Virus record (IMG/VR): IMGVR_UViG_3300048625_000299
Location: 62,001 to 126,000 of that record
Direction: 5' to 3' (one strand)
DNA: 64,000 nt
The notes under the pieces were generated by a model that was not told the origin of the DNA, searched no databases, and saw only the letters and a list, made by a program, of their open reading frames with translations. Below, one piece after another: positions 1 through 64,000 of the stretch. Positions within the stretch are counted from its first letter, which is position 1. The number at the start of each line of letters is the position of its first letter. Position numbers and translations under genes: made by a program.

Positions 1-15
1 CGGTATATTACGATT

Positions 16-411
16 ATGATCGACCCCATGAAACATAAGGTGTTTGGGCTAGATACATTAAACCCTTCAGGAATGGTGTGGTGTGTGGAAGGGCCAATCG
101 ACTCGTTGTTTTTACCGAATTGTGTTGCGATGGCTGGAGCTGATGTCGATCTAAATACAATACTCCCTAATAAGCCCGCTAGCGAGTTCGTCGTCATCAT
201 GGATAACGAACCACGCAACGAGCAGATCATTCGACGGATCGAAAATTCAATCGATCGTGGATACAACGTTTGCATCTGGCCAAACGACCTTCCTTATAAG
301 GACGTCAATGATATGGTACTTGCGGGGCTTGATCCTGAGGCCATCATTAGAGATAATATTAAGTCTGGGTTGTCTGCGCTTGCAGCATTAACACAATGGA
401 AAAAAATATGA
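16..411 (+). CDS. T4 gp61-like DNA primase, C-terminal TOPRIM part (gene begins before the window)
   Basis: VEGPIDSLF, MDNEPRN and KDVNDM motifs typical of gp61. Confidence 0.9.
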   Translation: MIDPMKHKVFGLDTLNPSGMVWCVEGPIDSLFLPNCVAMAGADVDLNTILPNKPASEFVVIMDNEPRNEQIIRRIENSIDRGYNVCIWPNDLPYKDVNDMVLAGLDPEAIIRDNIKSGLSALAALTQWKKI

Positions 412-596
412 GTAAATTATTGAGTGAATTTGTACAGGATAGTCGTCGAGCTGTTGTACTCGCAGTCGACAACGGGTATGCAGTCGAGTTATGGGAAAGC
501 GATACACTAAAGCGCACCCAAACTATTACTGGACATACAGAGCAGTATGCAGATGACTGCGCAGAGAATTGGGTAATCGGAGTAACTAAACAATAA
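408..596 (+). CDS. hypothetical protein
   Basis: ATGA overlap with primase stop; fills the gap before thyX. Confidence 0.7.
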   Translation: MSKLLSEFVQDSRRAVVLAVDNGYAVELWESDTLKRTQTITGHTEQYADDCAENWVIGVTKQ

Positions 597-600
597 CATT

Positions 601-1290
601 ATGAAAATTAAATTAGTGAGCCATTCAAAGCCAACGAGAGATTTGGCATCAGAAGGTCTTTATGATATGCAGGAGCTGGTAGCATACTGCGCTAGGGTAT
701 CTAATCCAGCTAATCAGATGAATATGGCGACATCTGAGAAATTGATCAAGTATCTAATCGCTAACCAACATTGGTCACCGCTCGAGATGGTTAGCGCATG
801 TATCGAGATTGAAACGACCCGAGACATTGCAAGACAGATCCTACGTCATCGATCATTCTCTTTCCAAGAATTTAGCCAACGCTACGCTGACCCTACAAAA
901 GAGTTGGATGAAGCCTTTGTCCTAAGAGAATGCCGGTTGCAAGATGAGAAGAATCGTCAGAACAGTATTCAGATTGATATTTCTAATCCCGATCAGCGTG
1001 CACTCGCTATCGAATGGGAAAGATCACAGAAGCGTGTTCTCACGTGGGTTAAACAAGAGTATGCATGGGCAATCAAGAGCGGTATTGCCAAGGAGCAGGC
1101 CCGCGCATTGCTCCCAGAAGGCCTAACAATCTCGCGTCTTTATATGAACGGAACATTGCGTTCTTGGATTCACTATATACAACTCCGTGCAGCAAACGGG
1201 ACTCAACGAGAGCATATTGAAATCGCTAAAGCATGTGCTGAAGTAATTGCAGAAGTCTTCCCACTGACTAAGCAATTGGTACAAGAATAA
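601..1290 (+). CDS. thyX: flavin-dependent thymidylate synthase
   Basis: RHRSFSFQEFSQRY ThyX motif; HWSPLE; final QREH. Confidence 0.97.
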   Translation: MKIKLVSHSKPTRDLASEGLYDMQELVAYCARVSNPANQMNMATSEKLIKYLIANQHWSPLEMVSACIEIETTRDIARQILRHRSFSFQEFSQRYADPTKELDEAFVLRECRLQDEKNRQNSIQIDISNPDQRALAIEWERSQKRVLTWVKQEYAWAIKSGIAKEQARALLPEGLTISRLYMNGTLRSWIHYIQLRAANGTQREHIEIAKACAEVIAEVFPLTKQLVQE

Positions 1291-1309
1291 TAATAAAATT
1301 GGAGTGTTT

Positions 1310-3106
1310 ATGGAAGATGTAGTTCACGGCATCAAGGTCGACTATTCGCGAGACCAGCTGTTCGATATATTAGGTATTAAGCGACTCAGAGAGTCGTATA
1401 TGAAAGAAGAAGAGAAGTCCCCACAAGAAAGATTCGCGTATGTATCAAATGCGTTCGGCTCAAATGAAGCGCACGCTCAACGTCTGTATAACTATGCTAG
1501 TAAGCATTGGTTGTCATATAGCACTCCTATTCTTAGTTATGGCCGCTCTGCCCGTGGTCTTCCTATATCATGTTTCCTACCTTATCTCCATGATTCGTCG
1601 TCGGGATTGGTAGACACGCTTTCAGAAGTTAACTGGCTGAGCATGCTCGGCGGTGGAGTTGGTATTGGTGTCGGCATTCGGTCAGCGGACGACAAATCGG
1701 TCGGCGTAATGCCTCACCTCCGCACATATGATGCTAGCAGCTTGGCATATCGTCAAGGTTCTACTAGACGTGGATCGTATGCTGCTTACCTTGATATCAG
1801 CCATCCAGATATTCACATCTTCTTGGATATGCGCAAGCCAACAGGTGATCCTAATATGCGTGCATTGAATCTGCACCACGGAATCAATATTCCAGATGCG
1901 TTCATGGAAATCATCGAACGCTGTATGAAGGACCCTACTGCAAATGATGATTGGGAATTGAAAGATCCCCATGATGGAGCCGTTCGCGAAGTTGTGTCGG
2001 CCAAGTTGCTGTGGCAGCAAATTATGGATCTGAGAATGCATACTGGCGAGCCATACTTGCATTTTATCGATACTAGCAATCGCATGATGCCCGAGTTTCA
2101 GAAGAAGCTTGGCTTAAGCATCAAGCAGAGCAACCTTTGCAGTGAAATTATTTTACCAACTGACAAAGAGCGTACGGCTGTATGCTGCTTGTCTTCTGTG
2201 AATTTGGAGTACTATGATGAGTGGAAAGATGACGGACTTTTTCTTCGGGACATCGCTGAGATGCTTGATAACGTTTTGCAGTATTTCATTGATAATGCTT
2301 CTGACAGCATATCGAGAGCAAAATATTCAGCTAGCCGTGAGCGCAGTATTGGTATCGGTGCCCTCGGCTTTCATGCTTATCTACAAAAGAACGACATCCC
2401 GTTCGAGAGTGCACTCGCAAAATCAGCAAACAACAAGATCTTCAAGCACATAAGATCTAATCTCGATGTTGCGAACAAACAACTGGGCGCTGAGCGAGGC
2501 GAGGCTCCTGATGCAGCTGGCACTGGATTGCGCTTTAGTCATCTTATGGCTATCGCTCCCAACGCTTCGAGCTCAATTATCATGGGAAATACTTCTCCTT
2601 CTATTGAGCCCTACCGCGCTAATGCTTATAGACAGGACACGCTTTCCGGCGCGCACTTGAATAAGAATAAGTTCTTGGATAAGATCATCCAAGTTGAGGC
2701 AGCTAACCATAAAGAAGGTTGGGCAGATGATGTGTGGTCGTCTATCATTGCTAATGATGGTTCCGTACAGCATCTTGACTGGCTATCCGATTGGAACAAG
2801 GATGTGTTCAAGACATCGATGGAAATCGATCAGCGCTGGATCATCGAACATGCTGCTGATCGCCAACAACATATCGATCAGGCTCAGTCGTTGAACGTAT
2901 TCTTCCGTCCAGATGCTAACGTCAAGTACATTCATGCAGTTCACTTCCTAGCCTGGAAGCTAGGATTGCCTACGATGTATTATTGCCGCAGCGAGAAGCT
3001 CGCGAAGGCCGACAAGGTATCGAAGAGAATCGAACGACAAGTGATCCAAGAGATTGACTTGAAGGCGGTTGCTGATGGCGATGTTTGCTTAGCATGCGAA
3101 GGTTGA
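1310..3106 (+). CDS. nrdA: class Ia ribonucleotide reductase alpha subunit (short, no obvious ATP cone)
   Basis: SNLCSEI, APNASSS, YYCR and C-terminal CLACEG; GGAG SD before ATG 1310. Confidence 0.97.
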   Translation: MEDVVHGIKVDYSRDQLFDILGIKRLRESYMKEEEKSPQERFAYVSNAFGSNEAHAQRLYNYASKHWLSYSTPILSYGRSARGLPISCFLPYLHDSSSGLVDTLSEVNWLSMLGGGVGIGVGIRSADDKSVGVMPHLRTYDASSLAYRQGSTRRGSYAAYLDISHPDIHIFLDMRKPTGDPNMRALNLHHGINIPDAFMEIIERCMKDPTANDDWELKDPHDGAVREVVSAKLLWQQIMDLRMHTGEPYLHFIDTSNRMMPEFQKKLGLSIKQSNLCSEIILPTDKERTAVCCLSSVNLEYYDEWKDDGLFLRDIAEMLDNVLQYFIDNASDSISRAKYSASRERSIGIGALGFHAYLQKNDIPFESALAKSANNKIFKHIRSNLDVANKQLGAERGEAPDAAGTGLRFSHLMAIAPNASSSIIMGNTSPSIEPYRANAYRQDTLSGAHLNKNKFLDKIIQVEAANHKEGWADDVWSSIIANDGSVQHLDWLSDWNKDVFKTSMEIDQRWIIEHAADRQQHIDQAQSLNVFFRPDANVKYIHAVHFLAWKLGLPTMYYCRSEKLAKADKVSKRIERQVIQEIDLKAVADGDVCLACEG

Positions 3107-3109
3107 TAT

Positions 3110-3301
3110 ATGGACGCCCGCGACTTATCTGAGCTAGTTTTTAAATTGTGGCAGGAGAAATATCCTAAGGACAGTGGAACGATCCACAAGTCTCTAAAGA
3201 AAGTTCCTGTCGCTGTATGGACAGAACATGGGTATAGAGAAGTCGTCGGTGCCCATATTAACGACTTAGGGTTTATAGAATTGGAATTGGAACAAGAATG
3301 A
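3110..3301 (+). CDS. hypothetical protein
   Basis: Tightly packed ORF overlapping the next start. Confidence 0.6.
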   Translation: MDARDLSELVFKLWQEKYPKDSGTIHKSLKKVPVAVWTEHGYREVVGAHINDLGFIELELEQE

Positions 3302-3546
3302 AAGTACTGAAATTTGAAGCTTCATGGTGCTCGCCATGCAAAATGTTGTCACGTGTCATTGAAGATGCAAAGGACAAGATCACTGCAGAGATTGAGTGTG
3401 TAGACATCGACGAAAATGCCGACCTCGCAAAGCAATACGGAATCAGAGGCGTGCCTACAATGGTAGTCGTTGATAGTGAAGGCAAGGAAATCAAGCGTCA
3501 ATCTGGCATGATGATGGAATCGCAATTGCTGCAGTTCCTCAGCTAA
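3298..3546 (+). CDS. trx: thioredoxin
   Basis: WCSPCK active site; IRGVPT cis-Pro motif. Confidence 0.93.
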   Translation: MKVLKFEASWCSPCKMLSRVIEDAKDKITAEIECVDIDENADLAKQYGIRGVPTMVVVDSEGKEIKRQSGMMMESQLLQFLS

Positions 3547-3575
3547 TGCTGACACAATGTGGGCATATCGATACG

Positions 3576-3582
3576 ATAAATA
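3576..3582 (+). promoter_or_regulatory. T4-type late promoter candidate (ATAAATA)
   Basis: Matches the TAAATA core, upstream of the fibre gene. Confidence 0.5.
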
Positions 3583-3610
3583 TTACAATGCCCACATTCT
3601 CCAACCTAAC

Positions 3611-4762
3611 ATGACCACGATCACCCTTCCAAAAAGAGTCCTTACCCATAAGGAAACGCTGACCAACAAGTATGGCAGCGTTGCGACGTCGGTTGTGCCA
3701 GATGCGGGAATATCGTTCGATGCTCCCGCAGTAGATAGCATTAACCGTGCTACAGCGAATACGCTCGATGTATTCAGCAACACGCTTGTACAGTATGCTA
3801 ACACCATCACCACACAAGCGACTGAGCTGCTACAGATACAAACGAGCGTCGCAACGTTGGCTGCAGCGAAAGCAAATTCTGTATCACCTACGATAGATAA
3901 TGCAACACTGAATGGTAATACTGCCATATCGAAGATTGTCGCTAATAGTTCGTTGGGTACGACTGGCCAATACTTGGCGTCTGGTGGTGGCAATAATATG
4001 TATTGGGCCACCTTTGCTGTGGCTGGTACACCATCTCTTGATGCTGTTGTTGGGGTAGGTGGCTCTACATCCAAAGCCATATCGGTAGGCAATACTACAA
4101 TCAACGGAACAGCAACAATATCGCAGCATGCGATGATTGGCCCTGTAGCTGGCAGTGTTACGTCCGGTAATCAGACGAGTCTAGAGATACGAAATAACGG
4201 AGGTACGGGTGATGGAGACGTCGCGGCTGTATCGTACCATTGTGCTGGATACTATGCTGTACATCAACATCTAAGAGCAGATGGTTACTTTGGTATCGGT
4301 GGCTGGTCAGCAGAATCGTGGAGATGGTACATCAACACCACCAACGGCGATATGACTGCTGCAGGTAACATCACCGCTTATTCTGATCCACGACTGAAGG
4401 AAGACGTCACCCCAATCGAGTCCGCGCTTGCTAAGGTGCTATCGTGGAATGGGGTCAGATATCGCTGGAAGTCAAACTCCGCGATCGGTCAGCCAGGCAA
4501 GTACGACTATGGTATTCTTTCACCGGATATCGCAGCAAATGCTCCAGAACTTGTCGTAGATTCAGTATGGGATTCGGAAGACGGCGACAAGTATAAGACA
4601 GTAGCATATCAAAAGCTGTCTCCATTCTTGATAGAAGCTATCAAGGAACAGCAAGGAATCATCGATACACAACAATCGACTATCGATAAGCTGCAAAGAC
4701 AAATAGAAGACATTATGAATCGTTTGATATCGGTTGAAGGTAACGCCGGTTCTGATTTATAA
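3611..4762 (+). CDS. tail fibre/spike protein with C-terminal peptidase S74 intramolecular chaperone (ORF track start 3557; 3611 preferred)
   Basis: G/T/S-rich fibre body; SDPRLKEDV...APELV...LIEAIKEQQ coiled coil. Confidence 0.85.
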   Translation: MTTITLPKRVLTHKETLTNKYGSVATSVVPDAGISFDAPAVDSINRATANTLDVFSNTLVQYANTITTQATELLQIQTSVATLAAAKANSVSPTIDNATLNGNTAISKIVANSSLGTTGQYLASGGGNNMYWATFAVAGTPSLDAVVGVGGSTSKAISVGNTTINGTATISQHAMIGPVAGSVTSGNQTSLEIRNNGGTGDGDVAAVSYHCAGYYAVHQHLRADGYFGIGGWSAESWRWYINTTNGDMTAAGNITAYSDPRLKEDVTPIESALAKVLSWNGVRYRWKSNSAIGQPGKYDYGILSPDIAANAPELVVDSVWDSEDGDKYKTVAYQKLSPFLIEAIKEQQGIIDTQQSTIDKLQRQIEDIMNRLISVEGNAGSDL

Positions 4763-4789
4763 TGCATTAACATTAACGGCTAGAATAAT

Positions 4790-5770
4790 ATGAACGCTAA
4801 AAGAAAACTTAGATTAACAGACGAACGCAGCTCATTCAAACCATTTAACTACCCATGGGCATATGACGCGTGGTTAAAGCATGAGCAAAGCCACTGGCTC
4901 CACACTGAAGTGCCGATGTTAGAGGATGTGAAAGATTGGAAAAACAAACTAACCAAGGAAGAGAAGCACTTCCTAACAAACATCTTCAGGTTCTTCACAC
5001 AAGGCGATGTGGACGTAGCTGGCGGATACGTGAAGAACTACTTGCCTTACTTCCCACAACCGGAAGTCCGTATGATGCTCACTGGTTTTGCAGCAAGGGA
5101 AGCTCTTCATGTAGCTGCTTACAGTCATTTGATCGAGACTTTAGGGATGCCGGAATCGACGTACAACGAGTTCCTTCAATACGAAGAGATGAGAGACAAG
5201 CACGACTACTTCTTATCTTTGGCGGGGCAAGATGCGACGACGATCGCACAACAGATTGCAGCCTTCTCTGCGTTTACGGAAGGGATGCAACTATTCTCCA
5301 GTTTCATTATGCTGTTGAACTTTGCGCGCCACGGCAAGATGAAGGGGATGGGACAGATTGTCACATGGTCGATCGTCGATGAAACAATGCATGCGGAAGG
5401 CATGATCAAGTTGTTCAGAACATTCATCGAAGAGAACAAAGATATTTGGAATGATGACCTCAAGGGTCAGATCTACAGCATTGCTGAAAAAATGGTTGCG
5501 TTAGAAGATCGCTTCATCGATCTTGCTTTCAGTCTGGGCGCTATGCAAGACCTAACCGCGGCAGATGTGAAACAATATATACGTTACATCACTGATCGTA
5601 GATTGATTAGCCTTGGTCTCAAGGGAATTATGAAGGTCAAGAAGAATCCTTTGCCATGGGTTGAGGAAATGATCAACGCTCCGACGCATACAAACTTCTT
5701 TGAAAATCGCGCCACTGATTATGCAAAAGGCGCAACTACTGGTTCGTGGGAAGACGTCTGGGCAAAATAA
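4790..5770 (+). CDS. nrdB: ribonucleotide reductase beta subunit
   Basis: FFTQGD, EALHVAAYS, EGMQLFSSF, DETMH, NFFE motifs. Confidence 0.97.
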   Translation: MNAKRKLRLTDERSSFKPFNYPWAYDAWLKHEQSHWLHTEVPMLEDVKDWKNKLTKEEKHFLTNIFRFFTQGDVDVAGGYVKNYLPYFPQPEVRMMLTGFAAREALHVAAYSHLIETLGMPESTYNEFLQYEEMRDKHDYFLSLAGQDATTIAQQIAAFSAFTEGMQLFSSFIMLLNFARHGKMKGMGQIVTWSIVDETMHAEGMIKLFRTFIEENKDIWNDDLKGQIYSIAEKMVALEDRFIDLAFSLGAMQDLTAADVKQYIRYITDRRLISLGLKGIMKVKKNPLPWVEEMINAPTHTNFFENRATDYAKGATTGSWEDVWAK

Positions 5771-5782
5771 TAAGGAGAACGC

Positions 5783-5971
5783 ATGAAGTTCAATAACGAA
5801 GACATTATGCTATGCACAGAATGTGATGCGGAATTTACAGTACACCGCTTAGACGATGATGGTGATGATAGTGAGGTAGAGTTCTGCCCATATTGTGGTA
5901 ATCCTTTGGGGTTGGAGTTGGACGATGAGAACGATGAAGATCCCACAGAAGGTGTATACTACAACGACTGA
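5783..5971 (+). CDS. small acidic zinc-ribbon protein
   Basis: CTEC...CPYCG; AAGGAG SD. Confidence 0.8.
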   Translation: MKFNNEDIMLCTECDAEFTVHRLDDDGDDSEVEFCPYCGNPLGLELDDENDEDPTEGVYYND

Positions 5972-5977
5972 CGAAAC

Positions 5978-5995
5978 CTAAATAGTCCGTAAATA
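5978..5995 (+). promoter_or_regulatory. tandem late promoter candidates (CTAAATA, GTAAATA)
   Basis: TAAATA cores in the intergenic gap before 6040. Confidence 0.5.
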
Positions 5996-6039
5996 TATGA
6001 TGATTTGGTGATCTAGATCAACATTCTTAAAGGACTAAC

Positions 6040-6513
6040 ATGATCAAAAAGCTCGTAATCGCGGGTCTTTTTGTTATGGCTTCATCCCTTACAATGGGTC
6101 AGAGCGACCCTATTGTAACTGACTCGACATCCAGAAGCACCACGACTTCTATTAGTGAGACTACTGTTAAGTCTCCACCACCTACTGCTGTAGCTCCAGC
6201 AATTACTGTTATCAATAGTGACGTATGCGCTGTTGCTGCATCCGGTGCCGTCCAGACTCAAATCCTTGGTATTTCCATGGGCGGCACAATGACTGACTAC
6301 AATTGTGAACGTATCAAGCTAGCACGTGGTGTTTATGATATGGGCATGAAGGTGGCTGCTGTTGCTATCATGTGTCAAGATGAGCGTGTATTCACTGCGA
6401 TGATGAATGCGGGTACACCTTGTCCCATTGATGGTAAGATTGGCTCACAAGCCAAGGAAATCTGGGACGCAAATCCAGAACGCATCCCACAGAAAATCAA
6501 GAGCACTAGATGA
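6040..6513 (+). CDS. exported Cys-containing protein
   Basis: Signal-peptide-like N-terminus, Thr/Ser linker, 4 Cys. Confidence 0.8.
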   Translation: MIKKLVIAGLFVMASSLTMGQSDPIVTDSTSRSTTTSISETTVKSPPPTAVAPAITVINSDVCAVAASGAVQTQILGISMGGTMTDYNCERIKLARGVYDMGMKVAAVAIMCQDERVFTAMMNAGTPCPIDGKIGSQAKEIWDANPERIPQKIKSTR

Positions 6514-8810
6514 TCAAGAGATACCTAGCAATCATGTTGTTAGGAGTCTCTAGTGTTTTTGCTCAAACAGTTCAGACGACTCCTAACCTAATTACGTCAG
6601 GTACGACACATACGTGGTCGGGAGTTACTACGGGCACAATCGGGTCGAATTATATGCCAGCTGGCAGCACGTCGGCACCCCGCTATGACCCTGCCACGAA
6701 TAGCATTAGCTTTAGCTATGGCCAAGCCACCATATCACAGACAACCGCAATTAATAATGCGCTAGCTGGCGTAGGTGCTGGTGTTAAGATTAATGGCTAT
6801 ACCTACAGCTACGACACGCGCAATATGAATGGCGACGATCGTCAAGGTAGCGTGGACACATACACAGTCACTACGAAGATGACGAGTAGCGCAGGGGCTA
6901 CGTTGATGTCGGCAACGCGGACATTCAATACAAAATTTGACTGGACTACCATTAGCGGCACTCAAACATCAACAACGCCATATGCAGTAGGTGACGTCGG
7001 AACGTTGCAATTCAGCGCAGCTGGTAAGGACAGTGGGTTTTGGGGTGGATACTTTGGCCCACAGATTCGTAATGTCGATATGCGACTGAATTATACAGTC
7101 GACCCATGTGCAACGAATCCGGCGTATAATCCATCATGTGCTAACTTCGGCACTGTGCAATATAGTTCCAACTTAGTACCCAACCCATATGGATATGCTG
7201 TTTATGGAAGCTCGATTGAACAGACGTATGCAATAAACCAGGCTTTAGGACAGGCAGGTGCAGGAGCGACGATCCACGGGTTCCAATGGGGATACCAAGC
7301 AAATGCAAATGGACCATATTGCGCAAGTTGGTTTCTCGTATGCTTCGATGAGCGTACCCCAAGCGTACAGACTAACGTGAACATTACAAGCAGCACTGGC
7401 GCAAGTTTGTATAGTATATCGCGCACATACACCAACAGCTATAACACTACTAGCTATCAATACCTATTTCCAACAAGTAGATCAATATCTACGCTGGGTA
7501 ATTTTCAGTTTACAGCGACGACAAATGATGCTGCCTACATTGGGGATATGTGGAGTAAGGCTGTTTATACGCCAGACCCATGCTCCGTCGACCCACTAAG
7601 CAATCAGAGCTGCCCAGGATATGCTGCTGCTTACCAAACTCAGCAATGCACGATCAGTGCGCTCTACAATTCCGCATGCCCAGGATATGCAGTGGCATAT
7701 TTCAATCAGCAATGCACTAACAACCCACTATACAACCAATCATGTTCTGGTTATGCGGCTGCATACCTGATACAACAATGCTCGATCAATCCATTATACA
7801 GCACGACGTGTTCGGGATACGATACCGCATACTTCAACCAACAATGTGCCGCTGACCCTCTATATAACAGCCGTTGTCCAGGGTATACACAAGCATATCA
7901 CGATCAACAGTGCTCAATCAATCCACTATATGCCTCAGACTGTATAGGATATACGCAAGCCTATCATACACAACAATGCACAGCCAACGCTTTGTATGCT
8001 ACTGACTGTCCGGGGTATCAATCTGCATATAAGACACAACAGTGTTCAATTAACGCTCTATATGCTACTGACTGTCCAGGGTATGACCGAGCATACTTGA
8101 ATTCTCGTTGTATACAAGACTCGCTCTATAGTCCGCTATGTGAGGGGTATAAGACTGCATATGCAATTAAGTACTTGACGAATCTCAATCCGGCCGTGAC
8201 TACCGCCGTCAATCAACAACTGACAGAGACTGTAGAAGTACAGAAGGCTGCTGTAGCAGCTGCTGACCCAGTAAGCACAGCGACGACGAATACACCAAGC
8301 ACGACTTCTGCATCGTCGATTTCACCTACTGCTACAATCTCCGCAGTTAGACCAGCGCCGCCTCCTGCTACAGGACCAGTGGCGCAAGCAGAACCGAAGA
8401 AGGACGAAAAGAAGGCAGACGATAAACCACAGGGTGGTGGGGGCAGCAGTGAGCAGAAAGCCGATGGTCCAAAACCAAAGACTGCTAGAGAAGAGCTTGC
8501 AGCCAAGCGTGAAGAAGCTGCTAAAAAGGAAGCTGTTGCTAAAAGTAAAGACCTTGCTAATCAAATGGGTCAGGCTGCCAACTTAGAAGCCCAAAAGGCT
8601 ATACAGAACGTCGTTATACAGGCAATGGGGTTCACGCCTGGGTTTGATCAGTATGGTAAGAGTGTAATGCCGGACGCGCAGTTCTATCGTCCGTTTAGTG
8701 TGTATGGTGGCCAGAAGAATATTGATAGTCGTACAGGTCTCCGAATGTTCGGAGGCAGTGATATGGTGCATGAGGAAATGATCAATTCACAATATCAAAT
8801 AGGAAAATAA
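6510..8810 (+). CDS. large exported protein: duplicated beta-rich domain, Cys repeats, low-complexity and coiled tail
   Basis: Signal peptide; nine 22-aa Cys repeats. Confidence 0.85.
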   Translation: MIKRYLAIMLLGVSSVFAQTVQTTPNLITSGTTHTWSGVTTGTIGSNYMPAGSTSAPRYDPATNSISFSYGQATISQTTAINNALAGVGAGVKINGYTYSYDTRNMNGDDRQGSVDTYTVTTKMTSSAGATLMSATRTFNTKFDWTTISGTQTSTTPYAVGDVGTLQFSAAGKDSGFWGGYFGPQIRNVDMRLNYTVDPCATNPAYNPSCANFGTVQYSSNLVPNPYGYAVYGSSIEQTYAINQALGQAGAGATIHGFQWGYQANANGPYCASWFLVCFDERTPSVQTNVNITSSTGASLYSISRTYTNSYNTTSYQYLFPTSRSISTLGNFQFTATTNDAAYIGDMWSKAVYTPDPCSVDPLSNQSCPGYAAAYQTQQCTISALYNSACPGYAVAYFNQQCTNNPLYNQSCSGYAAAYLIQQCSINPLYSTTCSGYDTAYFNQQCAADPLYNSRCPGYTQAYHDQQCSINPLYASDCIGYTQAYHTQQCTANALYATDCPGYQSAYKTQQCSINALYATDCPGYDRAYLNSRCIQDSLYSPLCEGYKTAYAIKYLTNLNPAVTTAVNQQLTETVEVQKAAVAAADPVSTATTNTPSTTSASSISPTATISAVRPAPPPATGPVAQAEPKKDEKKADDKPQGGGGSSEQKADGPKPKTAREELAAKREEAAKKEAVAKSKDLANQMGQAANLEAQKAIQNVVIQAMGFTPGFDQYGKSVMPDAQFYRPFSVYGGQKNIDSRTGLRMFGGSDMVHEEMINSQYQIGK
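7575..8168 (+). repeat. nine tandem 66-bp (22-aa) coding repeats, QQCxxN(P/A)LYxxxC(P/S)GYxxAY
   Basis: Directly visible in the translation. Confidence 0.92.
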
Positions 8811-8811
8811 A

Positions 8812-9618
8812 ATGTCAGAAGAAAATAACAAACCAGACGAAGAGCTGGATGATGATGCTGAAGGTACTTCGGAAGATCAAGTCGAAGATGAAGCTGTAGG
8901 AGAAGAGGCTGCTGAAGAAGAGTCGACTACGAGTGAGATTGCTGGCGCATTAGCTGGTATGGCCGCTGCCGGTGCTGCCGCGCGCAAGGGCGGTAAGAAG
9001 CCAACTAAGGCAACTGGCAAGACTACTAAAGGCAAGGCAGTTGCTAAGCCAAAGGCTGCTCCAGTAGCAAAGACAGCAGTCGCTAAACCTAAGCCGGTGA
9101 TGCCAGCTGGTACGATCGACGTCAATGCTGAGGTTGAAAAGCTTCAAGGTCTCGCCGACAAGAACAAGGTATGGACTGTGGCTGGATACAGCTTCACTCC
9201 AGCAAAGCTGATGATTCTTGGAACGATTCTATCTACTGCTCTCGGTAGCTTATATGGTGCGTTTGAAGTGTATAAAGACTATCAGGATATGAAAGTCAAG
9301 ATCGCAAAGTATATTGCGCCTGACCTATCTGAAATCTATAAGAAGGTAGAGATTGCAGAGCAGAACTCTGAGAAGTCGGTTCAGTATACTCAAGATATTA
9401 AGAACGACTTGAAGAGTGATATTCGTCGCTTGGAGAGTGTCGTCGATAGCGTTGAGCGTGGTGCGAAACAATCTGCTCGTGATTCTGATCTTGCTGTGCG
9501 TGAAGTTCAACAAGAGCTTCGTAAGAGTGGTAAGGAAACGGATCAATCGATTAAACAAGTACAACGTGAAGTGGATATCAAGATCCAAAAGGCTCTTGAT
9601 AACCCACTCGCCAAATAA
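8812..9618 (+). CDS. single-pass membrane protein with acidic and Lys/Ala-rich N-terminus and C-terminal coiled coil
   Basis: LMILGTILSTALGSLYGAF TM segment; heptad pattern. Confidence 0.8.
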   Translation: MSEENNKPDEELDDDAEGTSEDQVEDEAVGEEAAEEESTTSEIAGALAGMAAAGAAARKGGKKPTKATGKTTKGKAVAKPKAAPVAKTAVAKPKPVMPAGTIDVNAEVEKLQGLADKNKVWTVAGYSFTPAKLMILGTILSTALGSLYGAFEVYKDYQDMKVKIAKYIAPDLSEIYKKVEIAEQNSEKSVQYTQDIKNDLKSDIRRLESVVDSVERGAKQSARDSDLAVREVQQELRKSGKETDQSIKQVQREVDIKIQKALDNPLAK

Positions 9619-9619
9619 G

Positions 9620-9775
9620 CTACCGCTTTAAGTTGTAGTTGTTGCCGTCAGCCCTAGCATCTAGGTAGTGGCTGTCGCTTCTATGATAGAGCTGCTTACT
9701 CCACTGACTGTCTTCGGATGGTTTGTGGAAGGCAGCTCTCACTTTTTGCATAATATAACTGATGAATTTATTCAT
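9620..9775 (-). CDS. 51-aa hypothetical protein MNKFISYIMQKV... (below the ORF-track cutoff)
   Basis: Manual translation; overlaps the stop of the upstream minus-strand ORF. Confidence 0.55.
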   Translation of the reverse strand: MNKFISYIMQKVRAAFHKPSEDSQWSKQLYHRSDSHYLDARADGNNYNLKR

Positions 9776-9860
9776 CTTGACCTTTGTCGATCCACTCTTT
9801 TGATTTGATCAATCCATAGAGTATTCCGCCAACGATGATTATGGACACTATATACCCCAT
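9768..9860 (-). CDS. 30-aa single-TM microprotein MGYIVSIIIVGGILYGLIKSKEWIDKGQDE
   Basis: Strong AAAGGAGATTAAC-ATG RBS; hydrophobic helix. Confidence 0.7.
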   Translation of the reverse strand: MGYIVSIIIVGGILYGLIKSKEWIDKGQDE

Positions 9861-9887
9861 GTTAATCTCCTTTGAGTTATATAGGTA

Positions 9888-10358
9888 ATGAGTGAAAATA
9901 ATTGGACATATAATGGTGCATTGTTCGAAGAACCAGATCCTGAGCATTACGGATTTGTGTACTTAATCACGAACACCCAGACGGGTAAGATGTACATTGG
10001 TAAGAAAGTGTTCTGGTTCAAAAAGACCAGACAGGTCAATAAAAAGAAGAAGAAATTCCTTGCCCCAAGCGATTGGAAAGAGTATTATGGTTCTTCGCCT
10101 GCTCTGAATAAAGACATCGCCACATTCGGCCAAGATATATTCAAGCGAGAGATTATACACCTATGCGCCAACAAGGGTCTTGCGTCATATTACGAAGCTT
10201 TGGAGCAATTCCAAAGACAAGTTCTCTTCAATCCAGAAATGTATTATAATGACTGGATCATTCTTAGAGTTCACAGGAAGCACGTATTAAATGAAACAGC
10301 AAAGCGGAGTCCCGTACAATCTTCCAACAATTCCTCCAACACGATCGCTGCATCGTGA
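9888..10358 (+). CDS. GIY-YIG nuclease, T4 endonuclease II (DenA)-like
   Basis: GFVYLITN...YIGKK, DWKEYYGSS, YYNDWI. Confidence 0.85.
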   Translation: MSENNWTYNGALFEEPDPEHYGFVYLITNTQTGKMYIGKKVFWFKKTRQVNKKKKKFLAPSDWKEYYGSSPALNKDIATFGQDIFKREIIHLCANKGLASYYEALEQFQRQVLFNPEMYYNDWIILRVHRKHVLNETAKRSPVQSSNNSSNTIAAS

Positions 10359-11013
10359 GGGGACGACGATCGACATATATCAGCGCATGCATGGATATGA
10401 GATCTTCCAAAAGACAAACAACGGAATCCCTCAGCGAATGGTGTTGAGCCAGCAACAAGTTGAAGGGTTTCTCAATCTACTAGAGCAAGCAGGGTTTCAT
10501 TGATGGGCGGGATCGATTTACTGGTTGGGGGCCTAGTCGTATGGTTCTTGGTGAGCTTCCTCGTGAAGTTCGTCAATAGCTATCAAGAAATTAGTGATGA
10601 ACGTGAGGCTGAGCAAGCATCTGAATATGTCTGCATGCAGATAGATGTTGAACGAGTAAAAGAATTGTGGTATGGTTGGTTTATTGATCCTGAAACTAAG
10701 AAGGAAGTATTCGTCGCTCAAGGCGAATCTTGTCGGGATGCAATAAGTAATTGCGTGGAGCGGATTAGACAACAGAATCCAAACTTCACAATATTATTCA
10801 AATTCAGAGTGAAATATGATGAACAACCAAGCATACAAAATCAAACAGAACGTAACGATAGTCAATAAGCTATCGGGCGCCACCGTGCGTGGTGATATTA
10901 TTAACGAAGACACCATCGATAGTAAAAGTTTTTATGTTATGAAAGTTCCTCCACGCACTGTACCACTTCGGTACTTCAAAGATGCGTGGTCTATTCAAAA
11001 AGGAAAGAAGTGA
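10291..11013 (+). other. three hypothetical ORFs (10291-10503; 10500-10868 with N-terminal TM; 10816-11013)
   Basis: Overlapping, co-oriented ORFs. Confidence 0.55.
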
Positions 11014-11014
11014 T

Positions 11015-11293
11015 ATGACTCAACCAGCTATAACCGCTCTCGCCTTGCCAGAGGGCCGAGAGTGGATCAAATCTGCGCTACGTAGCGGCCCAGTCCATGT
11101 TGTGTTCACTAAGGCAGATGGCACAGAACGCACGATGAAGTGTACCTTGCAGGAAGGCGTCGTCGTTCCACATGAAAATAAAACTGAACGTGTTAAGGAA
11201 CCAAATCCTGATGTGCTAGCTGTATGGGATCTCGATAAGAGCGCATGGCGATCATTCAAGCTAGCATCGGTCAAAACAGTGACGCTCATATAA
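11015..11293 (+). CDS. WYL_2/DUF2693-like Sm-fold protein common in T4-like phages
   Basis: VVFTKADGTERTMKCTL...VWDLDKSAWRSF. Confidence 0.8.
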   Translation: MTQPAITALALPEGREWIKSALRSGPVHVVFTKADGTERTMKCTLQEGVVVPHENKTERVKEPNPDVLAVWDLDKSAWRSFKLASVKTVTLI

Positions 11294-11295
11294 GT

Positions 11296-11724
11296 ATGAT
11301 TGAAAAGAAACGCACAGGCATCACTTTTGGTGCCTTTGACCTTTGCCATGCCGGCCACGTTGTGATGTTCGCTGACTGTAAGCAACACTGTGATTATTTG
11401 ATCGTCGGTCTGCAAGTAGATCCTAGCCTCGAACGAGATAATAAGAACACCCCAGTTCAATCTTTGTATGAGCGGTTCTTACAACTACAAGCGATCAAGT
11501 ATATCGACGAGATCATACCATACACATACGAATATGAGATTGAACAAATCCTAGCAACGCGGGACATCAACATCCGGTTTGTTGGCGCCGATTATATTGG
11601 CAAGGAATTTACAGGTAAAGAATACTGTTATTCGAACAATATAGATATCTGCTTTAATAATAGAGCGCATCCATTCAGCACAACTGAATTGCGCAAGCGA
11701 ATTCAAAACAACCCTTCGAAATAA
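11296..11724 (+). CDS. TagD-like cytidylyltransferase
   Basis: GAFDLCHAGH HxGH motif; FSTTELR. Confidence 0.9.
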   Translation: MIEKKRTGITFGAFDLCHAGHVVMFADCKQHCDYLIVGLQVDPSLERDNKNTPVQSLYERFLQLQAIKYIDEIIPYTYEYEIEQILATRDINIRFVGADYIGKEFTGKEYCYSNNIDICFNNRAHPFSTTELRKRIQNNPSK

Positions 11725-11726
11725 TT

Positions 11727-12683
11727 ATGAGCTTATTTGCTACTGATGAACTGAGTGCCAAAGCTAATGGCGGCACTGAATTGATGAAACGTGGACTCGA
11801 GCAACGACTCGACCCTGAACTACTCAAGCATTTCCATATTACTGCCAGCCGATATCGTGGCGGCGATCCCAATAAGATCAATCTATACTGGTTGCATGAT
11901 CTGCCAGGCGATCCTGAATCGGCACATTTGGCGAATGGTGGTTGGAACAACTTTGAAAAGTTGATCTTTGTATCCAACTGGCAATTCCAAGCATACCAGC
12001 TGTATTATGGCCTGCCTTGGTATAAGTGTATCGTTCTGCAGAATGCAATCGAACCGATTCCTGTTGTGGAGAAGTCCAAGGAAAAGATCAAGCTGATTTA
12101 TAACACTACACCACATCGTGGTTTGGAAATTCTCGTCCCAGTGTTTGATGCGCTGTGTAAGCGATTTGACAATATCGAGCTTGATGTATACTCGTCATTC
12201 GCTGCATATGGTTGGGAAGAACGTGACGAACCATACAAAGAGTTGTTCGAAGTGTGTAAGACGCATCCGAAGATTAACTATCATGGGTACCAGCCAAATG
12301 ATGTAGTCCGTGCAGCTCTCGCAGACGCACATATTCAAGCATACCCGTCGATCTGGTCTGAGACATCATGCATCGCATTGATGGAAGCTATGAGTGCAGG
12401 TTGCTTGTGTGTTCATCCAAACTTCGCTGCGTTACCAGAGACATCCGCCAACTGGACATGGATGTATCAGTGGCACCAAGATAAACGCGATCATGCTAAC
12501 ATGCTGTATGGATACCTTGTCAACGCGATTGAAAACTACTGGACAGAAAGCGTACAAACGCGAGTTGCTGGTCAGAAGTCATATGCCGATGTGTTTTATG
12601 GTTGGGAAATGCGCAAGCACCAATGGAATGCTTTGTTGATGAGCATTCTCCAAGACAAGAAGATTGACTACACTCCGCAATAA
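11727..12683 (+). CDS. GT-B (GT4-like) glycosyltransferase
   Basis: GGTE; HRGL; ETSCIALMEAM (ExxxxxxxE). Confidence 0.9.
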   Translation: MSLFATDELSAKANGGTELMKRGLEQRLDPELLKHFHITASRYRGGDPNKINLYWLHDLPGDPESAHLANGGWNNFEKLIFVSNWQFQAYQLYYGLPWYKCIVLQNAIEPIPVVEKSKEKIKLIYNTTPHRGLEILVPVFDALCKRFDNIELDVYSSFAAYGWEERDEPYKELFEVCKTHPKINYHGYQPNDVVRAALADAHIQAYPSIWSETSCIALMEAMSAGCLCVHPNFAALPETSANWTWMYQWHQDKRDHANMLYGYLVNAIENYWTESVQTRVAGQKSYADVFYGWEMRKHQWNALLMSILQDKKIDYTPQ

Positions 12684-12686
12684 TAG

Positions 12687-12715
12687 TTGACTTCGGTCCG
12701 CAGCGGTTGTAGAAT
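12687..12715 (+). promoter_or_regulatory. sigma70 promoter TTGACT-17-TAGAAT; predicted leaderless for rnh
   Basis: Near-consensus; ATG 7 nt after the -10 box. Confidence 0.7.
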
Positions 12716-12721
12716 GATATA

Positions 12722-13591
12722 ATGATTATTGTTGATATAAACCAAACGATGATTGCTAACCTGATGGTTCAGATTGGCAATCATACCAATATGGAGTTGC
12801 ATGAAGACCTCATTCGACATATGGTTCTTAATGCGCTCCGTAGTTATAAGCAGATGTATCCGCTCGAGCGAAATATGCTGATTGCTTGTGATGATAAGAA
12901 GTACTGGCGCCGTCAGGTGTTTCCTGCATACAAAGCAAATCGCAAAAAAGCACGCGAAGAATCTGAACTTGACTGGAACCAAATCTTTACAATCCTAAAT
13001 AAGATCAGAGACGAGCTCAAGGCTCACTCACCTTATAAGGTAATCATGGCTCCTGGAGCTGAGGCTGATGATGTGATTGGTACACTTTGCATTAAGCATG
13101 GTACATTCATTCAAACAGCAAAGACTATGGAATCGATCCACATCTTATCTGGTGATAAAGATTTTGGCCAACTACAAGTTTATTCTAATGTTCACCAATT
13201 TGATCCTGTCCGTAAAAAACAGATCAAGACAATCGATCCATACAAATACCTACGTGAGCACATCCTTAAAGGTGACCGCGGCGATGGTATTCCTAACATC
13301 ATGTCTCGTGACAATTGCCTTATGGACGGCGAGCGTCAGAAATCCCTCCCAACGAAACGTATCGAATATTTGTCAGGTTTTGTCGACTTGTCTAAGGTAC
13401 TTCCGTCTGACCAATATGCGAACTTCAAACGCAACGAACAGCTGATCGATCTCCACATGATTCCAGAAGATATTACGAATGCGATTCTGCACGAATATGA
13501 AACGCAAACTCCCAAAGACCTCGAGGTGTTTAGACAATACCTACGTGATCATAAATTGAAAACATTAGAAGAAAGAATTAGTGAGTTTTAA
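12722..13591 (+). CDS. rnh: T4-like RNase H / 5'-3' exonuclease
   Basis: YWRR...YKANR, EADD, SGDKDF, GDRGDGIPNI. Confidence 0.95.
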   Translation: MIIVDINQTMIANLMVQIGNHTNMELHEDLIRHMVLNALRSYKQMYPLERNMLIACDDKKYWRRQVFPAYKANRKKAREESELDWNQIFTILNKIRDELKAHSPYKVIMAPGAEADDVIGTLCIKHGTFIQTAKTMESIHILSGDKDFGQLQVYSNVHQFDPVRKKQIKTIDPYKYLREHILKGDRGDGIPNIMSRDNCLMDGERQKSLPTKRIEYLSGFVDLSKVLPSDQYANFKRNEQLIDLHMIPEDITNAILHEYETQTPKDLEVFRQYLRDHKLKTLEERISEF

Positions 13592-13592
13592 T

Positions 13593-14039
13593 ATGAGACT
13601 TGGTATTTTTCAAATCCTTGAAAAGGCAGCAGAGCAAAAAGCAACCGCTGACAAAATAGCTGTACTGCACGCAAACGCTGGTCCAGCATTGTATACTATA
13701 TTGAAGTATGCATATGATCCTAGTATTGTATGGGACTTGCCGGAGGGCGTCCCTCCATATAAGCCATGTCCATTCCCAGCACAGGAAATGAGACTGATGT
13801 CTGAGATTCGTAGATTGTACTTGTTCATCAAGGGTGGCAATCCAAACCTCACTAAGCTCCGCCGTGAGACCTTATTCATCGAGTTGTTGGAGTCTGTGCA
13901 TCCAGATGATGCATTAGTGTTGATCAGCATTAAAGATAAGAAGCTGCCATACAAGGGCCTTACTATCAAGCTGATCAAAGAAGCGTTCCCAGGGCTGGTC
14001 GAGGAGCTACCTGCAAATGTTGAAGACACAAAATCATAA
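13593..14039 (+). CDS. conserved T4-like phage protein (DUF6433-like)
   Basis: LPEGVPPY; RRETLFIELLESVHPDDA. Confidence 0.75.
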   Translation: MRLGIFQILEKAAEQKATADKIAVLHANAGPALYTILKYAYDPSIVWDLPEGVPPYKPCPFPAQEMRLMSEIRRLYLFIKGGNPNLTKLRRETLFIELLESVHPDDALVLISIKDKKLPYKGLTIKLIKEAFPGLVEELPANVEDTKS

Positions 14040-14208
14040 AGATAAGTATAAGGTGGACTATCAAGAGAAGTCCGAACATGGTGGTCATTACTATAGAAGG
14101 CTAAGGACTACCAAGCAAAACAAAGCTAATAATGCTCTTGACCGAGCTTTGAGGCAGCGTGACTTTACTAGGATTCGTGCAGACGATGATGAGTATGATT
14201 ATTATTAA
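14017..14208 (+). CDS. hypothetical basic protein
   Basis: Co-oriented ORF with upstream GAGGAG. Confidence 0.6.
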   Translation: MLKTQNHKDKYKVDYQEKSEHGGHYYRRLRTTKQNKANNALDRALRQRDFTRIRADDDEYDYY

Positions 14209-14222
14209 TATATTAAGGAAAG

Positions 14223-14576
14223 ATGAAAATGTGGAATTCTAAATTTATGGCTTGGGTTGAGCAAAAGATGATTGACCTCACTAGCATGCTCTACATCAAG
14301 CGTAGAGAAGTCACCCCACCAGTTGTTGAGCAAACTACGCCTACGATGGAACCAACACCAGTAGCTCCCGCCGAAACGGTATCCAAGAAGCGTACGTTCG
14401 TTAAGCGCACAGAGCCAAAGCTTACCAAAGCTGCTCCAACAAAGAAGGTAGCTATCAAAGCTCCAAAGCCAGCTGTTAAGAAGCCTGCTGCTACTAAGAA
14501 GGTCGCAAAGCCAGCAGCAAAGGCAACTACTAAGAAGCCAGCAGCAACAACAAAGACACGCAAGGCAGCAAAATAA
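14223..14576 (+). CDS. Lys/Ala/Pro-rich histone H1-like protein
   Basis: Repeated KKPAA/TKK tracts. Confidence 0.7.
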   Translation: MKMWNSKFMAWVEQKMIDLTSMLYIKRREVTPPVVEQTTPTMEPTPVAPAETVSKKRTFVKRTEPKLTKAAPTKKVAIKAPKPAVKKPAATKKVAKPAAKATTKKPAATTKTRKAAK

Positions 14577-14894
14577 ATGCCAATGTACACGTTTAGAGAT
14601 ACGAAGTCCAATGAGATCTTTGATATCTTTCTAAGCCTGCGTGAGTATGATCTTTATAAAGAGGAACATCCAGAGCATGAGCGGTACTTTGATGCTGCCA
14701 GTGCTCCCTCGTTGGTGTCGGGTGTTTCTGTGACTGACAAGACCTCTGATGGGTTCAGGGAGGTCTTGTCAAAGATCTCCGAAGCCCACCCTGGGTCTGA
14801 GTTAGCTGATAATCATGGACGAAAGTCGATTAAGCAAGTTCAGACAGAACGAGCTGTTCGCAAGTGGAAGAGCACCACCGGAGGAATAACTTAA
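14577..14894 (+). CDS. FmdB-like T4-group protein lacking the zinc cysteines
   Basis: MPMYTF...GFREVLSKI...HPGS; position before phoH. Confidence 0.7.
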   Translation: MPMYTFRDTKSNEIFDIFLSLREYDLYKEEHPEHERYFDAASAPSLVSGVSVTDKTSDGFREVLSKISEAHPGSELADNHGRKSIKQVQTERAVRKWKSTTGGIT

Positions 14895-14910
14895 CACCAA
14901 GGGAGACTTA

Positions 14911-15711
14911 ATGGCGACCAAAAGATCGAACAACAATTTGCAGGTAGTATCTTCTTACGATGAATATGACGCAAAGCCCCAAAAAGAATCGAAGCGTGAG
15001 AACCACAATCACAATGCGCTGAAGATTAAACTCGATCATTTAAACACTTTCGATCCGTTAACTGAGAATCAACGGACATTTTATGATGCATATAAAAGAG
15101 GAGACTATTTCGTTGCGTTGCACGGAGTAGCCGGTACAGGTAAGACCTTCATTGCTTTGTACAAAGCTCTTGAAGAGGTACTTGATAAGTCGAATCCATT
15201 TAAGAAAATCATCATTGTGCGGTCAGCCGTACAGTCGCGCGAGATGGGACACCTTCCAGGCGATGTTGAAGAAAAGATGGAAATTTATCAACAACCATAT
15301 GTTCAGATTTGCGAAACACTTTTCGACCGAAAGGACGCCTATCAAAGATTATCCGAACAAGGATACATCGAATTTATTTCCACGTCATTCATTAGAGGTA
15401 TGTCATTCGACGACGCTATTATCATAGTCGACGAAATGCAGAACCTTAACTTTGAAGAAATTGATACCGTGATGACTCGAGTTGGTTACCGCTCGAAAAT
15501 TATCTGGTGTGGTGACTACAGACAAACAGACTTGAAGAAGAATACCGACAAGTCTGGCCTACTGAAGTTTTTTGAAGTAGCGAATAGAATGAATGCTTTC
15601 ACTAAGATTGAATTCAAGGTGGAAGACATTGTACGCAGTTCGCTCGTACGCGAATACATTATGGCTAAACTAGATTATGAAGACTCAACTGGCAAATCGC
15701 TTTCTTCGTGA
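14911..15711 (+). CDS. phoH: PhoH-family ATPase
   Basis: GVAGTGKT, IRGMSF, DEMQN, GDYRQTD, IVRS. Confidence 0.95.
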   Translation: MATKRSNNNLQVVSSYDEYDAKPQKESKRENHNHNALKIKLDHLNTFDPLTENQRTFYDAYKRGDYFVALHGVAGTGKTFIALYKALEEVLDKSNPFKKIIIVRSAVQSREMGHLPGDVEEKMEIYQQPYVQICETLFDRKDAYQRLSEQGYIEFISTSFIRGMSFDDAIIIVDEMQNLNFEEIDTVMTRVGYRSKIIWCGDYRQTDLKKNTDKSGLLKFFEVANRMNAFTKIEFKVEDIVRSSLVREYIMAKLDYEDSTGKSLSS

Positions 15712-16396
15712 AGAACTTGATGTCGTCGACTTGGACACTGTTTCAATCGACGGCAAGCGATACTACAAAACACCGGACGGGAGCATCTACCCGTCCGTCA
15801 CTACCGTAACTTCTTCCACGAAGAAGGACTACATTGAAGCGTGGAAGAAACGCGTTGGGGAAGCAGAGGCCGCAAAGGTCTCTCGTCGTGCTGCTGCGCG
15901 CGGTACTGATCTCCATACTATTTGTGAGCAGTACACACTAAACAATCCACATCACACAAAAGGCATGATGCCAAACATCATCGAATTGTTCACTAAGATC
16001 AAGCCGATGATTGACGAAAACGTCGGAACAATCTATGCAAATGAAATTGCACTGTTCTCCCACGAGTTGAAGACTGCTGGTCGTACTGATATGTTCTGTC
16101 AGTTCCAAGGGATCAACACAATCGTCGACTTCAAGACTTCTTCGAAGATTAAAAAAGAAGAGGACATCGAAGACTACTTCATTCAAGCAACGACATATGC
16201 TATGATGTTGGAGGAAATGTTTGAGCATAAGTTGGTTGTACCGCAACTTGCGATTATAATGACAGTCGCTGAACACGGAGCTCCTGGATTGTTATTTGTC
16301 AAACCAACTTACCCGTACCGATCAAAAGTACGCAAGTTGTTTGGCGAATATCACGAAAACAATCCAATGCCAAATTACAACCTGTTGACAGAATAA
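15677..16396 (+). CDS. PD-(D/E)XK exonuclease
   Basis: YPSVTT, RGTDLH, AGRTD, IVDFKTS, Q-x-x-x-Y. Confidence 0.9.
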   Translation: MKTQLANRFLREELDVVDLDTVSIDGKRYYKTPDGSIYPSVTTVTSSTKKDYIEAWKKRVGEAEAAKVSRRAAARGTDLHTICEQYTLNNPHHTKGMMPNIIELFTKIKPMIDENVGTIYANEIALFSHELKTAGRTDMFCQFQGINTIVDFKTSSKIKKEEDIEDYFIQATTYAMMLEEMFEHKLVVPQLAIIMTVAEHGAPGLLFVKPTYPYRSKVRKLFGEYHENNPMPNYNLLTE

Positions 16397-16413
16397 CTCG
16401 TTTGTAGTATAGT
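16385..16413 (+). promoter_or_regulatory. sigma70 promoter TTGACA-17-TATAGT
   Basis: Near-consensus match. Confidence 0.8.
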
Positions 16414-16460
16414 GGAAAATATCCAACTAGGATATTAACTTTTATTATGAAGGAATGAGC

Positions 16461-16625
16461 ATGACTGCTACAGTTGCGAAAAGTGAAAAGAAGGCCAAAG
16501 CGTTTGATATCTTTGAAGCAAATAAAGATAAAAAGTCGAGTGACATTGCTCGACTGATCCAAGCGGAGCTTGGCATTACGCTCGCGAATGCACAGTACTA
16601 CGTTACACGCGTTTTCAAGAAGTGA
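16461..16625 (+). CDS. 54-aa HTH-like protein MTATVAKSEKKAKAFDIF...NAQYYVTRVFKK (not in ORF track)
   Basis: AAGGA SD, own promoter, paralogous to the C-terminus of 21447-21983. Confidence 0.8.
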   Translation: MTATVAKSEKKAKAFDIFEANKDKKSSDIARLIQAELGITLANAQYYVTRVFKK

Positions 16626-16631
16626 TTGGAC

Positions 16632-16651
16632 GGTCCGGCGAAAGCCGGACC
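16632..16651 (+). other. 8-bp GC hairpin with GAAA tetraloop (GGTCCGGC-GAAA-GCCGGACC), no U-tract
   Basis: Perfect inverted repeat. Confidence 0.7.
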
Positions 16652-16659
16652 ACCCTTAT

Positions 16660-17346
16660 ATGAAGATTGTTTTAGAATACAACATCCCCGAAGACTTGCA
16701 TAGCGCATGGTGCGCATATAATGCACATCATCTTCACCACGCGATCACTGAAATCGAACAGCGGGTGCGTGAAGTGCGTAAGTATAGTGCTGACCCTACT
16801 AAATCATTGAAAGCAATCGAAGACTCGATCAAAGAGCTCTACGCTATTGCTGGCCATCCACTGAATGGCTAAGAAACCAACATTCATATCTCCGAACACG
16901 GAGGTAGTGACTGACGATTTGCGTATTGCAATCGTAGACAGTTACACTGGCAATAACGAAGTGGTGGTTCGATTTCACACGCCGCCATGGCCATTTCCAG
17001 AGATGGAAATAAAACACATCAGTCAGATAACCAAAATACCTTTTACAGAAGAAGCATTGTTATGACATACGCATCCATTGAAAAAACAGTAACTGTCGAC
17101 GTCAAAGAAGAAGACATTGTTGAAATCAATGAGCATGGTGAGATTTCTCTGGAAGTCTATGTGGATGTAGACTTGTGTGATTTCGACGATGATGATATTC
17201 GCACAGAATACTTCGAACGCTTTGATAGCGACCTCGAAGAGAGCGACTGGAGAAAGTTATACGAACAGCGTCGTGCATTGCCTGTTGAGGACTTTTTGAA
17301 GATCATTGATAATATGATTATGAATAACACAGGACGCATTCTATGA
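16660..17346 (+). other. three hypothetical ORFs (16660-16872, 16865-17065, 17062-17346)
   Basis: Translationally coupled starts and stops. Confidence 0.65.
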
Positions 17347-18497
17347 GCGATGCAGTAAGTATTCCTCCTTCTCTTAGAAGGATATTTGGTCCTAATCTTT
17401 ACCGAGGACGGTCGCGTGGTGCTACAGCTCGAAAGCGCCGACGCAGTCAACGAGTAATTAAGAATTGGGTGTGGGATGTAAGCGAAATGGACAAACGAAA
17501 AATGGAACAAGGCAGTAAAGACGTATTTTTAGGTGCAACAGATGTTGCCGATTTCATTACCAGTGAGTTGCACTTTGCTCGCAACGAGCAACGACTGGAG
17601 ACATATCACCGTGAAGTCACTGTGCTTGCGCAGCGTACTGAATGGTTGAAGTTCTTGATCAACGACGGCAGTCGTCTAGTTCAAATGTCGAGCACAAGTG
17701 GATTTTTGATTCAGGATGAGCTGATCTCATTCTTGTCATATGACATTCAATCATCTTCGATTGTCCTCAAACTAACAGGGGACAAAGAGTGCGTAGCAAG
17801 ATGGTACGAGTCTATCGTCGAGCTGTTTGAGGAAGTTACAAACACAATTGAGTGGATGTACAGTTCAGATGGCAATAGCATTGAAGTGCCAATCCGCAGC
17901 GACCGTAAACCTATCGATGAGATGTATCCGTTCTTGGGTGAACGTACGCTGGAAAGTTACTACACATCCTTCTTGGAATCTAGTGCTTCGATTCTGTTGT
18001 TGATTGGCCCTCCAGGTACAGGCAAGACTACGTTCATCCGCGGTCTCTTGCAACACGCAGACACAAGCGCCATGGTAACATATGATGCTGGTATCCTGGC
18101 CAAGGATTACATCTTCGCTCAATTCATCGAAGGTGATAAGAACATCATGGTGATTGAGGATGCTGATAACTTCTTGGGTGCGCGCTCAGATGGTAACGAC
18201 ATGATGCATAAGTTCCTGAACGTCGGTGATGGTCTGGTGACCACTAAAGGCAAGAAGCTGATCTTCTCGACTAACCTGCCTTCAATCAAGGACGTCGATC
18301 CTGCGCTGATCCGCCCAGGTCGTTGTTTTGATATTGTTCACTTCGGGCAGATGGATGGCGAGCAGGCTGCGAAGCTGGCTGAAAAGTTGGGCCTCGAGTA
18401 TGAAATTAAACTAGATGGTAAGTACAGCGTGGCTGACATCTTCCACAAGCAAGTGGAAGCACCGAAGGCACCCAAACGTCGCCTGGGCTTTGTATGA
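17343..18497 (+). CDS. AAA+ ATPase
   Basis: GPPGTGKT, VIEDAD, STN, ALIRPGRCFD (SRH). Confidence 0.92.
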   Translation: MSDAVSIPPSLRRIFGPNLYRGRSRGATARKRRRSQRVIKNWVWDVSEMDKRKMEQGSKDVFLGATDVADFITSELHFARNEQRLETYHREVTVLAQRTEWLKFLINDGSRLVQMSSTSGFLIQDELISFLSYDIQSSSIVLKLTGDKECVARWYESIVELFEEVTNTIEWMYSSDGNSIEVPIRSDRKPIDEMYPFLGERTLESYYTSFLESSASILLLIGPPGTGKTTFIRGLLQHADTSAMVTYDAGILAKDYIFAQFIEGDKNIMVIEDADNFLGARSDGNDMMHKFLNVGDGLVTTKGKKLIFSTNLPSIKDVDPALIRPGRCFDIVHFGQMDGEQAAKLAEKLGLEYEIKLDGKYSVADIFHKQVEAPKAPKRRLGFV

Positions 18498-18661
18498 TGA
18501 GCAACACTGGCTGGACCATTGTTCTGGAGGAAGACGAGAGTGGTGAGTTGATCCTCCCACTTCCTCCAGATCTACTCGAACAAGCCGGCTGGGTCGAGGG
18601 TGACACAATTATATGGAGTGTGCAAGAGGATGGGAGCATCCTCTTGTCGAAGAAGCGATGA
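18494..18661 (+). CDS. 55-aa AbrB/MazE-like swapped-hairpin protein (not in ORF track)
   Basis: GELILPLPPDLLEQAGWVEGDTIIW; ATGA overlaps at both ends. Confidence 0.75.
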   Translation: MMSNTGWTIVLEEDESGELILPLPPDLLEQAGWVEGDTIIWSVQEDGSILLSKKR

Positions 18662-18867
18662 CAGAAGAATTTTTGAAAGAAGTGTTCGACACTATTAAGC
18701 AAGCCCGGTGCAACAGGGCAGTATACACGACCCACGATCAAGGAATCATGCTCAGTGTGAAAGAAGAGCTGCTCAAGGAGCTAAAACAAAAATGGCCGCA
18801 AGAAGCGGCCATGTTAAGTACGACTGTGGTGAGTCGAGATTTTAGTGGTCGCCTAACCAGTCTTTGA
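18658..18867 (+). CDS. hypothetical protein
   Basis: Coupled to the previous stop. Confidence 0.55.
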   Translation: MTEEFLKEVFDTIKQARCNRAVYTTHDQGIMLSVKEELLKELKQKWPQEAAMLSTTVVSRDFSGRLTSL

Positions 18868-19171
18868 AAGAGCGGACTGGAGTAGTAATGGAGACTTCTT
18901 CGTTGGTCTTCTTCTTGCTCTTATCGTTGCTATGGATCCAAGAAGTGAAAGCTTTTGTGCGGCCCCACTTATTACCTTGAGGTAGTTTGGTTTTTGTACG
19001 AGTTTCCTGGCCAGTATTCTTATTGATAGACCAGTGCAATCCTTTTGCATTCTTGTGGCCCTCTTGCGACATCGCTATCTGAAGTTTCTCAGCATGGGTA
19101 TGCTTATGGCCTTCGAAGTTCGACTTGCCGGCCATTGTTCTTGAGATCTTTTTACGTGTTGCTAAATCCAT
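18842..19171 (-). CDS. basic NUMOD3-like protein without a nuclease domain
   Basis: KISRTMAGKSNFEGHKHTHAEK; CTAAATA upstream. Confidence 0.65.
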   Translation of the reverse strand: MDLATRKKISRTMAGKSNFEGHKHTHAEKLQIAMSQEGHKNAKGLHWSINKNTGQETRTKTKLPQGNKWGRTKAFTSWIHSNDKSKKKTNEEVSITTPVRSFKDWLGDH

Positions 19172-19190
19172 GGTATTCGTCCAAAAGTTG

Positions 19191-19218
19191 TTGTCAGTTG
19201 TCCTATATTTAGTATAAT
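19191..19218. promoter_or_regulatory. overlapping divergent promoters: sigma70 on + (TTGTCA...TATAAT) and late CTAAATA on - (19206-19212)
   Basis: Motifs visible in the 54-bp divergent gap. Confidence 0.6.
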
Positions 19219-19225
19219 TCGAATC

Positions 19226-19972
19226 ATGGATATCACATCATCATTACTTCAAGCAGCTTTTGCTACGCTCGCTTCTACAACTGTCACATTGACGGATACT
19301 GATTCCTATCAGTTTAATCCCAGCATGTCGCAAGTTGAGGGGTGTAAGCGCGCAGAAGAAAAGACCAAAGTTAAGCTGATCCAAAAGGTATATGGTCAAG
19401 ATTTTGGATCAGATTCTTCAATGACTTGTCGGGAAACTGACAGACACCAGTGCTCGTCTTTAACTAATACGTACGAGAATTCGCGTGGTTACATTCAGGC
19501 GATCAAATCACGCACGGAAAAGGTTGAAGGTTGGACGTGTACAGTCAGCATCACTGCGGATGTCAACGTAATCAAGAAGACTAAGTCGAATATTGATGCA
19601 TCAGCACAACTCGATCGCGTAGTGTATTTGCCAACGGATGCAGCAGACATCACTGTGAAGACCAACACCAAAGGTTTGGTTAGTGTATTCCAGTACGATC
19701 CAGTTGAAGATGTAGTAACCAAAGTGTTCCCAGCAGGTCGTAGTGGTCGCACGTGGACATACTTCGACCAGCCACTCAATGTCCGTGTATCCCTGCAAGG
19801 TCTGCAAGAGCGAGACATGCCATATTACTTCTTCATCACAGTCACCGATGTCCCAATCGATATGCTAGACCAATATCGTTTGCACAATTTCTACCAGATG
19901 TGGGATAATCAGCCAAACAAAGACAAATCCCTTGTTCGTAAATCATTTAACATTGCTAGGAGCAAATTGTGA
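19226..19972 (+). CDS. probable exported protein (partner of the lipoprotein)
   Basis: Hydrophobic N-terminus, 4 Cys, beta-rich C-terminal domain. Confidence 0.7.
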   Translation: MDITSSLLQAAFATLASTTVTLTDTDSYQFNPSMSQVEGCKRAEEKTKVKLIQKVYGQDFGSDSSMTCRETDRHQCSSLTNTYENSRGYIQAIKSRTEKVEGWTCTVSITADVNVIKKTKSNIDASAQLDRVVYLPTDAADITVKTNTKGLVSVFQYDPVEDVVTKVFPAGRSGRTWTYFDQPLNVRVSLQGLQERDMPYYFFITVTDVPIDMLDQYRLHNFYQMWDNQPNKDKSLVRKSFNIARSKL

Positions 19973-20673
19973 AGAAAATTTTATCATGCCTCGCCCTGAT
20001 TGCATTAGTCGGTTGTTCATCGACCGGCGTTAAGATCGCAGAAGGCAACAAAACAATCGAAACTACCAAACCACCGACGGTCGATATGCCAGCATGGTAT
20101 CTCGAGGTGCCTCGTGAGGATGGTGCGATCTATGCAACAGCGACTGAGACATCCACAGACTTGCAGTTCAGTATCGACCGCGCATTGATGTCTGCTAAGC
20201 GTGAGATCGCATTTAAGCTCGAGAACGAAGTTTCTCAAAAGTTCCGCGACTACACTGCTGAGACTGGCAGTGGCGAATCTGAAACGATTACCAAGGACAC
20301 TGAGCGCTTGACAATTTCCAATTCGAAGTTCGTCAACCTCGTTGGAGTTGAACGTATGCGCACTCATGTTGTCCGTGAAGGCAACCGATATCGTGCATTC
20401 GTGATGGTTCGATATGGATTGGATGCATCGAACCGCATTCATGCAAACTATATGGCCAAGCATCGCCAGCGTGATGCGCGTGAGCGTCTGGACAAGTTCG
20501 AAGAAGAGCTGAAGAGCGATAGGGGCAATCCTCAGTCTAAAGCTGAGCCTGCCAAGGCCGATACCAGCACAACATTGATCGGTACACAAGTGCAGGATGC
20601 TGCAGTACGGGATAGGGTGCAACGCGTCTATAATGATCCTAATGCTGTCGTGATTCGTGATACGGTGCGCTAA
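19969..20673 (+). CDS. LPP20-like lipoprotein
   Basis: Lipobox LVGC; PAWY; ALMSAKREIA. Confidence 0.8.
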   Translation: MKKILSCLALIALVGCSSTGVKIAEGNKTIETTKPPTVDMPAWYLEVPREDGAIYATATETSTDLQFSIDRALMSAKREIAFKLENEVSQKFRDYTAETGSGESETITKDTERLTISNSKFVNLVGVERMRTHVVREGNRYRAFVMVRYGLDASNRIHANYMAKHRQRDARERLDKFEEELKSDRGNPQSKAEPAKADTSTTLIGTQVQDAAVRDRVQRVYNDPNAVVIRDTVR

Positions 20674-20950
20674 TGGTTAAAGAGTTCTACTTCTATTTGG
20701 ACGCGTGGTGGTACTGTAAAGAACACAAGATCAAACCAAGCACAATTCAACGATATGATTGGCGTCGATGGATTGTGGTGATACCAACCAAACGAAAGAA
20801 ACCAAATGCAAAACGGGTTTGAGGAATGGGCACATACCTGTATTACTGAGTTGGTAATCAATACAAACTTGACTACCAATCAGATTCGTGAATTGTTTTT
20901 GAATGCTTTTCCTGAGTATGAATATGTGATGGAAGAGGTCCTTATGGAGA

Positions 20951-21406
20951 ATGGCTATGCTTTGGGAAATTAAAACTGCTGAGAAAAAGAACGCATATCA
21001 ACGTACATACTATGATGTACCAGCTGGCCAGCCAGGCGCCGGTAAGCGATTCATCATGGATGAATGGTATCGTTGGGGTTGGTGTACTGTACGGACGGAT
21101 GTGGAGCCAAGAGCAGATGGCGACGACCCACATGAGAACCCACTTGACCTAGGCGATTTCGATCTCGAAGACAACAATATGGATGATGGTTGTTCTCTGT
21201 CATTTGAGTATCCTGAATCTGAGAATTGGACCGACGAAGAGATTGCATACATCGAAGGCCTGTGGGAACAAGATGGTTGGCTTGCGTTCGAAGAGAATGG
21301 CATTGAGGCTGGCGACTGTGATATTTTATATTACGGCCCTCTCGAAGTTACATGCATCGATGCAACCCCAGAACAACCAAAGGCCAAAGGCACTTGGCCA
21401 TTCTAA
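20951..21406 (+). CDS. acidic hypothetical protein
   Basis: 151-aa ORF with GGAG upstream. Confidence 0.7.
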   Translation: MAMLWEIKTAEKKNAYQRTYYDVPAGQPGAGKRFIMDEWYRWGWCTVRTDVEPRADGDDPHENPLDLGDFDLEDNNMDDGCSLSFEYPESENWTDEEIAYIEGLWEQDGWLAFEENGIEAGDCDILYYGPLEVTCIDATPEQPKAKGTWPF

Positions 21407-21423
21407 GTTTTTATTGTATAATC
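21395..21423 (+). promoter_or_regulatory. sigma70 promoter TTGGCC-17-TATAAT
   Basis: Perfect -10 with TG extension. Confidence 0.7.
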
Positions 21424-21446
21424 GTCGGATTGAATAAAGGAATGCA

Positions 21447-21983
21447 ATGATCGACGCAGTTTATGTTCTTGGTAAGATGGGCTTGAAGCCTGGTATGTCT
21501 GTTTCACGCGCAATCACGGCTGTCGGGATTGCAATTAATGACAGTTCCGACCAGTTGAAAGCAGCAAACCGAATCATTGTATCACTTGGTGCGAAGCCAG
21601 TCAGCAATACAATCATGGCCGACATCTTTGCCAAGGCATTAGTGGAACAGGCCGTTGTCCAAGGTGCTAGCTATGATGCTGACGATGCATTTGAGGTTGC
21701 GAATGCAAAGTATCTCAAAATCGAACGGACAATGCCATTCGTGTTCGCAGGTAGCGGTGAAAGCACCACGCCAGTATATGGCACGCCTGTTGGAAATGGT
21801 GGCACTAAGAAGCCAAAACAAACAAACGACAAGAAGACACAAGCTCTTGAAATTTTCAATCGCGAGACCAGTAAGGGGTTGCCTAATTCCACAATTGCGC
21901 AGACAATTGCTACTGAGTTAGAAATCACACTGTCCAACGCCCAATACTACGTCAATCGTGTATTCGTAAAGTACTCCAAATGA
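21447..21983 (+). CDS. protein with C-terminal HTH-like domain
   Basis: C-terminus paralogous to 16461-16625. Confidence 0.75.
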   Translation: MIDAVYVLGKMGLKPGMSVSRAITAVGIAINDSSDQLKAANRIIVSLGAKPVSNTIMADIFAKALVEQAVVQGASYDADDAFEVANAKYLKIERTMPFVFAGSGESTTPVYGTPVGNGGTKKPKQTNDKKTQALEIFNRETSKGLPNSTIAQTIATELEITLSNAQYYVNRVFVKYSK

Positions 21984-23320
21984 AAATTCTCAGCATCCTC
22001 GACACGTTGGCCAATGATAATGGCCGCAACTTCAAGATTGATTACTTGACAAAGCACAAGGACAATCTCCTGCTCACACAAGTAGTGTTCTTGGCACTTG
22101 ACACATACACACAATTCTTCATTCGCAAGATTCCTGCATATACACGTGGCCCTGACACTGCAAATCTGAAGTGGGCTCTTGATAAACTATGCGATCTTTC
22201 TTCTCGTACTGTGACAGGCAATGCTGCAATCGCTCATCTTGTGAAGATCTTGGAATCTCTTGAACCAGATGATGCTCAGGTAGTTGAGCGCATCATTGAA
22301 AAAGACTTGAAGTGTGGTGTGGCAGCTTCGACCGTCAATAAGGTATGGCCTAATTTGGTCCACGAATACCCATGCATGCTTGCTAGTCCGTATGAGGAAA
22401 AGCTGGTCAACAAGATTCAATTTCCAGCATACGCGCAATTGAAAATGGACGGGATGCGATTCAATGCCATCGTCAAAAATGGCAAATGTGAGTTCCGCAG
22501 TCGTAATGGTAAATTGATCGACATCCCGTCCGACCTATTCCAACAACCATTCCTCAACATGCATGAGTACTGGGGCACCGATATGGTGTTCGATGGTGAG
22601 TTGCTTGTTGTCGATGTCGCTGGCAAGCCGCTCGATCGCAAGACTGGCAACGGCATCTTGAACAAAGCTGTTAAGGGCACAATGTCTGAGGAAGAAGCTG
22701 TTAATGTTCGTGCAACATTGTGGGACGCACTTCCGGTTGAGAATTTTGCGGTTGGCGTATACAAAGAACAGTACATCGATCGTATTGCTAAGCTATCTAA
22801 TGCGTTGTCACATATGCGTAATCAAACGCCTTTTGGTCACTTGGTTGCTCTAGTGAACCACACAGAAGTTCGTACTCCCGAAGATGCTTCACGTCTATTC
22901 CTCCAGTACCTCAAAAAGGGCGAGGAAGGAATCATCTTGAAAGATCGTTTTGGTATTTGGGAAGATAAGCGTGCCAAGCACCAGATCAAATACAAGGGCG
23001 TGTTTGAGTGCGATTTGGTCTGTGTTGGATGGGATGAGGGTACCGGTCAGAACGTAGGTCGCCTTGGTGCATTGCAGCTGGCTTCGTCATGTGGCAAGCT
23101 GACTGTCGGTGTTGGTACTGGTCTTACCGAAGAAGACCGAATCAATATCGGACGTGATGTAATCGGTAAAGTTGTTGCTGTTGAATTCAACGCAATCATC
23201 GACGATAAGAAAAAGGACACTAAGTCGCTATTTCTTCCGGTGTTTATATGTGTGCGACCGGATAAGGACGAAGCAGACTCACTCACGACTATCGAGAGTA
23301 GTGTAGTAAAACTCCTTTGA
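21980..23320 (+). CDS. ATP-dependent DNA ligase (T4 gp30-like)
   Basis: QLKMDGMR, FDGEL, EGIILK, QIKYK, LFLPVF. Confidence 0.96.
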   Translation: MKILSILDTLANDNGRNFKIDYLTKHKDNLLLTQVVFLALDTYTQFFIRKIPAYTRGPDTANLKWALDKLCDLSSRTVTGNAAIAHLVKILESLEPDDAQVVERIIEKDLKCGVAASTVNKVWPNLVHEYPCMLASPYEEKLVNKIQFPAYAQLKMDGMRFNAIVKNGKCEFRSRNGKLIDIPSDLFQQPFLNMHEYWGTDMVFDGELLVVDVAGKPLDRKTGNGILNKAVKGTMSEEEAVNVRATLWDALPVENFAVGVYKEQYIDRIAKLSNALSHMRNQTPFGHLVALVNHTEVRTPEDASRLFLQYLKKGEEGIILKDRFGIWEDKRAKHQIKYKGVFECDLVCVGWDEGTGQNVGRLGALQLASSCGKLTVGVGTGLTEEDRINIGRDVIGKVVAVEFNAIIDDKKKDTKSLFLPVFICVRPDKDEADSLTTIESSVVKLL

Positions 23321-23944
23321 TCTAGTCTTGAGCCAGTAGTTCATGGTACCATGCACCACACCATAGTCAATCGCAGCCGATTTTACTGAGGGATATTTGC
23401 CGCGCGGGGTCATTATAGGGCGACGCTTCTTTAAGCCTTCTGATCTAATGTCGTGTCTTGTGAAGGCCTTGGACGATTTCCGCTTAGCCCATGGTTTTGA
23501 AGGGTCCTTCATCCAATTGTGGATTGTTGTTATGTCGACGCCATAATGTTTGGCTGCAGCTTTGCGAGATTCGAACACGATACCATCTGGCGAGATGAGT
23601 TGTTTTACTGGACCTCTACTACCTAACGCATACCGATTGCCAATTGCTGTTGGTGGCTTAGTTCCACCTTTGTTGATATTCCAACCGATGCATGGATGCG
23701 GCCTTAGCTGCTCCTCAAACGCATAGCATTCGTGTTCTGGTCCTTCTTTGATATACTCTATAATGAGGTCTTCGTCGATATTATATGCTCGTTGAAAGTG
23801 AAGGTTGTCATGCTTGCCATTGCGTAGCTTAGTTTTGTGGTTTGCAATCCGTCTGGTTGGATTGTTCGTTACGCCAATATACCCCTCCGTCATAAAATCT
23901 GACATATTGGTGTGGCGTATCCAGTATACGTAGTGGTTTGTCAT
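23279..23944 (-). mobile_element. free-standing GIY-YIG (Seg-like) homing endonuclease with two NUMOD1-like HTH repeats
   Basis: YVYWIR...GYIGVT, GWNINKGG; AAGGAG SD; TATAAATA late promoter at 23963-23970. Confidence 0.88.
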
Positions 23945-23974
23945 TGCAGTTCTCCTTGTGAATATTTATAAAAC

Positions 23975-24049
23975 ATAGAAGTGCGAGAAGACAAGACCAC
24001 TGCTGATGCGCTAGAAGACATCCAAACATTCAGTCCAAAGATGTTGTAA
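23975..24049 (+). pseudogene. stranded duplicate of the ligase C-terminus (IEVREDKTTADALEDIQTFSPKML*)
   Basis: 11/24 ungapped identity to the current ligase tail, same distance to stop. Confidence 0.8.
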
Positions 24050-24071
24050 TATTTCGTTTTTGTGGTATAAT
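24044..24071 (+). promoter_or_regulatory. sigma70 promoter TTGTAA-16-TATAAT with extended TG
   Basis: Perfect -10. Confidence 0.65.
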
Positions 24072-24094
24072 AATCACATCGAAAGGAAAACGCA

Positions 24095-24595
24095 ATGTCT
24101 CATACACTGTTTAAAGTCTCTGGTCCAAACACGAAGCTCGTATACTACGGCTATGCAAAAACCGGAAACGAACAAGCAACGTTCATGGGTGGTTGTTTGC
24201 GTACAGACAATGAAAAGCGTGGCGATGCTCGTTTGCTCGAAGCGAATGATAATGATGCTGCGTCTTTGGAATTCACCATGCTCTGTGAGTATGAGGAAGA
24301 ATTCGAAGCGTGGACTGCTCGCAACGACAATCGTGCTGCTGATGCATGTTCGATCACTGGTCCAACAATGTTTCCAATCGAAAGCGCTCGCCGTGCCGCC
24401 AAAGAGTTCCCAGAAGTACTCAGCGCTTGGAAGCTTCGCATGAAACAAAAGGAAGCGAAGACTGCGTTGGAAGCATACCAGCTTGGCGCATATACGTTCC
24501 CTCAAATCAAAGAGTTGAACGCAAAGCATGCTGGTGTGATGAAGCAAATGGAAGTACTGACTCCATTGGAATTTGCGAATCTCTATGGGATTTAA
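24095..24595 (+). CDS. hypothetical protein, possibly a degenerate GIY-YIG fold
   Basis: TLFKVSGPNTKLVYYGYA resembles the GIY-YIG hairpin; AAAGGA SD. Confidence 0.65.
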   Translation: MSHTLFKVSGPNTKLVYYGYAKTGNEQATFMGGCLRTDNEKRGDARLLEANDNDAASLEFTMLCEYEEEFEAWTARNDNRAADACSITGPTMFPIESARRAAKEFPEVLSAWKLRMKQKEAKTALEAYQLGAYTFPQIKELNAKHAGVMKQMEVLTPLEFANLYGI

Positions 24596-24719
24596 GGAAT
24601 GGTTGGAGTCGCTACAGCCACGCAGAGAACATACGTCAGGCGAAGATCTGGCGGACTCTATCGCGTTGTTTGTGATATGTGGTCTGCTGTATTTGTGTAT
24701 ATTTCTATAAGGAATCTGT

Positions 24720-25329
24720 ATGTCAGGATGGCGTAAGAATCAAATCGCTGATCAAGTCAATAAGGACAATGTTGTTGACCTCGGCGCGGTGCTGAGAGCG
24801 AAGCTTGAGAAGGCTATTGAGGATGAGGAACGCAAGAAGAAGATCCTTCGTCCAAAATACATGACCAAACAACAGATCATGGATATGCACCCCCTTGATG
24901 TGTATATGAATATACGCAGTGGTGAGTGGGCAATTGAAGATTTTGTTGCTTGGGTTGTTGTTTGTGAAAATGCCGCATACATCGCCGGCGCAGAGGATAC
25001 ATTATGAAAACATTCATCATCGGTACAGTGTTTGGGATTGTTCTAACTACTGTTGGATTTTCTGGTCTCGCTCGAATCTTCGACAATGGTGTCGTTAAAG
25101 TCCAACAAGTAACTAAAGAAGCTGCACAATGAAATCTGGAATTGACCTTGAACTGAGCCTGGAACAGACGGGCGTAGTTGTTGTGGAAGAGTTGAAAGTG
25201 ACTGTTGAAATCAACAGCACATATGAAGACCAACGATCGAAGGATATCGTCAAAGCAGCTGAGCTGTTGCTCAGCTATTATATGGCGCCAGACGAACACC
25301 GAAAGTACTTGGAACAAAAATCCAGTTGA
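24720..25329 (+). other. small hypothetical ORFs (24720-25007, a short TM ORF, 25129-25329)
   Basis: Coupled co-oriented ORFs. Confidence 0.55.
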
Positions 25330-25410
25330 CTTCGTAGCACGGACCCTATATAATTAACCCACTGCTAAAGATAGACTTTAGCAGGCCAACTATTCAAAGG
25401 AGCTTTGAAT
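25326..25410 (+). promoter_or_regulatory. sigma70 promoter TTGACT-17-TATAAT plus two-hairpin leader (GATAGAC-loop hairpin; SD/AUG hairpin)
   Basis: CTGCTAAAG-ATAGA-CTTTAGCAG; ATTCAAAG-GAG-CTTTGAAT. Confidence 0.85.
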
Positions 25411-26428
25411 GTCAAAAAAATACGACACTCTCGTCCTCATCGGACGCTTTCAACCGTTTCATAACGCTCACCTTGAGATCATCAAGCGTAGCACTGCGCT
25501 CTGTAATAAACTGATTGTTATTACGGGCAGCGCAAAACAGCCTCGCACATACAAGAATCCGTTCACCAGCTTTGAACGCGAGATGATGATCAAGCGTGCG
25601 ACTGCAGGTCTCGCATTGACTATCAATGTCGTCGAAAACATCGACACAATCTACAACGACCAAGCCTGGGCTGTCCGGATACAATCCATCGTGAACACAT
25701 TGGCATGCGACGGTGATAAGATCGGCATCATCGGCCACAAGAAAGATGACAGCTCATTCTACTTGGATATGTTTCCGCAATGGGGATATGAGAACGTCGA
25801 AGAGATTGCACCGCTGAGTGCTGTCAATATTCGCGACCTGTACTTCAAGCGCAACTGTAATCTCGAATTCATTCGCGGGGTGGTACCTCAAACTACTTTC
25901 GAAATCTTGCTGGACTTCAAGCAAAGCGAAGAGTATGAACAAATCATCCGTGAGCGCGAGTTCGTAGAGAACTACAAAAAGCAGTACGCATCGCTTCCAT
26001 ATCCTCCAATCTTCAGTACTGCTGATGCTGTAGTGATCCAATCCGGCCATGTGCTGATGATTCGTCGTCGTGCTGAGCCAGGCAAAGGGTTGTGGGCGCT
26101 TCCCGGCGGATATGTGAACGCAAATACCGACAAGTCTGTTGAAGCTGCAATGCTCCGAGAGCTCCGCGAAGAAACAAAGATCAAAGTTCCCGAGCCAGTC
26201 CTGCGTGGTAATATCGTTCGCAGTAAGGTGTTCGATGCTGTCGATCGTAGTCCTCGTGGCCGCATTATCACTCATGCATTCCACATTCAGTTGCCAGACG
26301 GCGAGCTGCCAAAGGTCAAAGGATCTGATGATGCTGAAAAGGCACGTTGGGTTCCGATTGCTGAAGTGAAGAGCGAAGACTGCTTCGAAGACCACTTTGA
26401 AATTCTCCAACACTTTTTGGGAGCTTAA
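25409..26428 (+). CDS. natV: bifunctional NMN adenylyltransferase / ADP-ribose Nudix hydrolase (NadM-Nudix, NatV-like)
   Basis: GRFQPFHNAH, KNPFT, Nudix box GG...RELREET, GSDDA. Confidence 0.95.
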   Translation: MSKKYDTLVLIGRFQPFHNAHLEIIKRSTALCNKLIVITGSAKQPRTYKNPFTSFEREMMIKRATAGLALTINVVENIDTIYNDQAWAVRIQSIVNTLACDGDKIGIIGHKKDDSSFYLDMFPQWGYENVEEIAPLSAVNIRDLYFKRNCNLEFIRGVVPQTTFEILLDFKQSEEYEQIIREREFVENYKKQYASLPYPPIFSTADAVVIQSGHVLMIRRRAEPGKGLWALPGGYVNANTDKSVEAAMLRELREETKIKVPEPVLRGNIVRSKVFDAVDRSPRGRIITHAFHIQLPDGELPKVKGSDDAEKARWVPIAEVKSEDCFEDHFEILQHFLGA

Positions 26429-26748
26429 AATGTCAGACGGACTAGATCGTTCGGGGCTAGAATGGTTCAATGAACGTGGCTATTGGGTAATCCGAAAGGT
26501 CCCCAATACCAAAGACCAATTCTATGTTGCTAGTACAGCAATTCCACCAGACAATGTTCTGAAAATTTATGGGATATTGTGATGGGATGGACTGACTGGA
26601 ATTGGATTAACGTTGCGCTTGTCTTCGTGAATGGAGCAGTAGCGTATGATTGTTTCGCTGATAAGGACGTCGATCGTTCTTTCGGTGGTTGGGTGAACGT
26701 GGTTGCTAGTTCTATGAACACTGCAATGATTGCAATAAAGGTTTTGTA

Positions 26749-26943
26749 ATGGTACGAATTATCGATGCAACACCACATCAGAGTGTGGTCAAAAAGAAGG
26801 TCTGCCGTCACTGTGGCGTGACGTTGGAGTATGTTCCTAACGACATTCAAGAACGACGAGTTACTGATTATGATGGCAGTAGCGAGCTGATCAAGTACAT
26901 CGAGTGTCCTGCTTGCAAAACACACGTTGATGTGAGGTACTAA
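26749..26943 (+). CDS. small zinc-ribbon protein
   Basis: CRHCG...CPAC. Confidence 0.7.
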   Translation: MVRIIDATPHQSVVKKKVCRHCGVTLEYVPNDIQERRVTDYDGSSELIKYIECPACKTHVDVRY

Positions 26944-26944
26944 T

Positions 26945-27889
26945 ATGTGGAAAAATGTAAACGTCTTTGAAGATGAAAAAGAGCACGTTAAGAAGTATGT
27001 TTTCGAGAAAGATGACATCGCTATCGAGTCCGTTCTTTATCGTTATCCTACTTACGATGAACGCACTGTTCTCTGCATTAGTACCATGTGCGGATGTCCA
27101 ATGGGCTGTCGCTTTTGTGGAACTGGTGATTATTTTGTTCGTAGCCTTACTGCGGATGAAATTGTAGGCCAAGCTGAATACATCCTCGAAACACAAATCG
27201 GCGGACTGAATCCTCGTGACATCAAGAAGTTGCAGATCATGGTGATGAGTATGGGCGAGCCTGCTTTGAACAAAGCTCTGGAAGAAGCATTCGATCGTCT
27301 GTATGCAAAGTACCCAAATGCAGCACTGCTGATTAGCTCAAGCGGTCCTAAGGTTAGCTACCAATGGATCATCGAAATGAGCAAGCGGATTCCGACTGTC
27401 GGTTTGCAATTCAGCATTCACGAGAGTACAGACGAAGCACGCGACAAGTTGATTCCATTCGATAAGAAGTTGAACCTGCAAGAGATTGCTGATGTTGGCG
27501 TTCGCTGGCACTTGGATACTGGCCGTAAGCCATATTTCAACTATTGCGCTCACGAGGGCAACGATAAAGATGAGGACGTCCAACGACTACTCAAGTTGTA
27601 CCATCCACGCATCTGGGAAGCGACTGTCTCTGTCATTTGTGAACGCGATGCTCATGCAGAAGCAACGAACGACAAGCAACGCAACTTGGCTATTGAATTT
27701 GGTAACAAGCTGCTTGCTGAAGGTTACAACGTCCGTGTGTTCGATCCGGCTGGTCAGGATACAATCGGTGGTGGTTGTGGTCAGTTGTGGTATGTTCAAG
27801 ACTGGATGAAGGACCATCCAGAGCACGTCAAGCCATCTGTTGGTTGTGGTATGCAAAAGGTCCACACACCAAAAGAATGGAACGTATGA
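26945..27889 (+). CDS. RlmN/Cfr-family radical SAM methyltransferase, N-terminally shortened
   Basis: LCISTMCGCPMGCRFCGTG, MSMGEP, FSIH, GQDTIGGGCGQL. Confidence 0.9.
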   Translation: MWKNVNVFEDEKEHVKKYVFEKDDIAIESVLYRYPTYDERTVLCISTMCGCPMGCRFCGTGDYFVRSLTADEIVGQAEYILETQIGGLNPRDIKKLQIMVMSMGEPALNKALEEAFDRLYAKYPNAALLISSSGPKVSYQWIIEMSKRIPTVGLQFSIHESTDEARDKLIPFDKKLNLQEIADVGVRWHLDTGRKPYFNYCAHEGNDKDEDVQRLLKLYHPRIWEATVSVICERDAHAEATNDKQRNLAIEFGNKLLAEGYNVRVFDPAGQDTIGGGCGQLWYVQDWMKDHPEHVKPSVGCGMQKVHTPKEWNV

Positions 27890-28677
27890 AGTTTTTGATC
27901 CAATACAATCTAATGGCAGAGTCGCAACTCGAAGCAGTTAAGTCTGCAGCTCTGCCATATCCTCACCAGTATGTTGGAGTGATTCCGTTTTCAAATGAGA
28001 TCACCGCAGCAGAGGGTGAAGAGATTGTTGGTACCGATTACATTCCATATGGGTCAACGCTGATGTCGACGATTGGCCTAGATTTGGGATGGAAGGGATT
28101 GCACTTCGATCTCGAACAGTTCAATTACGAAGCTGCAGTCGCCAATCGGGATGATATGCTGAATGATGGCGATATTATGACTGTCGAAGAGACTATCGAT
28201 TTCATGCGCGCCAGCACTCAAGAACAATGGTTCATCCGTCCTTCACTCGATCTGAAGCATTTTGCTGGGCAGGTAATCGAACGCATAGAGTGTGTGAAGT
28301 GGTTAACACAAGCACTCGGTTGTTCATCATCTGAGACGAAACGGATGTACAAAGACATGAAGATTGTCGTTGCAACACCACAAAACATTCAAGCCGAATG
28401 GCGTTGGTTTGTGGTCGGAGGCAAAGTGGTCGATGGGTCAATGTACCGCTCACATGGTCAATTGATCAAGCTGCATGAGACTGATCCAAAAGTAATCGCT
28501 GAAGCACAAACGTTTGCTGATAAGTGGTTGCCAAACCAAAACGTCGTGATGGACTTGGCGCTTGTCGATGATGAATTGAAGGTAATTGAATTCAACTGTA
28601 TCAACTGCAGTGGGTTCTACAATCACGATGTTCGTAAAATATTTGATGCACTGTATATGGAGAGTACAAAATGCTAA
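27886..28677 (+). CDS. ATP-grasp protein (R2K/DUF4343-like)
   Basis: FIRP...KHFAG, EWRWFVV, MDLA, IEFNCINCSGFY. Confidence 0.82.
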   Translation: MKFLIQYNLMAESQLEAVKSAALPYPHQYVGVIPFSNEITAAEGEEIVGTDYIPYGSTLMSTIGLDLGWKGLHFDLEQFNYEAAVANRDDMLNDGDIMTVEETIDFMRASTQEQWFIRPSLDLKHFAGQVIERIECVKWLTQALGCSSSETKRMYKDMKIVVATPQNIQAEWRWFVVGGKVVDGSMYRSHGQLIKLHETDPKVIAEAQTFADKWLPNQNVVMDLALVDDELKVIEFNCINCSGFYNHDVRKIFDALYMESTKC

Positions 28678-29156
28678 AGCATGTAAAAGGCAACTTACTC
28701 GATCTAGCTGAGGCTGGTCATTTTGATGTGGTTGTTCAAGGCTGCAATTGCTTCAACGCAATGGGCGGAGGGATCGCACGTGAGATTCGCGAGCGCTATC
28801 CAGTAGCCGCGGCCGCTGACAATAAGACTGTTAAGGGCGATTACAATAAGCTGGGCAATTGGACCAGCTGCCCAATAATTGTCGGAGACTTGGGCTATGT
28901 TTCTAGCTTCGTTATCATCAACGCATACACTCAATATAATATGAGCACTGGTCAAGATGTGTTCGAGTATGCAGCGTTTGAGCTGATCCTCCAAAAGCTA
29001 CTCTACACGTATGGAGATAAGCGAATTGGATTTCCGTTCATTGGTATGGGCCTTGCCCGTGGTGATAAGCAACGAATCATCGGAATGCTTGAATGGTTTG
29101 CAGATGAAATTGAGAAGCGTGGCGGTAGTGCAACGCTAGTGGAATTCCAGCCATGA
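28671..29156 (+). CDS. macrodomain ADP-ribose processing protein
   Basis: GNLL, GCNCFNAMGGGIA, NAYTQ, PFIGMGLARG. Confidence 0.9.
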   Translation: MLKHVKGNLLDLAEAGHFDVVVQGCNCFNAMGGGIAREIRERYPVAAAADNKTVKGDYNKLGNWTSCPIIVGDLGYVSSFVIINAYTQYNMSTGQDVFEYAAFELILQKLLYTYGDKRIGFPFIGMGLARGDKQRIIGMLEWFADEIEKRGGSATLVEFQP

Positions 29157-29650
29157 ACATAGTCAAGTCCCCAAACGAGTATACCACTCGCAATAAATTC
29201 TCAATCTTCCTTGCTGGATCAATTGAGATGGGCATGGCGGTAGATTGGCAACAATCGATCGCTGATGCGTTGTATGGCATTGATGGAATACAGCTACTGA
29301 ACCCACGTCGTGATGATTGGGATTCTAGCTGGGCACAAACGATCGAGAATCCACAATTTGCTGAGCAAGTAAGATGGGAGCTGACAGCACTCGAACGATC
29401 TGATTTGATCATCTACTACTTTGCACCAGGCACACAAAGTCCAATCTCGTTGCTTGAGCTGGGACTCTATGCAAACCATACAAAGAACATCTGGGTGTGT
29501 TGTCCAGAAGGATTCTGGCGTAAGGGCAATATCGAGATCGTCTGCCAACGATACATGATTCCATTCTTTGATGATTTAGATCACATGGTGGACGATCTGA
29601 GGTACTATCTTCCGATTTGGACGGAAGATGGATATGAGCAGTTGACATAA
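29153..29650 (+). CDS. nucleoside 2-deoxyribosyltransferase-like protein
   Basis: IFLAGSI, NPRR, QVRWE, SPISLLELG. Confidence 0.88.
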   Translation: MNIVKSPNEYTTRNKFSIFLAGSIEMGMAVDWQQSIADALYGIDGIQLLNPRRDDWDSSWAQTIENPQFAEQVRWELTALERSDLIIYYFAPGTQSPISLLELGLYANHTKNIWVCCPEGFWRKGNIEIVCQRYMIPFFDDLDHMVDDLRYYLPIWTEDGYEQLT

Positions 29651-29725
29651 CAATGGGGTTATGCTATACTGTAATCAAGCCCTCGCGATAGACGTGAGGC
29701 ATTTTAACTGTTAAGGAGATTAACA
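29642..29725 (+). promoter_or_regulatory. sigma70 promoter TTGACA-17-TATACT plus the same two-hairpin leader
   Basis: CCTCGCG-ATAGA-CGTGAGG; TGTTAA-GGAGA-TTAACA. Confidence 0.85.
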
Positions 29726-31122
29726 TGAAACTGAGCAAAAACATTCTACTGAACACAGACAGCTACAAAGTGTCAATGTGGAAGCAATACCCTGTTGGAA
29801 CAACTGGCGTATTTTCTTACATCGAATCGCGTGGCGGTCGTTATGATCAAACAGTGATGTTTGGTCTGCAAGCGTTCATCAAGGAGTACTTACTTGACCC
29901 CATTACACAGTCCGACATCGATATCGCCGAAGAGATTCTTCTCGCACACGGAGAGCCATTTAATCGTAGCGGCTGGCAGTATATCCTCGACAAGCACGAC
30001 GGATATCTCCCCGTCGTCATCCGAGCAGTCCCCGAGGGTACTGTGGTACCGGTTAAGAATGTCCTCGCAACCATCGAGAACACAGATCCCAACGTACCGT
30101 GGCTGACTACATGGCTCGAGACTCCCTTGCTTCGTGCGATCTGGTATCCAACTACTGTGGCAACACAGAGCTGGTCGATTCGCAAAGTGATTTTGGATTA
30201 TTTGGAGAAGACTGGTGACCCTGCTCTTATCGATTTTAAGTTACACGACTTTGGTGCTCGCGGTGTTAGTTCCCTTGAGTCCGCTGGCATTGGCGGCGCC
30301 GCGCACCTCGTTAATTTCATGGGTACCGATACTGTTACCGGTTTGTTGTATGCTCGTGAGTATTACAACGCTGGTATTAGTGGGTTTTCAATTCCTGCAG
30401 CCGAGCACAGCACAATCACAAGTTGGGGCCGTGACGGAGAAGTCGACGCCTACCGAAACATGCTTACAAATTTCGCTCGGCCCGGGTCCATTGTTGCAGT
30501 CGTTTCCGACAGCTACGATGTATTCAATGCCGCTAGCAAATTGTGGGGAGAAGAGCTCCGTCAGCAAGTGATTGATAGCGGTGCTACTGTAGTGATTCGT
30601 CCTGATAGTGGTGACCCTGTTGAAGTCAACCGCAAGTTGATTGAGATCTTAGGAGAAAAGTTTGGATACACTACAAACGCCAAAGGATTCAAAGTCCTCA
30701 ATAATGTTCGCCTCATCCAGGGGGACGGTGTCAATGAGTTATCCATCCGCAGTATCCTTGGGGCACTCATGGCAATGGGATGGTCGGCAGATAATATTGC
30801 ATTCGGTATGGGCGGTGCCTTGCTCCAGCAAGTTGACCGAGATACCCAGAAGTTTGCAATGAAATGTTCTTCTGCGAAGATCAATGACGTGTGGGTCGAT
30901 GTACAAAAAGATCCAGTCACTGATAGTGGCAAGAAGTCGAAGGCAGGTCGAGTGACTCTTTGGAAGAGTGGCGGCGAATGGATCAGTAGCGTTGAAAAGC
31001 CAGCTGGCTGGCACGATAAAGCAACTGGTGAGTTTGTTGAAGTGCTGGAAACAGTATACGCTAACGGAAAGTTGATTAACGAATATACATTCGACAACAT
31101 CCGAGCAAGAGCTCGCAAATAA
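29725..31122 (+). CDS. nadV: nicotinamide phosphoribosyltransferase
   Basis: TDSYK, HDFGARG, AAEHS, VSDSYD, IRPDSG, QGDG, GMGGALLQ. Confidence 0.97.
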   Translation: MKLSKNILLNTDSYKVSMWKQYPVGTTGVFSYIESRGGRYDQTVMFGLQAFIKEYLLDPITQSDIDIAEEILLAHGEPFNRSGWQYILDKHDGYLPVVIRAVPEGTVVPVKNVLATIENTDPNVPWLTTWLETPLLRAIWYPTTVATQSWSIRKVILDYLEKTGDPALIDFKLHDFGARGVSSLESAGIGGAAHLVNFMGTDTVTGLLYAREYYNAGISGFSIPAAEHSTITSWGRDGEVDAYRNMLTNFARPGSIVAVVSDSYDVFNAASKLWGEELRQQVIDSGATVVIRPDSGDPVEVNRKLIEILGEKFGYTTNAKGFKVLNNVRLIQGDGVNELSIRSILGALMAMGWSADNIAFGMGGALLQQVDRDTQKFAMKCSSAKINDVWVDVQKDPVTDSGKKSKAGRVTLWKSGGEWISSVEKPAGWHDKATGEFVEVLETVYANGKLINEYTFDNIRARARK

Positions 31123-31125
31123 GGG

Positions 31126-31150
31126 AAGGCCACTCCGGTGGCCTTTTTCT
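31126..31150 (+). terminator. rho-independent terminator after nadV, overlapping the next promoter (-10 TATAAT ~31162)
   Basis: AAGGCCAC-TCCG-GTGGCCTT then TTTCTTT. Confidence 0.85.
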
Positions 31151-31194
31151 TTGGACTGTTGTATAATTGTTCCTATCAACTTAGGAATAACATC

Positions 31195-31656
31195 ATGTTC
31201 AAATGGCCTTGGAAACGCGAACGACGAATTGCTTTCATTGATGGTGACCAATCGCTGCCAGATGTACTTCGAGCACATCAGAAGTACATCGTTGGCACAA
31301 ACACCGAAACACACTTGGTTCGACTGATAACTCCTCAGAAGGATAGAGACGCTGAGCCCCGAATCCTACGTAACCTTGTTGGCATCAACAAGATCTACCT
31401 TGGTGGATTCTCTACTGGCAAAGAAGTGACTGATAAGTTTATTGGTGCTTATATCCAAAAAGCAATCAATGATGGTTATACACACATCTCTGTCATTTCG
31501 AGCGACTACGATTTCATCGACATTTTCAAATTGGCCATTGTGTTGGATGAGCGCGCAAAGCAGTTGACGTTTCGAATGATCGTGCCAACGAAAGCAAGCA
31601 AGAAATTGAACGAGATGCCAGACCGATTATTGAACATCGAGATTGTGAGAGACTAA
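31195..31656 (+). CDS. NYN (PIN-fold) domain protein
   Basis: FIDGDQ, KEVTD, ISSDYDF. Confidence 0.8.
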   Translation: MFKWPWKRERRIAFIDGDQSLPDVLRAHQKYIVGTNTETHLVRLITPQKDRDAEPRILRNLVGINKIYLGGFSTGKEVTDKFIGAYIQKAINDGYTHISVISSDYDFIDIFKLAIVLDERAKQLTFRMIVPTKASKKLNEMPDRLLNIEIVRD

Positions 31657-31657
31657 G

Positions 31658-31852
31658 ATGGAATACACATTAGTGATTTGGACAGTTGTTGCTGCATTTG
31701 GTACAGGAGCTGGCACATATAGGCCGCAAGAGTATCGAGATTGGCGACCGCTAGCCGTTTTCAATAACGGTGGCGCTCAATCAATGAACCAGTGTCAGGC
31801 AGCCGCTGAACAATTAAAGCTGCAAAAGTTTGAATGTATCAGAACCAAGTGA
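31658..31852 (+). CDS. small exported Cys-pair protein
   Basis: Hydrophobic N-terminus; C...C pair. Confidence 0.6.
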   Translation: MEYTLVIWTVVAAFGTGAGTYRPQEYRDWRPLAVFNNGGAQSMNQCQAAAEQLKLQKFECIRTK

Positions 31853-31862
31853 AGGAAAGAAA

Positions 31863-32903
31863 ATGCGTAAACTTGCATCCATTCGTCGGATCGACGAACT
31901 GAACCCTATTGAGGGTGCCGACAAAATCGAAGTAGCAACCGTTGGTGGTTGGAAAGTCGTGTGTCAAAAAGGTCTCTATAATGTCGGAGATCTTGCTGTG
32001 TACTTCGAGATCGACTCGTGGATTCCATCTGCTGTTGCTCCGTTTCTGACAAAGGACGGCCACTTCCCCAAAGTGTTCGAGGGTGTTGAAGGTGAACGTC
32101 TAAAGACAATCCGCTTGCGCGGACAATTGTCTCAAGGTCTGTTGATGCCTATACACAACGACAAGACTGGCACATATTTGATGGTCTACACAGATGAAAC
32201 TGGTGAATATTCGCTGACTGTAGCCGAAGGTGATGATGTATCTGAGCCTCTTGGTATCCTGAAATGGGAGAAGGCAATCCCTGCTCAGCTCGCTGGCATT
32301 TCTCGTGGCAACTTCCCAACTTTGATTCCAAAGACCGACCAAGAGCGTGTGCAAAACTTGAAGAAAGAGATTGCTGCTGCTCAAGGACAAGTCTACGAAG
32401 TGACGGAAAAGCTGGAAGGCTCATCGATGACTTGCTATGTAATTGATGGTGAGTTCGGAGTATGCTCCCGTAACCTCAACCTCAAGGAAACTGAGGGCAA
32501 CTCATTCTGGAATGCAGCTCGCGACAATGACCTCGAGCAAAAAATGCTTGCTCGTCAGTACGACTTTGCAATCCAAGGTGAGTTGATTGGTCCTGGCGTT
32601 CAAGGTAATATCTACAAATTGACAAAGCCTGAGTTCTATGTGTTTGACATCTATGATGTTAAGGACGGCGAGTATATGAATCCAGCTGCACGTCGTCAAT
32701 TGGTTGAGTCTCTTGGCCTGAAGCATGTACCGATTCTGGACGATATGTATGTCCTTAACGATGATGTAGAACAACTGTTGACGTTAGCCGAAGGCAAGTC
32801 TAGAATGTTTGATACAGAACGAGAAGGCATCGTGTTCAAACAGAATGACGGTGGCATGACGTTCAAAGCGATCTCGAACAAGTACCTATTAAACGAGAAG
32901 TGA
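31863..32903 (+). CDS. RNA ligase, DRB0094 family
   Basis: N-terminal PIEGADKIE module; EKLEGSS, QGEL, EGIVFK, FKAISN. Confidence 0.93.
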   Translation: MRKLASIRRIDELNPIEGADKIEVATVGGWKVVCQKGLYNVGDLAVYFEIDSWIPSAVAPFLTKDGHFPKVFEGVEGERLKTIRLRGQLSQGLLMPIHNDKTGTYLMVYTDETGEYSLTVAEGDDVSEPLGILKWEKAIPAQLAGISRGNFPTLIPKTDQERVQNLKKEIAAAQGQVYEVTEKLEGSSMTCYVIDGEFGVCSRNLNLKETEGNSFWNAARDNDLEQKMLARQYDFAIQGELIGPGVQGNIYKLTKPEFYVFDIYDVKDGEYMNPAARRQLVESLGLKHVPILDDMYVLNDDVEQLLTLAEGKSRMFDTEREGIVFKQNDGGMTFKAISNKYLLNEK

Positions 32904-32922
32904 TTTAAGTTTTCTCCCCTTT

Positions 32923-32948
32923 GCGCCGGCTTGACCGGCGTTCTTTTT
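32923..32948 (+). terminator. rho-independent terminator candidate
   Basis: CGCCGG-CTTGA-CCGGCG then TTCTTTTT. Confidence 0.75.
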
Positions 32949-33302
32949 ATGAACAATCCATTACTATTCATCACAGACATGCTCGCCGCAGCAAAGAAGT
33001 CGTTTCAGGCTGCTGTGGAAGAGCGTAAAAAGAGAGAGCTCAATGCTGAGCGCAATCTCATCGCAAAGCATTTCAACAACTACTACACATACCGCCACCG
33101 GTTCGATACATCAAGTAATGAGCGTTTGGATGGAACTGGGATGTGGGGGTTCACACCATTAAAAGGAAATGCGTGGATGTGTCCGACGTGCAATAAAATC
33201 CACTTGGCATCAAGCTGTAGTGCATTTTCCGGTTTACAATATCCACATTGCTGTGAGTATAGATCACACCACAGGCTATACAACGACATCAGAACGCAAT
33301 GA
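32949..33302 (+). CDS. hypothetical Cys/His-rich protein
   Basis: CPTC...C...HCC. Confidence 0.6.
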   Translation: MNNPLLFITDMLAAAKKSFQAAVEERKKRELNAERNLIAKHFNNYYTYRHRFDTSSNERLDGTGMWGFTPLKGNAWMCPTCNKIHLASSCSAFSGLQYPHCCEYRSHHRLYNDIRTQ

Positions 33303-33826
33303 CGCCACTATCGGAACACCTCAGACGACGACACTTGGATATTGAGCTCCACCGTCCAGTGATAGACGAGGTGGATAGAATTGCTACGTTCTATTTGTGG
33401 AACCTCAGCGGTGCGATTGTAGGATTCCAGCAATACCGTCCAGAGGGCGAAAAGAAGATCAACAACAATCCCAAAGAAGGCAAGTACTACACCTATAAGA
33501 AGCAACCTACGATTGCAGTATGGGGCGTAGAATCGCTTTACCTCTCACCGCACGTAGTGTTTATTACGGAAGGTGTATTCGACGCTGCTAGGCTGACTGA
33601 ACGAGGATATAGCGCGTTGGCAATGTTGACTAATAATCCAACATCAGACTACCGCAATTGGTTGACATTCTTGAACAGAACTGTTGTTGCAGTATGTGAT
33701 AATGATAAGGCTGGCAAGAAGCTAGCAGCATTTGGTGATGTTGCAATCTTCACCGAAGACAAAGACCTTGGTGATAGTGATGATGAATATGTCACCAACT
33801 TGCTATTGCCATACAAATTGGACTAA
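33299..33826 (+). CDS. stand-alone TOPRIM (primase-like) protein
   Basis: ITEGVFDA, CDNDKAG, KDLGD. Confidence 0.82.
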   Translation: MTPLSEHLRRRHLDIELHRPVIDEVDRIATFYLWNLSGAIVGFQQYRPEGEKKINNNPKEGKYYTYKKQPTIAVWGVESLYLSPHVVFITEGVFDAARLTERGYSALAMLTNNPTSDYRNWLTFLNRTVVAVCDNDKAGKKLAAFGDVAIFTEDKDLGDSDDEYVTNLLLPYKLD

Positions 33827-33834
33827 AGGATAAT

Positions 33835-34401
33835 ATGGTTATGAAAACATTTATTACAAGCGATATCCATTTCGGACACAAGAACATTATGAGCTTCTGT
33901 CCAGTATCACGTGCTCGCTTCAAGGGCGACGTGGACTACATGAACGCTCAGATCATCCAAGACTGGAACAATATGATTGGTCCAGACGACTTGGTGTATA
34001 TCTTGGGCGACGTTGCATTCTGCTCATGGGAGAAGGCTGTTGGCTTCTTGCGTTCGATGAACGGTCGCAAGATTTTGATCAAGGGTAACCATGACAGCAA
34101 GCTCGTCAAGAGTCCAGAGTTCGTTGCCTGCTTCGAAAGCATTCACGACTACTTGACAATCACATACAATGGCACTCGAGTGTCGATGTTCCACTATCCA
34201 ATTGCTGAGTGGGATCAGATGCATCGAGGTGCTGTCCACTTCTATGGTCACTTGCATGGTGGCACTAGCGGATTGGAAAAGTACCGAGCAATCGATGTTG
34301 GTATGGATGGCAATATGTGCTACCCACATGACATGGATGTTGCTGTGGCAACTGCATTGAAAGGTGAAATCAAAAAGCACCATGACAAATATGGGAACTA
34401 A
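33835..34401 (+). CDS. calcineurin-like metallophosphoesterase
   Basis: SDIHFGH, LGD, GNHD, GHLH. Confidence 0.93.
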   Translation: MVMKTFITSDIHFGHKNIMSFCPVSRARFKGDVDYMNAQIIQDWNNMIGPDDLVYILGDVAFCSWEKAVGFLRSMNGRKILIKGNHDSKLVKSPEFVACFESIHDYLTITYNGTRVSMFHYPIAEWDQMHRGAVHFYGHLHGGTSGLEKYRAIDVGMDGNMCYPHDMDVAVATALKGEIKKHHDKYGN

Positions 34402-34402
34402 T

Positions 34403-34873
34403 ATGAGCAAATTAAAATGCATTCAATTGGTTGGCGTGCCTGGATCAGGAAAGTCAACGTGGATTAAAACACAAACGATGATCGACAACTTCGTTGTTGC
34501 GTCTACGGACAACTTTGTTGAGCAGCATGCTGCTAGCGAAGGTAAGACGTATAACGAAGTGTTCAAGGATTACATGCCGATTGCTGTAAGGTTGATGGCG
34601 AATCAGGTGTTAGTTGCGCAAGCGAATAACAAGAACATCATCTGGGATCAGACGTCCATGAGCGTTGCATCTCGTAAGAAGAAGTTCAACACGATTCCTA
34701 ACTACGAGCACATCGCTGTTGTGTTCCCTGTTCCTGGTGAGGAAGAGCTGGCACGTCGCTTGGCAAGCCGTCCAGGAAAGTTGATTCCAGATCACGTTAT
34801 GAAAAGCATGATCGATAGCTTTGAGATGCCGACCCTCGAAGAAGGGTTCACTGAAGTTCACGTGTTGCTGTAA
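34403..34873 (+). CDS. P-loop polynucleotide-kinase-like protein (AAA_33)
   Basis: GVPGSGKST, WDQT, RxxxR lid, PTLEEGF. Confidence 0.88.
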   Translation: MSKLKCIQLVGVPGSGKSTWIKTQTMIDNFVVASTDNFVEQHAASEGKTYNEVFKDYMPIAVRLMANQVLVAQANNKNIIWDQTSMSVASRKKKFNTIPNYEHIAVVFPVPGEEELARRLASRPGKLIPDHVMKSMIDSFEMPTLEEGFTEVHVLL

Positions 34874-34884
34874 GGAGTATTGAA

Positions 34885-35145
34885 ATGGTGGTGTTTCCAA
34901 AGGAGTTCGTTGCGATTCGTTATCCAGGATACTTCTGGCACACAGTCGAGAAGCGCTTGTACACGATTAAAGTGTCTGGCGAACTCCGTCCATTGAAATT
35001 CTGCCGTGGTGGTACGTTCTATGGCAAAACAATTGAGCCTGGTTATCGTGTAAGTGTGCAAGGTGTACGTAAGAAAGTATCGATGACCTATCTGGGTAGC
35101 ATTGGCAACTCATGGGTACAACAAGAGATTCCATATGAAAGTTAA
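34885..35145 (+). CDS. hypothetical protein
   Basis: AAGGAG SD. Confidence 0.65.
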   Translation: MVVFPKEFVAIRYPGYFWHTVEKRLYTIKVSGELRPLKFCRGGTFYGKTIEPGYRVSVQGVRKKVSMTYLGSIGNSWVQQEIPYES

Positions 35146-36022
35146 TTCAGCATCACTGAAGAAGTTCGTTGAAGAAAATCCAAAGCTGGTATCTCGTCGT
35201 CCAGCCGGTGATGGCATCTACGTCCTGAAATACAAAAAGACTGTATTCTATGATGGTCTGTGGAACGATTACTTAGAAGAGTGTCGTGGTACGATTGTGG
35301 ATGAAGATTACAACATCGTGTCATACCCATTCACGAAGGTATACAACTATGGCGTAGAAGCGAAGTCCCCTGTACTAGATGGCAGTACGAAGATCAAAGC
35401 ATACCGTAAAGTTAATGGCTTTATGGTCGCTGTAACGTGGCATAAAGACGATATCCTTGTGTCAACTACAGGATCAACGGACTCCGATTATGTAAAAATG
35501 GCTCGTGAGTTTATCGATCGTGATTTGGATCTATACCGTGCTTGGTGTAAGGAATATTCGACATACACATTCATGTTTGAATGTGTCCATAAGGATGATC
35601 CGCACATCATTCCAGAAGTGGAAGGGATGTATTTGCTAGGACACCGTCCAAAGTTCTTTGGTTCACCAATTGGTGTGTCTGACGATATGCATAAGGCATT
35701 CAACTGCCATTCGGTTGAAGCAATTGAGTGTACGTTAGATACACTACGTTCGTTAGCTAAGACAGTGAAACACGAAGGGTTTGTATTATATACGTTGGAC
35801 GGCATGATAGGCTCTAAGATCAAGAGTCCACATTACCTAGTGTCTAAGTTTGTTGCTCGTAATCCACGAACTGACAAATTGATGCGTCCAGATGTGAAGA
35901 AGTCACTCGATGAGGAGTATTATCCATTAATCGATGCCATCCAAGCGAACATCGATGCGTATACTGCTATGGACGAACAGACGCGATTAGCGTGGGTGAG
36001 GGAGTTTCTTTCAACTCAATGA
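35135..36022 (+). CDS. Rnl1-like RNA ligase
   Basis: ECRG, FTKVYN, KVNG (motif I), FEC, EGFVL, KIKS. Confidence 0.88.
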   Translation: MKVNSASLKKFVEENPKLVSRRPAGDGIYVLKYKKTVFYDGLWNDYLEECRGTIVDEDYNIVSYPFTKVYNYGVEAKSPVLDGSTKIKAYRKVNGFMVAVTWHKDDILVSTTGSTDSDYVKMAREFIDRDLDLYRAWCKEYSTYTFMFECVHKDDPHIIPEVEGMYLLGHRPKFFGSPIGVSDDMHKAFNCHSVEAIECTLDTLRSLAKTVKHEGFVLYTLDGMIGSKIKSPHYLVSKFVARNPRTDKLMRPDVKKSLDEEYYPLIDAIQANIDAYTAMDEQTRLAWVREFLSTQ

Positions 36023-36671
36023 GGATTCTTCTAGCAAGAGCGTTTCGCGATGCTTTGCTAGGGGAGCCAAGAATCACGATGATGTGTTCGTTGGTCGTCA
36101 TTGCGATACACCAACCTGCAGCATTAGTGAATCCAGTCTTTGACCCAGTAATATGGGTAAACTCTTTTAACAGAGCATAGTTGGTATTTTGAATGAGGGC
36201 CAGATGAGCCCTCTTTCCTTTGGGCTCTATAACTTGAACAGTGGGTGCTGCTGCCGCTCTTATTTCTGCATACTTGGTAGCATGTGCTATTAAGATAGCG
36301 ATGTCGACTGCTGTAGAAGTGTTCATGCCGAGCCCAGACGGATCGACGAACTTTGTATCATTCATTCCAAGCTGCTTTGCTTTGAAATTCATCAGATGGA
36401 TGAATTGTGGTCTGCCATAGATTGCAGCCAACTTCTCGGCGGATTTGTTGTTGCTTTGTACGAGCATTGTGTCGATTAAGTAGCGATCATCGATGCCAAG
36501 TTCGATTGCTATGATTGCTGTCATCAGCTTCGTGATACTAGCTAGCGGACGTTGTGATGATTCATCTTGCTTCGCTACTACCCGATTGTGCTTCATATCA
36601 AACACAAACACTGACTCCTTAGCGAACGCTGGCGCAGCAAGCAGCAGTAGAGTGAGTAGTAGTTTCTTCAT
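35967..36671 (-). CDS. secreted serine DD-peptidase (peptidase S11, Dac/PBP7-like)
   Basis: Signal peptide; SITK (SxxK), SNN (SxN), DPSGL, KTGFT. Confidence 0.92.
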   Translation of the reverse strand: MKKLLLTLLLLAAPAFAKESVFVFDMKHNRVVAKQDESSQRPLASITKLMTAIIAIELGIDDRYLIDTMLVQSNNKSAEKLAAIYGRPQFIHLMNFKAKQLGMNDTKFVDPSGLGMNTSTAVDIAILIAHATKYAEIRAAAAPTVQVIEPKGKRAHLALIQNTNYALLKEFTHITGSKTGFTNAAGWCIAMTTNEHIIVILGSPSKASRNALARRILIELKETPSPTLIASVRP

Positions 36672-36779
36672 ATATTAGTACCCCGTTTATGTCCTCCCAC
36701 CTGGCGTAGTGGGATGTAGTAGGACGGGGTCACTCCTTTTACACCTGTCGTAAGTTTAACGGTCCTAAGGCAGGTATGT
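36672..36779 (-). ncRNA. structured intergenic/leader RNA: stem-enclosed segment antisense to 23S H69-H70, AAGGAG, then a 51-nt hairpin before the AUG
   Basis: Inverted repeats ACCTG/CAGGT, ACCCC/GGGGT, GTCCT/AGGAC, CCCAC/GTGGG; rRNA similarity from recalled sequence. Confidence 0.55.
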
Positions 36780-38444
36780 TTATAGTGCAATCTGCGACAC
36801 AGTCACAATTACAGACGGAATTGCAGGACAGAAGGCAGTTGCTGCAGGAGCCGCTATGAACGCTCCAAGGTTACTGACAGCCCACATAAGCTCAAAGTAA
36901 TCGTTGGTGTTCATCGATACTTGGAAGTTCCAAGATGGAACCTTATACTCTTCGTTGCCTGTAATGGTGAGTATCGATGCTGTGTTGGGAATATCAGCGC
37001 CATTCTTTCTCGCCCATATGTATATTTCCTTTTTAGATGCTGTTTGCGAGGTAACCTGCAATGAAAACTTATAGTCGTAGAATCCAGACGCTTCTGCTAC
37101 TATTCTCGTTTCATTGATGATGTGGTGTCCATTAGAGATGTCAGGAGTGCGCATCTTCACAGCATATGGAGTGTTTATTACGGCTGCTGTCTGGCTGAGT
37201 ACATCTAAGAAGGTTCCATAATACAAACGTGGATATATCGTTGGGCGAACCAGTAATATACCATCCCCACTACCTACGTGGAGTACAGCAGCAATGCTTA
37301 CTACTATATTTGGTGCGTATGGTTTGACCTTTGTTAGTTTGCCAGCCATAGTCGGGTGGACGTAGAGCAAGTCGCCTTTTACCCATACTTCTCCAACGCT
37401 CGAGCCAGTCGTATCCATATCATGCACTTTACCGTTCCATGTAGCACGACCAGTGGTATTGTTTGGTAAATCGTTTGTCAATACGCCAACAGTATACAAT
37501 CCATGCACAGTACCGTTAGCGATGTGTGGGACTACGATCGGTTCGTGTGCATTAGCTTCATATACGCCAGCAAACCTAACAACAGTACCATTAGGCATAG
37601 TAGTACCGCTCTCGTTGCGGACGCGTATGTAGTGCTCCAGACCTGTTTGTAATGTGGATCCATCAGCGTGGTGAATGTCCAAACAATCCTCATCAGGATT
37701 CCAAGCAACTTGACCTGCAACAAGACTGACGTCTGGTCCTATAGTATTGTATCTTGTTGTCTTGATTGGTCCTATATCTTCGGTGAACTGTACTTTCTTA
37801 GTCGCAGCGTCATATTCCAATACCCAGTTATCATTTGTGGTATTCATTGTGCCACGATTAACATCATCGAGGTAGCGGAATAGTACCTCACCGCCGCCAG
37901 GGCCAGCCATGCTGATTTTGCTAACCCATCCTTCAAGCAATTTCAACTTGTTTTGGATTGCCTGGATGTCCCTACCCGTAGCAGCGGGCTCTGGTTGTAC
38001 GAACATCGAAGGTGCAGTTGTGTCTGTCAGTCTCTTTGCTGCTGCATCCGCCAACGATGGTGTTTCGGGCGGAGCAAGTATTGCAGACTTCTCGACCAAC
38101 TCATCGAACTGTTGATCCTCAACCACTTCTTCAGTTATAGTCACTTGTCGATCATCGGATTCCGGCTTTATGGATTCAATGTGTTCTAGGACATTGGTAA
38201 AGCGGTCAAGCAGTGCCTGCTCTTCTTCTGTTTTCTTTTTGTCTTCTGCGACGAGCTTATTGATGTCCTTAGCGAGGTCTGTGAACAGCGATTTGAACGC
38301 TGTCTTGCGCTCCTCCTGCATCGCAAGCTGTCTATCCTCTTTCAGCTGCTCTGCAGCGATTTGGTCATAGATTGACTGCTCAGTTTGTACGCCGAGCTTT
38401 TCATTCATCTTGACTATTAATCGTAATTCTTTTAGCTTATTCAT
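36780..38444 (-). CDS. probable virion structural/appendage protein
   Basis: N-terminal coiled coil, GGGEV, beta-rich C-terminal domains; ATAAATA at 38451-38457. Confidence 0.7.
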   Translation of the reverse strand: MNKLKELRLIVKMNEKLGVQTEQSIYDQIAAEQLKEDRQLAMQEERKTAFKSLFTDLAKDINKLVAEDKKKTEEEQALLDRFTNVLEHIESIKPESDDRQVTITEEVVEDQQFDELVEKSAILAPPETPSLADAAAKRLTDTTAPSMFVQPEPAATGRDIQAIQNKLKLLEGWVSKISMAGPGGGEVLFRYLDDVNRGTMNTTNDNWVLEYDAATKKVQFTEDIGPIKTTRYNTIGPDVSLVAGQVAWNPDEDCLDIHHADGSTLQTGLEHYIRVRNESGTTMPNGTVVRFAGVYEANAHEPIVVPHIANGTVHGLYTVGVLTNDLPNNTTGRATWNGKVHDMDTTGSSVGEVWVKGDLLYVHPTMAGKLTKVKPYAPNIVVSIAAVLHVGSGDGILLVRPTIYPRLYYGTFLDVLSQTAAVINTPYAVKMRTPDISNGHHIINETRIVAEASGFYDYKFSLQVTSQTASKKEIYIWARKNGADIPNTASILTITGNEEYKVPSWNFQVSMNTNDYFELMWAVSNLGAFIAAPAATAFCPAIPSVIVTVSQIAL

Positions 38445-38460
38445 AGCAATTATTTATCTG

Positions 38461-38489
38461 TTGCCAAACACACTGGTCTACGATACAAT
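38461..38489 (+). promoter_or_regulatory. sigma70 promoter TTGCCA-17-TACAAT
   Basis: Near-consensus; back-to-back with the late promoter. Confidence 0.7.
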
Positions 38490-38521
38490 TATTCCCATCA
38501 CTATAAATCAAGGAGTTTTCA

Positions 38522-38896
38522 ATGTTTTTTTTCAATTGCCGCGCAGAGCTTGATCAAGCGTTGTACGAAAACAAATGTCTTAAAGAGAAGGTCGAGCGCC
38601 TCGAGAACCGAATCATCCAGATCAATAAAGATCTCGCTGATGCTGAGAAGGCTGATGTCACCTCATCGACGTTCACAATCGATTTCAACAAGATGGACGT
38701 GTTCTCGATCGAACGCCATATTAAAGGCGACAAAGCTGTGACTATCGTTGGCCACTTCTTGCAAGAACCTGTCAAAGTAAACAACGACGTCTTCACATTG
38801 AACAAAATCACACGCGAGTGGAATCTGTCGTGCAGCCAAGAACAGCACGAGCGCTTGGTCAAAGATTTCACTGAATTCAAGAAGAAGCAAAAATGA
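38522..38896 (+). CDS. hypothetical coiled-coil protein
   Basis: AAGGAG SD. Confidence 0.7.
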   Translation: MFFFNCRAELDQALYENKCLKEKVERLENRIIQINKDLADAEKADVTSSTFTIDFNKMDVFSIERHIKGDKAVTIVGHFLQEPVKVNNDVFTLNKITREWNLSCSQEQHERLVKDFTEFKKKQK

Positions 38897-39069
38897 TTAG
38901 AATGATCCTGACCTTCGTGGTCCTGTTTGGTTGTTTCTTCTTCGGAATCAACGCAGTACGCCACATGAGTGGCAAAGACCAACTTGAGTTGGCAAAGTTG
39001 ATCGCACACAGTACAATGTGCTCTGTGCTTACGGTAATGGTCCTTATTGGATTCGTTATCTTGTTTTAA
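38893..39069 (+). CDS. 58-aa two-TM membrane protein (not in ORF track)
   Basis: MIRMILTFVVLFGCFFFG...VMVLIGFVILF; ATGA coupling. Confidence 0.7.
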   Translation: MIRMILTFVVLFGCFFFGINAVRHMSGKDQLELAKLIAHSTMCSVLTVMVLIGFVILF

Positions 39070-39087
39070 CTACCATAAAGGTATCAT

Positions 39088-39273
39088 ATGAAATATTTGG
39101 TTTTGATTCTCGCTGCAGCAGCTTTGACTGGCTGTGGTAAGATTGACCGCATGTTCGCATCATTCACTGGTGATGCATCGAAGACGTGTGTCGATGGTGT
39201 TACGTATCTCCAGTTCACATCTGGTGCTGCTCCTCAATACACAATTGACGGCAAACTTGTTTCTTGCAAGTGA
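39088..39273 (+). CDS. small lipoprotein
   Basis: Lipobox LTGC; CVDGVTY. Confidence 0.75.
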   Translation: MKYLVLILAAAALTGCGKIDRMFASFTGDASKTCVDGVTYLQFTSGAAPQYTIDGKLVSCK

Positions 39274-39284
39274 AAGGCAAATAA

Positions 39285-40076
39285 ATGAAACGCATTTTTA
39301 TTTTGGCTACGATTTTGTTCGGGATGTTCCTGACAGGTTGTACACGTATCGAAACTGGTACAGTCGGCTTGCGTGTCGATATGTCACGCCAGATTCAAGG
39401 CAACGAGCTGCAGCCTGGCACTTGGAACCAAACATTGATCGGTAGTGTGCTTGAATTTCAAGTACGATCGATTCCAACAGGTTGGGAAAACCTAACCCCA
39501 CAAACTGCAGACAACTCTACATTGAAAGATTTCGACGTCAACATTGTGTATGAGATCAATCCATCATCTGTCTCTGAATTGTGGACTACACAATCACGAA
39601 GCTTTCACACATATGAGCATGGCGATTATATGTTGATGCGCAATTATATGTCTCAAGTACTGAGCTCTGCTGCAGCTAAAGCTGTCCGCAAGTACAAAGC
39701 ATTGGAAGTTGCTGACAATCGTGAGAACATCGAGAAGTCGATTCACGACATCATGGTCAACATGCTAACGGAAGAAAAGCTCGAGAAAGCTCTTACTATT
39801 AGTCAGGTTCGTGTGACGAGCGCAACGCCAGCTGATGACATTGTGGCATCTGCTAATAACGCTGTCCGTGCTCAGAACGACTTGAAGACAAAGCAAGTTG
39901 AAGTACAGATCGCTCAACAAGAAGCGATTCGTATCCAGACTCTGAACAGCAATTCGCAAGCTATTCCATACATGAACGCAATGGCTCAGATGGAAATCGC
40001 TAAAGCTATCCGTGAAGGAAAGGTACACACAATCGTCGTACCTCAAGACTTCAAGGGTATCGTGAACGTCAAGTAA
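39285..40076 (+). CDS. SPFH/band-7 (prohibitin-like) lipoprotein
   Basis: LTGC-TRIETGTVGL; QTADN; C-terminal coiled coil. Confidence 0.88.
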   Translation: MKRIFILATILFGMFLTGCTRIETGTVGLRVDMSRQIQGNELQPGTWNQTLIGSVLEFQVRSIPTGWENLTPQTADNSTLKDFDVNIVYEINPSSVSELWTTQSRSFHTYEHGDYMLMRNYMSQVLSSAAAKAVRKYKALEVADNRENIEKSIHDIMVNMLTEEKLEKALTISQVRVTSATPADDIVASANNAVRAQNDLKTKQVEVQIAQQEAIRIQTLNSNSQAIPYMNAMAQMEIAKAIREGKVHTIVVPQDFKGIVNVK

Positions 40077-40093
40077 ACAACAACGAGGTCGAT

Positions 40094-40828
40094 ATGAATC
40101 AAAATGTATTCCGTGCGGTATTTGGTCTGGGGGCAGTTGCAATTCTTGCAATCCTTGCTCCAATCATCTGGGCCGCGGCAAGCGCTGGCGTTGGACTGAT
40201 TGCACTCGGTGTTATCGGCCTCGTTGGTATGGGCTTCATCCAAGCAATCCCATTGTTTGGACAGAAGATTGAAAACCGAATCCTTAAAGCTCGCAAGGCT
40301 GAGGCTCGTGAGAATCCGATCGAACAGTTACAAAACTTCTTGCGCCAAAAGGCTCAACAGGTTGCAGACTTTAAAACTGCAGTGACGTCGATTAACGCTC
40401 AGATCAAATCGTTGCAAGACATGGTTGCGCAGCGTAAGAAGGAACGTCCTGGATATGACGCATCTGCTCAAGAGAAGTCAATCCAAGCGATGATCGAAGC
40501 ATACAATGCATTGAAACAAAAGTACGTTAACGCTGAGAATGCTCTTGCTGAATTGAAGATTGCAATTCAGGATAAGGAATTTGAATGGAAGTTTAGCCAA
40601 GCTGGCCAAGCAGCAATGCAAAGCCTGAGTGCTTCGTCCGGTAAGGACTTGATGGAAGCGATGTTGGCAGACGAAGCATTGAGCTCTGTGACGTCTAACT
40701 TCAACCAAGTATTCGCTGAATTAGAAATGGAAGCGCAAAACTTGACCAGTGCAAAGCAACTGAGCTTTGATTCTGGAATGACGATCGATGTATCCGCAAT
40801 TAACCTGTCAGCAAAGGTGCCAGCATGA
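40094..40828 (+). CDS. two-TM coiled-coil protein, PspA-like region
   Basis: Two TMs, then ENPIEQL and long heptad helices. Confidence 0.65.
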   Translation: MNQNVFRAVFGLGAVAILAILAPIIWAAASAGVGLIALGVIGLVGMGFIQAIPLFGQKIENRILKARKAEARENPIEQLQNFLRQKAQQVADFKTAVTSINAQIKSLQDMVAQRKKERPGYDASAQEKSIQAMIEAYNALKQKYVNAENALAELKIAIQDKEFEWKFSQAGQAAMQSLSASSGKDLMEAMLADEALSSVTSNFNQVFAELEMEAQNLTSAKQLSFDSGMTIDVSAINLSAKVPA

Positions 40829-41112
40829 ACGTATTGAAACCATTCTTAGTATTTTGGGTCCTAGTTGCCTTGTCCGTTGCTGCCTTCGCTAAAGGCGGAG
40901 GTGGCGGAGGTGGTCATGGGGGTGGTGGGCATAGTAGTGGCAGCCACGCAAGCAGCCATTCATCTAGCAGCCACACGACATCTACAGCAAAGTCAGCACC
41001 CGCTCCAGCTCCTGTTGTAGTTCAACCAGTCCGTCCAACTCCGGTTGCCGTTCCACCAGCACGTGGGGGACAATCGGAAGAAGAAAAACGCAAGAAGCAA
41101 CAAGCAAAGTAA
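40825..41112 (+). CDS. exported Gly/His/Ser-rich low-complexity protein
   Basis: Signal peptide AFA-K; GGGGGGGHGGGGH. Confidence 0.7.
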   Translation: MNVLKPFLVFWVLVALSVAAFAKGGGGGGGHGGGGHSSGSHASSHSSSSHTTSTAKSAPAPAPVVVQPVRPTPVAVPPARGGQSEEEKRKKQQAK

Positions 41113-41121
41113 AGGTGTAGC

Positions 41122-41256
41122 ATGGACTTCTATAAAGTGTTAAAATATACGCTGTCGGTAGTGTTCATCATTATCGTTGGCTTAGCGATGGCAAGCATCG
41201 ACGATGGCGCATCGCAACCAGTTTCTCAACAACCTCAAACCAAGTTCAACTTCTAA
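41122..41256 (+). CDS. 44-aa single-TM protein
   Basis: Manual translation; AAGGT SD. Confidence 0.55.
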   Translation: MDFYKVLKYTLSVVFIIIVGLAMASIDDGASQPVSQQPQTKFNF

Positions 41257-41265
41257 GGAACAAAC

Positions 41266-42186
41266 ATGAAAAAGTATGTAATTGCAACATTGCTCGCTTT
41301 GAGCACACTTGGTGCATGTGCCGCACCAGCCAACGACGCTCCTGCTGCTGATTGCGATGGCGTCAAGTTCGCGACTGGTCCTAAGGGCAAAGGCTACTCC
41401 ACTCTGTATGCAGACTTGAATAAGCTGCTTGGTGGCAAGGTCGCGATGTGTGAATTGAACACAACTGGTGGTCTGGACAACTTGAACGCATTGTCGACCA
41501 AAGATGCTGACATCGGCATCGTTCAAATCGATACATGGAACGACATGAAGAATGGCGACGAAAACATCGCCAACCTGCAAGCAGTGATGCCATTGAATAG
41601 CAACTACTTGCACATCGTTACATCAGTTAATGGTATCCAAGGTGAAAAGAAATTCGGCTTGATCAAGGGCGACGTCAAGATGATCAACCGCTTCAGCGAT
41701 CTTCGCGGTCAACGAGTAGCAGTTGTTGGTTCTGCCCAATTGCTTGGCCGTAAGCTCGAGAAATCTGTTGGCTATGGTATGCAGTTCATTGACTCTAAGT
41801 CTGATGCTGAAGCGTTCGACATGGTCCGCAAGGGTCAAGTTGCGGCAGCAATGACCGTCAGCGGCTGGCCTTCTGGCACCGTCAAGCAACTGAGCCAAGC
41901 TGATGGTCTGACTCTGGTACCGTTTGATGCTCCTATCGGTGAGCCATACAAAGTGAAAGCGCTGAACTACAAGAACATCGCTGTGTATAACAACAACTCA
42001 CTGGCAATCCCTAACGTGTTGGTTTCTCGTTCATTCTCTGGTCAACGTGCAGCAAATGTTGCAGCAATCCAAGCTGGCATCGTACGTAACCTGACTGAAT
42101 TGAAAGAAGGCAACTACCAACCAGCTTGGAACGAAGTCAACCCGAATGCAGCCATCAACGGTATGGCTAAGTTCAAGGCAAAGTAA
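41266..42186 (+). CDS. TAXI-type (TRAP) periplasmic solute-binding lipoprotein
   Basis: ATGPKGKGY, TTGGLDNL, GIVQ, LHIV, SDLRGQRV. Confidence 0.85.
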   Translation: MKKYVIATLLALSTLGACAAPANDAPAADCDGVKFATGPKGKGYSTLYADLNKLLGGKVAMCELNTTGGLDNLNALSTKDADIGIVQIDTWNDMKNGDENIANLQAVMPLNSNYLHIVTSVNGIQGEKKFGLIKGDVKMINRFSDLRGQRVAVVGSAQLLGRKLEKSVGYGMQFIDSKSDAEAFDMVRKGQVAAAMTVSGWPSGTVKQLSQADGLTLVPFDAPIGEPYKVKALNYKNIAVYNNNSLAIPNVLVSRSFSGQRAANVAAIQAGIVRNLTELKEGNYQPAWNEVNPNAAINGMAKFKAK

Positions 42187-42239
42187 GATAACCCCCGCAG
42201 TGTGCGTAAGGGCAACGTCAATAAGTCCCTTCCGATAAT

Positions 42240-42359
42240 ATGCAAGGAATCTTAATCTCAATTGGTCTGATCACGTTTGCAACCGTATTCGTGATTTCCG
42301 CATATAAGTCAGTCGCTAAGCTGACTGAACAACACAACCAAAGCACAAGAGCAGAATAA
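42240..42359 (+). CDS. 39-aa single-TM protein
   Basis: MQGILISIGLITFATVFVISAYK... Confidence 0.5.
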   Translation: MQGILISIGLITFATVFVISAYKSVAKLTEQHNQSTRAE

Positions 42360-42360
42360 C

Positions 42361-43317
42361 ATGGAACAAAAAGTGAAACGTGGCTTCAAGCGCAAGACGA
42401 TCGAACAAACAATCCGCAACAAAATGAAGGGTTGGTTTGCATCGATTGACGATATTGAGTTGCGTGACGAATTGAAGAAGCACTACATCGTCACTGGTGG
42501 CGCAATCACTTCGATGTTGCTTGGTGATTTGCCTAACGACTACGATGTGTATATCGATAATGTCGACACAGCAGCAAAGCTCGCAAACTACTACGTCAGC
42601 CGTTTGCCATCGTCTGACAACGAATGCACGAAGACTCCAATCGTCTCTGTTCCACCAGAAGGTGGTCGTGTCGAGATTAAGGTCCAATCTGCTGGCATTG
42701 CTGGTGAAGAAATCGACCAAGATGGATATGAGTACTTCGAGATGTATCCAGACGCGACTAGTCGCACCATGGCATACCTGGAAGGCGCTGCAGCGAAGAG
42801 CACAGGCAAATATACTGCACTTGCAATCACAACAAACGCAATTACGCTGTCTGATCAAGTTCAAGTGATCTTGCGGTTCGTTGGTCCTGCAAATGAGATC
42901 CACAAGAACTACGACTTTGTCCATACGACAAACTACTTCACTGAAGAAGAAGGCGTTATGTTCCAACAGGATGCATTGGAATCTATCCTTGCTCGTGAAT
43001 TGAAGTATGTTGGTAGCCGCTATCCAATCTGCTCATTGTTCCGCATCAAGAAGTTCATCAAGCGTGGTTGGACAATCACTGCTGGTGAAATGTTGAAGAT
43101 CGCATATGATGTTGCGAAGCTCGACCTCGACAATCCAGTTGTGTTGCAAGATCAACTGACTGGCGTTGATGCTGCATACTTTAATCAGATCCTCCGACTG
43201 ATCAAAGAAGAGAACAAGCCGATCGAACGTACATACTTGTTCGAATTGATTAACCGTGTATTCGATGAAGACGACGACATCGATGCAGCTGCAGAAGGAA
43301 CGACAGATGTTCAATAA
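42361..43317 (+). CDS. Pol-beta-superfamily nucleotidyltransferase
   Basis: TGGAI...NDYDVY; YDFVH; RIKKFIKRGW. Confidence 0.8.
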   Translation: MEQKVKRGFKRKTIEQTIRNKMKGWFASIDDIELRDELKKHYIVTGGAITSMLLGDLPNDYDVYIDNVDTAAKLANYYVSRLPSSDNECTKTPIVSVPPEGGRVEIKVQSAGIAGEEIDQDGYEYFEMYPDATSRTMAYLEGAAAKSTGKYTALAITTNAITLSDQVQVILRFVGPANEIHKNYDFVHTTNYFTEEEGVMFQQDALESILARELKYVGSRYPICSLFRIKKFIKRGWTITAGEMLKIAYDVAKLDLDNPVVLQDQLTGVDAAYFNQILRLIKEENKPIERTYLFELINRVFDEDDDIDAAAEGTTDVQ

Positions 43318-43780
43318 GAACCTAGCACCGATCGTCGACTTGATGATCAATTCGTTGGGTGAGCATAGCAATGAGTTCCGTGCTCAATTTGGTCGCGATC
43401 GATACTCATCGTTCATTCGTGAGTATCGGACGGTCGATCTCCGCGTGCCCCGTCAAACGGGCAAGACGTCAATCCTGATCAATAAGATGATGGAGCAGCC
43501 ATCGATCATGTTTGTCCATAACGTCATGGCGCGCGAACGCCTGCGTCCAATCGAGCACCTCTGGGGAAGCAATGTCCATACTCGTCCAGAGTTGGATTAC
43601 CTCGATCGCATCCGAGCGAAGTATTATTCTAGACTTGAACTGCAGTTTGAATGCTTGATGGTAGATGAGCCCGCTTTCCACACCAAAGCGCAAGAAAGCA
43701 ACTTGAACGAATTCATCGATTTCTTACACGGCCGTCAATTGGTCGCAGATAAATTTTATGTATTGAAGCTCGGCACATGA
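43307..43780 (+). CDS. small P-loop NTPase resembling a terminase ATPase fragment
   Basis: PRQTGKTS; LMVDE. Confidence 0.7.
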   Translation: MFNKNLAPIVDLMINSLGEHSNEFRAQFGRDRYSSFIREYRTVDLRVPRQTGKTSILINKMMEQPSIMFVHNVMARERLRPIEHLWGSNVHTRPELDYLDRIRAKYYSRLELQFECLMVDEPAFHTKAQESNLNEFIDFLHGRQLVADKFYVLKLGT

Positions 43781-44061
43781 ACATTTCCTTAGACTACGAC
43801 AACACATACACGCGCGATCCTGTGATGTGGGATGCGATCGTCGATATGATGAAGCGCTATGGCCACACTGTGTATGTTGTCACGATGCGTTACCCAAGCG
43901 AAGGTGCAGAGGTAGAGAAGTATCTTGCCGATAAGGTCGAGCGAATCATCTATACATCGCGCAAAGGTAAGATGGACTATGTCCAACAACAGTTGCTGTC
44001 AATCGACATTTGGATAGATGATATGCCATGGTTCATTGTTAATGATGCAAAGATGGCATGA
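43777..44061 (+). CDS. minimal HAD-family phosphatase
   Basis: DYDNT, VTMR, K, IDDMP. Confidence 0.8.
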   Translation: MNISLDYDNTYTRDPVMWDAIVDMMKRYGHTVYVVTMRYPSEGAEVEKYLADKVERIIYTSRKGKMDYVQQQLLSIDIWIDDMPWFIVNDAKMA

Positions 44062-46523
44062 AGTACTTTTACTACTGTAATAGCTGGGAAAAGTCCGAGC
44101 CTGACGGTGGAGAGTATCTGTTCAGCGTCGAACATGCAGCATGTGATGATCAATGGGAATATGATTGGTTAGTCGAGAAATGTGCTGAGGACTACTATAG
44201 TAACCACGATGGATGGGAGCACCGGTCGTGGCCCAATAACTATATTGAATTCTGGTTGTATGATGAAAACAAAAAGATGATTGGCACATATAATGTATAC
44301 CTCGAATATGAGCCGTCATTCTCAGCACATAAACAAAAATGAAAACACGATTGTTAGAAAAATGGAATGCAATCCCAGTTCATCTGAAGCTGTGGACAGT
44401 ATTACTAGCTCAGATCTGGTTCTGGCCACAGTGCTACGACCAACACATGCCCGGAGGTATTGGTATTTCATTATTCATTACTAACTGCATATTCGTAATT
44501 GCTAATGTGATCAAGTTGGTAAATTCATACGATGAGCCTGTGAAAGACGATCGTTGGTAATATGAAAGCATTCTTACATGGAAAGATTCATGCCAAGAAG
44601 TACGGTGGGCATCCAGACGATTATGCAGACATCGATGACTTCATCGACTCGACCAAACAAGCAGTTGCTGATGTTAGACACCGAGCAATCCTACACTCAG
44701 CTTTTGGGTGCTTTCTTGTTGAACGAATGTTTGGACGAACTCGTATTAACTCAGAGGGTAAGGAATACTCCCCCCGAGATGTGGCTGAAGACCACATTCA
44801 GCAAGACCTAGGATTCATTCCTACGATGGAGCAGTACCTGAACTGTATGAGCATCGAGCCATGGATGTCGGGTACCGAAAAGAAGAACAACGCACGCAAA
44901 TATATTTCACTTGAGGACTAATATGAAAATTGAAAGCATTAGCATCATTCCTATGATTAAGGAAACAATTTTTGAAGAGCCAACACTACCAACGCCTGAT
45001 GAGACGTTCAATGTTGTCGATACTTTTGAAGAGTGGGTTGAGCAGTATGCGAAAGTCACTAATGCGATGATCGGCAACGATCATGTTGTCAACATTGATT
45101 TGGCCGCAGTTATCAGCCCATATGCAGCGCGCTACATGATGGCTCCTGTTGCTTTGTATAAGGGTCAATCGCTGATGGCCAAGTCGCGTGGGTGCGCAGA
45201 TGTCCAAGAAGCGATTGATGAGTTCAAAAAACTTAACGAAGAAGGATATGATGTAGTATTATACACGTGCTCTAATATGAGAGTTGATACACACGCTGGC
45301 GATCACAAGACATCGCACATTGTCCGTTACGCAGAATTGAAAAGAGATTAATATGAACACAATCATTCCAGCTGGCTATCGCATCGAATGTAATACATGG
45401 GAAAATGACGCCGACAACTACCGAACGAATTACGCAGAGGGGTTGACGAAAGAAGAAGCCAAGCTCACCGTCGACTTGCTGTTGTTGCTAGACGGAGAGC
45501 ACGGCAATATGTACGAGCCATCTGAAACTGAGCTTGACAACTTTGCAGACGCTATCAAGAAAGTGCTCGCCAAGCATGCTGGCCATGCTGATCTTGGGGA
45601 TCTGGACCTGGACAACAATGATGAGGTCACCGACTTCTTCCATGAGTATACGTACGATCTTACTGGTAGCAGCGAGCACTACTATACGCGTGTGTTGGAC
45701 TCTTTCAAAGTCAACTACATTCCACAACAAATCGAGATGATCGATGTAACAGGAGAATTTGGTGTCTAAGATTACAAGCGAACAACTGAAGAAGCTCGAT
45801 GATGCATACATTAACATCATGATGAGTGCTGAACTTGGCTGGGAAGTTACCATTGGAGGTAATGGCTACAATTCACATGAAGCTGCTGGGGTGATCAGTG
45901 GCGTATATGACCTTCTTGGATTAACAGAGCCGGAATATTCCGAAGAAGAATTGAAACAATTCGTCATTGATTGTGGCGAAGATCCAGATGATTATCTTTA
46001 AACTGAAAGGCAAACTATGAGCGACCTCCAAACAGCATTCGATAAATTGATCGAAGAACAAAACGAATTGACCAAGCGTTTCCAAGAAACAGCACAAAGT
46101 CTGTTCAAGGAAACAACGAAAGAATTCTTTGCGAAGAACCCAGGCGTCACTGCAGTCGTGTGGACACAATATACGCCATACTTCAATGATGGTGAGGCTT
46201 GTGAATTCAGCGTACATGAACCATACTTCACAAACGCTACTGCTGAGCAATTTGAAGACATCAGCAATTGGGGTGAGTATGACGGCGACGATGAAACTGT
46301 GTGGTCTGAAACAGATTGGATCTTGTGTGGTGAATCCGACTACTGCAAAGAGCGTCGTGGCAATATGAAGCTGGACGGTATCGACTCGTCAACAATCCAA
46401 CACTTCTCAAAGATGATCCAATCGTCTGAAATGGAAGACGTGATGGAAGCTATGTTTGGCGATCACGTACGAATCGTTGCTACACGCGAAGGATTCGAAG
46501 TCGACGACTACAGCCACGATTGA
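44058..46523 (+). other. run of hypothetical ORFs (44058-44342; 44339-44560 TM; 44562-44921 His-rich DUF6915-like; 44923-45351; 45353-45769; 45759-46001; 46017-46523)
   Basis: Coupled, co-oriented; HRAILHS...AEDHIQQD motif in 44562. Confidence 0.7.
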
Positions 46524-46548
46524 TATTTTGGCTGGACAGTAGTATACT
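46520..46548 (+). promoter_or_regulatory. sigma70 promoter TTGATA-17-TATACT; predicted leaderless for ORF 46555-46827
   Basis: ATG 7 nt after the -10 box. Confidence 0.65.
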
Positions 46549-46964
46549 CGGCGTATGAAAACATTTCACCGCGAAACAATTGAACAAGGCACGATGCTGA
46601 CACCAGCACGTATTGGATTCCATAAGATCATGGACCGATATGTTGAGGATTGTCCAGTTGGATATGTCCTTGCCATTCGTCTTCCTATCAACCGATGGAA
46701 GACGTGGTATTGTGTTGAAACGCACCAAGAGAAGCAAGGAATGGCCGAGTATACTGCATACTTCATTTACTATAATTGGCCGCGAAAGTTTGTACGTAAG
46801 GTGTACTGGGAGCCAGTAGGTGTGTGAGCCATTTGTTGATGATATGGGTAGTTTGATATATCCATACACTCTAGGTGTAGGAACATTTCGTTCACGATTG
46901 TTCTTCCACCGATCACTAGAAGGCGCTTGCTCAATGGCAACTGCATATATGTTGGAATTTGGAA

Positions 46965-47486
46965 ATGACTAAAAGAATTTTCGTTGATATGGATGGAGTG
47001 TTGACCAACTTCAACCTCCGCTATACAGAACGATTTGGTATCACGCCGGCCGAAGTGCGTAAGTCCGCTGACCGTAAGCTGTATTCCAAATATTGGAATC
47101 AGTTTGTCGATGGACGAGAGTTTACAACACTTGACAGCTTTCCGGGCGTCAACGATATGCTCAACTTTATTCGCGATCAGCGCGATAAGCACAAAGCACA
47201 AGTAATGATCCTCACTTCGAGTGGTGGATATGAGCGTCACACCGATGTGCAAGAGCAAAAGCTGATATGGCTTAAAAAGCACGGAATTGAATTTCCAGCC
47301 ATCGTTGTGCCTGGCCGTGGATTTAAGTCTGGCTTTGCAAGCTCATCATCATTCATCATTGATGATACTACAGATGTCGTTGAGAACTTCATTGCAAAGG
47401 GTGGGTTCGGCATCATCCACACCACAACGGAAAAATGGAACACATGCTATACGCTAGAGCGTTGGTTGGAAGGCAAACATGAGTGA
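46965..47486 (+). CDS. HAD 5'(3')-deoxyribonucleotidase-like protein
   Basis: FVDMDGVL, LTS, K..W, IIDD. Confidence 0.87.
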   Translation: MTKRIFVDMDGVLTNFNLRYTERFGITPAEVRKSADRKLYSKYWNQFVDGREFTTLDSFPGVNDMLNFIRDQRDKHKAQVMILTSSGGYERHTDVQEQKLIWLKKHGIEFPAIVVPGRGFKSGFASSSSFIIDDTTDVVENFIAKGGFGIIHTTTEKWNTCYTLERWLEGKHE

Positions 47487-48328
47487 TGAGTATGATGACA
47501 ATTTTGATGAAAACGGCTCGTTCATTGTCAACCTAGAGCAGATCATCGCGAGTAAGGATATCCTTGCAGTCACTAAGATGACTGCGTTGGAAATCAAAGC
47601 AGATGGATACCTTACCGTAGGTAGATACTTGCAACGTCTGTCGGACTTCGACCTGCACGACTTGATGTCAATATGTGAGAATGTTAAAGATGAGCAGAAT
47701 GATCAAATTGGCGATGTGTTGTTGATTGCTGAAATGCTCGCAACTGCTGAAGGTCTCGAGCCAGGTACGCCAGCAGGGATTGCTCAACGAATGAATGCAT
47801 TTATTATGCTACTGACAATCGAATCGCTCCATCGCAAAGGTCTCGTGAAAGCACACCACAACAATATGTCGCTCGGCGAAGATGCTGGTAATAAAGTGAT
47901 CGTGGAGAAAATCAAATGAGCATCCTAGAATTCCTTAATAGAGCAGTGTCGTTCCTTGGATCGATCCTGCCATATGGATTTGGATTGCTTATGATACTGA
48001 CTATCTGGGGGTATATGTCCCAAGAAGAATATAACGACGACGAAATTACATTTACTGTATCTTGTAAGACTGTGTTGAGTGATATGGATCACTATCCGAA
48101 TTATGTGTTGAATTATTGTATGGATCGAAGGAGTGAGTTGAAATGAGTAACGCTTGGAATTATATGGTGGATCAGTTGTCTGGGGACCTCGACTTCCTCA
48201 AAGAAAAAGATGACAAATATGTATCGGATGCCACGTCGATTATCGTAGAGAGCGTATTGTTGTCGCCCGACTCAATCATCTCATATACTCCTATTCAGTG
48301 GAGCAAGACACAGTCAGAAGGTGTTTGA
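47479..48328 (+). other. hypothetical ORFs 47479-47919, 47916-48146 (TM), 48143-48328
   Basis: Coupled starts and stops. Confidence 0.65.
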
Positions 48329-48693
48329 TGAGTGTACTAACATCTGCTGCTAAGAAGACAGCTAAAGAGATTGGACAAGCGGTATTGTTCTTGTCTGCGA
48401 TTGCATCATTCATTGTGGTTTCATTAGTATCGCCTGGATGGGCTGCAATCTTATTGATAACAGTATTAGTACTAGGAACATTCTATGGCAACTACAAAGA
48501 AGCCCGCCGTGAAGAAGAGCTCGAAGAAGCCCGCGCCCACAACAAAAAGCGTATCGAAGACATCTGGGCCCGCGTCGAAGAAACTGGCAACGTCTTCGAA
48601 ACCGGTAGCTCCCCCAAAGCCGGCAGTGAAGTCAAAATCAGCTGCACCGGTACCGGTGGTCGTTCCGGATGTGGAGATAAGTCCACCGTTTGA
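48328..48693 (+). CDS. two-TM membrane protein
   Basis: Two hydrophobic helices then a charged helix; TGATG coupling. Confidence 0.65.
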   Translation: MSVLTSAAKKTAKEIGQAVLFLSAIASFIVVSLVSPGWAAILLITVLVLGTFYGNYKEARREEELEEARAHNKKRIEDIWARVEETGNVFETGSSPKAGSEVKISCTGTGGRSGCGDKSTV

Positions 48694-48850
48694 AATCACG
48701 GCCAAGTGGACGTTCAAAAGCAATGATGAACTGGTGACACAGGCCGTATATGAGTCTATAATGAAGGACCATGATGCATGGATCATCGAGCAAGCAACTG
48801 CTGCTAAGATCGCTGACATGCCTGAGAAGAAGACAAGGAAAAAGAAATGA
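48485..48850 (+). CDS. Lys/Pro/Ser-rich basic protein overprinted on the previous gene
   Basis: AGGA SD; MATTKKPAVKK; coupled to 48847. Confidence 0.6.
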   Translation: MATTKKPAVKKSSKKPAPTTKSVSKTSGPASKKLATSSKPVAPPKPAVKSKSAAPVPVVVPDVEISPPFEITAKWTFKSNDELVTQAVYESIMKDHDAWIIEQATAAKIADMPEKKTRKKK

Positions 48851-49602
48851 CAAAGTTGTATACAGTGCGCGTATCGTATGATTATGTTGTACTTGCTGAT
48901 AGTGTCAATGATGCATATGCCGTAGGTCAGAGCTACATCAAAGAAGCATTGAGCGATATGCCAATCCATGATGTTGATGTTGACATTATCGAAGGCGTAA
49001 GTGCATATGGTTGGGATAATGAATGTATCCCATATGGCGGCGACGGTAACACTCGCACAGGCGAATATTTGAAGGAGCAAGTAAAATGAAATCTATTACT
49101 ATTATTTTTGGAACGATCGCTTTTGTCGTTGCAAGCATTCTCTTCCGCGCATGGGCATTAACTGTGTTGTGGGCATGGTTCCTCGTACCGCTTGGTATGG
49201 TTGCGTTGTCAATCTCGAGCGCAATCGGCATCTCGATCATTGTCGGCATGTTTACACAGCATCTTGCAAAAGAATCGAAGGATGAGAAGGCAAAAGACAC
49301 ATATGAATTGATCGGCGATATTGCTGGTCGTGCAATCGGTGCGCCTCTGCTGTCGTTGTTCTTTGGTTGGATCGTAACTCTGTTCATGTAATATGTGCGA
49401 ATGTTCTGTCTGCAAGTATAGCAAATTGGTTAGGCCAATGCTATTGCAACTCGACGAAGAGCAACGGCAGTTCTTCGAACAGATGTATGAATCATTGATC
49501 GAGACTCAATACGATCTCGACTACTACAAAGCAATCGTAGATGGTTCATGGCCGATGGCAGATGAAATTATCGCACGCAAACGCAGGAAAGAAACTGAAT
49601 GA
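48847..49602 (+). other. hypothetical ORFs 48847-49089, 49086-49391 (multi-TM), 49393-49602
   Basis: Coupled ORFs. Confidence 0.65.
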
Positions 49603-50114
49603 AAGTAATTATTGCAGGCGGACGCGATGTGTTTGACTTTGATGTTGTAAGTGAAGCAGTAAAGAAGTCGCACTATGCAATTTCTGAGGTTGTATCGGGT
49701 GGCGCTCAGGGCGCTGACCATCTCGGTGAGATATATGCTGCTGAAAACAATATCCCTGTCAAGGTGTTTCCTGCCAACTGGGATAAGCATGGCCGCTCAG
49801 CTGGGCCGATTCGTAATGGCGAGATGGCTGAGTATGCAGATGCACTGATCGCAATTTGGGATGGTCAGTCTCGTGGCACGAAGAATATGATTGAACAGGC
49901 GACCGAAAGGGGGTTGCAGGTCTACGTCTATCCTGTATCTAAGCCTCGGTGGTTTGTTGGTGTGACTGCAGATAACAGAACATACATCCAAGACGAAGAC
50001 TTCAAGCATGATGCTAGATTATATGTCGATGGAGACTTCTACACCGGCAAGCAAAAGATGGCATACGTCAGAATGATATGTGAGATATTAAATGAACACA
50101 ACGACAGAAAATGA
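49599..50114 (+). CDS. YspA-like SLOG (DUF2493) protein with C-terminal extension
   Basis: IAGGR, SGGAQGAD, AGPIRN, WDGQSRGT. Confidence 0.88.
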   Translation: MKVIIAGGRDVFDFDVVSEAVKKSHYAISEVVSGGAQGADHLGEIYAAENNIPVKVFPANWDKHGRSAGPIRNGEMAEYADALIAIWDGQSRGTKNMIEQATERGLQVYVYPVSKPRWFVGVTADNRTYIQDEDFKHDARLYVDGDFYTGKQKMAYVRMICEILNEHNDRK

Positions 50115-50236
50115 TTTGTTAGCCGTCGACAAGACAGCATTCGATATTGCAATTATGAAAGCAATGGTGCTTTCAGTGCAAAATCTTGCACGCCAGGTTG
50201 AGCAGTTGACTAAACGTGTTGAGCGTCTAGAAGGAA

Positions 50237-52154
50237 ATGATGATGGAAAAGATATTTCGCAGTAAGTGGGCCAAGCTGACCATCAGCCGGTACACACACT
50301 GGACTGTTAAGTATGAAGTGCCTTCCGACGATTGTGATTCGTGGGAATGGGACAACGAGCGACCCCACGGCCAACGTGCAATTCATCGCGCATGGATTAT
50401 CATTGGCATCAGGCGTTTGTTTTTCCAACTGTACTTGTGGAAGGTAACACCATTCGAAGGCAGCTGGGATGGTGATAATACGAAGCAATATGGCATTACA
50501 TACTTCGAACGATCGCTCCATGTTCATTGGGGCCGCACTAAGGTTTATTGGTTGCCTTGGGATTGGAAGATCGTCCGTCACGACTTGCTCCATATGGATG
50601 GCAGTCTCTACTATCGCAACTCATACCCAATCAAGAAGAGATCATATTCTTGGTATGAAGTATTGGAGATGAAAGAATCGCCATTCCCTAAGTCGGATGT
50701 TCAAACACAAGTTGCAGATTACGTTGAACTCACTCACTACACTAAGGATGGTCGCAAGCAAGTAGCAAAGATCCGACTCGTCGGTGAAGAGCGCGAATGG
50801 AGATGGCGTTGGTTTAGCTGGCTGCCATGGCCAAGACAAATCAGTCGAGTTGTTGATTGTTCGTCTGACGTTGAGCTCGGCGAAAGGGCTGGCTCGTGGA
50901 AGGGTGGAATGATGGGTTGGAGTGCCCCCTTAGAAAAGGGACAGTCTTTGAGAGAAGCATTCTATGCATGGTACAGGAAGTGGGACGGCCGATGAAACTG
51001 GATAAAGAAGGAAACCGAGCATTCTGGATGGATGTATATCCAGATGGTTGGACTGCCGAGCGCCTCGAAAATGAGATGCATGATTATATGCAGCTGCTTG
51101 ACGGATTGGATGTGTTGTATATGCACATTACTAATGGCCAGTGCTCAAAACCAATGACAAGCAAGTCTGTCGTAATGGCTTTGCATGATGATGCTGTTAC
51201 AGAAATAGTTGACCAAGCAATCAAAGACCACTTCGATGATCGCTATGGTTTCAACGAAGACCTGCGTAAGTTGACTATCTCTGTATTATCGGAGAAAGTG
51301 GTGTCGCTAAAAGGTAAGAATGGAACTGAGTTTACCCAAGCTCAGTTGTGTAAGATTATTGACTTATTGGATGTGTGATATGAACAAGACTCAAAAACGT
51401 GTAGTTAAAGTGCTCGAGCGAATGATCGATCTCGCCAAAGAGAATGAAGATGACGCAGATATGTTCAGTGAAGAACTCGAATACATGCTCGACGGCATCG
51501 CAGAGAATGATGGTTTTGGCACTGAGCGTACAACCGATCCACGAGGCGACTTCCGCGACTATGGTGGTTGGTCTATGACACGTGTCCAAGGGGTGGACAA
51601 ATGAGTATCAGTTGGGAAGTTGAAGAGCTTGCAGCAGTAATGACTGGCGCAAAGGATGATGATGCTGTTGAGAAAGTAATCAACGAAGGGACTGCCGATC
51701 GACGCTTGTATGACAAATACGAAATCTCGTTGGAGCAGTTCGAGCACATCGTCGAAGACTTGATGAAGTTTGTTCCCAAACTAACATCCCCACTCACAAA
51801 GAAGCAATATCATGCTTTGATGTGGAATGACTCCGCAATTGTTAAGGTAGAAGCAAAATGAAACACAAAGTCCGCGTCACGATGCATTATGTGGTTGAAG
51901 TAGAATTCAACCCATCACAAGATATGCAAGAAACACTCAAAGAATTTAACGAGTGTATGTTCTCATGTGAGAGTGAAGAAGAACTCGCAAAGTTTACTGC
52001 TACGCAAGTAGCTCGTAATGGTGGCAGCGGCTTTGTTGAGGGCGTTGGCAAATGTGGTGAAGCGTATTGGGATACGTTCGCTGATGATCCCGCTCCTGAT
52101 GCACTGGTCAGCATCGAAGTTGAAGAAGTAGAATCGGAGATTGTAAATGAATGA
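50237..52154 (+). other. hypothetical ORFs (50237-50995 Trp-rich; 50992-51378; ~51380-51604; ~51601-51861; 51858-52154)
   Basis: Coupled co-oriented ORFs. Confidence 0.65.
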
Positions 52155-52512
52155 TACTCTACTATTAGTCACGTTGCTTTTCACTAAGCATTTCATCGTT
52201 GACTTCCCGTTGCAGGGACCATTTCAATGGATGAATAAGGGGACGTATATGCACCCAGGCGGGTTGTTACATGCCGCCCTGCACGGACTTACTACGATGT
52301 TGTGTTTCTGGTGGTATGCGCCGTTAGCATGCGTCTGGATCGGCTTCTTCGATGCATTGATCCACTACCACATCGATTGGGCTAAGATGAATCTCAATGC
52401 GTGGTATGGTTGGAAACCAGACACCAGCGAAAAGTTCTGGTGGTTGCTCGGACTCGACCAGTACCTCCATGCATTGACGTACATCGGTTTGATAGCACTG
52501 GTGACAGCATGA
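52147..52512 (+). CDS. DUF3307-like membrane protein
   Basis: KHFIVDFPLQ, HAALH, HYHIDW, GLDQYLH. Confidence 0.82.
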   Translation: MNDTLLLVTLLFTKHFIVDFPLQGPFQWMNKGTYMHPGGLLHAALHGLTTMLCFWWYAPLACVWIGFFDALIHYHIDWAKMNLNAWYGWKPDTSEKFWWLLGLDQYLHALTYIGLIALVTA

Positions 52513-53591
52513 AGTATTTGATTATTATTGCTGCGCTGTTTCTTACAGCATGCGATGTGAAGGAGCGGACTGTTGATAATCCTCCACCAAAACCTAACTG
52601 GCAGAACGCTGCAACCGAATACAAGTGCACGGCCGACCAAATGACAAAGGTACAGGCTGAGCATGTATTCTGTAAAGAGAATACATCTTATTTTACTAGC
52701 TATTGTTATAACAGTGCGATCATCCGCAACTGTGCTAAGATTGTTGGAGATACAAAATAATGTTCTACGGAAAAACTGAAGAAGAAGCAATCGCCGCTGG
52801 CGTCAAGCATTGTGAAGAGTATGGTTCAATCGACTTTGATGGTATGAATTGTGCTGATGCTTGGGACGAAGGCGAACACTGTATGGGCTGGGATGGCGTC
52901 GAACGTCGTTGCGACTGCGGCAATCGTCGCGTCAGTTGGGAAACGACTCAGATGGCAGATGGCACATTCATGGCTTACGGATCGGCATACTAATGAAGCC
53001 ATACTTTGAAAAATTTCAACTGACAGAAGACCACATCAAGCTGTTGCAGAAGATGTACTGCAGCTTCCGCACCGATGCATATGATGGCGCACCTGAGATC
53101 GATGCCAAACGTCCATATGGCAATTCGGATGTTGCTGGTGATGTCAATGAGATCGTCTTCCAAGAAGAGTTCGACGAAGATGATGATATGCCTGAAGAGT
53201 TGTATGAGCGTTGTATGGCTCTTCACAAAGAGACTGGCAAGGCATTGCAGATCTGCTTGTCTACAACATCATTCAAGCCTGGATTGTATGGACGACCAAC
53301 ATCATATAACACACAAACGTGGGAATGGATTTCAGAATGACATACGATGTACAGATGCTACAAAAGCATATGGAGCAGCTGCAGGACACTGTTGATACGA
53401 TCGCTCGTGCGGTTGATGTGAAGTCTGCAGACGGTGTGGTTTGGGATGATCTCAGACGCATTGCACAACAAGCAGTCAAGCGACAAAGCGTTCGACGCAA
53501 CTTTAATCAAGCAGCTCATAAGCATACAGAGCTCCGTGCTGCTCTTGCAGAACTGGAAGCCGACTATCCAAAGTTAAGGAACCTACCATGA
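52509..53591 (+). other. small ORFs including a lipoprotein (LTAC, ~52509-52760) and Cys-rich 52760-52993
   Basis: Coupled ORFs. Confidence 0.6.
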
Positions 53592-53995
53592 GATGTGATA
53601 ATACAGATGTAGCATCGGTCGGATTGCAGCCAAGTGGTCGCACATATACAGCTGAATGCTTGAAAGAAGCAGTCGACAAGATCAATGCTGGGTCGGGGGA
53701 GCTGCTAGGATCATTCCAGGGGGTCGAAGAACCATTTGTTATTGAGCGAGCAACACACATCTGTCGTAACTTTACATTCAAGGACGGGTACATTAAGTGT
53801 GATGTTGAAATTCTCAACACGCCGGATGGCGAGCACCTGAAGATGATACTAGAAGACGGCCGTGTACCGATGAAGATGAACGTATCTGGGAGAGGGTATG
53901 TTGATGAAAATGGCATCGTGTCTGATTTTGAAATTTTATATGTGAATGCGGGGTTGTCTGATGGACCAGTATCAGAACGTATTGACGCTAATTGA
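53588..53995 (+). CDS. short prohead-protease (gp21/S77)-like protein
   Basis: GRTYT...ATHI...EILNTPDG...VSGRG. Confidence 0.65.
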   Translation: MRCDNTDVASVGLQPSGRTYTAECLKEAVDKINAGSGELLGSFQGVEEPFVIERATHICRNFTFKDGYIKCDVEILNTPDGEHLKMILEDGRVPMKMNVSGRGYVDENGIVSDFEILYVNAGLSDGPVSERIDAN

Positions 53996-56853
53996 TAAGC
54001 GAATTGCAGAGAAGCAAGCTATCATGGATAGCATGGCACCTTCCGGTAAGGAAGGTTTTGCTATTTTAAACTTCATGCTTAGCATGTATATCGTTGAGAT
54101 GACAGAAGTCAAAGAACAACTGATTGAAGCAGCTAAAATGGCTCCAGTCGTTTGCAAAGACGATGATGGACACACATACGAAGTGCCGTCCATCCTTGTT
54201 GCCAGATTCAATCAACTGATGGATGATATCTGGAATTCAGAACCACGATCAGATGAACGATATGATGCCTACGATAGGCTCAATGAGGAGTTTGGTCAGT
54301 ATCAACGATAGGAGTTGCTATGGCGATCAAGAAAAAGCAAGCAAAGAAATTCGTCTACGGTGTTGGGCATTACTGGGAAGGCGAAAGCGGTTCAGTGGGC
54401 TTGTATGCCTATGGCAACGAGCTATTCCATGGTACAATGGAACAAGCACGAAGTTTCCGTGAGTACATACGAGGGTGTGAAGTTCGAGACAAGAAAAAGA
54501 AAGCCGATCGTCGTGATTGGCGCATCTTCCAATTGATCGAGGTTCCAGAATGACCGAAAATGAAGAACGCTATTTGTGGTTGCGTGACAATAGGTCTCGA
54601 TATCACGACGCGCCATATGTGCTGAATCAACGAAAGTCGGTTCTATATGCAATGGCACGTTTACGTGATGAGGAGTTAGATATTGCACTCGATCACGACA
54701 TCTTCGATAACAAGTTGCAAGAGCTTCACGATGCAAATGAAATCGTCGAGCGTGGATTGTTGCCCGAAGGCGCATCACGTTGGGATTTTGAAGGTCCGTA
54801 TGTTGAAGCGCTGATAAAGCTAACTCACCAAGAGTTGGGGTGGAGCGATGAGCGAGTAGCAAGGATAATGCCAGATGAAAGGTATGGAGTATGAGTAAGG
54901 TAACAAATTCTTATTGGTTTAACAGCAATGGCCGCACAATCGGTATCATTGAAGTTGAAACCGAGTATGATGGATTGAAGTACTACATCGGTATTCCGAA
55001 GCGTGAAGGTGGTTCTCAGAAGGACGATGAGCTTGAGATTTCTGAATGGGGATCTATGTTCCCTAAAGCAGCAGCTCAGACGTTGTTCTATGGTGCACCC
55101 TTGAAGGAATCAACGTAATGTGGTATTACTTAATCATAATCCAGCTGACTGCAAACGCACATGCTATTGCATCAAACCTCGGTGAGTATAAGGGCAAAGA
55201 AGCATGCATGGCTGCAGCTACAGCAGTCACTCAATCATCCAACAACTTGAATGGCAAGGCTCTTTGTGTGCCTAAGGGAAGCTGATGAAATTCTTTGCAA
55301 TGGCACATAGCGACGGCTCGTTTCATGCCGTCTATAAGATTCCTGGCAGCGAGATGCTATCGAGCGTCGCTCGTTGTTTGACACTTCGCGCAGCTCAAGA
55401 GATTGCAAGGGAAGAGAACAGAGCTCGACCAGAAACCAAGTACGTCGATCCATACGATCGAGCGATTCCGAAAGGATTCTATACAGATGAGGATGCAGCA
55501 TGACTGAGTGGATTTTGTTTGTAATGATGTGTACACGTGGTTGTGCACCGCAGTATGCTGTTGTGTATCCGTCCAAGGCTGCATGCGAGCAAGCTGCTAA
55601 GCCGACTGTCAACAACTGGACAAGCTCAACGTCTGTGTATTGTGTACCGAGAGTGATGTTGGAGGACAAGCGATGAGAGAAGGATTCTTGTGGGCTGTTG
55701 CTAACTTTGCTGTTGGTGCACTATTTGCCATCGTTATATTATTGCTGCAGAAAGCATTCGCATGAATGAAGAAGATTTGGTCTATCGCCTAAGAAAGCGA
55801 GCAGAGATCAGAAGACAAATCCCTGGACGCAAAAGCGTAGAAGAAGGGACACCCGACCGCATTGCTAATATTTTAGAAGAAGCTGCGGACGAGATTGAAC
55901 AATTAAGAAAGAAATTAGATGGCAACACCCAGTCCTGAGATTACAAAAGAGATGCGCGAGCAGTGGCGAGTGGAACATGCACGCAAGCGTGCCGCTGAAA
56001 AGGTTATCGTCGATACTCTGCTTGCTAAGGGCGACTTCACCGATGATGATGGATACCCTACCGACGATGCTCTAACGATCGTTGAGCTGTGGCCATGGGA
56101 AGATGAAAAAGGTTGGTTCAAATTCATCGAAAGCATTTGGTGGATGAAGAGTTGGGGCTTCAATGAAGGCTGGACTGCGCACGATTGGGACGAGACGAAA
56201 GAAGTATACATCTACGAGATCTCAACTGCTGGATGGTCTGGCAATGAGAGCGTAATTCGATCAATGCAAAAGAATGACATGCTATGGAACACAACATGGG
56301 TACAGAGTCGACGTGGTGGACACTTTATTTTCGAATTAAGAGACGAATTGAGGGACAAGAATGGATCGGAACAAAGCCAATGAGTGAAGGTTTTAATTGG
56401 AGAGAGTTTGTTGGGTTGCAGCCACTCCCTGCACAGGCAGGAATGTGTTTCTATATGGAAGCACGAGTAGATGGTGCTGTACAGGATGAGCCTGCTGCCA
56501 ACCAAATCACAATTAGCGTTCTCAAGTGTGCAATTGAATGTACGATGACTGAACAAGAGGTCAGCGAAAAGGTCGAAGACATGCTTCAACAATTTCCGAT
56601 CGCCCGAAGCAAGTGCACACAATACAACACAACCGACATAGAACAAGCACATAAGATCGAAATTCAAATGCACAGCAACAACGTCGCGCGGCTGACGCAT
56701 CGTGGTTTTGCCAACAAGCAGCATGGCAATACACATCTATATGTTGGTACATCAGCAATGGATGCTCCTATCATTGTTGCTCAATTTGAGGATAAATTTG
56801 GTATCTTCAAACATCCCAAATTTGATAACTATGGATTCAATTTCAAACCATGA
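53961..56853 (+). other. run of small hypothetical ORFs (e.g. 54320-54553, 54891-55118, 55285-55503, 55919-56383, ~56380-56853)
   Basis: Dense co-oriented ORFs, no recognised motifs. Confidence 0.6.
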
Positions 56854-57152
56854 GAATGTACATCGCGATTAAAGAACATCTGCCAATCGGCCACGTTCTT
56901 AATACTGCTGCACATGCAGGGCTTGCTTGCTACCTGAAGTATAAGCATTTGCCTGACATGCAGATCTGGACTATGAAGAGCTTCAAGAAAGTGACATGCT
57001 CCGTTACTGATGAAGAGTTCGAAGCCTTAAAGGCAATTCCAAACCATGTTGTTCTAACTGAAAGTCGGTTAGATAATATGGAGACAGCTATTGTATTGGC
57101 TCCTCGTCCCGAGTGGCCATCTAACGTAAAAGCATTGAGGCTATGGAAATGA
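56850..57152 (+). CDS. peptidyl-tRNA hydrolase 2 (PTH2)-like protein
   Basis: MYIAI..L..G...AAHAGL, FKKV, TAIVLAPR, LRLW. Confidence 0.75.
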   Translation: MRMYIAIKEHLPIGHVLNTAAHAGLACYLKYKHLPDMQIWTMKSFKKVTCSVTDEEFEALKAIPNHVVLTESRLDNMETAIVLAPRPEWPSNVKALRLWK

Positions 57153-60100
57153 TGACAATCAAATTAAACAAGTCGTGGCACTTCTGGTTGGCCAATTTTG
57201 GCGACAAGCGGATCTACGCTGAGTGCACCACAAACATCTGCGAATATACGCGCGCCGTGATGATTGGTTCATTTTGGGCATTCGTGTCGTTGTTCTTCGC
57301 TTGCGTATTTGGTGGCTGGGTTCTTGCCTCGCTGATCAACATTGTTCAGTGGGTGTTCATGGACGTTGAGATTGAAAAGTACACCGTGATGTTCCTGGGC
57401 ATTGTGTTGTTGTTCGGTGGTGCCATCGCGATCTTTATGTATAAAGAGTGGCTGGCCAATCGACCGAAGAAAGATACGCCACCAACATTTGTCGGCAGTG
57501 CATATCGTAAGTTCAAGGACAAGACCTGCTTCCGTGTCGAATTTAACCAAGAGTAATACATGATTACAATTGAACTGCTGAGTAAAGTGCTGATGACGGA
57601 GTCGGCATGGGTACTGTTCCTTGCATTATTGTCGGCTATGTTGTATAAGGATGTGTCACTACAACCTCGTTGGTTTTACCGTCTCGGTGTTGGTAGTATC
57701 TTCGCAATGCTAGCCACACTTCTTGGCGCAGCGTTCTATACAATCTGGTACATAGTGTAATGTTTGATCGAGTACAAGTAACGCATCTCACGCCTCCCGG
57801 CTATCAGTATGTCAATGTGACGGAGAAGCGTGCACCTACTGATGAGTCTGTCCGTCTTCTGAAAGAGATGGAGCAGAAGGCACGCGACAATATCATTGCG
57901 TCGATCGAGCTCGACTCTAACCTAGTGAAGGGTCGAGTATTTGTGATGAAAGAATGGTTGTCTGGTAAGAACAACTTCGCTGTGTTGATGGATATCAATG
58001 GCAAGCGCGTTGAAATCAAAGTATCGACTGATGAGTACAACTCTGTGGAATCACAAATGCAACGGATCTACGAAGAAATCGGCAAGCGAATCGCTGTCGA
58101 AGTGATGCCAGCCGTATTTGATGAAGCAAAGAAAGCTGCGTTGTTCAAATGACACCAGAGATGATCAGTTCGATTGTTAACAAGGCAAGTAGCATCGCTA
58201 CAAACCATGCGATGCACGGAACACCATTGGCTGCTATGGCATGGATTCCTCCTCGCACACCGACTGACGACCCAGAAGGAATGTTTGCTATTAAGTATGC
58301 CGAACCATTTTCAGCTGCAGATACACCACCATGGCTAAAATAAGTTTAAAAGACCAAGCATTGATTGAAGCACGCGAGTCGCTTGCTATTATGTTCGATA
58401 ATGCTCGGTATGAAGAAGACATTGAAATAATCGCAGAGCGAATTGAGATGATCGATCGTGCTCTGGCTGAGAAGCCAAAGTATGAGACATTCGAAGACTG
58501 GCTCAATGAGATTGAGAACTATGGCACTCGTGCTGAGCGTTTTTATGAGTCGCTAGAAGGTTTCCAATCGGAGCTTGGAAAGATATCAAACGGCTTGTTG
58601 TGGCTGAAGGCTGCATTTGATGTTGGTAGGAACGATTTATAATGGCGAAATTGATAGCACCTGGTCCGCTCGACTTCAACGAAGAAGCGACGTTCCACTT
58701 TAAAGAGCGAGTACTCGACCGTCAGGCGTTCTCTGTCGACTTTACTCTTCCTCCTGAAGCAATCCGATACAATACTGATGAATTGTTTGGCGAGGGCCTT
58801 GCGAGAGTGACGGCTTATGTATATGGTGAAGACTTAGGCACACGCAGAGTCGTGTTGTCGCAGCCAGCTACATGGTGGGATCACTTCAAGAAAGATCATA
58901 TGCCAGAATGGTTCTGTGAGCGATTCCCAATCAAATGGCACTATCAAAGATATGTGTTTGATGCGAAAGCATTGTATCCACACTACAGGCCGCTTAATGG
59001 GTATAGCCAACCAAGATATGTTGTCCGAGAAATTGGATTAGAGGAATATGATGATGAATTCGATTCGTAATTGGTTTCGTGGCTCGCCAACAAAAGATGC
59101 ATACTACGGTCTGCTTAGTGACTATGAGACGCTCGTTCGTCTTGCTCGTCGATGTGCATATGATCTGAGACATACGGTCGACCAAATACCAGCTGACCAC
59201 TTCTACATCAAAAAGATGAAGATGGACGAAGCAGCTCAGTATTGGGTAGGTCTGTTTGCAAAGGGCAATCCTGGCAAAGACTATCGCCTGAAGTTGCATA
59301 GCCAGATCGTGGACCTTGAAACAAAGAACGAAAAGCTCAAGCAGCTTTGTCTGGATAATGGCATCAGCATTTCAGAGGTATACAAAGATGATATCCCATT
59401 TTAAATTTTTGGAATTCAATCCTATCCGCCATTCGCGCGGTGCTCCTGCAGCACGCGTTGAAGTGTGGGAGAACGATCGTGGCGTTATCAGCGCATGTGA
59501 TTGGTTGTGGATGACTAAGAGCGACATCAAGAAGAATATTCTTGAATGGGGTGAAGATCCTGGACTGTTAGAGGCATTGAGTCATTATGAGCGATAAACT
59601 AACGCCATGCGCATGCGTCGGTCCGCTCGGTAGCGGCCCACACTGCCCTTGCGTAATGAAACAAATGGGCCTCACGCCGACTGATATTTGGACAGATGAA
59701 GCGAAACAACAATTCGCAGAAGCACTCAATAAGATATTCAAGAAAGATGACAATGAGAACAAATAATCCAATTCCATACACTGGTTTGTATGTGACTCCT
59801 ACAGATCAAACACATTTGGTTGATATTATCAGTGGTATGTACTCTGGTCCCGAGCGTGCAGCAGCAATGGCTGGAGCATGTATGGCTTTGAACCTAGCAT
59901 ACACATTGGTCGAGGAGAACTACGACACATCAGTATTTGCTGTTCCTAATGCCGTAGACGAAGCACGAGCAGCTGCACGAGCATGAGAACAAAAGACGCT
60001 GGCGTAGTCTTCCTGTTTGAAGGTGACAGCGCTCTGTGGATTACACGCTTGAAATATGGTGATAGCGGAATCCGCGGATATGTCATCAACGGCAATTGGT

Positions 60101-61064
60101 ATTTTGAATATGATGGCACGCATGTAAAGGCATGTAGGGCAACCACCACAATGGTTGACGACCCAACACAATGGGGTGGGTGGAACTGGAAGCAAACGAT
60201 TCATTGGGACGATCCTGTTTCAGTAGTAGAGAAGAAAATCGTTGCACAGATTCCCATTCCTCAGAGCATGGTCGAACACTACTCTGAGGAATATTATTGG
60301 CACCATTATAATGAAATGATTGAATATGCAAGAAATGAATACAAGCATACTGGACAAGCGGTTGGTGTCTGATACCAACCTGTCGGAAGAAACACGAGCA
60401 CGGATCGAAGCAATCCAACGTCGAATGGAAGAGCAAGGTGTGACGAATGTCCGCTTCTCCTGGAATTACGAGAAGCTATTGGAAGATAAGCCAATGCTGG
60501 AGACAGTAGCACGCACATTGTGTGATGTTATGGAGAAGGATCTCAGTGGTGAGGACTTTGAAGAAGTTGTGTTCGACGATACGCCAGACATCCCAACAGA
60601 CGTACAAGAGATCATCAACAATACAACACTATGAGCAAAACATATTTCCTCACAAATGCTGATGATGACATCATGTGCTGTTGGAGCGGCGATGCGTCAC
60701 GTACAAACATCATCGAATTCAAACGCAACCACCCATACTCACCACAGGACGTCGTTCGTCTCATGAACAAGGCATTCCGTCTTGGCTGTGAAGATAAGGC
60801 AGAAGAAATTAGAAACGTATTGGGGGTCAAATGATTAAGTATGTTGTTGGTTTATTTGTACTGGTTGCTATGATCGGTTGCTCACCCAGTGCGCGTCGCA
60901 AGGAATATCCTATACTGCCAGTTGAATTGAAGGATTGTGTATTCTTCCGTCTGATGGACGAAGATGGTGCAAGTATTACTGTTGCACGGTGTCCTAACAG
61001 TACAACGACCGTACGCCAGAGCGATAAGCCTGGAACCACAGCAGTGGTTATCGACGGCAAGTAA
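57143..61064 (+). other. run of hypothetical ORFs, several membrane or lipoprotein (57143, 57560, 57760, 58149, 58331, 58642, 59048, 59983, 60631, 60831)
   Basis: Coupled co-oriented ORFs. Confidence 0.6.
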
Positions 61065-61071
61065 TAGCTAG

Positions 61072-61100
61072 TTGGCCGAATGATTGGACTGTCTTATAAT
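61072..61100 (+). promoter_or_regulatory. sigma70 promoter TTGGCC-17-TATAAT
   Basis: Same architecture as 21395. Confidence 0.7.
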
Positions 61101-61129
61101 AGAGGCATAAACAATCATTCGGAGTAGTT

Positions 61130-63897
61130 ATGGAAATCATTGGATTTATAGCCTGCGTTGTCATTTTGATATATGTGACATTCGTATGGTTTTTCTGCGC
61201 TCCATTCACGATGGGGAAGTGGAATATGGGCGGCGTTCCTAACACATGGACGGATCGCCTAATGATGTTGGTGTTCCTTGCTGTCATCGCCATGGGGTGG
61301 TATATGGCATTCGCTAACGCTCCGTTCACAATTGTGGTGACAAAGGTATGAGTGATGTTATTGTAGGTAGCACACCAGGCATGCCCACCGAAGCATTGAA
61401 TGAGTTGAAAGATCTAATCGCTCGGCTGAATGAGCAGTTCTATTTCAAGAATGGTGCTACTGCTGCGTACTGGCATTTGGCTATTGCATTGAGCGAACAC
61501 ATCGGAGAGGGACGAGAATGAACTTAGATACGTTACGTGACAATCTGAAGAACACGATTGCTGGCAAGGAAAGATTGTATCAATCCTACTGCAGCGATAA
61601 GGACTATGCTTCAATGGCAGAAGTGTTTGTTATCAATGCCAAGTTGGAGTTCATCCAAATCAACATCGACGAACTCAAGAAGATCTTGGCTGATGTTGAG
61701 CTGTGTATCAACCACGCTGCAGCAAATAGCTGGGCTGGCTGCGTAGACCGCCAAAGTGGCGCATTCGATGAATCTGAAATGCCTGTATGGAGATGACATG
61801 ACGACACAATCTGCATTGGTTCGTAACTTTCTGGTAGTAGAGAGTCGTGCTGAAGAACATGACCATACAATTTCAGCCCTAGGCGATTCGTTCTATGTCT
61901 ATGATGAGAATGGCGCTACTGTATGTGGTACCACCTCGATTGAAGGATTGGCTTGCTACTTCGATGCGCTCGACAACGTAAAGAGGAAATCCAAATGACA
62001 ATCGAATGCTGGGACAACCCACTTTACACAACTGAAGATCGACTTGAGATGGCAAAGGGTAGAATCAAATTCCGTGATGGTGGTGTAAGATTATCACTTC
62101 AAGAATGGAAGATTAAAAATGGCAAGAGTTGAGCATAAAACTACCTATCGCGTAGACATCATTGAGAGTGAGCGTGGTTGGGGCCAAAAGGTTGACGAGA
62201 GTGTATACTTCGATAATGCTGAAGAGGCGATCGAGTATGCAAACGCGTATAACGAAAAGTTTAACCCACCTTTAAAAGCAGGCGAAGGTGTGCCAGATTG
62301 GTACATGGTCGCACGATACGCAGGAGCAGTACGATAATGGAATACAAATGGATTTGCATCATGGCCGCCGTTGTCATGGGATCAGCATCGATCGGACATA
62401 TGTTCGAAGAACGAGCAAGATCAGAATGCCGCATCGAAGCAATTAAAGCCGCTGGTGCTGCCAAACTCAACGTTGATGAAATTGCAAAGGTATGTGACAA
62501 ATGATGCAAGAAAAGATTGAAATTCCTAGAAAAGAATATGACCAGTTGCTGCGCGACGCTCATTTGTTGAACTGCTTGCGCAATGCTGGCGTTGATAATT
62601 GGGATGGCTGGGACTTCGCGATTGAAGAATTCATGTCACAATACGGCGACGAGTAATGTTCTTCGGTGGCCTCAATGGAGACGGGTTCGCTGACGAGTCG
62701 GACTATGACTATGGCAGCTACAGTGAAGGACCACAATACAACCGCACTGGTCCGAGCAAGATAATTCGGTGCCATGGATGTGGTTGCTATGACTTTATGT
62801 GGAAACACACCAAATTCGGTTGGCGTTTGGCATATAGTGGTGGTATACTAGAAGGCAAGATTCACGCATGCCCGTCTGAAGGAGAATGAAAATGGGATTC
62901 GCAAATAGCACTGAGATTACTGTCTATGCAGATGATGCATACCATTACAGCGTCGTCGCAGAAGACATGGGTTGCTGTATTAACTACTACGAGCAAGGCA
63001 AGCCTGCACCATTCACGCATATTACCTTCGGCAATATGAAGGAGATGGAAGCAGTCGCAAAAGCAATGTTGCAAGCTGTCAACACGTACCGCACGATGTT
63101 GAATGGCTGATACTGAACAAACGTGGCGAGGAACGGAGATTGAGCTAGAGTATCTCAAATCCGTTTTCGTTCGCCTACACGAAATCGGCGAGAAGAATTG
63201 GAACGACTCACAACGTCAGCGGGCAAAAGATACTCGCAGGCGTTGTGTTGAGTTGTGTGAGTATCGCTACTACCTATTGAGAAAAAAGACCGATGTTTAG
63301 GACAGTCAAATCATACCTGACGCTCAAGTACGTCAGACATGCATTCAACGATCCGATTGGAGGTTGTGCAGTCAATGTGTACGTCGACTGTTATGGCGAA
63401 CAATGGTTGAAGGATAGTCGCTGGGCATTTTTTAGAGTGAGGACAGGTGGATGAGATCGCATGAATTAGCAAAACTCCTATTGGAGAATCCAGACGTTGA
63501 GCTGGTCCTTCAGGATGACCCTGAAGGTAATGGGTATCGTGCATTGCAAGGAGCAGACTTCGATGTCTTGTGGGATGAGTGTCAAGAGACAGTGCTCAGC
63601 ACAGACTGGTCAGCTGATGATGCTGATATGGACGATGATGAGTGGGAAAAATTGAAAGCTCAACAGTCTGGTAAGATCGCCGTATTGTATCCATAAGGAA
63701 CTGCAATGCCATGGTTCGATAACATGCGCAATGCTGGTGAATATCCTCGTAAAGGGTATGGCTGGCAGAGCGAAGAACAACAACGTGAAGAGATCCAACG
63801 CAAGATCAACAAGGGTTGGGATGAGCCTTGGGTGTTGAAAGAAGCTGCTAAGTTTGGCATCACTCGCCAAGAAGTAGACACGACTCAAGGTTATTGA
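61130..63897 (+). other. run of small hypothetical ORFs (61130 TM, 61518, 62119, 62656 Zn-like, 62886, 63103, 63451, 63706)
   Basis: Coupled co-oriented ORFs. Confidence 0.6.
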
Positions 63898-64000
63898 TAT
63901 GACACCATATGACCGTCTAGTCGCGTTGCAGGATAGGGAGATTGCGGCCGCCCAAGCTGCAGGGGAAGAGTTCTTCCTCGATCTTCCTGATGCATGGTAT

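What the first reader, a model, noticed from the sequence alone, without database searches (positions are those of the whole stretch)
23245..24049. Homing endonuclease inserted in the ligase 3' end carries a replacement C-terminus; the original tail is stranded
Seen: the ligase ends ICVRPDKDEADSLTTIESSVVKLL*. Just beyond the inverted GIY-YIG gene and its TATAAATA promoter, the + strand encodes IEVREDKTTADALEDIQTFSPKML* (23975-24049). It has the same length, 11/24 identity and no start codon. The stranded copy looks more like the T4 gp30 tail (REDK). The new tail overlaps the endonuclease gene antisense by 42 nt. Established: free-standing phage endonucleases target conserved neighbouring genes. 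Inference: non-splicing invasion of an essential gene, with a recoded tail that restores the ligase and destroys the target site. The predicted target lies near the junction ...CCGGTGTTT/ATAGAAGTGCGAGAAGAC.
Basis: partly seen in the sequence, partly recalled or inferred. Interest (0 to 1): 0.72.

Follow-up and report, generated by a model that had tools for sequence, protein, structure and literature searches.

The report
Homing endonuclease cassette swaps ligase tail
A selfish endonuclease gene sits inside the end of this phage's only DNA ligase gene, brings its own substitute ligase ending, and leaves the original ending as an untranslated remnant; the same cassette recurs in several related phages, a way of invading an essential gene so far described for fungal mitochondria.

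Summary
A 730-nt cassette (window 23246-23975) lies inside the coding sequence for ligase motif VI (RxDK). It holds a 24-codon replacement ligase tail, an antisense GIY-YIG endonuclease gene (221 aa) that overlaps that tail by 42 nt, and an RBS with a TATAAATA late-promoter-like box.

- **Empty site found.** A relative with 95% identical ligase (L003) lacks the cassette. Its ligase ends in the sequence stranded at 23975-24049 (23/24 aa, 72/75 nt). A contig in run X7 shows the same empty site.
- **The cassette recurs.** Six homologous endonucleases (56-76% identical) from other phage contigs all sit at the same ligase codon. Each has a related cassette-borne tail and a lineage-specific stranded native tail, from intact to badly decayed.
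The new tail travels with the endonuclease rather than being recoded in place. Its equal length to the old tail is a coincidence caused by a 7-nt insertion.
- **No sign of an intron.** There is no Rfam match and no unusual RNA fold.

Cleavage of the empty allele, self-immunity and activity of the hybrid ligase are inferred, not shown. The closest known parallel is the mobile endonuclease ORFs of fungal mitochondria. I found no phage precedent in the held literature.

The parts
21980..23245 (+). Body of the ATP-dependent DNA ligase (T4 gp30-like), shared with the endonuclease-free relative up to codon ...LFLPVF
   Evidence: Pfam DNA_ligase_A_M 5e-21, OB_2, A_N. Aligns to the T4 ligase structure 6DT1, 2.8e-60 (L003 query). 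Collinear with L003 4001-5266 without gaps. It is the only ATP ligase in the genome, and there is no NAD ligase.
23246..23975 (.). The inserted cassette (730 nt; the right boundary is ambiguous by 1 nt because the relative has a T where the window has A at 23975)
   Evidence: Absent from L003. The X7 contig joins 23245 to 23976 with one T between.
23246..23320 (+). Cassette-borne replacement ligase tail ICVRPDKDEADSLTTIESSVVKLL*. It keeps R..DK of motif VI. The last 13 codons and the stop are antisense to the endonuclease 3' end
   Evidence: Homologous tails in six other cassettes. Over the first 39 nt it is closer to the L086 and L090 cassette tails (27 and 25 of 39) than to its own stranded tail (22 of 39).
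23279..23944 (-). Free-standing GIY-YIG homing endonuclease gene (221 aa): N-terminal catalytic domain plus two HTH-like repeats
   Evidence: Pfam PF01541, 29.3 bits over cut-off. Family profile matches the I-TevI catalytic domain 1MK0 at 5e-4. Residues I read as the catalytic motifs (YWI, GYxG, RR, H, E, N) are invariant in 12 homologs. pN 0.14-0.32 against pS 0.60-0.87.
23952..23957 (-). Ribosome-binding site AAGGAG, 7 nt upstream of the endonuclease ATG
   Evidence: Read. A GGAG core is present at the equivalent place in all six homologous cassettes.
23963..23970 (-). TATAAATA, a T4-type late-promoter-like box at the right end of the cassette
   Evidence: Only copy in the window. The genome has a gp55 homolog. 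ATAAATA sits within 60 nt upstream of long ORFs 20 times out of 31, against 2.6 expected. Variants occupy the same place in all homologous cassettes.
23975..24049 (+). Stranded native ligase tail IEVREDKTTADALEDIQTFSPKML*, with an in-frame stop just upstream, no ATG, and no ORF of 25 aa or more in its frame
   Evidence: 72/75 nt and 23/24 aa identical to the functional tail of L003. Aligns with T4 ligase motif VI, LREDK.
24044..24071 (+). Sigma-70-like promoter (TTGTAA, 16 nt, TG-TATAAT) for the downstream gene. Its -35 hexamer is the last two codons of the stranded tail
   Evidence: consensus match 10/12 with extended -10. Also present in L003. Function is inferred.
24095..24595 (+). Downstream gene (166 aa, no Pfam family). 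Together with the stranded tail it forms the right-hand homology flank
   Evidence: 100% aa identity to L003 5387-5887. pS 0.13, pN 0. No family found.

Best explanation
This is a mobile homing-endonuclease cassette that has invaded the phage's only DNA ligase gene inside the codons for catalytic motif VI (RxDK). It survives there without an intron or intein because it carries its own substitute ligase C-terminus.

The cassette (23246-23975) consists of three parts:
- a foreign ligase tail fused in frame after ...LFLPVF;
- a convergent GIY-YIG endonuclease gene whose 3' end is co-encoded antisense with that tail;
- the endonuclease's own RBS and a late-type promoter box.

The native tail is pushed downstream and is no longer translated.

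Proposed life cycle (inferred). Late in a mixed infection the endonuclease cuts ligase alleles that lack the cassette, at or near the conserved motif VI sequence. Repair copies the cassette from the donor. The ligase body serves as the left homology arm, and the stranded motif VI head plus downstream DNA serves as the right arm. Both junctions in the carrier differ from the intact target, so the carrier is immune. The hybrid ligase keeps R, D and K of motif VI, so it should still work.

Shown here: the insertion polymorphism, the exact empty site, recurrence of the same architecture at the same codon in seven phage lineages, purifying selection on the endonuclease, and decay of stranded tails in older insertions.

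Inferred: cleavage specificity, immunity, late timing of expression, and activity of the hybrid ligase.
For: **Empty site.** L003 (ligase 95% aa identical, sister with 100/100 support) lacks the cassette and ends in the stranded sequence. The X7 contig shows the same joint. The carrier allele occurs in at least three further data sets: L002, X1 and X3.

**Recurrence.** Homologs P0002, P0003, P0006, P0008, P0010 and P0013 (56-76% identical) all lie convergent to a ligase 3' end and overlap it by 11-31 nt. In each, the ligase switches after LFLPxF/Y to a cassette-type tail such as ICIRPDKDYADSLEDIK* or VCIRDDKDYADTSDLIK*. Beyond a TATAAATA-like box lies a stranded native head (x-E-x-R-x-DK) that differs by lineage:
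- intact in L086 and L095;
- internally deleted in L083 and L092;
- mutated with a premature stop in L090;
- interrupted in L094.

**Mobility.** On the ligase tree, built with tails removed, carriers are scattered and well-supported branches force at least 4 gains or losses. Endonuclease identity equals or exceeds ligase identity in 20 of 21 carrier pairs, for example 56% against 40%.

**Function.**
- The GIY-YIG domain scores over the Pfam cut-off.
- The family profile matches I-TevI.
- The residues I read as catalytic motifs are invariant.
- pN is far below pS.

**Target.** The junction lies 3 codons before the R of motif VI, mapped on T4 ligase. T4 R465/D467/K468 are motif VI residues (PMC6212786), and RxDK acts in ligase adenylylation (PMC4609770).

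**Tail kept functional.** RxDK is kept in 7/7 cassette tails but only 5/7 stranded heads. The tail is the end of the sole ligase in the genome.

**Target altered in carriers.** The E codon present in 58/60 unique endonuclease-free sequences (the two exceptions look like mis-registered rows) is replaced in 5/7 cassette tails. The Arg and Lys codons are also mostly different.
Against: - No enzymology: the cut site, the specificity and the immunity of the junctions are untested. T4 Seg-type free-standing endonucleases can cut away from their insertion site (PMC2988022), so the target need not be exactly at the junction.
- The hybrid ligase replaces a Glu that is otherwise conserved (58/60 unique sequences) with Cys and puts Pro inside RxDK. 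This copy also has a 7-nt insertion that rewrites the last residues of both proteins. Activity of either protein in this particular phage is therefore not guaranteed.
- Synonymous sites between cassette endonucleases are saturated. Transfers between the sampled lineages are old, and no ongoing homing was seen.
- The seven cassettes share ancestry, so the codon contrasts are descriptive and not independent tests.
- The RNA-library contig does not prove transcription.
- TATAAATA itself is not enriched in the genome: 10 copies in 235 kb.
Confidence: 0.85

Rival explanations
1. The endonuclease is a mobile free-standing gene, but its target is elsewhere (a distant site in the ligase or a neighbouring gene, as for T4 Seg enzymes). 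On this view the duplicated tail is a by-product of one illegitimate recombination that was then inherited. It would not be an adaptation giving immunity and preserving ligase function.
For: Free-standing T4 endonucleases cut at a distance from their insertion sites (PMC2988022, read). No cleavage data exist for this enzyme. Cassette tails share descent, so one founding accident could explain their common features.
Against: The left and right junctions fall at the same codon in seven lineages whose stranded tails are lineage-specific. This needs repeated insertion at the same site, not one inherited accident. Carriers are scattered on the ligase tree. The site is the most conserved stretch of the ligase tail.
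Confidence: 0.1
2. The cassette is ancestral to this group of phages. The endonuclease-free state of L003 and X7 arose by precise loss, so the window shows an old resident rather than a recent invasion.
For: The next ligase lineage out (L086) also carries the cassette, so one gain plus one loss is as parsimonious as two gains for that sub-clade. The cassette endonucleases of the window and L086 are saturated at synonymous sites.
Against: Loss would have to be exact to the nucleotide and would have to restore a tail that had been a pseudogene. The stranded tail differs from the working L003 tail at only 3 of 75 nt, 2 of them synonymous, so it shows no decay. Older insertions (L083, L090, L092) do show decay. 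All 78 other IMG/VR relatives lack the cassette. Even if true, this changes only the timing, not what the element is.
Confidence: 0.1
3. The insert is a self-splicing intron (or is otherwise removed from the mRNA), so the native tail at 23975-24049 is still the real ligase C-terminus.
For: Precise removal of 23246-23974 would rejoin ...PVF to IEVREDK... in frame. Many phage GIY-YIG endonucleases are intron-encoded.
Against: No Rfam family at E up to 1 in 22800-24400 on either strand. The RNA fold is no more stable than shuffles, z = -0.81. The endonuclease is on the opposite strand. The cassette tail is an in-frame ligase-like sequence that keeps RxDK in all seven cassettes, while stranded tails are deleted or carry stops in L083, L090 and L092. 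That is incompatible with their being the used exon. The only skipping contig is a 90%-identical relative, not a spliced form of this phage.
Confidence: 0.02
4. The ligase has been inactivated by the insertion, and the phage relies on the host ligase. The 'replacement tail' would be meaningless read-through.
For: Cys replaces a Glu that is conserved in nearly all endonuclease-free relatives, and Pro sits inside RxDK. The last 11 residues of this copy are read from the antisense of the endonuclease gene after a 7-nt insertion.
Against: R, D and K of motif VI are kept in all seven cassette tails despite saturated synonymous divergence of the cassettes. The ligase body between the window and L003 shows pN 0.013 against pS 0.40. 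Full-length ligase ORFs are intact in every complete carrier locus. Residues after RxDK are variable and short in this ligase group.
Confidence: 0.05

Closest known systems
Mobile endonuclease ORFs (mORFs) of fungal mitochondria that create hybrid genes with a C-terminal duplication. Examples: Allomyces macrogynus atp6; Glomus atp6, atp9, cox2, nad3; Rhizopus atp9; Mortierella cox2 (PMC3630166, which cites Paquin et al. 1994)
   Same: A foreign C-terminal piece of the host gene is inserted in frame together with an endonuclease ORF. The native C-terminus is displaced downstream. The native piece is nearly identical to that of the close relative lacking the element, while the inserted piece is divergent. 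Here the figures are 36/39 against 21-22/39 nt and 72/75 nt.
   Different: The host here is a virus of bacteria and the target is DNA ligase motif VI. The endonuclease is on the opposite strand and is co-encoded antisense with the new tail, whereas in the Glomus cases the ORF lies downstream of the inserted piece on the same strand (in phase with the gene in atp6 and nad3). This cassette carries its own phage late-type promoter. Seven lineages with graded decay of the stranded tail give a time series.
T4 Seg-type free-standing GIY-YIG endonucleases and 'intronless homing' (PMC2988022)
   Same: A GIY-YIG catalytic domain with C-terminal DNA-binding modules. The gene is free-standing in a T4-like replication gene cluster (regA, clamp loader, uvsX and polB neighbours in relatives). 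It shows presence/absence polymorphism between close relatives and has a late-type promoter.
   Different: Seg genes sit between genes and do not rebuild the target gene. This one is inserted inside a coding sequence and supplies a replacement end. Its sequence is only remotely related to T4 enzymes; the best phage-database matches are 26-40% identical over partial length.
Endonuclease insertions that split essential phage genes: mobE in Aeh1 nrdA, mobA in the T4 topoisomerase gene, seg43(25) in gene 43 of Aeromonas phage 25 (PMC2988022)
   Same: A free-standing endonuclease lies inside a functionally critical region of an essential replication gene, without an intron or intein.
   Different: In those cases both gene halves are translated and reassemble. 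Here the downstream piece has no start and is replaced by a cassette-borne copy, and in older insertions it decays.
I-TevI, the intron-encoded GIY-YIG endonuclease of the T4 td gene
   Same: The best structural-family match for the catalytic domain (1MK0, E = 5e-4), with a weak match to its DNA-binding domain (Pfam PF20987 E = 0.0016). I-TevI's late promoter is overlapped by a homing-site-like operator (PMC2988022). Here half of the presumed homing site abuts the TATAAATA box.
   Different: There is no intron around this gene. Autorepression here is only a conjecture.

Membership tests
GIY-YIG homing endonuclease (I-TevI / Seg-like) | GIY-YIG catalytic domain with the conserved Tyr, Arg, Glu and Asn residues | tested here: met
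   PF01541 at 29.3 bits against a cut-off of 22.6. Family profile against I-TevI 1MK0, E = 5e-4. Y7 W8 I9, G21 Y22 G24, R31 R32, H36, E77, N89 and N91 are invariant in 12 homologs; their assignment to catalytic roles is my reading.
GIY-YIG homing endonuclease (I-TevI / Seg-like) | C-terminal sequence-tolerant DNA-binding modules joined by a linker | tested here: inconclusive
   PF20987 (I-TevI DNA-binding) E = 0.0016 at 18.7 bits, below its cut-off of 27. 1I3J E = 0.083. Two internally similar HTH-like repeats are visible in alignment A1.
GIY-YIG homing endonuclease (I-TevI / Seg-like) | Presence/absence polymorphism at a fixed site between close relatives | tested here: met
   L003 and the X7 contig lack it at the exact site. 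The same site is occupied in six other lineages.
GIY-YIG homing endonuclease (I-TevI / Seg-like) | Site-specific cleavage of the endonuclease-free allele and preferential inheritance in mixed infection | not testable with these tools
   The protein-DNA prediction was not folded by the tool. This needs enzyme assays and co-infection.
Group I intron with an internal endonuclease gene | Ribozyme core flanking the ORF on the host gene's strand; splicing restores the reading frame | tested here: not met
   No Rfam match at E up to 1. Fold z = -0.81. The ORF is antisense. The in-frame cassette tail ends in a stop. No spliced joint appears for this phage in the RNA-library contigs.
Mitochondrial-type mORF hybrid gene (Allomyces atp6 type) | A foreign C-terminal segment is inserted in frame and an endonuclease ORF is co-inserted | tested here: met
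   The orientation of the ORF differs (antisense).
Mitochondrial-type mORF hybrid gene (Allomyces atp6 type) | The native C-terminus is displaced downstream and stays close to that of the element-free relative, while the inserted one is divergent | tested here: met
   Stranded tail against L003: 72/75 nt. Inserted tail against L003: 21/39 over the first 13 codons.
ATP-dependent DNA ligase, T4 gp30 type | Nucleotidyltransferase domain with KxDGxR, OB domain, and motif VI RxDK near the C-terminus | tested here: met
   Pfam domains. KMDGMR is seen in the translation. Alignment to 6DT1 through LREDK. The hybrid has VRPDK.
Split 'genes-in-pieces' (Aeh1 nrdA type) | Both fragments keep translation signals and are expressed as separate polypeptides that assemble | tested here: not met
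   The stranded tail has an in-frame stop two codons upstream, no ATG, and no ORF of 25 aa or more in its frame. Its counterparts are deleted or carry stops in L083, L090 and L092.

The most novel reading that the evidence does not exclude
The stranded motif VI head may be a working part of the element rather than junk. Its first seven codons (x-E-x-R-x-DK) persist next to the endonuclease promoter in all seven lineages, even where the rest of the tail is deleted or interrupted.

It could serve two roles. First, as a near-universal right homology arm that lets the cassette home into ligase genes of distantly related phages; L095 carries an extra EEIRSDK fragment that looks like a piece brought from a previous host. 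Second, as an operator at which the endonuclease represses its own late promoter, as I-TevI does.

More broadly, 'bring your own gene end' cassettes may be an unrecognised general route by which free-standing endonucleases colonise catalytic motifs of essential phage genes.
Probability: 0.3. Interest if true: 0.75.

Novelty: new variant of a known kind. Interest (0 to 1): 0.62.

Why it matters
Homing endonucleases are thought to need an intron, an intein, a tolerated gene split or an intergenic site in order to live next to essential genes. This locus shows a fourth solution in phages, and it recurs in at least seven lineages. The element carries a substitute end for the gene it interrupts, and that end is co-encoded on the opposite strand of its own gene. 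The design is the one described for fungal mitochondrial mORFs, so it appears to have arisen independently in two very different genetic systems.

The case has three practical consequences:
- It warns annotators that a phage gene's last exon-like stretch may be foreign, and that short conserved 'orphan' frames beside endonuclease genes may be displaced gene ends.
- It supplies a natural series, from intact to decayed stranded tails, for dating invasions.
- It gives an exact empty site and two junctions for testing specificity and self-immunity of a new GIY-YIG enzyme that recognises ligase motif VI DNA.

Tried and rejected
- **Megablast against GenBank phages:** no match. tblastn there gave only distant ligases (at most 42%) and partial endonuclease matches, so no cultured relative is available.
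- **Endonuclease search in IMG/VR:** found only this phage's own second contig. The homologs came from the large protein collection instead.
- **Single-sequence search of PDB:** only chance matches. The family profile was needed to reach I-TevI.
- **Degenerate DNA pattern for I-C-[VI]-R-P-D-K-D in IMG/VR:** 4 matches, of which 3 are unrelated non-ligase sequences.
- **Complex prediction of the endonuclease with the empty-site DNA:** the tool did not fold it, so it gives no evidence either way.
- **More distant endonuclease homologs (28-43% identical; P0017, P0025, P0050):** these lie between structural genes on the same strand, not at ligases. The tail-swap design is therefore specific to the 56-76% clade, and I could not generalise it to other target genes.
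- **TATAAATA as a genome-wide promoter:** the 8-mer is not enriched, with 10 copies in 235 kb. Only the 7-mer ATAAATA shows strand bias and positioning upstream of ORFs.
- **Co-conversion tract hugging the junction:** none is evident on the left (90-91% identity in the last 300 nt, like the rest of the ligase). Instead divergence steps down at the site.
- **Literature:** The held library is incomplete, so this is not proof of absence.
Full report
**1. The observation**

The window is bases 62001-126000 of a 234,864-bp IMG/VR virus record with direct terminal repeats.

- The ligase ORF runs 21980..23320 (+, 446 aa) and ends ICVRPDKDEADSLTTIESSVVKLL*.
- A 221-aa ORF on the opposite strand, 23279..23944, overlaps it by 42 nt.
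- Pfam finds the ATP-ligase adenylation, OB and N-terminal domains in the first ORF. In the second it finds a GIY-YIG domain above the curated cut-off, plus a weak I-TevI DNA-binding match.
- Upstream of the endonuclease ATG lie AAGGAG (23952-23957, minus) and TATAAATA (23963-23970, minus). The latter is the only copy in the window.
- Window 23975-24049 (+) reads IEVREDKTTADALEDIQTFSPKML*. An in-frame TAA lies two codons upstream.

Every element of the finding is there.

**2. The decisive comparison**

IMG/VR holds 80 loci with related ligases. L002 is a second contig of the same phage from another sample.

L003 has a 95% identical ligase and a 100% identical downstream protein, but no endonuclease. 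Its ligase is collinear with the window's up to ...SLFLPVF. It then continues LEVREDKTTADALEDIQTFSPKML*, a 45-nt spacer and the downstream gene.

The stranded frame in the window is therefore the native ligase end, 72/75 nt identical to a working copy. The insert is 23246 to 23974/5.

An independent check came from laying public assemblies on the window. A 23.7-kb contig of a roughly 90% identical relative (run X7) joins 23245 to 23976 with a single T between. Contigs identical to the window, insert included, occur in X1, X2 and (in pieces) X3.

**3. It is a recurrent cassette, not a one-off**

The endonuclease has a family of full-length homologs at 56-76% identity. I fetched the contexts of six of them. 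In every case the gene lies convergent to a DNA ligase and overlaps its 3' end by 11-31 nt.

Read in the ligase direction, each ligase switches after LFLP-x-F/Y to a cassette-type tail. Beyond the endonuclease and a TATAAATA-like box, a stranded ligase head begins at the same codon.

| Locus | Cassette-type tail | Stranded native tail |
|---|---|---|
| L086 | ICIRPDKDYADSLEDIK* | LEIREDKTTADALSKLL*, intact |
| L090 | ICVRVDKDHPDSLDEIK* | MEFWKDNRHTR*, mutated with an early stop |
| L092 | VCIRDDKDYADTSDLIK* | IEFCTDK.., internal deletion joining the head to ..KDIK* |
| L094 | VSFREDKDYADTSDLIK* | METRTDK + about 50 codons + DVADSGKDIK* |
| L083 | LEWRLDKDEADHSKDIK* | IEFRNDK.., internal deletion joining the head to ..KDIK* |
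| L095 | CEFRLDKNTADSLQSIQDQFDNAIRA* | AEFRLDKKTADTLAQIQDQFDNAVKA*, preceded by a second fragment EEIRSDK |

The stranded tails thus differ by lineage, as the native end of each host would. They range from intact to badly decayed.

- Over the first 39 nt the window's new tail is closest to the cassette tails of L086 and L090 (27 and 25 matches). Its stranded tail is closest to L003 (36) and to L086's stranded tail (30).
- Five of the other six cassette tails are 17 aa and end in a double stop. The window copy has Lys changed to Glu and a 7-nt insertion that shifts the frame past those stops. This lengthens the ligase tail to 24 aa and also rewrites the last residues of the endonuclease.
The sequence is confirmed by identical contigs in X1 and X2.

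**4. Evidence for mobility and for function**

- On a maximum-likelihood tree of 81 ligases, built with the tail removed, the five full-length carriers are scattered among endonuclease-free rows.
- Well-supported branches force at least four gains or losses, and the window is sister to endonuclease-free L003 with 100/100 support.
- Endonuclease identity equals or exceeds ligase identity in 20 of 21 carrier pairs, for example 56% against 40% for the window and L095. This is the reverse of what vertical descent of a selfish gene beside an essential enzyme would give.
- The endonucleases are under purifying selection: pN 0.14-0.32 against pS 0.60-0.87, with synonymous sites saturated.
- Residues I read as the GIY, YIG, Arg, His, Glu and Asn positions are invariant, and there are two conserved HTH-like repeats.
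- The family profile matches the I-TevI catalytic domain (1MK0, E = 5e-4) and, weakly, its DNA-binding domain.

**5. Where it sits in the ligase**

L003's ligase aligns with the T4 ligase structure 6DT1. The segment ...KSLFLPVFLEVREDKTTADALEDI matches T4 ...VKLFLPIAIRLREDKTKANTFEDV.

- T4 Arg465, Asp467 and Lys468 in LREDK are motif VI residues (PMC6212786). The Arg and Lys of RxDK orient the pyrophosphate leaving group during ligase adenylylation (PMC4609770).
- The junction is three codons before that Arg, so the element has landed in one of the most conserved stretches of the protein.
- All 79 endonuclease-free ligase tails share LFLP-x-x-x-E-x-R-x-DK.
- All seven cassette tails keep R, D and K, while two of the seven stranded heads have lost them.
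- The cassette tails replace the conserved Glu in 5 of 7 cases and mostly use AGR for Arg and AAG for Lys. The endonuclease-free genes mostly use CGN and AAA. Because the cassettes share ancestry, these contrasts are descriptive.
- They do show that the carrier's left junction differs from the intact site at many positions. The right junction lacks the left half altogether.
- The genome has no other ATP-dependent ligase and no NAD-dependent ligase.

**6. Expression signals**

- The genome encodes a homolog of T4 late sigma factor gp55 (E = 1e-18).
- The core ATAAATA is strand-biased (31 against 6). It lies within 60 nt upstream of a long ORF in 20 of 31 plus-strand cases, against 2.6 expected.
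- The full TATAAATA occurs only 10 times in the genome. Four of those precede endonuclease genes.
- Variants of the box occupy the same position in all homologous cassettes.

A late-type promoter carried by the cassette is therefore plausible but not shown.

A sigma-70-like promoter for the downstream gene (24044-24071) uses the last two codons of the stranded tail as its -35 element. This may help to keep that end of the remnant.

**7. Not an intron**

- No Rfam family matches 22800-24400 at E up to 1.
- The plus-strand RNA of 23200-24060 folds no better than shuffles (z = -0.81).
- The endonuclease is antisense, and the decayed stranded tails in other lineages could not serve as exons.

**8. 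Timing**

Divergence between the window and L003, by segment:

| Segment | pS |
|---|---|
| Ligase body | 0.22-0.59 (0.38 in the last sixth) |
| Stranded tail | 0.13 (two synonymous-type changes, plus one at the junction codon) |
| Downstream gene | 0.13 (pN 0) |

Overall identity is 84.7% over 5.3 kb to the left and 94.2% over 4.1 kb to the right. The insertion site therefore coincides with a step in divergence, which points to a recombination boundary. The stranded tail shows no excess decay, which fits a recent arrival in this lineage. The data are few.

**9. Mechanism proposed**

Shown: an insertion polymorphism at a fixed codon, a cassette-borne tail, recurrence in several lineages, and selection on the endonuclease.

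Inferred: the enzyme cuts empty ligase alleles at or near the motif VI sequence during mixed infection. Double-strand-break repair then copies the cassette, using the ligase body and the stranded head plus downstream DNA as homology. The carrier is immune because both junctions differ from the target. The hybrid ligase works because RxDK is kept and the residues after it are short and variable in this group.

**10. Comparison with what is known**

The closest described parallel is in fungal mitochondria. There, mobile endonuclease ORFs insert together with a foreign C-terminal piece of atp6, atp9, cox2 or nad3 and displace the native piece, which stays nearly identical to that of the element-free relative (PMC3630166, citing the Allomyces atp6 case).

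Among phages, the known ways for free-standing endonucleases to sit in or by essential genes are intergenic insertion (Seg and Mob), introns, and split genes such as Aeh1 nrdA and the T4 topoisomerase with mobA (PMC2988022). I found no report of a replacement-tail cassette in phages or at a ligase gene. The library searched is incomplete.

I therefore rate this as a new variant of a known kind.

Noticed in passing
window 17959-28046 compared with L003: Divergence from the endonuclease-free relative steps down exactly at the insertion site. Identity is 84.7% over 5.3 kb on the left and 94.2% over 4.1 kb on the right. pS is 0.38 in the last sixth of the ligase and 0.13 in the stranded tail and next gene. 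The endonuclease gene marks a recombination boundary, as reported for ICP1 phages (PMC10448857).
   Followed up: partly
window 23290-23320, compared with L083, L086, L090, L092, L094: This copy of the cassette has a 7-nt insertion (AGTAGTG or an equivalent placement) and a Lys-to-Glu change. Together these read through the double stop that ends the ligase tail in five of the other six cassettes. The last residues of both the ligase and the endonuclease are rewritten. Identical contigs in X1 and X2 confirm the sequence.
   Followed up: yes
L094:2552-2767 (minus strand of the locus): In this relative the stranded ligase tail is interrupted between ...TRTDK and DVADSGKDIK* by about 50 codons containing CPLCG...H...H. 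The whole is called as a 71-aa ORF that starts at the stranded head's ATG. It is either a second insertion or a small gene built on the remnant.
   Followed up: no
L095:1-185 (upstream of the endonuclease start): Two ligase motif VI fragments lie beyond the endonuclease: a short EEIRSDK piece, then a full stranded tail ..RFAEFRLDKKTADTLAQIQDQFDNAVKA*. This cassette's tail resembles its host's own tail (25/39 nt) more than other cassette tails. That suggests serial invasions, or gene conversion between the two copies.
   Followed up: partly
own genome C1:27155-27763, 28727-29389 and about 37314 (outside the window): There are three more endonuclease genes: two GIY-YIG genes in what looks like a tRNA gene cluster (reminiscent of T4 segB) and one HNH_3 gene. 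Each is preceded by TATAAATA, so 4 of the genome's 10 copies of that 8-mer precede endonuclease genes.
   Followed up: partly
window 24044-24071: The -35-like hexamer TTGTAA of the promoter-like site for the downstream gene is formed by the last two codons of the native ligase tail. It is conserved in L003. This may be a reason why the 3' end of the remnant is retained.
   Followed up: no
window 25409-26428: A 339-aa ORF whose translation shows a nucleotidyltransferase-type GRFQPFHNAH motif followed by a Nudix-box-like GGYV...LRELREETKI. It looks like an NMN adenylyltransferase/Nudix fusion of the kind known from large vibriophages. This is my reading of the sequence, not tested with a tool.
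   Followed up: no
run X7 laid on window 21900-24700: A library labelled metatranscriptomic yields a 23.7-kb contig of the endonuclease-free relative at even depth. That looks like DNA carry-over rather than a transcript, so RNA-labelled runs here cannot be taken as evidence of expression.
   Followed up: no

Follow-up and report, generated by a model that had tools for sequence, protein, structure and literature searches.

Why should two phage genes that rebuild the cell's NAD+, a known counter-measure against bacterial immunity, begin with the same small RNA structure? In a 64,000-nucleotide stretch of the IMG/VR virus record IMGVR_UViG_3300048625_000299 (positions 62,001 to 126,000 of that record; hereafter the window), a sequence-only reading had noticed that natV and nadV each have their own sigma70 promoter, a hairpin with the loop AUAGA on a different stem, and a second hairpin covering the Shine-Dalgarno (SD) sequence and the start of the AUG. 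It was proposed there that this is a cis element coupling translation of both enzymes to NAD/ADP-ribose status, bound for example by NatV itself or by a host factor. I first examined whether the two leaders are real, then whether they occur elsewhere, and finally what they may do. In summary, the observation held, and the leader is conserved in over a hundred related phages and one cultured cyanophage. The interpretation was supported only in part.

Two leaders in the window

All the sequences were found at the positions given by the sequence-only reading. The features are as follows, all on the plus strand.

25326..25354 (+), natV promoter (TTGACT-17-TATAAT), ending 7 nt before hairpin 1
25362..25384 (+), natV leader hairpin 1, a 9-bp stem with loop AUAGA (25371-25375) closed by G-C; -10.3 kcal/mol, z -4.6
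25385..25390 (+), natV linker GCCAAC, unpaired in the minimum-free-energy fold and A/C-rich
25391..25411 (+), natV leader hairpin 2, UAUUCAAAG-GAG-CUUUGAAUG, pairing the SD AAGGAG (25397-25402) and the whole AUG (25409-25411); -5.5 kcal/mol, z -4.8
25409..26428 (+), natV, NMN adenylyltransferase + Nudix, 339 aa (Pfam CTP_transf_like 4.5e-12 and NUDIX 6.2e-20)
29642..29670 (+), nadV promoter (TTGACA-17-TATACT, with TG extension), ending 10 nt before hairpin 1
29681..29699 (+), nadV leader hairpin 1, a 7-bp stem (one G-U) with loop AUAGA (29688-29692) closed by G-C; -9.5 kcal/mol, z -5.3
29700..29708 (+), nadV linker CAUUUUAAC
29709..29725 (+), nadV leader hairpin 2, UGUUAA-GGAGA-UUAACA, covering the SD AAGGAG (29713-29718) and the A of the AUG; about -2.5 kcal/mol
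29725..31122 (+), nadV, nicotinamide phosphoribosyltransferase, 465 aa (Pfam NAPRTase 2.1e-63 and NAMPT_N 1.6e-28)

The natV leader reads CTGCTAAAG-ATAGA-CTTTAGCAG, then the linker, then TATTCAAAG-GAG-CTTTGAATG. The stem of this second hairpin is 9 bp, one more than the sequence-only reading had drawn, and its 3′ arm contains the whole ATG. The nadV leader reads CCTCGCG-ATAGA-CGTGAGG, then CATTTTAAC, then TGTTAA-GGAGA-TTAACA, whose last A is the A of the ATG. Both promoters match the sigma70 consensus at 11 of 12 positions and are the joint best sites in the 8-kb span 24000-32000.

Is the shared structure more than chance? The heptamer GATAGAC is not enriched in the window (9 copies against 6.7 expected). 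However, only the two copies in the leaders cap a stem of 7 bp or more, while the other seven have stems of 1-2 bp. Both leaders fold into the two-hairpin shape, at -18.2 kcal/mol (z -4.1) for natV and -13.8 kcal/mol (z -3.1) for nadV. A covariance model run with filters off found only these two sites in the 64 kb, at 57.6 and 51.6 bits, with the next best at 12 bits. SD-sequestering hairpins are rare at other gene starts in the window (9 of 77, by crude calls), and the other early genes transcribed from similar promoters have nothing like this leader.

Distribution and covariation of the leader

In the complete 243.6-kb genome of the cultured Synechococcus phage B23, the covariance model again found only two copies, at natV and nadV. 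Across IMG/VR, 123 distinct leaders were found in natV-centred loci; 58 precede nadV, 44 precede natV, and 21 precede a small ORF that heads a natV operon. Thus, the element marks operon leaders rather than the two genes as such, which corrects the sequence-only reading. In a protein-independent scan of IMG/VR, about 30 of 31 structurally complete copies lie at NAD operons. The element does not need a promoter, because in many relatives it sits in the natV-nadV intergenic space with the natV stop codon inside its 5′ arm. It is absent from 41 cellular NadM-Nudix loci and from KVP40-type phages, the experimentally studied NARP2 system. Subgroup-2 nadV genes and the nadV gene of RsoM2USA keep hairpin 2 without hairpin 1.

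Both stems covary strongly. On the 123 distinct leaders, 80.6% of cells pair against 62.0% in shuffles, and the covariation score is 0.415 against 0.141 in shuffles (0 of 500 shuffles reach it) and 0.04-0.12 for slid registers. RNAalifold recovers both hairpins, and hairpin 2 shows compensatory changes in relatives. A mutual-information scan ranks only these two helices; no third helix covaries. The only highly conserved unpaired bases lie in the apical loop. The loop is GAUAGAC in 74 of 75 distinct model hits, while the adjacent pair takes AU, CG, GC and UA forms. Loss of the GAUAGAC hairpin from homologous leaders had been named in advance as grounds for rejecting the idea, and the homologous leaders keep it. 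Many copies have an A-rich 3x3 internal loop in hairpin 1, but the copies in the window are fully paired and B23 also lacks it. The linkers are 5-20 nt in length and poor in G, and the spacing to the AUG is 36-42 nt. The 3′ arm of hairpin 2 ends at or inside the AUG in nearly all leaders, and the natV class pairs the whole AUG.

It had also been stated beforehand that an Rfam match would remove the novelty. No Rfam 15 family, including the NAD+-I (nadA) and NAD+-II (pnuC) riboswitches, boxB-like elements, pistol and phage motifs, scored at its gathering threshold anywhere in the window. With E <= 10 on the two leaders alone, only Mu-gpT-DE at 15.9 bits (gathering 49) and SAM-V at 14.2 bits (gathering 41) appeared. 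A DNA operator for a dimeric repressor, such as an NrtR or NadR box, is ruled out, since the palindrome arms vary freely while staying complementary, and G-U pairs, which are RNA-only, are common (GU+UG in 18 of 123 at the second pair).

A sister group of phages with a different NMNAT (type 2) uses the same layout with the loop G-GYRGU-C, so U-A-G is the constant core. A GAUAGAC-type hairpin on nadV is present in 46 of 46 contigs with the type-1 NatV and in 0 of 28 with the type-2 NMNAT, although NadV is about 80% identical throughout. On the NadV tree, the loop type on the nadV leader and the NMNAT type switch together in 4 of 4 well-supported independent pairs (sign test p = 0.125) and in 8 of 8 in all. 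However, this is confounded by physical linkage, because the type-2 NMNAT lies directly upstream of nadV and so replaces its leader. Moreover, three loci (L062, L080 and L190) carry the type-2 NMNAT but an AUAGA loop, which weakens a strict story of protein-loop co-evolution.

Possible mode of action

I consider this to be a previously undescribed cis-regulatory mRNA leader that heads the NAD+-salvage genes (NARP2-type: NAMPT plus NMNAT-Nudix) of a clade of large T4-like, cyanophage-related phages. What the analysis itself demonstrates is two covarying hairpins: hairpin 2 pairs the SD sequence and the start codon, so the ribosome site is closed in the ground state, and hairpin 1 lies a fixed distance upstream of the AUG and presents a nearly invariant pentaloop on a stem whose sequence is free to vary. 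The rest is deduction. Hairpin 1 would be a recognition module for a trans-acting factor, most likely a protein, and its occupancy would set how readily a 30S subunit can use the short unpaired A/C-rich linker and the weak hairpin 2 (-2.5 to -5.5 kcal/mol). I prefer feedback repression, in which the bound factor occludes the standby linker or locks hairpin 2, holding down two enzymes that drain PRPP and over-produce NAD+; relief would come when NAD+ is being destroyed. The opposite sign, an activator that opens hairpin 2 as Mu Com does on mom mRNA, fits the anatomy equally well.

I am confident that this is a real, selected, NAD-operon-specific leader acting on translation initiation. As required of a translational operator, the structured element overlaps or abuts the ribosome-binding site and is conserved by covariation. 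That a protein reads the loop is about as likely as not, and the explanation as a whole is held no more firmly than that. A protein is favored over a ligand by the lack of a third helix, by the confinement of the highly conserved unpaired bases to the apical loop, by the dispensable internal loop of hairpin 1, and by the different loop on the same scaffold in the sister lineage, as expected if a binding partner co-evolved. NatV is the leading candidate for the factor, but its identity as such is doubtful; the co-switching described above is the only evidence bearing on it, NatV has no recognizable RNA-binding domain, and no binding partner was identified. Protein binding, expression and any response to NAD/ADP-ribose status were not measured here. 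Hairpin 2 is weak, especially on nadV, so it may only damp translation constitutively.

There is a rationale for control, since NARP2 consumes PRPP and over-produces NAD+, and the KVP40 operon was too toxic to clone in E. coli (10.1101/2024.02.11.579819). NAD+ depletion is one of the commonest bacterial anti-phage strategies, NARP2 is one of the few known phage answers to it, and so far NARP2 has been treated as two enzymes that are simply expressed. A dedicated, strongly conserved RNA control element on exactly these genes implies that their dosage or timing is under selection, which fits the reported cost and toxicity. With more than 120 distinct sequences, two covarying helices and a clean gene association, the leader adds a well-supported family to the short list of phage-specific cis-regulatory RNAs. 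It also gives a 55-nt handle on whether phages sense the state of the NAD pool, and the system is tractable, with sigma70-type promoters, a tiny leader, and a cultured phage (Synechococcus phage B23/B3) that carries both copies.

It is possible, although unlikely, that the leader is a sensor that lets the phage turn on its NAD+-rebuilding counter-defense only when NAD+ is being destroyed. Either NatV, whose Nudix domain binds ADP-ribose, or the RNA itself would read an NAD-pathway metabolite through the AUAGA hairpin and open or close the ribosome site on both mRNAs. As far as I could find, that would be the first cis-RNA-controlled, damage-responsive anti-defense regulon in a phage and, for the NatV version, a prokaryotic-virus analogue of the IRE/IRP enzyme-as-RNA-regulator logic.

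Alternative readings and comparable systems

A minimal riboswitch is unlikely but not excluded. In this view, the leader itself binds NAD+, NMN, ADP-ribose, nicotinamide or PRPP, and binding shifts the balance between the closed hairpin 2 and an open state, perhaps through pairing of loop AUAG with the YUAU that otherwise pairs with the AUG. The confinement to NAD-salvage genes fits this view. YUAU, the complement of AUAG, is present downstream in 42 of 45 natV leaders against 24.9 +/- 3.1 in shuffles, and UYURU in 31 of 62 nadV leaders against 13.3 +/- 2.9. In the natV class, that UAU is the very triplet that pairs with the AUG, so a loop-linker helix would free the start codon. However, the YUAU enrichment is confounded by the need of hairpin 2 itself to pair with the AUG, and the complement is not universal in the nadV class. 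The internal loop of hairpin 1, which might have supported this view, is absent from the window's copies and from B23, so it cannot be a ligand pocket, and only about 5-7 conserved unpaired bases remain. The loop differs in the sister lineage with the same pathway downstream. Ligand binding was not assayed, and few conserved bases do not exclude a ligand, as the guanidine-II (mini-ykkC) riboswitch shows. That riboswitch consists of very small hairpins with an invariant apical loop and covarying stems in front of an SD and was once thought too simple to bind a ligand; it needs two like hairpins whose loops kiss, whereas here there is one recognition hairpin per leader, and the second hairpin has a different loop that contains the SD. 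The NAD+-I and NAD+-II riboswitches are also cis-regulatory RNAs in leaders of NAD-metabolism genes, and NAD+-II also acts by hiding the SD, but the present leader, which is confined to phages, has no pseudoknot and no conserved internal-loop pocket.

Equally unlikely is a constitutive leader with no sensor, in which hairpin 1 protects the mRNA from 5′-end-dependent decay or defines a processing site, while hairpin 2 throttles translation of toxic enzymes to a fixed low level. Hairpin 1 begins about 0-4 nt from the predicted transcript start in both window copies, and 5′ stem-loops are known mRNA stabilizers. Hairpin 2 is modest in strength, NARP2 over-expression is costly, and the nadV genes lacking hairpin 1 indicate that hairpin 2 can work alone. 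However, a stabilizer needs a stem and not a particular loop, yet the loop is the most conserved part while the stem sequence drifts freely. In addition, the hairpin is retained with the same loop in promoter-less intergenic spaces, the spacing to the AUG is fixed, and similar promoters in the window lack such a leader.

A transcription-level element, either an attenuator or terminator or a boxB-like antitermination site read by RNA polymerase-associated factors, is less likely still. The nadV hairpin 1 plus CAUUUUAAC scores as weakly terminator-like, and some intergenic copies are followed by U-runs (for example at loci L060, L118 and L136), but natV-class copies are followed by GCCAAC or GACAUUAU with no U-run. 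Like lambda boxB, hairpin 1 is promoter-proximal with a purine-rich pentaloop, but the main loop AUAGA does not fit the GNRNA fold of boxB; only one variant (GUAGA, locus L202) does. Tight coupling in distance to the SD/AUG hairpin points to the ribosome, not the polymerase. The weakest reading is that the loop is a kissing or antisense target for a phage sRNA or tRNA: an invariant 5-7 nt apical loop on a variable stem is the classic anatomy of antisense-recognition loops, U-A-G fits a UNR U-turn, and these phages carry many tRNA genes, but none of the five GTCTATC sites in the window lies in a hairpin loop (stems of 1-2 bp), no candidate partner emerged in B23, and nothing ties any such RNA to NAD metabolism.

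Among protein-read leaders, the translational activation of phage Mu mom mRNA by Com has a similar two-part anatomy, a protein-recognition hairpin immediately 5′ of a second hairpin that sequesters the SD and start codon of a gene whose product is toxic if over-made. There is no sequence similarity, no Com-like zinc-finger gene was identified here, the sign of regulation is unknown for the present leader, and the resemblance itself was not tested. The autogenous operators of E. coli thrS (ThrRS) and T4 gp43 and the coat-operator hairpins of MS2 and PP7 are short hairpins with a sequence-specific loop and a free stem sequence, placed at or just upstream of the ribosome-binding site and read by a protein that is often the product of the regulated gene. 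The loop AUAGA or GYRGU matches none of them; here the recognition hairpin is separate from the SD/AUG hairpin, and two unlinked genes share the operator. An analogy only, without homology, is the eukaryotic IRE read by IRP1 (aconitase), which acts at cap-dependent scanning. There, a metabolic enzyme is the reader, several mRNAs of one pathway share the element, and the loop of the 5′-UTR hairpin reduces to a three-base core flanked by two interacting positions; in the phage leaders, positions 2 and 6 change together (A.A, G.U, A-U, G.A) around U-A-G.

The two leaders in the window

The sequence-only reading had reported that natV and nadV each begin with a two-hairpin leader sharing one loop, and this observation held, since the letters lie exactly where they had been placed. 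The features are as follows.

25362-25384, natV hairpin 1, CTGCTAAAG-ATAGA-CTTTAGCAG, followed by the linker GCCAAC
25391-25411, natV hairpin 2, TATTCAAAG-GAG-CTTTGAATG, with a 9-bp stem whose 3′ arm is the end of the SD spacer plus the whole ATG
25409-26428, natV, a cytidylyltransferase-like NMNAT plus NUDIX (Pfam)
29681-29699, nadV hairpin 1, CCTCGCG-ATAGA-CGTGAGG, with one G-U pair, followed by the linker CATTTTAAC
29709-29725, nadV hairpin 2, TGTTAA-GGAGA-TTAACA, ending on the A of the ATG
29725-31122, nadV, NAMPT_N plus NAPRTase (Pfam)

The two best sigma70-like sites in 24000-32000, with 11 of 12 matches each, end 7 and 10 nt before hairpin 1, so that hairpin 1 sits at the very 5′ end of each transcript. 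It was assessed whether the similarity exceeds chance. The heptamer GATAGAC alone is not enriched in the window (9 copies against 6.7 expected), but only these two copies cap a stem of 7 bp or more, while the other seven have 1-2 bp. Both leaders fold into precisely two hairpins, at -18.2 kcal/mol (z = -4.1) for natV and -13.8 kcal/mol (z = -3.1) for nadV, while hairpin 2 alone is only -5.5 and -2.5 kcal/mol, respectively. SD-covering hairpins as a genome-wide habit were rejected, since 9 of 77 crudely called gene starts have one, and natV and nadV have the best two. Two other genes in the window (49086-49391 and 51601-51861, + strand) have 6-bp hairpins that present or cover their SD (TATTTG-AAGGAG-CAAGTA and TGTCCA-AGGGG-TGGACA) but have no upstream AUAGA hairpin.

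Distribution and covariation in related phages

A megablast search found no close relative among deposited phages. By protein, the nearest are only 52-60% identical: Synechococcus phages B3/B23, Acidovorax phage ACP17, and Ralstonia phage RsoM2USA. In contrast, IMG/VR holds a large family at 75-85% protein identity; the window itself is part of IMGVR_UViG_3300048625_000299 (234,864 bp). I read the sequences upstream of nadV and natV in 156 loci (the L numbers below designate individual loci or contigs), and the same two-hairpin leader was found again and again, with different stems and the same loop. Thus, homologous leaders keep the GAUAGAC hairpin, the absence of which had been named in advance as grounds for refutation. 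A match in Rfam, which had likewise been named as removing the novelty, was not found. A search of the literature on riboswitches or RNA motifs of phage nadV/NAMPT genes, and on GAUAGAC, found nothing relevant in what was searchable.

I collected and aligned 123 distinct leaders. RNAalifold recovers both hairpins unaided. For the structure specified here, 80.6% of cells pair against 62.0% in shuffles, and the covariation score is 0.415 against 0.141 (0 of 500 shuffles reach it), while slid registers give 0.04-0.12. Hairpin 1 has three parts. In the 3-bp upper helix, the closing G-C is invariant, the next pair is AU 55, CG 49, GC 12, or UA 3, and the third pair is 97% paired. Below it is an often A-rich 3x3 internal loop, which is paired in only about half the sequences and fully paired in the window's own copies, and at the base is a lower helix that is 98-100% paired. 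A K-turn reading of the GCAAAGAG...CUCCGAGC internal loop was rejected, because the GA/AG positions are not kept in the GCAAUGCG...CGCAAAGC class while the 3-bp upper stem covaries. Mimicry of a tRNA anticodon arm by the 7-nt loop GAUAGAC was also rejected, because position 33 would be A rather than U. Hairpin 2 is 6-9 bp with a GAU, GAA, or GAG triloop, and its 3′ arm ends at or inside the AUG in nearly all leaders. In the natV class it reads UAUNNNAAG-GAU-UUUNNNAUG, with many compensatory changes.

Since the first table of leaders had been selected on GATAGAC, I built a covariance model and read the loop from its hits instead. Of 75 distinct high-scoring hits, 74 have GAUAGAC and one has GAAAGAC. 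More distant branches keep AUAGA with other closing pairs; B23 natV has A-AUAGA-U, and L062 and L080 have U-AUAGA-A. These branches also show slight variants, as L209 nadV has C-AAUAGA-G and L202 nadV has G-GUAGA-C.

With filters off, the model finds only the two leaders in the 64-kb window, at 57.6 and 51.6 bits, with the next best at 12 bits. Synechococcus phage B23 (MN695335.1, Kyanoviridae) is a cultured T4-like cyanomyovirus. Its natV (gp46) is preceded by CCAGAAA-AUAGA-UUUCUGG plus ACUAAAG-GAG-CUUUAGU, and its nadV (gp49) by CCUUCGG-AUAGA-CUGAAGG plus ACUAAAG-GAG-AUUUAGU. Over the complete 243,633 bp, these are the only two model hits (25.5 and 24.8 bits, next best 14.3). A model-free scan of B23 finds 12 AUAGA-loop hairpins of 5 bp or more among 765 ATAGA sites, but only those two are followed by an SD hairpin and a gene start. 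Thus, no larger regulon was found in the window or in the whole B23 genome.

In the natV-centred loci there are 147 hits, 123 of them distinct; 58 precede nadV, 44 precede natV, and 21 precede one of four small-ORF families that sit immediately upstream of natV. The covariance model was run on fetched loci only, not on all IMG/VR and metagenome contigs. The four small-protein families (108, 118, 124, and 155 aa; L102:7673-7999, L104:7467-7823, L141:7096-7470, and L009:5584-6051) are unrelated and are inserted between the leader and natV in different relatives, so they share its control. The 108-aa family has a conserved H..C....HTDGCGW motif that could bind metal. Two further copies of the leader were found. 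A divergent 492-aa NAMPT-like gene (L123:4409-5887) and a 233-aa ORF resembling the C-terminal half of NAMPT, a split one (L150:8949-9650), each carry a full GAUAGAC leader, and some contigs therefore have three leaders.

I also performed a protein-independent scan of all IMG/VR for GAGATAGACTC-N14-26-AAGGA, which gave at least 117 hits. In this sample of 117, 31 pass the full two-hairpin definition, and about 30 of those are at NAD-salvage operons. Two recurrent non-NAD groups turned out to be coding coincidences, GAG-ATA-GAC-TCT being E-I-D-S inside long ORFs. The only structurally complete GAG-AUAGA-CUC plus SD-hairpin copy in the sample that is not at a recognisable NAD gene (L322:2283-2333, + strand) precedes a 71-aa ORF (MKRIKELSEF...), and it is either chance or a further regulon member. 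A search of 185,579 species genomes gave no clue to a host or prophage; the best cellular NadM-Nudix is 45% identical, and none of 41 cellular NadM-Nudix loci has a hit. KVP40-type phage VH7D and Acidovorax phage ACP17 have no such leader, while RsoM2USA nadV has only the SD hairpin.

About a third of the nadV-bearing contigs carry a different NMNAT (324-329 aa, about 33% identical to NatV) directly upstream of nadV (L013, L023, L036, L037, L058, L077, and L160-L201). Its leader has the same layout: a sigma70 promoter, hairpin 1, a linker, and then AUUCUAAG-GAG-UUUAGAAU(G). However, the loop of hairpin 1 is G-GUAGU-C in most, or G-GCAGU-C, G-GUGGU-C, or G-GCGGU-C (G-GYRGU-C), on stems that again covary. 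In these contigs nadV usually keeps only the SD hairpin, while the nadV of L037 has G-ACGGU-C. Loop positions 2 and 6 therefore change together (A.A, G.U, A-U, G.A) around a Y-R-G core that is usually U-A-G.

Possible function of the leader and its reader

The analysis shows that this is a selected RNA structure specific to NAD-salvage operon leaders, whose second hairpin closes the ribosome-binding site. Several points argue for action on translation. Hairpin 2 includes the AUG, and the distance from the loop to the AUG is held at 36-42 nt. The element is also retained where there is no promoter, in natV-nadV intergenic spaces, with the natV stop codon inside the 5′ arm of hairpin 1 (GGUGCCUAAGCG-AUAGA-CGCAAAGGC). 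In the nadV leaders of L004, L017, L029, L069, L071, L096, L113, L136, and L144, where nadV directly follows natV, this stop codon is UAA, and every terminating ribosome must therefore melt the putative recognition hairpin, a built-in coupling between natV translation and nadV control.

That hairpin 1 is a recognition module is, on the other hand, an inference. The strongest constraint lies on a 5-nt apical loop while the stem sequence drifts, the internal loop is dispensable, no third helix covaries, and a sister lineage carries a different loop on the same scaffold. Together these fit a protein-read operator better than a ligand pocket, although neither binding nor translation was measured. 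It is plausible that the bound factor covers the short A/C-rich linker, a ribosome standby site, or clamps the weak hairpin 2, and so represses. The reverse, a Com-like opening of hairpin 2, is not excluded. The proposal of the sequence-only reading, a cis element coupling the translation of both enzymes to NAD/ADP-ribose status, is thus partly supported: the shared selected structure holds, while a response to that status was not examined. The reason for control is at hand, since NARP2 uses PRPP and over-produces NAD+ even without a defence system, and the KVP40 operon could not be cloned in E. coli because of toxicity (10.1101/2024.02.11.579819).

Which factor reads the loop? NadV is about 80% identical across all these phages, yet the nadV leader carries a GAUAGAC-type hairpin in 46 of 46 contigs with the type-1 NatV and in 0 of 28 with the type-2 NMNAT, the different NMNAT of the sister form. 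On the NadV tree, the NMNAT type changes about 8 times, with at least 4 replacements of NatV forced by well-supported branches. The hairpin co-switches in 4 of 4 pairs on supported branches, or 8 of 8 on all branches. This points away from NadV or a universal host factor and toward NatV or something inherited with it. However, the evidence is weak; the sign test gives p = 0.125, the type-2 gene physically replaces the nadV leader, and L062, L080, and L190 pair a type-2 NMNAT with an AUAGA loop. Thus, I consider NatV a possible but unlikely reader. The small ORFs co-transcribed with natV were also screened as candidate regulators, and they have no Pfam domain and match only PHROGs of unknown function (phrog_12218, phrog_37251, and phrog_33851). 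Since they occur in only a minority of the phages, they cannot be the general factor.

Other explanations seem less likely. A minimal riboswitch is doubtful. YUAU, the complement of loop AUAG, is enriched downstream (42 of 45 against 24.9), and in the natV class it is the triplet that pairs with the AUG, so a loop-linker helix could free the start codon, but the signal is confounded with hairpin 2 and is not universal in the nadV class. A constitutive stabiliser plus throttle, which is equally doubtful, explains the 5′ position and the weak hairpin 2 but not the invariant loop or the promoter-less copies. A transcriptional attenuator or boxB-like site is improbable, as only the nadV class has a weak U-tract and AUAGA is not GNRNA. 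An antisense or kissing target is the least likely, no partner having been found in the window or in B23.

In layout the leader works like Mu Com/mom, and in logic it works like the autogenous operators (thrS, T4 gp43, MS2/PP7) and, by analogy, IRE/IRP, but it is a member of none of these. It was compared with the defining features of the NAD+-I and NAD+-II riboswitches, a terminator, a boxB hairpin, and a DNA operator, and it fits none of them. I regard it as a new cis-regulatory RNA family, while the general kind of control is already known.

Genes around the leaders

The window is the early and nucleotide-metabolism region of a roughly 235-kb T4-like phage. It holds RNR subunits, PhoH, an exonuclease, DNA ligase, two RNA ligases, and a primase, nearly all on the + strand. 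Four genes sit between natV and nadV (26945-29650, + strand).

26945-27889, + strand, a radical SAM protein
about 27775-28677, + strand, an R2K ATP-grasp
28671-29156, + strand, a phosphatase of phrog_335
29153-29650, + strand, a nucleoside 2-deoxyribosyltransferase-like protein

They are presumably co-transcribed from the natV promoter and may form an extra nucleotide- or ADP-ribose-processing module tied to NAD salvage. In B23, the gene between natV and nadV (gp47, L157:4036-4566) is a NADAR-domain protein (Pfam 2.6e-48) of an ADP-ribose-processing family. It is annotated only as hypothetical and is another NAD/ADPR-linked passenger in the same operon. B23 gp45 (L157:2221-2844) is annotated as translation initiation factor 2 in GenBank, but it is a NUMOD3 homing endonuclease (Pfam 7.9e-16; phrog_314). 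In the window, a perfect 8-bp G+C-rich palindrome (31126-31145; AAGGCCAC-CGGA-GTGGCCTT as read on the minus strand, where the scan flagged it) lies 4 nt after the nadV stop codon and is likely the terminator of the nadV transcript.

What the first reader, a model, noticed from the sequence alone, without database searches (positions are those of the whole stretch)
26945..27889. Phage RlmN/Cfr-type radical SAM methyltransferase lacking the N-terminal domain, inside the NAD island
Seen: CxxxCxxC, the resolving Cys (LCIS), MGEP and the methyl-carrier Cys (GGCGQL) are all retained, but the protein starts only about 40 aa before the first Cys. Established: RlmN and Cfr methylate C2 or C8 of 23S A2503, and RlmN also modifies tRNA A37. 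Inference: altered substrate range, such as tRNA protection against anticodon nucleases, ribosome remodelling or a free adenine nucleotide; possibly a module with the coupled ATP-grasp, macrodomain and NDT genes.
Basis: partly seen in the sequence, partly recalled or inferred. Interest (0 to 1): 0.65.

Follow-up and report, generated by a model that had tools for sequence, protein, structure and literature searches.

The report
Minimal phage RlmN-like methylase in NAD operons
This jumbo-phage gene belongs to a large, mostly viral and so far undescribed branch of the RlmN/Cfr radical-SAM methylase family; the branch has lost the RNA-recognition parts, sits again and again inside NAD+ salvage operons, and probably methylates something other than the ribosome.

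Summary
Window 26945-27889 (+) encodes a 314-aa radical SAM protein with every catalytic hallmark of RlmN/Cfr: C44, C51/C55/C58, MGEP and GGGC278GQL. It begins where E. coli RlmN residue 79 begins, so the N-terminal domain is absent.

It is neither an ordinary RlmN nor a Cfr. It scores 100 bits against a cut-off of 290. It belongs to a monophyletic clade separated from RlmN+Cfr by a very long branch. The clade has about 300 stretches in IMG/VR and 114 in species genomes, and every member examined has the short N-terminus. It has also lost the arginine pair that includes the tRNA-contacting R206, and the basic C-terminal tail.

Its commonest immediate neighbours are NAD+ salvage genes of three different routes: NadV/NadM, Adps/Namat-like, and PncA/PncB/NadD/NadE. 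This holds in phages and in Saccharibacteria chromosomes. Natural fusions exist to a Nudix domain, inside a NAMPT-NMNAT operon, and to a dGTPase-like HD domain.

The best reading, unproven, is C-methylation of an NAD/ADPR-family adenine nucleotide as an accessory to NAD-centred counter-defence (about 0.4). A tRNA or other RNA target is the main rival (about 0.3). The Macro and NDT-like neighbours recur; the ATP-grasp does not.

The parts
26945..27889 (+). Short-form class A radical SAM methyl synthase, 314 aa (P0001): the finding itself
27074..27076 (+). Codon of Cys44, equivalent to the resolving Cys118 of E. coli RlmN, seven residues before the cluster motif
   Evidence: present in at least 90% of 73 sequences
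27095..27118 (+). C51-x3-C55-x2-C58, the ligands of the [4Fe-4S] cluster
   Evidence: invariant in 73 sequences
27251..27262 (+). M103-G-E-P106, a SAM-binding motif shared with RlmN and Cfr
27776..27778 (+). Codon of Cys278 in GGGCGQL, equivalent to the methyl-carrying Cys355 of RlmN
25409..26428 (+). NadM-type bifunctional NMNAT / Nudix ADP-ribose pyrophosphatase
   Evidence: NF003788, 369 bits against a cut-off of 354
26749..26943 (+). 64-aa zinc-ribbon protein (CRHCG...CPACK; phrog_2834). Its stop lies one base before the rSAM start. It is conserved in the window's own lineage.
27886..28677 (+). R2K-clade ATP-grasp protein. Its ATG overlaps the rSAM stop (ATGA). Found only in the nearest relatives.
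28671..29156 (+). Macro-domain protein, Poa1p/Adpp-like, a likely ADP-ribose-1''-phosphate phosphatase
   Evidence: paradigm from the preprint read
29153..29650 (+). Nucleoside 2-deoxyribosyltransferase-like protein (PF15891)
29725..31122 (+). NadV / NAMPT, nicotinamide phosphoribosyltransferase
   Evidence: PRK09198, 656 bits against a cut-off of 405
31830..34873 (+). Adjacent RNA end-healing and sealing genes: RNA ligase of the DRB0094 family (31830-32903), phosphoesterase (33835-34401) and a PNK-like P-loop kinase (34364-34873)

Best explanation
The gene encodes a catalytically competent member of a third, mostly phage-borne clade of class A radical SAM methyl synthases.

Shown:
- It keeps the RlmN/Cfr machinery: one [4Fe-4S] cluster on C51/C55/C58, a methyl-carrying Cys278 and a resolving Cys44.
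- It has shed the parts that RlmN uses to hold large RNAs.

Inferred:
- It uses the same ping-pong chemistry. SAM methylates Cys278. A second SAM gives the 5'-deoxyadenosyl radical. The Cys-CH2 radical adds to an electron-poor ring carbon, and Cys44 resolves the adduct.
- The substrate is the adenine (C2 or C8) of an NAD/ADP-ribose-family nucleotide, or of a signal or adduct derived from one, rather than 23S rRNA A2503.
- It acts as an accessory enzyme of phage NAD+ reconstitution. It would make an NAD-derived molecule refractory to, or inhibitory for, host NAD-targeting immunity. The partnering Nudix hydrolase would process the product or the substrate.
For: Catalytic set and fold.

Distinct clade:
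- It is monophyletic (SH-aLRT 100), with branches of 3.4 and 3.1 substitutions per site to RlmN+Cfr.
- It scores 100 bits against the RlmN cut-off of 290.

Loss of RNA elements:
- The model starts at RlmN residue 79.
- The loop and the RR pair that includes R206 are replaced by YPNA. R206 hydrogen-bonds tRNA G29 (PMC5130265).
- The basic C-terminal tail is absent.

Context:
- In 76 lineages at 75% identity, a core NAD gene is directly adjacent in 15 and within 2-3 genes in 7.
- The top immediate neighbours are Nudix, NAMPT, PncA and NadE.
- The gene lies between NAD genes of three non-homologous routes.
- The NAD-linked state needs 18 changes on the tree for 20 positive rows.
- 11 of 12 complete phage records of about 175 kb or more that carry the gene also carry a NAPRTase-family gene. 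The reported background for NadV in jumbo phages is 33% (PMC9503650).
- In Saccharibacteria it sits in a chromosomal operon, MetRS-Nudix-PncB-PncA-rSAM-Nudix-NadE.
- A relative only 31% identical sits beside NAMPT_N genes.

Fusions:
- rSAM::Nudix lies directly before NAPRTase-family and NMNAT genes. It was seen on two contigs.
- rSAM::dGTPase-like HD was seen in two assemblies.

Precedent: accessory enzymes in NARP operons are known, such as the Macro phosphatase Adpp (preprint 10.64898/2026.01.28.702374).
Against: - No activity or substrate was tested.
- Every characterised class A enzyme acts on RNA.
- The model matches the tRNA-bound RlmN conformers best.
- 52 of 76 lineages have no NAD gene within 8 kb, and 0 of 9 complete phage genomes of about 43-144 kb carry a NAPRTase-family gene. 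The enzyme therefore does not need phage NAD genes.
- tRNA arrays lie within about 1 kb in at least six loci, and RNA-repair genes lie in the locus in 12 lineages.
- The reaction costs two SAM per methyl and is slow in RlmN (own knowledge). Bulk methylation of a millimolar NAD pool is therefore implausible; only a low-abundance target fits.
- Counter-defence genes cluster in islands, so part of the linkage could be co-location.
Confidence: 0.4

Rival explanations
1. It is an RNA methylase with a new target. It would put m2A or m8A on a tRNA anticodon-loop adenine such as A37, or on another small RNA. That would protect or tune the translation apparatus during infection, for example against anticodon nucleases. 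It would travel with RNA-repair and NAD genes because all are counter-defence cargo.
For: - Family precedent: RlmN methylates tRNA A37 (PMC5130265).
- The fold is closest to tRNA-bound RlmN.
- In Stenotrophomonas phage ANB28 the gene lies inside the tRNA cluster.
- tRNA arrays lie within about 1 kb in L040, L086, L108, L122 and L142.
- RtcB, RNA ligase, Thg1-like and phosphoesterase genes lie in the locus in 12 of 76 lineages.
- The window's own genome carries 40 tRNA genes and an RNA ligase/kinase/phosphatase set.
- A slow, costly enzyme suits a target of low copy number.
Against: - The N-terminal domain, the R206/R207 patch and the basic tail are all lost. RlmN does not modify a bare anticodon stem-loop 17-mer, so it needs distal contacts.
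- Immediate neighbours are NAD enzymes far more often than RNA genes.
- Both fusion partners are nucleotide hydrolases.
- The chromosomal NAD operon of Saccharibacteria holds no RNA-repair genes.
Confidence: 0.3
2. It is a functional equivalent of RlmN or Cfr on 23S rRNA A2503, only trimmed.
For: - The catalytic residues and the fold are shared.
- The Saccharibacteria, Methanobacterium and Woesearchaeota MAGs that carry it have no canonical RlmN.
- IMG names it a 23S rRNA (adenine2503-C2)-methyltransferase.
Against: - It is far below all equivalog cut-offs and outside both clades.
- Five of five bacteria that carry it also have a canonical RlmN.
- It is absent from plasmids, where Cfr resides.
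- It occurs sporadically and is mostly viral.
- The RNA-contact elements are lost.
Confidence: 0.07
3. It methylates dATP or adenine in DNA, giving a new phage DNA modification that evades restriction.
For: - A fusion to a dNTP-triphosphohydrolase-like HD domain exists.
- In temperate phages the gene lies among SSB, YqaJ, primase-helicase and DNA methylase genes.
- One relative sits near Lar and PAPS-reductase-like genes.
Against: - This does not explain the NAD linkage.
- Genome-wide modification by a two-SAM radical enzyme is costly.
- No precedent is known.
Confidence: 0.08
4. The linkage is passive. The gene would be unrelated cargo that happens to sit in variable accessory islands, or a decaying copy.
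For: Two thirds of the lineages lack nearby NAD genes. One relative, L023, is frameshifted.
Against: - Strong purifying selection: 24 invariant columns in 73 sequences, including the three cluster cysteines, and both catalytic cysteines kept in at least 90%.
- Repeated adjacency in independent lineages.
- The domain fusions.
Confidence: 0.05

Closest known systems
RlmN (dual-specificity 23S rRNA A2503 / tRNA A37 C2-methyltransferase; PDB 3rfa, 5hr6, 5hr7)
   Same: The radical SAM core fold (Z 29.4, 279 residues aligned), the CxxxCxxC motif, the resolving Cys seven residues upstream, MGEP, and the C-terminal CGQL methyl-carrier loop.
   Different: There is no N-terminal domain (RlmN residues 1-78). 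The loop and the RR pair with R206 are replaced by YPNA, LIPxNP is replaced by SVICER, and there is no basic tail. Identity is 21-23%, the score is 100 bits against a cut-off of 290, and it forms a separate clade. It is mostly viral and coexists with the host's RlmN.
Cfr (23S rRNA A2503 C8-methyltransferase; PDB 9p0p)
   Same: The same class A chemistry set. It is the best sequence match in the PDB (E 2.5e-21).
   Different: The score is about 91 bits against cut-offs of 468-550. Cfr groups with RlmN in the tree, not with this clade. No member of this clade was found on plasmids, and there is no N-terminal domain.
Accessory enzymes of phage NAD+ reconstitution pathways, such as the Macro phosphatase Adpp of NARP1-AP
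   Same: An extra enzyme gene inserted in NARP-type operons, present in a subset of phages.
   Different: Adpp has a shown activity (ADPR-1''-P to ADPR). This enzyme has none shown, belongs to an unrelated family, and accompanies NARP1-like, NARP2 and Preiss-Handler gene sets alike.
Hen1 of the bacterial Pnkp/Hen1 RNA repair system (own knowledge)
   Same: This is the analogy for the RNA rival: a methylase that travels with RNA end-healing and sealing enzymes and immunises the repaired RNA.
   Different: Hen1 is a 2'-O-methyltransferase of another fold. No repair-junction role was shown here.

Membership tests
Class A radical SAM methyltransferases (RlmN/Cfr superfamily) | A single CxxxCxxC [4Fe-4S]/SAM motif, plus two conserved catalytic cysteines: one just upstream of the motif and one in a C-terminal CGQL loop | tested here: met
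   C44, C51/C55/C58 and C278 are present. The cluster cysteines are invariant, and C44 and C278 are kept in at least 90% of 73 sequences.
Class A radical SAM methyltransferases (RlmN/Cfr superfamily) | RlmN-type partial TIM-barrel fold | tested here: met
   Model pLDDT is 92.8. Z is 29.4 to 5hr6, 27.7 to 6fz6 and 19.9 to Cfr; the next families reach at most 14.8.
Class A radical SAM methyltransferases (RlmN/Cfr superfamily) | Methylation of an sp2 carbon through a methyl-cysteine intermediate | not testable with these tools
   Needs enzyme assays.
RlmN (TIGR00048 equivalog) | Score at or above the curated cut-off of 290 bits | tested here: not met
   100.4 bits, matching profile positions 71-342 only.
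RlmN (TIGR00048 equivalog) | N-terminal accessory (HhH2-like) domain before the radical SAM core | tested here: not met
   The model starts at RlmN residue 79. This holds across the relatives examined. The domain is not encoded by the upstream ORFs.
RlmN (TIGR00048 equivalog) | The tRNA/rRNA-contacting basic residues, R206 and its neighbour | tested here: not met
   SKRR and equivalents in RlmN and Cfr correspond to YPNA in the short clade, and a loop is deleted. The role of R206 comes from PMC5130265.
RlmN (TIGR00048 equivalog) | Groups with RlmN in a tree | tested here: not met
   The short clade is one side of a branch with support 100, outside RlmN+Cfr.
Cfr (TIGR04432 / NF000424) | Score at or above the curated cut-offs (468-550 bits) and placement in the Cfr clade | tested here: not met
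   90-91 bits. Cfr, Cfr(C) and Cfr(D) form their own clade beside RlmN.
Cfr (TIGR04432 / NF000424) | C8 methylation of A2503 with resistance to PhLOPSA antibiotics | not testable with these tools
   Needs assays in a laboratory strain.
Phage NAD+ reconstitution modules (NARP1 / NARP2) | Core enzymes present next to the gene (NadV plus NadM for NARP2) | tested here: met
   NadM at 25409-26428 and NadV at 29725-31122, both at or near the equivalog cut-offs.
Phage NAD+ reconstitution modules (NARP1 / NARP2) | The rSAM is a described component of the pathway | tested here: not met
   The words 'radical' and 'RlmN' do not occur in the NARP1/2, NARP3, aRES/NARP1-AP and RyDEP papers, nor 'radical SAM' and 'RlmN' in the two Aravind-lab surveys.

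The most novel reading that the evidence does not exclude
The short clade is the first radical SAM enzyme that C-methylates a free dinucleotide cofactor or a product of it. The target would be NAD+, ADP-ribose or an ADPR-derived immune signal. The attacked ring would be adenine C2 or C8 or, by the same radical-addition chemistry, the electron-poor pyridinium ring. The product would be a modified NAD-family molecule that blocks or escapes TIR/SIR2-type NADase immunity. That would add a chemical-modification layer to the NAD-centred arms race between phages and bacteria.
Probability: 0.3. Interest if true: 0.9.

Novelty: new variant of a known kind. Interest (0 to 1): 0.72.

Why it matters
Class A radical SAM methylases are known only as RlmN and Cfr, both acting on RNA; Cfr is a major multidrug-resistance determinant.

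A third clade exists that is large and mostly viral, lacks the RNA-recognition modules, and is embedded in NAD+ salvage operons. Databases label its members as RlmN, which is probably wrong.

The clade offers a directly testable candidate for a new step in the NAD+-centred conflict between phages and bacterial immunity. That field currently knows pathways that resynthesise NAD+, enzymes that degrade signals, and sponges, but no enzyme that chemically modifies the cofactor.

If the target turns out to be RNA instead, the clade would be a minimal RlmN. It would show how little protein is needed for target recognition, and it would point to a phage strategy of editing the translation apparatus.

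Cultured phages carry the gene: Salmonella phage Arash, Stenotrophomonas phages ANB28 and BUCTxx99, Xanthomonas phage JGB6, several Vibrio phages and Aeromonas phage Ahp1. Genetic tests are therefore feasible.

Tried and rejected
- **Nearby isolates.** Megablast of 5 kb around the gene against phage records found nothing. No close isolate exists; the DNA ligase is only 39-42% identical to those of PA5oct-like and other phages.
- **Split N-terminal domain.** The three small ORFs upstream of the gene gave no hit to RlmN or Cfr models. Rejected at HMMER sensitivity.
- **Longer relatives as fusions.** ORFs of 391-484 aa with N-terminal extensions showed no extra Pfam domain and are probably start-codon artefacts in GC-rich DNA. 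The C-terminal 260 aa of L149 stays unexplained.
- **Isoelectric point as a test of RNA binding.** The short clade has a median pI of 5.55, but the RlmN and Cfr references span about 5.5 to 9.4, and two crude ORF calls gave 10.5-11.3. Not discriminating.
- **Defence-protein similarity.** The PADLOC library gave no hit for the rSAM.
- **Promoter and terminator scan.** The number of sites does not exceed that in shuffled sequence. The strong-looking sites before NadM and NadV are therefore only noted.
- **Sequencing runs.** No read-based check of expression or habitat was made, and read laying was not used.
- **Papers not held.** The structural papers on RlmN (PMC5629962, PMC3506250), the review PMC4326810 and the 2012 de Souza and Aravind paper could not be read. 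Statements about the fold of the N-terminal domain rest on my own knowledge. The contact of R206 rests on PMC5130265.
- **Complex prediction.** No complex-prediction job was sent, because the report does not claim that two of these proteins bind.
- **Missed NaPRTases.** The PF04095 scan misses PncB-type NaPRTases. The record of L045 scored none, although a PncB-like ORF lies in the locus. The tally of 29 of 50 is therefore a lower bound.
Full report
**1. Observation**

The window holds an ATG-started ORF at 26945-27889 on the + strand, giving 314 aa. The opposite strand is closed by stops.

Sequence and fold evidence agree:
- Pfam sees only the generic Radical_SAM domain.
- NCBIfam places it nearest RlmN (TIGR00048, 100 bits, E 9e-29) and Cfr (about 91 bits). 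Both are far below their cut-offs of 290 and 468-550 bits, and both matches begin at profile position 65-71.
- The best solved relatives are Cfr 9p0p, a Sphaerobacter RlmN-like protein and E. coli RlmN.
- An AlphaFold2 model built on 73 relatives is confident, with pLDDT 92.8 and pTM 0.91.
- The model aligns to tRNA-bound E. coli RlmN with Z 29.4, rmsd 2.9 A and 279 residues. Model residues 1-304 correspond to RlmN residues 79-371.
- Cfr gives Z 19.9, and the next radical SAM families reach at most 14.8.

So the enzyme is an RlmN/Cfr-type core that starts exactly where the N-terminal domain of RlmN ends.

**2. The truncation is a property of a clade**

Relatives in 25 loci all start about 40 residues before the first Cys, and the open frame ends within about 60 bases upstream in most of them. 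The three small ORFs upstream in the window have no similarity to RlmN or Cfr models.

An alignment with RlmN and Cfr shows further losses:
- The loop and the arginine pair SKRR (E. coli R206/R207) are replaced by YPNA. R206 makes a bidentate hydrogen bond to tRNA G29 (PMC5130265).
- The motif LIPxNP becomes SVICER.
- The basic C-terminal tail of enterobacterial RlmN is replaced by a conserved aromatic and acidic helix, WYVQDWMK.

The basic residues that stay invariant (R40, R66, R166, K175, R194, R264) are shared with RlmN and Cfr. No new basic patch is evident from the sequence.

**3. Size and position of the clade**

- A profile scan found 299 related stretches in IMG/VR and 114 in one-genome-per-species bacterial and archaeal genomes. 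These are 45-60% identical to the window protein and span Pseudomonadota, Actinomycetota, Bacillota, Bacteroidota, Saccharibacteria and archaeal MAGs.
- Isolated phages of Stenotrophomonas, Xanthomonas, Vibrio, Salmonella and Aeromonas carry it. No plasmid does.
- Among 1.84 billion representative proteins, 71 match at E of 1e-30 or better. More distant short forms, 30-40% identical, continue below that.
- ESM Atlas clusters nearest to it are 82-89% viral and unnamed.
- In a maximum-likelihood tree, the 76 short sequences form one side of a branch with SH-aLRT 100. Branches of 3.4 and 3.1 substitutions per site separate them from a group in which Cfr lies beside RlmN. Host taxa are jumbled within the short clade.
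- Five of five bacteria that carry a short copy also have a canonical RlmN above the cut-off.
- Three Saccharibacteria, one Methanobacterium and one Woesearchaeota MAG have only the short form.
- IMG nevertheless names the window's own 90% cluster '23S rRNA (adenine2503-C2)-methyltransferase'.

**4. The window's neighbourhood**

The window lies in a complete 234,864-bp virus record with terminal repeats. That genome holds 40 tRNA genes and a tmRNA-like gene, all outside the window.

Around the gene, all on the + strand, the order is:
- ATP-dependent DNA ligase.
- NadM-type NMNAT-Nudix.
- Three small ORFs, the last a zinc ribbon that ends one base before the rSAM start.
- The rSAM.
- An R2K ATP-grasp protein whose start overlaps the rSAM stop as ATGA.
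- A Macro protein whose best solved relative is yeast Poa1p, an ADPR-1''-phosphate phosphatase.
- A PF15891 NDT-like protein.
- NadV/NAMPT.
- Then an RNA ligase, a phosphoesterase and a PNK-like kinase.

These assignments rest.

**5. Neighbourhoods across the family**

I called ORFs in 169 loci, clustered them, and annotated the recurrent clusters. The most frequent neighbours, by number of loci, are:
- Nudix or NMNAT-Nudix: 37-40.
- NAMPT: 26.
- Macro: 17-19.
- PncA-like isochorismatase: 15.
- NadE: 14.
- NDT-like: 13.
- PncB: 8-13.
- NadD: 8-10.
- Prs/Adps-like: 7.
- NADAR: 6.
- NadA: 3.

After dereplication into 76 lineages at 75% identity:
- A core NAD gene is directly adjacent in 15 lineages, within 2-3 genes in 7, further away within the locus in 2, and absent within 8 kb in 52.
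- Nudix, NAMPT, PncA and NadE head the list of immediate neighbours.

The gene often lies between NAD genes, in varied orders:
- PncA-PncB-rSAM-NadE.
- NadE-rSAM-Nudix-PncA.
- NadM-rSAM-x-NadV.
- NadM-NadV-rSAM.
- Prs-like-NAPRT-like-rSAM.

The NAD-linked state is scattered over the protein tree, needing 18 changes for 20 positive rows.

In Saccharibacteria the operon is flanked by MetRS, TatD and a cysteine desulfurase, so it is chromosomal.

Among phage records that carry the gene:
- 29 of 50 hold a NAPRTase-family gene.
- 11 of the 12 complete records of about 175 kb or more do. The reported background for NadV in jumbo phages is 33% (PMC9503650).
- None of the 9 complete records of about 43-144 kb does.

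From the coordinates, seven of twelve complete jumbo genomes have the two genes within 2 kb, in at least four independent lineages. This count includes the window's own genome.

Other recurrent contexts are tRNA arrays, which lie within about 1 kb in L001, L040, L086, L108, L122 and L142, and RNA-repair genes, which occur in 12 lineages. The ATP-grasp accompanies the gene only in L004 and L005.

**6. Fusions**

Two natural fusions link short-form enzymes to nucleotide hydrolases.
- P0022 (468 aa, 42% identical to the window protein) carries a C-terminal Nudix domain related to that of NadM. It sits in the order Nudix - rSAM::Nudix - NAPRTase-family - NMNAT. It was seen on two contigs.
- P0093 (759 aa, 35% identical) carries a dGTP-triphosphohydrolase-like HD domain. 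It was seen in two assemblies.

A third relative, P0094 (31% identical), lies next to NAMPT_N genes.

**7. Interpretation**

Shown:
- The catalytic equipment for the methyl-cysteine and radical mechanism of class A enzymes is intact and under strong purifying selection.
- The RNA-recognition parts are gone.
- The clade is distinct and mobile.
- Its strongest genomic partner is NAD+ and ADP-ribose metabolism. The partnership holds whichever salvage route is used and whether the carrier is a phage or a cell.

Inferred: the substrate is an adenine nucleotide of the NAD/ADPR family or a derivative of low abundance, and the enzyme is an accessory of NAD-centred counter-defence. The Macro phosphatase Adpp is a precedent for accessory genes in NARP operons (preprint 10.64898/2026.01.28.702374).

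I give this reading about 0.4. The main rival is a new RNA target, most simply a tRNA anticodon-loop adenine, at about 0.3. It is favoured by family precedent, by the tRNA and RNA-repair contexts, and by the cost and slowness of the chemistry. It is weakened by the lost contacts and by the fusion partners. Ordinary A2503 methylation, a DNA or dATP modification, and passive hitchhiking are less likely.

**8. Prior knowledge**

The words 'radical' and 'RlmN' do not occur in the NARP1/2 preprint, the NARP3 paper, the RyDEP preprint, the aRES/NARP1-AP preprint and its supplements, or a jumbo-phage NAD paper. 'Radical SAM' and 'RlmN' do not occur in the two Aravind-lab surveys. General searches found nothing on this clade. 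The library lacks most subscription journals, so this is absence in what could be read, not proof.

**9. Verdict**

The finding is a new variant of a known enzyme kind, with a real chance of a categorically new substrate.

Noticed in passing
G000 genome 24922-37641 and 149874-150283 (outside the window, which is G000 62001-126000): The phage genome carries 40 tRNA genes in one array, covering nearly all amino acids, and a permuted tmRNA-like gene with the tag ANDEAFLMAA.
   Followed up: partly
window 28671-29156: The best solved relative of the Macro protein is yeast Poa1p, an ADPR-1''-phosphate phosphatase. That is the same homolog reported for the phage Adpp of NARP1-AP. Here it accompanies a NARP2-type NadV/NadM pair rather than NARP1.
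   Followed up: partly
window 23279-23944 (- strand): A GIY-YIG / I-TevI-like homing endonuclease ORF lies on the opposite strand and overlaps the 3' end of the DNA ligase gene (21980-23320) by about 40 bases.
   Followed up: no
window 26749-26943: A 64-aa protein has two knuckles, CRHCG and CPACK, 31 residues apart. The spacing is rubredoxin-like, but there is no Rubredoxin Pfam hit. It lies directly upstream of the radical SAM gene, so it could be a metal-binding partner or electron carrier.
   Followed up: no
L034, L045, L128, L129, L157 (around 8001-8900 in most): These contigs, some classed as viral, carry a whole Preiss-Handler set (PncA, PncB, NadD, NadE), and three others carry NadA. 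That would be a further NAD+ route in mobile elements besides the published NARP1-3. The viral status of several of these contigs was not verified.
   Followed up: partly
L189 2043-3449; L190 724-3003: Natural fusions of the short radical SAM enzyme to a Nudix domain and to a dGTPase-like HD domain.
   Followed up: yes
Tree: L109, L115, L119 with L104, L105, L108, L121: Saccharibacteria copies group with copies from Actinomycetota, the usual hosts of these epibionts. This hints at gene exchange between partner organisms or through shared phages.
   Followed up: no
L023 8001-8894: One relative is frameshifted after about residue 225 and has lost the C-terminal CGQL loop. This is either a pseudogene or a sequencing error.
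   Followed up: no
window 31830-34873: A likely RNA end-healing and sealing set lies just downstream of the NAD genes: an RNA ligase of the DRB0094 family, a calcineurin-like phosphoesterase and a PNK-like P-loop kinase. A stand-alone Toprim (primase-like) ORF at 33299-33826 lies between them.
   Followed up: partly
L195 3080-4686 and 7009-9514: Beside a short-form enzyme only 31% identical to the window's, two QueC/PP-loop genes and two or three ORFs with only the NAMPT N-terminal domain suggest a split or rearranged NAMPT.
   Followed up: no

Follow-up and report, generated by a model that had tools for sequence, protein, structure and literature searches.

We identified a previously undescribed structured RNA of about 105 nt that is shared by a group of uncultured jumbo and T4-like phages and whose first hairpin carries an invariant loop core that is exactly antisense to a conserved stretch of 23S rRNA. 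The element was found in a window of 64,000 nt (64 kb) from the IMG/VR contig 3300048625_000299 (234.9 kb), where it fills a 108-nt spacer between two minus-strand genes. This suggested that it may be a phage RNA that grips the host ribosome. However, pairing with 23S rRNA is inferred from sequence alone, and it is about equally likely that the complementarity is coincidental and that the loop is bound by something else.

The search started from an initial annotation of the window, which had described an intergenic resemblance to helices 69-70 of 23S rRNA enclosed by a short stem. This observation was confirmed. The window sequence TGTCGTAAGTTTAACGGTCCTAAGGCAG matches nt 1906-1933 of E. coli K-12 rrlH, GGCCGTAACTATAACGGTCCTAAGGTAG (positions 4165-4192 of sequence record L001), at 23 of 28 positions without gaps and with 14 contiguous bases, and the E. 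coli sequence given in the annotation was correct. It is the best 28-mer match of the window to 23S on either strand, while the next best reach 20-21. The mismatches lie opposite 23S 1906, 1908, 1914, 1916, and 1931; as had been claimed, two are in the H69 loop and the 1908 C>U change would keep a U-G pair. The flanking ACCTG and CAGGT were also found as described. Taken alone the match is borderline, since 9 of 145 mononucleotide shuffles of 23S gave a match of at least 23/28 somewhere in the window (p about 0.06) and a 14-mer match to 23S is expected about once per window, as the annotation had cautioned. Two details were corrected. The motif lies 70-85 nt upstream of the peptidase AUG and not just upstream of its Shine-Dalgarno (SD) sequence, and the term late mRNA remains an assumption because the neighborhood otherwise consists of nucleotide-metabolism and RNA-repair genes on the other strand.

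Table 1 Features of the window, and of other contigs where stated, that are discussed in the text.
Position	Strand	Feature	Description
36672-36779	-	Whole conserved RNA element	Fills the intergenic spacer; covariance-model match 36668-36783
36746-36773	+	Match to 23S	TGTCGTAAGTTTAACGGTCCTAAGGCAG; contiguous match 36757-36770; flanked by ACCTG (36743-36747) and CAGGT (36771-36775)
36741-36777	-	Hairpin 1	Stem AUACCUG/CAGGUGU (36771-36777 with 36741-36747, one U-G pair) closing a 23-nt loop
36748-36770	-	Loop of hairpin 1	CCUUAGGACCGUUAAACUUACGA; antisense to 23S about 1910-1931, with 3 unmatched bases opposite C1914-A1916
36757-36770	-	Family-invariant core	CCUUAGGACCGUUA; perfectly complementary to 23S 1917-1930
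36733-36738	-	Linker	AAGGAG; resembles an SD sequence, but no start codon follows at the proper distance
36678-36733	-	Hairpin 2	P1 GUGACCCCG/CGGGGUAC; large invariant internal loop (CCUACUACAUC at 36713-36723; GAGGACAUAA at 36687-36696); P3 UCCCAC/GUGGGA (36695-36714)
35967-36671	-	Downstream gene	234-aa S11 D-Ala-D-Ala carboxypeptidase-like protein with an N-terminal signal-like peptide; AUG 6 nt after the last P1 pair of the family structure (U36677), 8 nt after the core P1 pair A36679
36780-38444	-	Upstream gene	554-aa tail-fibre-like protein; stop codon 2 nt before the base of the hairpin 1 stem
36668-36790	-	40-codon ORF	Runs through the element
31830-36022	+	Cluster resembling RNA repair	Rnl2-like RNA ligase (31830-32903), phosphoesterase (33835-34401), polynucleotide-kinase/AAA_33-like protein (34364-34873), T4 gp63/Rnl1-like ligase (35102-36022)
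35967-36022		Convergent overlap	56-nt overlap of the Rnl1-like gene (+) and the S11 peptidase gene (-), with no terminator between them
25409-26428, 29725-31122, 1304-3106, 4790-5770, 21980-23320		Metabolism and replication genes	NAD salvage genes (NMNAT/NUDIX-like, nicotinamide phosphoribosyltransferase), both ribonucleotide reductase subunits, and an ATP-dependent DNA ligase
L004 3270-3911		GIY-YIG homing-endonuclease-like ORF	Ends inside hairpin 1
L056 195-409; L061 about 4045-4258		Spacer of about 215 nt in a phage tRNA array	Unannotated; carries a hairpin-2-like module
L071 4547-4602		Hairpin-1-only version	In a 306-kb contig, just after a tRNA-like gene

To determine whether the spacer is conserved, we collected copies by three routes: pattern scans of IMG/VR, JGI metagenomes, and GTDB genomes; look-ups of contigs encoding homologs of the peptidase; and a covariance model built here (R1). 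Together these gave 20 distinct full copies and 2 partial ones (alignment A3; loci are denoted by L numbers). The contigs include ones of 105-306 kb, some encode a virion protein 56% identical to one of the T4-like cyanophage S-RIM8, and one record is labeled freshwater. The window element scores 126.5 bits with R1 (E 1e-23), and only one copy occurs in the 64 kb. The spacer is nearly unchanged in contigs whose peptidase is only 67-72% identical and whose upstream gene is different, and it is 86-92% identical to copies whose peptidase gene is only 68-69% identical at the nucleotide level. The element matched no described RNA family. In Rfam 15 there was no hit in the whole window at the gathering threshold, the best hit in an E-value scan over 36600-36850 was 16 bits against a 38-bit cutoff, and related loci contained nothing but tRNAs. 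Megablast and blastn searches of the region and of two element variants found nothing in INPHARED (50,697 deposited phage genomes). The model also found nothing at the homologous position of cyanophage S-RIM8, in the T4 tRNA/rnaC/rnaD region, or in Limnohabitans phage DC31.

The alignment revealed a two-hairpin RNA in which all three helices covary. On A3, 94.8% of cells form standard pairs against 33-53% when the partners are slid by 1-3 columns, 13 of 21 pairs show changes on both sides, and 0 of 500 shuffles reach the observed values; an alignment of 18 sequences gave similar results. Hairpin 1 has a 6-7 bp stem closing a 21-25 nt loop. Its helix is 99.2% paired in 20 sequences, and 4 of 6 pairs change on both sides (ACCUG/CAGGU, ACCUA/UAGGU, CCACU/AGUGG, ACACAC/GUGUGU). 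The linker is AAGGAG or AAGGUG in 18 of 20 copies, while L098 has AGGGAG and L109 has AAGGCG. In hairpin 2, a lower stem P1 around CCCC/GGGG, in which 5 of 8 pairs change on both sides, is followed by an invariant asymmetric internal loop (CCUACUACAUC and GAGGACAYAA). The upper stem P3 is freely replaced in sequence and length (CCAC/GUGG, CCGC/GCGG, GUAG/CUAC, AACA/UGUU, UGCA/UGCA, or a short form capped by GCAA). The predicted energy of hairpin 2 in the window is -23.7 kcal/mol (z -2.9). A coding reading of the ORF that runs through the element was rejected, because P3 length differs by 1, 8, and 10 nt between copies and the stems covary.

We next asked which strand carries the RNA. Single-sequence folding did not discriminate the strands; the assignment rests on covariation and G-U counts. 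Across the helices there are 15 G-U cells and 1 A-C cell, and the U-G pair of the window in stem 1 is U-A in L107. The GCAA tetraloop reads correctly only on the minus strand of the window, and the element points the same way as the next gene in 19 of 20 full copies; in L106 two opposite-strand genes follow it. These results place the RNA on the minus strand, as the initial annotation had proposed, so that the loop is antisense to 23S.

The loop core CCUUAGGACCGUU shows no substitution in the 20 full and 2 partial copies, while the stems, P3, and neighboring genes differ; L004 has one 1-nt deletion and L072 has one extra C. Scans that specified only hairpin 2 returned copies that all carry CUUAGGAC(C)GUU in loop 1, and look-ups through peptidase homologs, which specify neither motif, did the same wherever the element is present. 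The 14 contiguous bases of the original match coincide exactly with this core. With its usual neighbors, (A/G)CCUUAGGACCGUUA, it is perfectly complementary to 23S 1917-1931, which covers the 3' part of the H69 loop, the H69 3' strand, and the strand leading to H70. Two or three variable bases lie opposite C1914-A1916, and the UU(AC) that follows in most copies matches 1910-1913. RNAduplex gave -31.2 kcal/mol for the window loop with 23S at 1908-1932. For eight loop variants this site was always the best rRNA partner, at -25 to -32 kcal/mol, compared with -12 to -21 kcal/mol for the best 16S or 5S sites, and 0 of 300 loop shuffles reached the observed value. With naked 23S fragments, the predicted net gain after opening both hairpin 1 and H69 is -19 to -20 kcal/mol. 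The apical ACCGUUAA is predicted to be more than 80-90% unpaired, but the 5' part of the core (UAGG) can form a weak inner 4-bp helix and the mean predicted unpaired probability of the core is 0.59. The target stretch is identical in six of seven bacterial lineages sampled (E. coli, Ralstonia, Azospirillum, S. aureus, C. difficile, and Cetobacterium). Actinomycetota (a Pseudarthrobacter 23S fragment, L121) read GGUGG...CCAUC in H69 where other bacteria read GGCCG...CGGUC, and the phage loop would therefore mismatch their 23S at two positions. Near-copies of the core elsewhere in the window are no more frequent than chance (4 found against 2.1 expected).

Two hairpin-1-only relatives keep the core with other partners. 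In L071 the loop carries UACCUUAGGACCGUU, the stem takes in part of the SD, and the hairpin sits directly before the AAGGAG and AUG of an Rnl2-like RNA ligase (motif FEKLDGSN). L078 has a different second hairpin. Conversely, the tRNA-array spacers of L056 and L061 carry CCUACUACAUCC, a short hairpin, and then GGAGGACAUAAG, closed by UCUGGGU/ACCCAGA, with no hairpin 1 and no Rfam hit. This may be another small RNA built on the same scaffold. The idea that this scaffold carries guide sequences was not supported, as no rRNA complementarity was found.

The genes flanking the element varied among copies. The downstream gene of the window was assigned to S11 peptidases (Pfam PF00768, E 1.5e-31; PHROG peptidase), while for the upstream gene tblastn found tail-fibre and C1q-like proteins (best Limnohabitans phage DC31, 52.7% over 56% of the query) and the PHROG tail-fibre match was weak. 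Among the 20 full copies, the downstream gene encodes an S11 peptidase in 6, a GH19 lysozyme-like protein in 6, a NUMOD3-repeat/HExxH protein in 3, a 112-aa protein in 3, and an unknown protein in 1, while the remaining copy is L106. The upstream gene is usually structural: tail-fibre-like, a virion protein, or a small protein of about 120 aa ending ...RARHNCD..YWSCKAW. The motif is thus present in related phages, stays invariant while the flanks diverge, and lies upstream of cell-wall enzyme genes in 12 of 20 copies, and so the refutation test set by the initial annotation did not refute its idea. However, the element also precedes non-cell-wall genes, it is followed by opposite-strand genes in L106, a 67%-identical peptidase gene (L105) abuts its upstream gene with no element, and distant peptidase homologs also lack it. 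The element is therefore a portable intergenic module of structural/lysis regions and not a peptidase-specific operator.

We consider the structure, strand, invariance, complementarity, and context of the element to be established by the comparative analysis, whereas its transcription, the ends of the RNA, its physical pairing with 23S, and any effect of that pairing are inferences. The interpretation in the initial annotation is therefore partly supported: its strand and conservation predictions hold, its alternative of a plus-strand H69 decoy is disfavored, and mRNA-23S pairing that recruits or controls ribosomes is unproven. Our tentative explanation is that the element is transcribed with the minus-strand genes, as part of the tail-fibre/peptidase mRNA or cut out of it, and that loop 1 base-pairs with host 23S rRNA. 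In mature ribosomes nt 1920-1931 are paired or buried, so only a subpopulation of 23S could be reached. The most plausible partners would be 23S not yet locked into a mature 70S ribosome, namely nascent or pre-50S particles or free 50S in which H69 is mobile. The adjacent AAGGAG could hold a 30S subunit at the same time. The element would then act as a ribosome-binding module in structural/lysis-region transcripts, either tethering subunits next to the downstream start codon or locally blocking subunit joining; sequence does not decide between activation and inhibition. H69 forms the central bridge between the ribosomal subunits and is a proven antisense and antibiotic target, and a PNA antisense to H69 blocks translation and growth of E. 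coli (Kulik et al. 2017, as cited in PMC12828698), which shows that H69 can be reached. Phages are known to reshape translation with proteins and tRNAs, but we found no natural RNA that targets large-subunit rRNA by base-pairing, and literature searches for mRNA-23S pairing or for the motif strings found nothing relevant. If the loop does bind, this would be a natural antisense RNA aimed at the large ribosomal subunit, used to capture, position, or disable ribosomes, and a new way for a virus to control host ribosomes. It would also be a ready-made natural design for antisense inhibitors or ribosome tethers. Even on the cautious reading, this is a new and well-supported structured RNA family in a poorly known group of freshwater jumbo and T4-like phages, often placed in front of lysis enzymes.

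An alternative that we consider equally likely is that the element is a leader, a processing or stability element, or a small RNA cut from the transcript, whose invariant loop is read by a phage or host protein or by another RNA, or docks within a tertiary fold. The same structure and conservation evidence applies. The site was picked because of its 23S similarity and many windows may have been scanned, so a coincidence with a conserved loop is possible. The other invariant unpaired motifs (CCUACUACAUC, GAGGACAYAA) have no rRNA complementarity above background, so invariance in this family does not require an rRNA partner, and the hairpin-2-like module of L056 and L061 indicates that the scaffold is used in other settings. 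In addition, most of the target is not freely accessible in mature ribosomes, the target never varies so the loop cannot show covariation with it, and the positions opposite 1914-1916 vary. On the other hand, we calculated that a given 15-mer occurs in 4.6 kb of rRNA, counting both strands, with a probability of about 1e-5, and that a chance 14-mer match, about one per window, would land on the few positions of this core with a probability of a few times 1e-5. Fifteen contiguous invariant bases in an open loop are also more than most protein sites need, and no convincing partner was found inside the element, where the best candidate pseudoknot between loop 1 and hairpin 2 is 4-6 bp (UAGG(AC) with (GU)CCUA) and shows no covariation. 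Weighing these points, we consider the complementarity about as likely as not to be more than coincidence.

The remaining explanations are unlikely. The loop could descend from a captured antisense scrap of a host 23S gene, since phages pick up host DNA and the match is too good for chance at the family level, but only 15-17 nt match and nothing beyond them does, Rfam large-subunit rRNA models do not hit, and strict invariance of exactly the complementary bases implies ongoing selection on them. A constraint on DNA, such as a homing-endonuclease target, an I-CeuI-like site, or a module-boundary sequence that promotes recombination, is still less likely. Homing-endonuclease-like genes abut the element in 4 of 20 copies (a GIY-YIG gene in L004 and NUMOD3-repeat proteins with an HExxH motif, which follow the element, in L009, L018, and L067), and the element sits at junctions where the upstream or downstream genes differ. 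However, the compensatory stem changes, the excess of G-U over A-C, and the variable-length P3 capped by GCAA are signatures of RNA, and the endonuclease genes are more simply explained by their habit of targeting conserved sequence. L004, whose peptidase is 98% identical to that of the window, has the most deviant hairpin 1, with a different stem as well as the core deletion. A plus-strand RNA that mimics H69 as a decoy for rRNA-targeting nucleases or modification enzymes is very unlikely despite the 23/28 resemblance to H69-H70, because the 15 G-U cells would become C-A mismatches, an H69-like inner stem is not kept in L010, L004, or the L070-type copies, the plus-strand fold does not form it, and the gene orientation fits the other strand. 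A chance match in an ordinary spacer or a simple terminator of the tail-fibre gene is equally improbable and is already contradicted by the comparative data, as the spacer covaries and is more conserved than the genes around it. No terminator was called at 36672-36779, and hairpin 2 is followed by ACUAAUAU rather than a U-tract.

We compared the element with known systems. It most resembles antisense and small RNAs that present a seed in a hairpin loop, such as the CopA/CopT and RNAI/RNAII kissing systems, in that a covarying stem displays a conserved single-stranded stretch perfectly complementary to another RNA, with a YUNR-like CUUA at the start of the loop. It differs in that the putative target is a ribosomal RNA rather than an mRNA or a replication primer, and in its large loop. 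The synthetic H69 PNA is antisense to the same small region but is man-made and reportedly covers 1907-1919, whereas the phage loop core covers 1917-1931. In the window, L004, L005, and L107, an AAGGAG lies just 5' of a stable hairpin and the AUG lies 6-9 nt past its 3' end, so that folding would bring the SD and the start codon to a normal distance, as in the hairpin-bridged SD of phage T4 genes 38 and 25. This geometry does not fit the GH19-, NUMOD3-, or 112-aa-gene-linked copies or L106; most family members have the next start codon 20-80 nt further on with its own SD, or no co-directional gene at all (L106), and this cannot be the general role of the family. Phage T7 RNase III processing sites are likewise intergenic, about 50-60 nt long, and placed between genes of one transcript, with upper and lower stems around a conserved internal loop, and the predicted shape of hairpin 2 is compatible with such a site, but only one copy occurs in the 64 kb whereas T7 has about ten per genome, and there is no sequence similarity. 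The put RNAs of phage HK022, which act on RNA polymerase in cis, are also two-hairpin, cis-encoded RNAs of about 70-100 nt within a transcription unit with conserved unpaired bases, but there is no sequence or Rfam relationship and no evidence for antitermination, and put has no rRNA complementarity. The plus strand shares the central TAACGGTCCTAAGG of the I-CeuI recognition region of 23S rDNA, but only these 14 bp of a site of about 19-26 bp are shared, with 5 mismatches in 28, and the flanking recognition positions differ. The element is not a 23S gene fragment or pseudogene, as only 14-17 contiguous bases match and the flanks are unrelated. It is also not a box C/D or H/ACA guide RNA, since it contains no UGAUGA or CUGA and the complementary stretch lies in an apical loop and not in a pseudouridylation pocket.

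The late-promoter-like motif of T4-like and cyano-myoviruses, NATAAATA, lies 5-16 nt upstream of hairpin 1 in 7 of 20 copies (L009, L067, L070, L072, L073, L076, and L098), where the element may be the 5' end of a late transcript. None of these is in the window lineage, and TATAAATA is not enriched in the window, so a T4-type late promoter was rejected there. The two minus-strand genes around the element form an islet inside an otherwise plus-strand metabolism and replication region. The adjacent RNA-repair-like cluster also flanks the element in the close relatives of the window (L004, L106, and L107), by descent, but is absent from the other loci, which does not support a link between the element and RNA repair genes. 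The convergent overlap of the peptidase gene, there with an AAA_33-like or RNA-ligase gene, was also seen in L106, L107, and L109.
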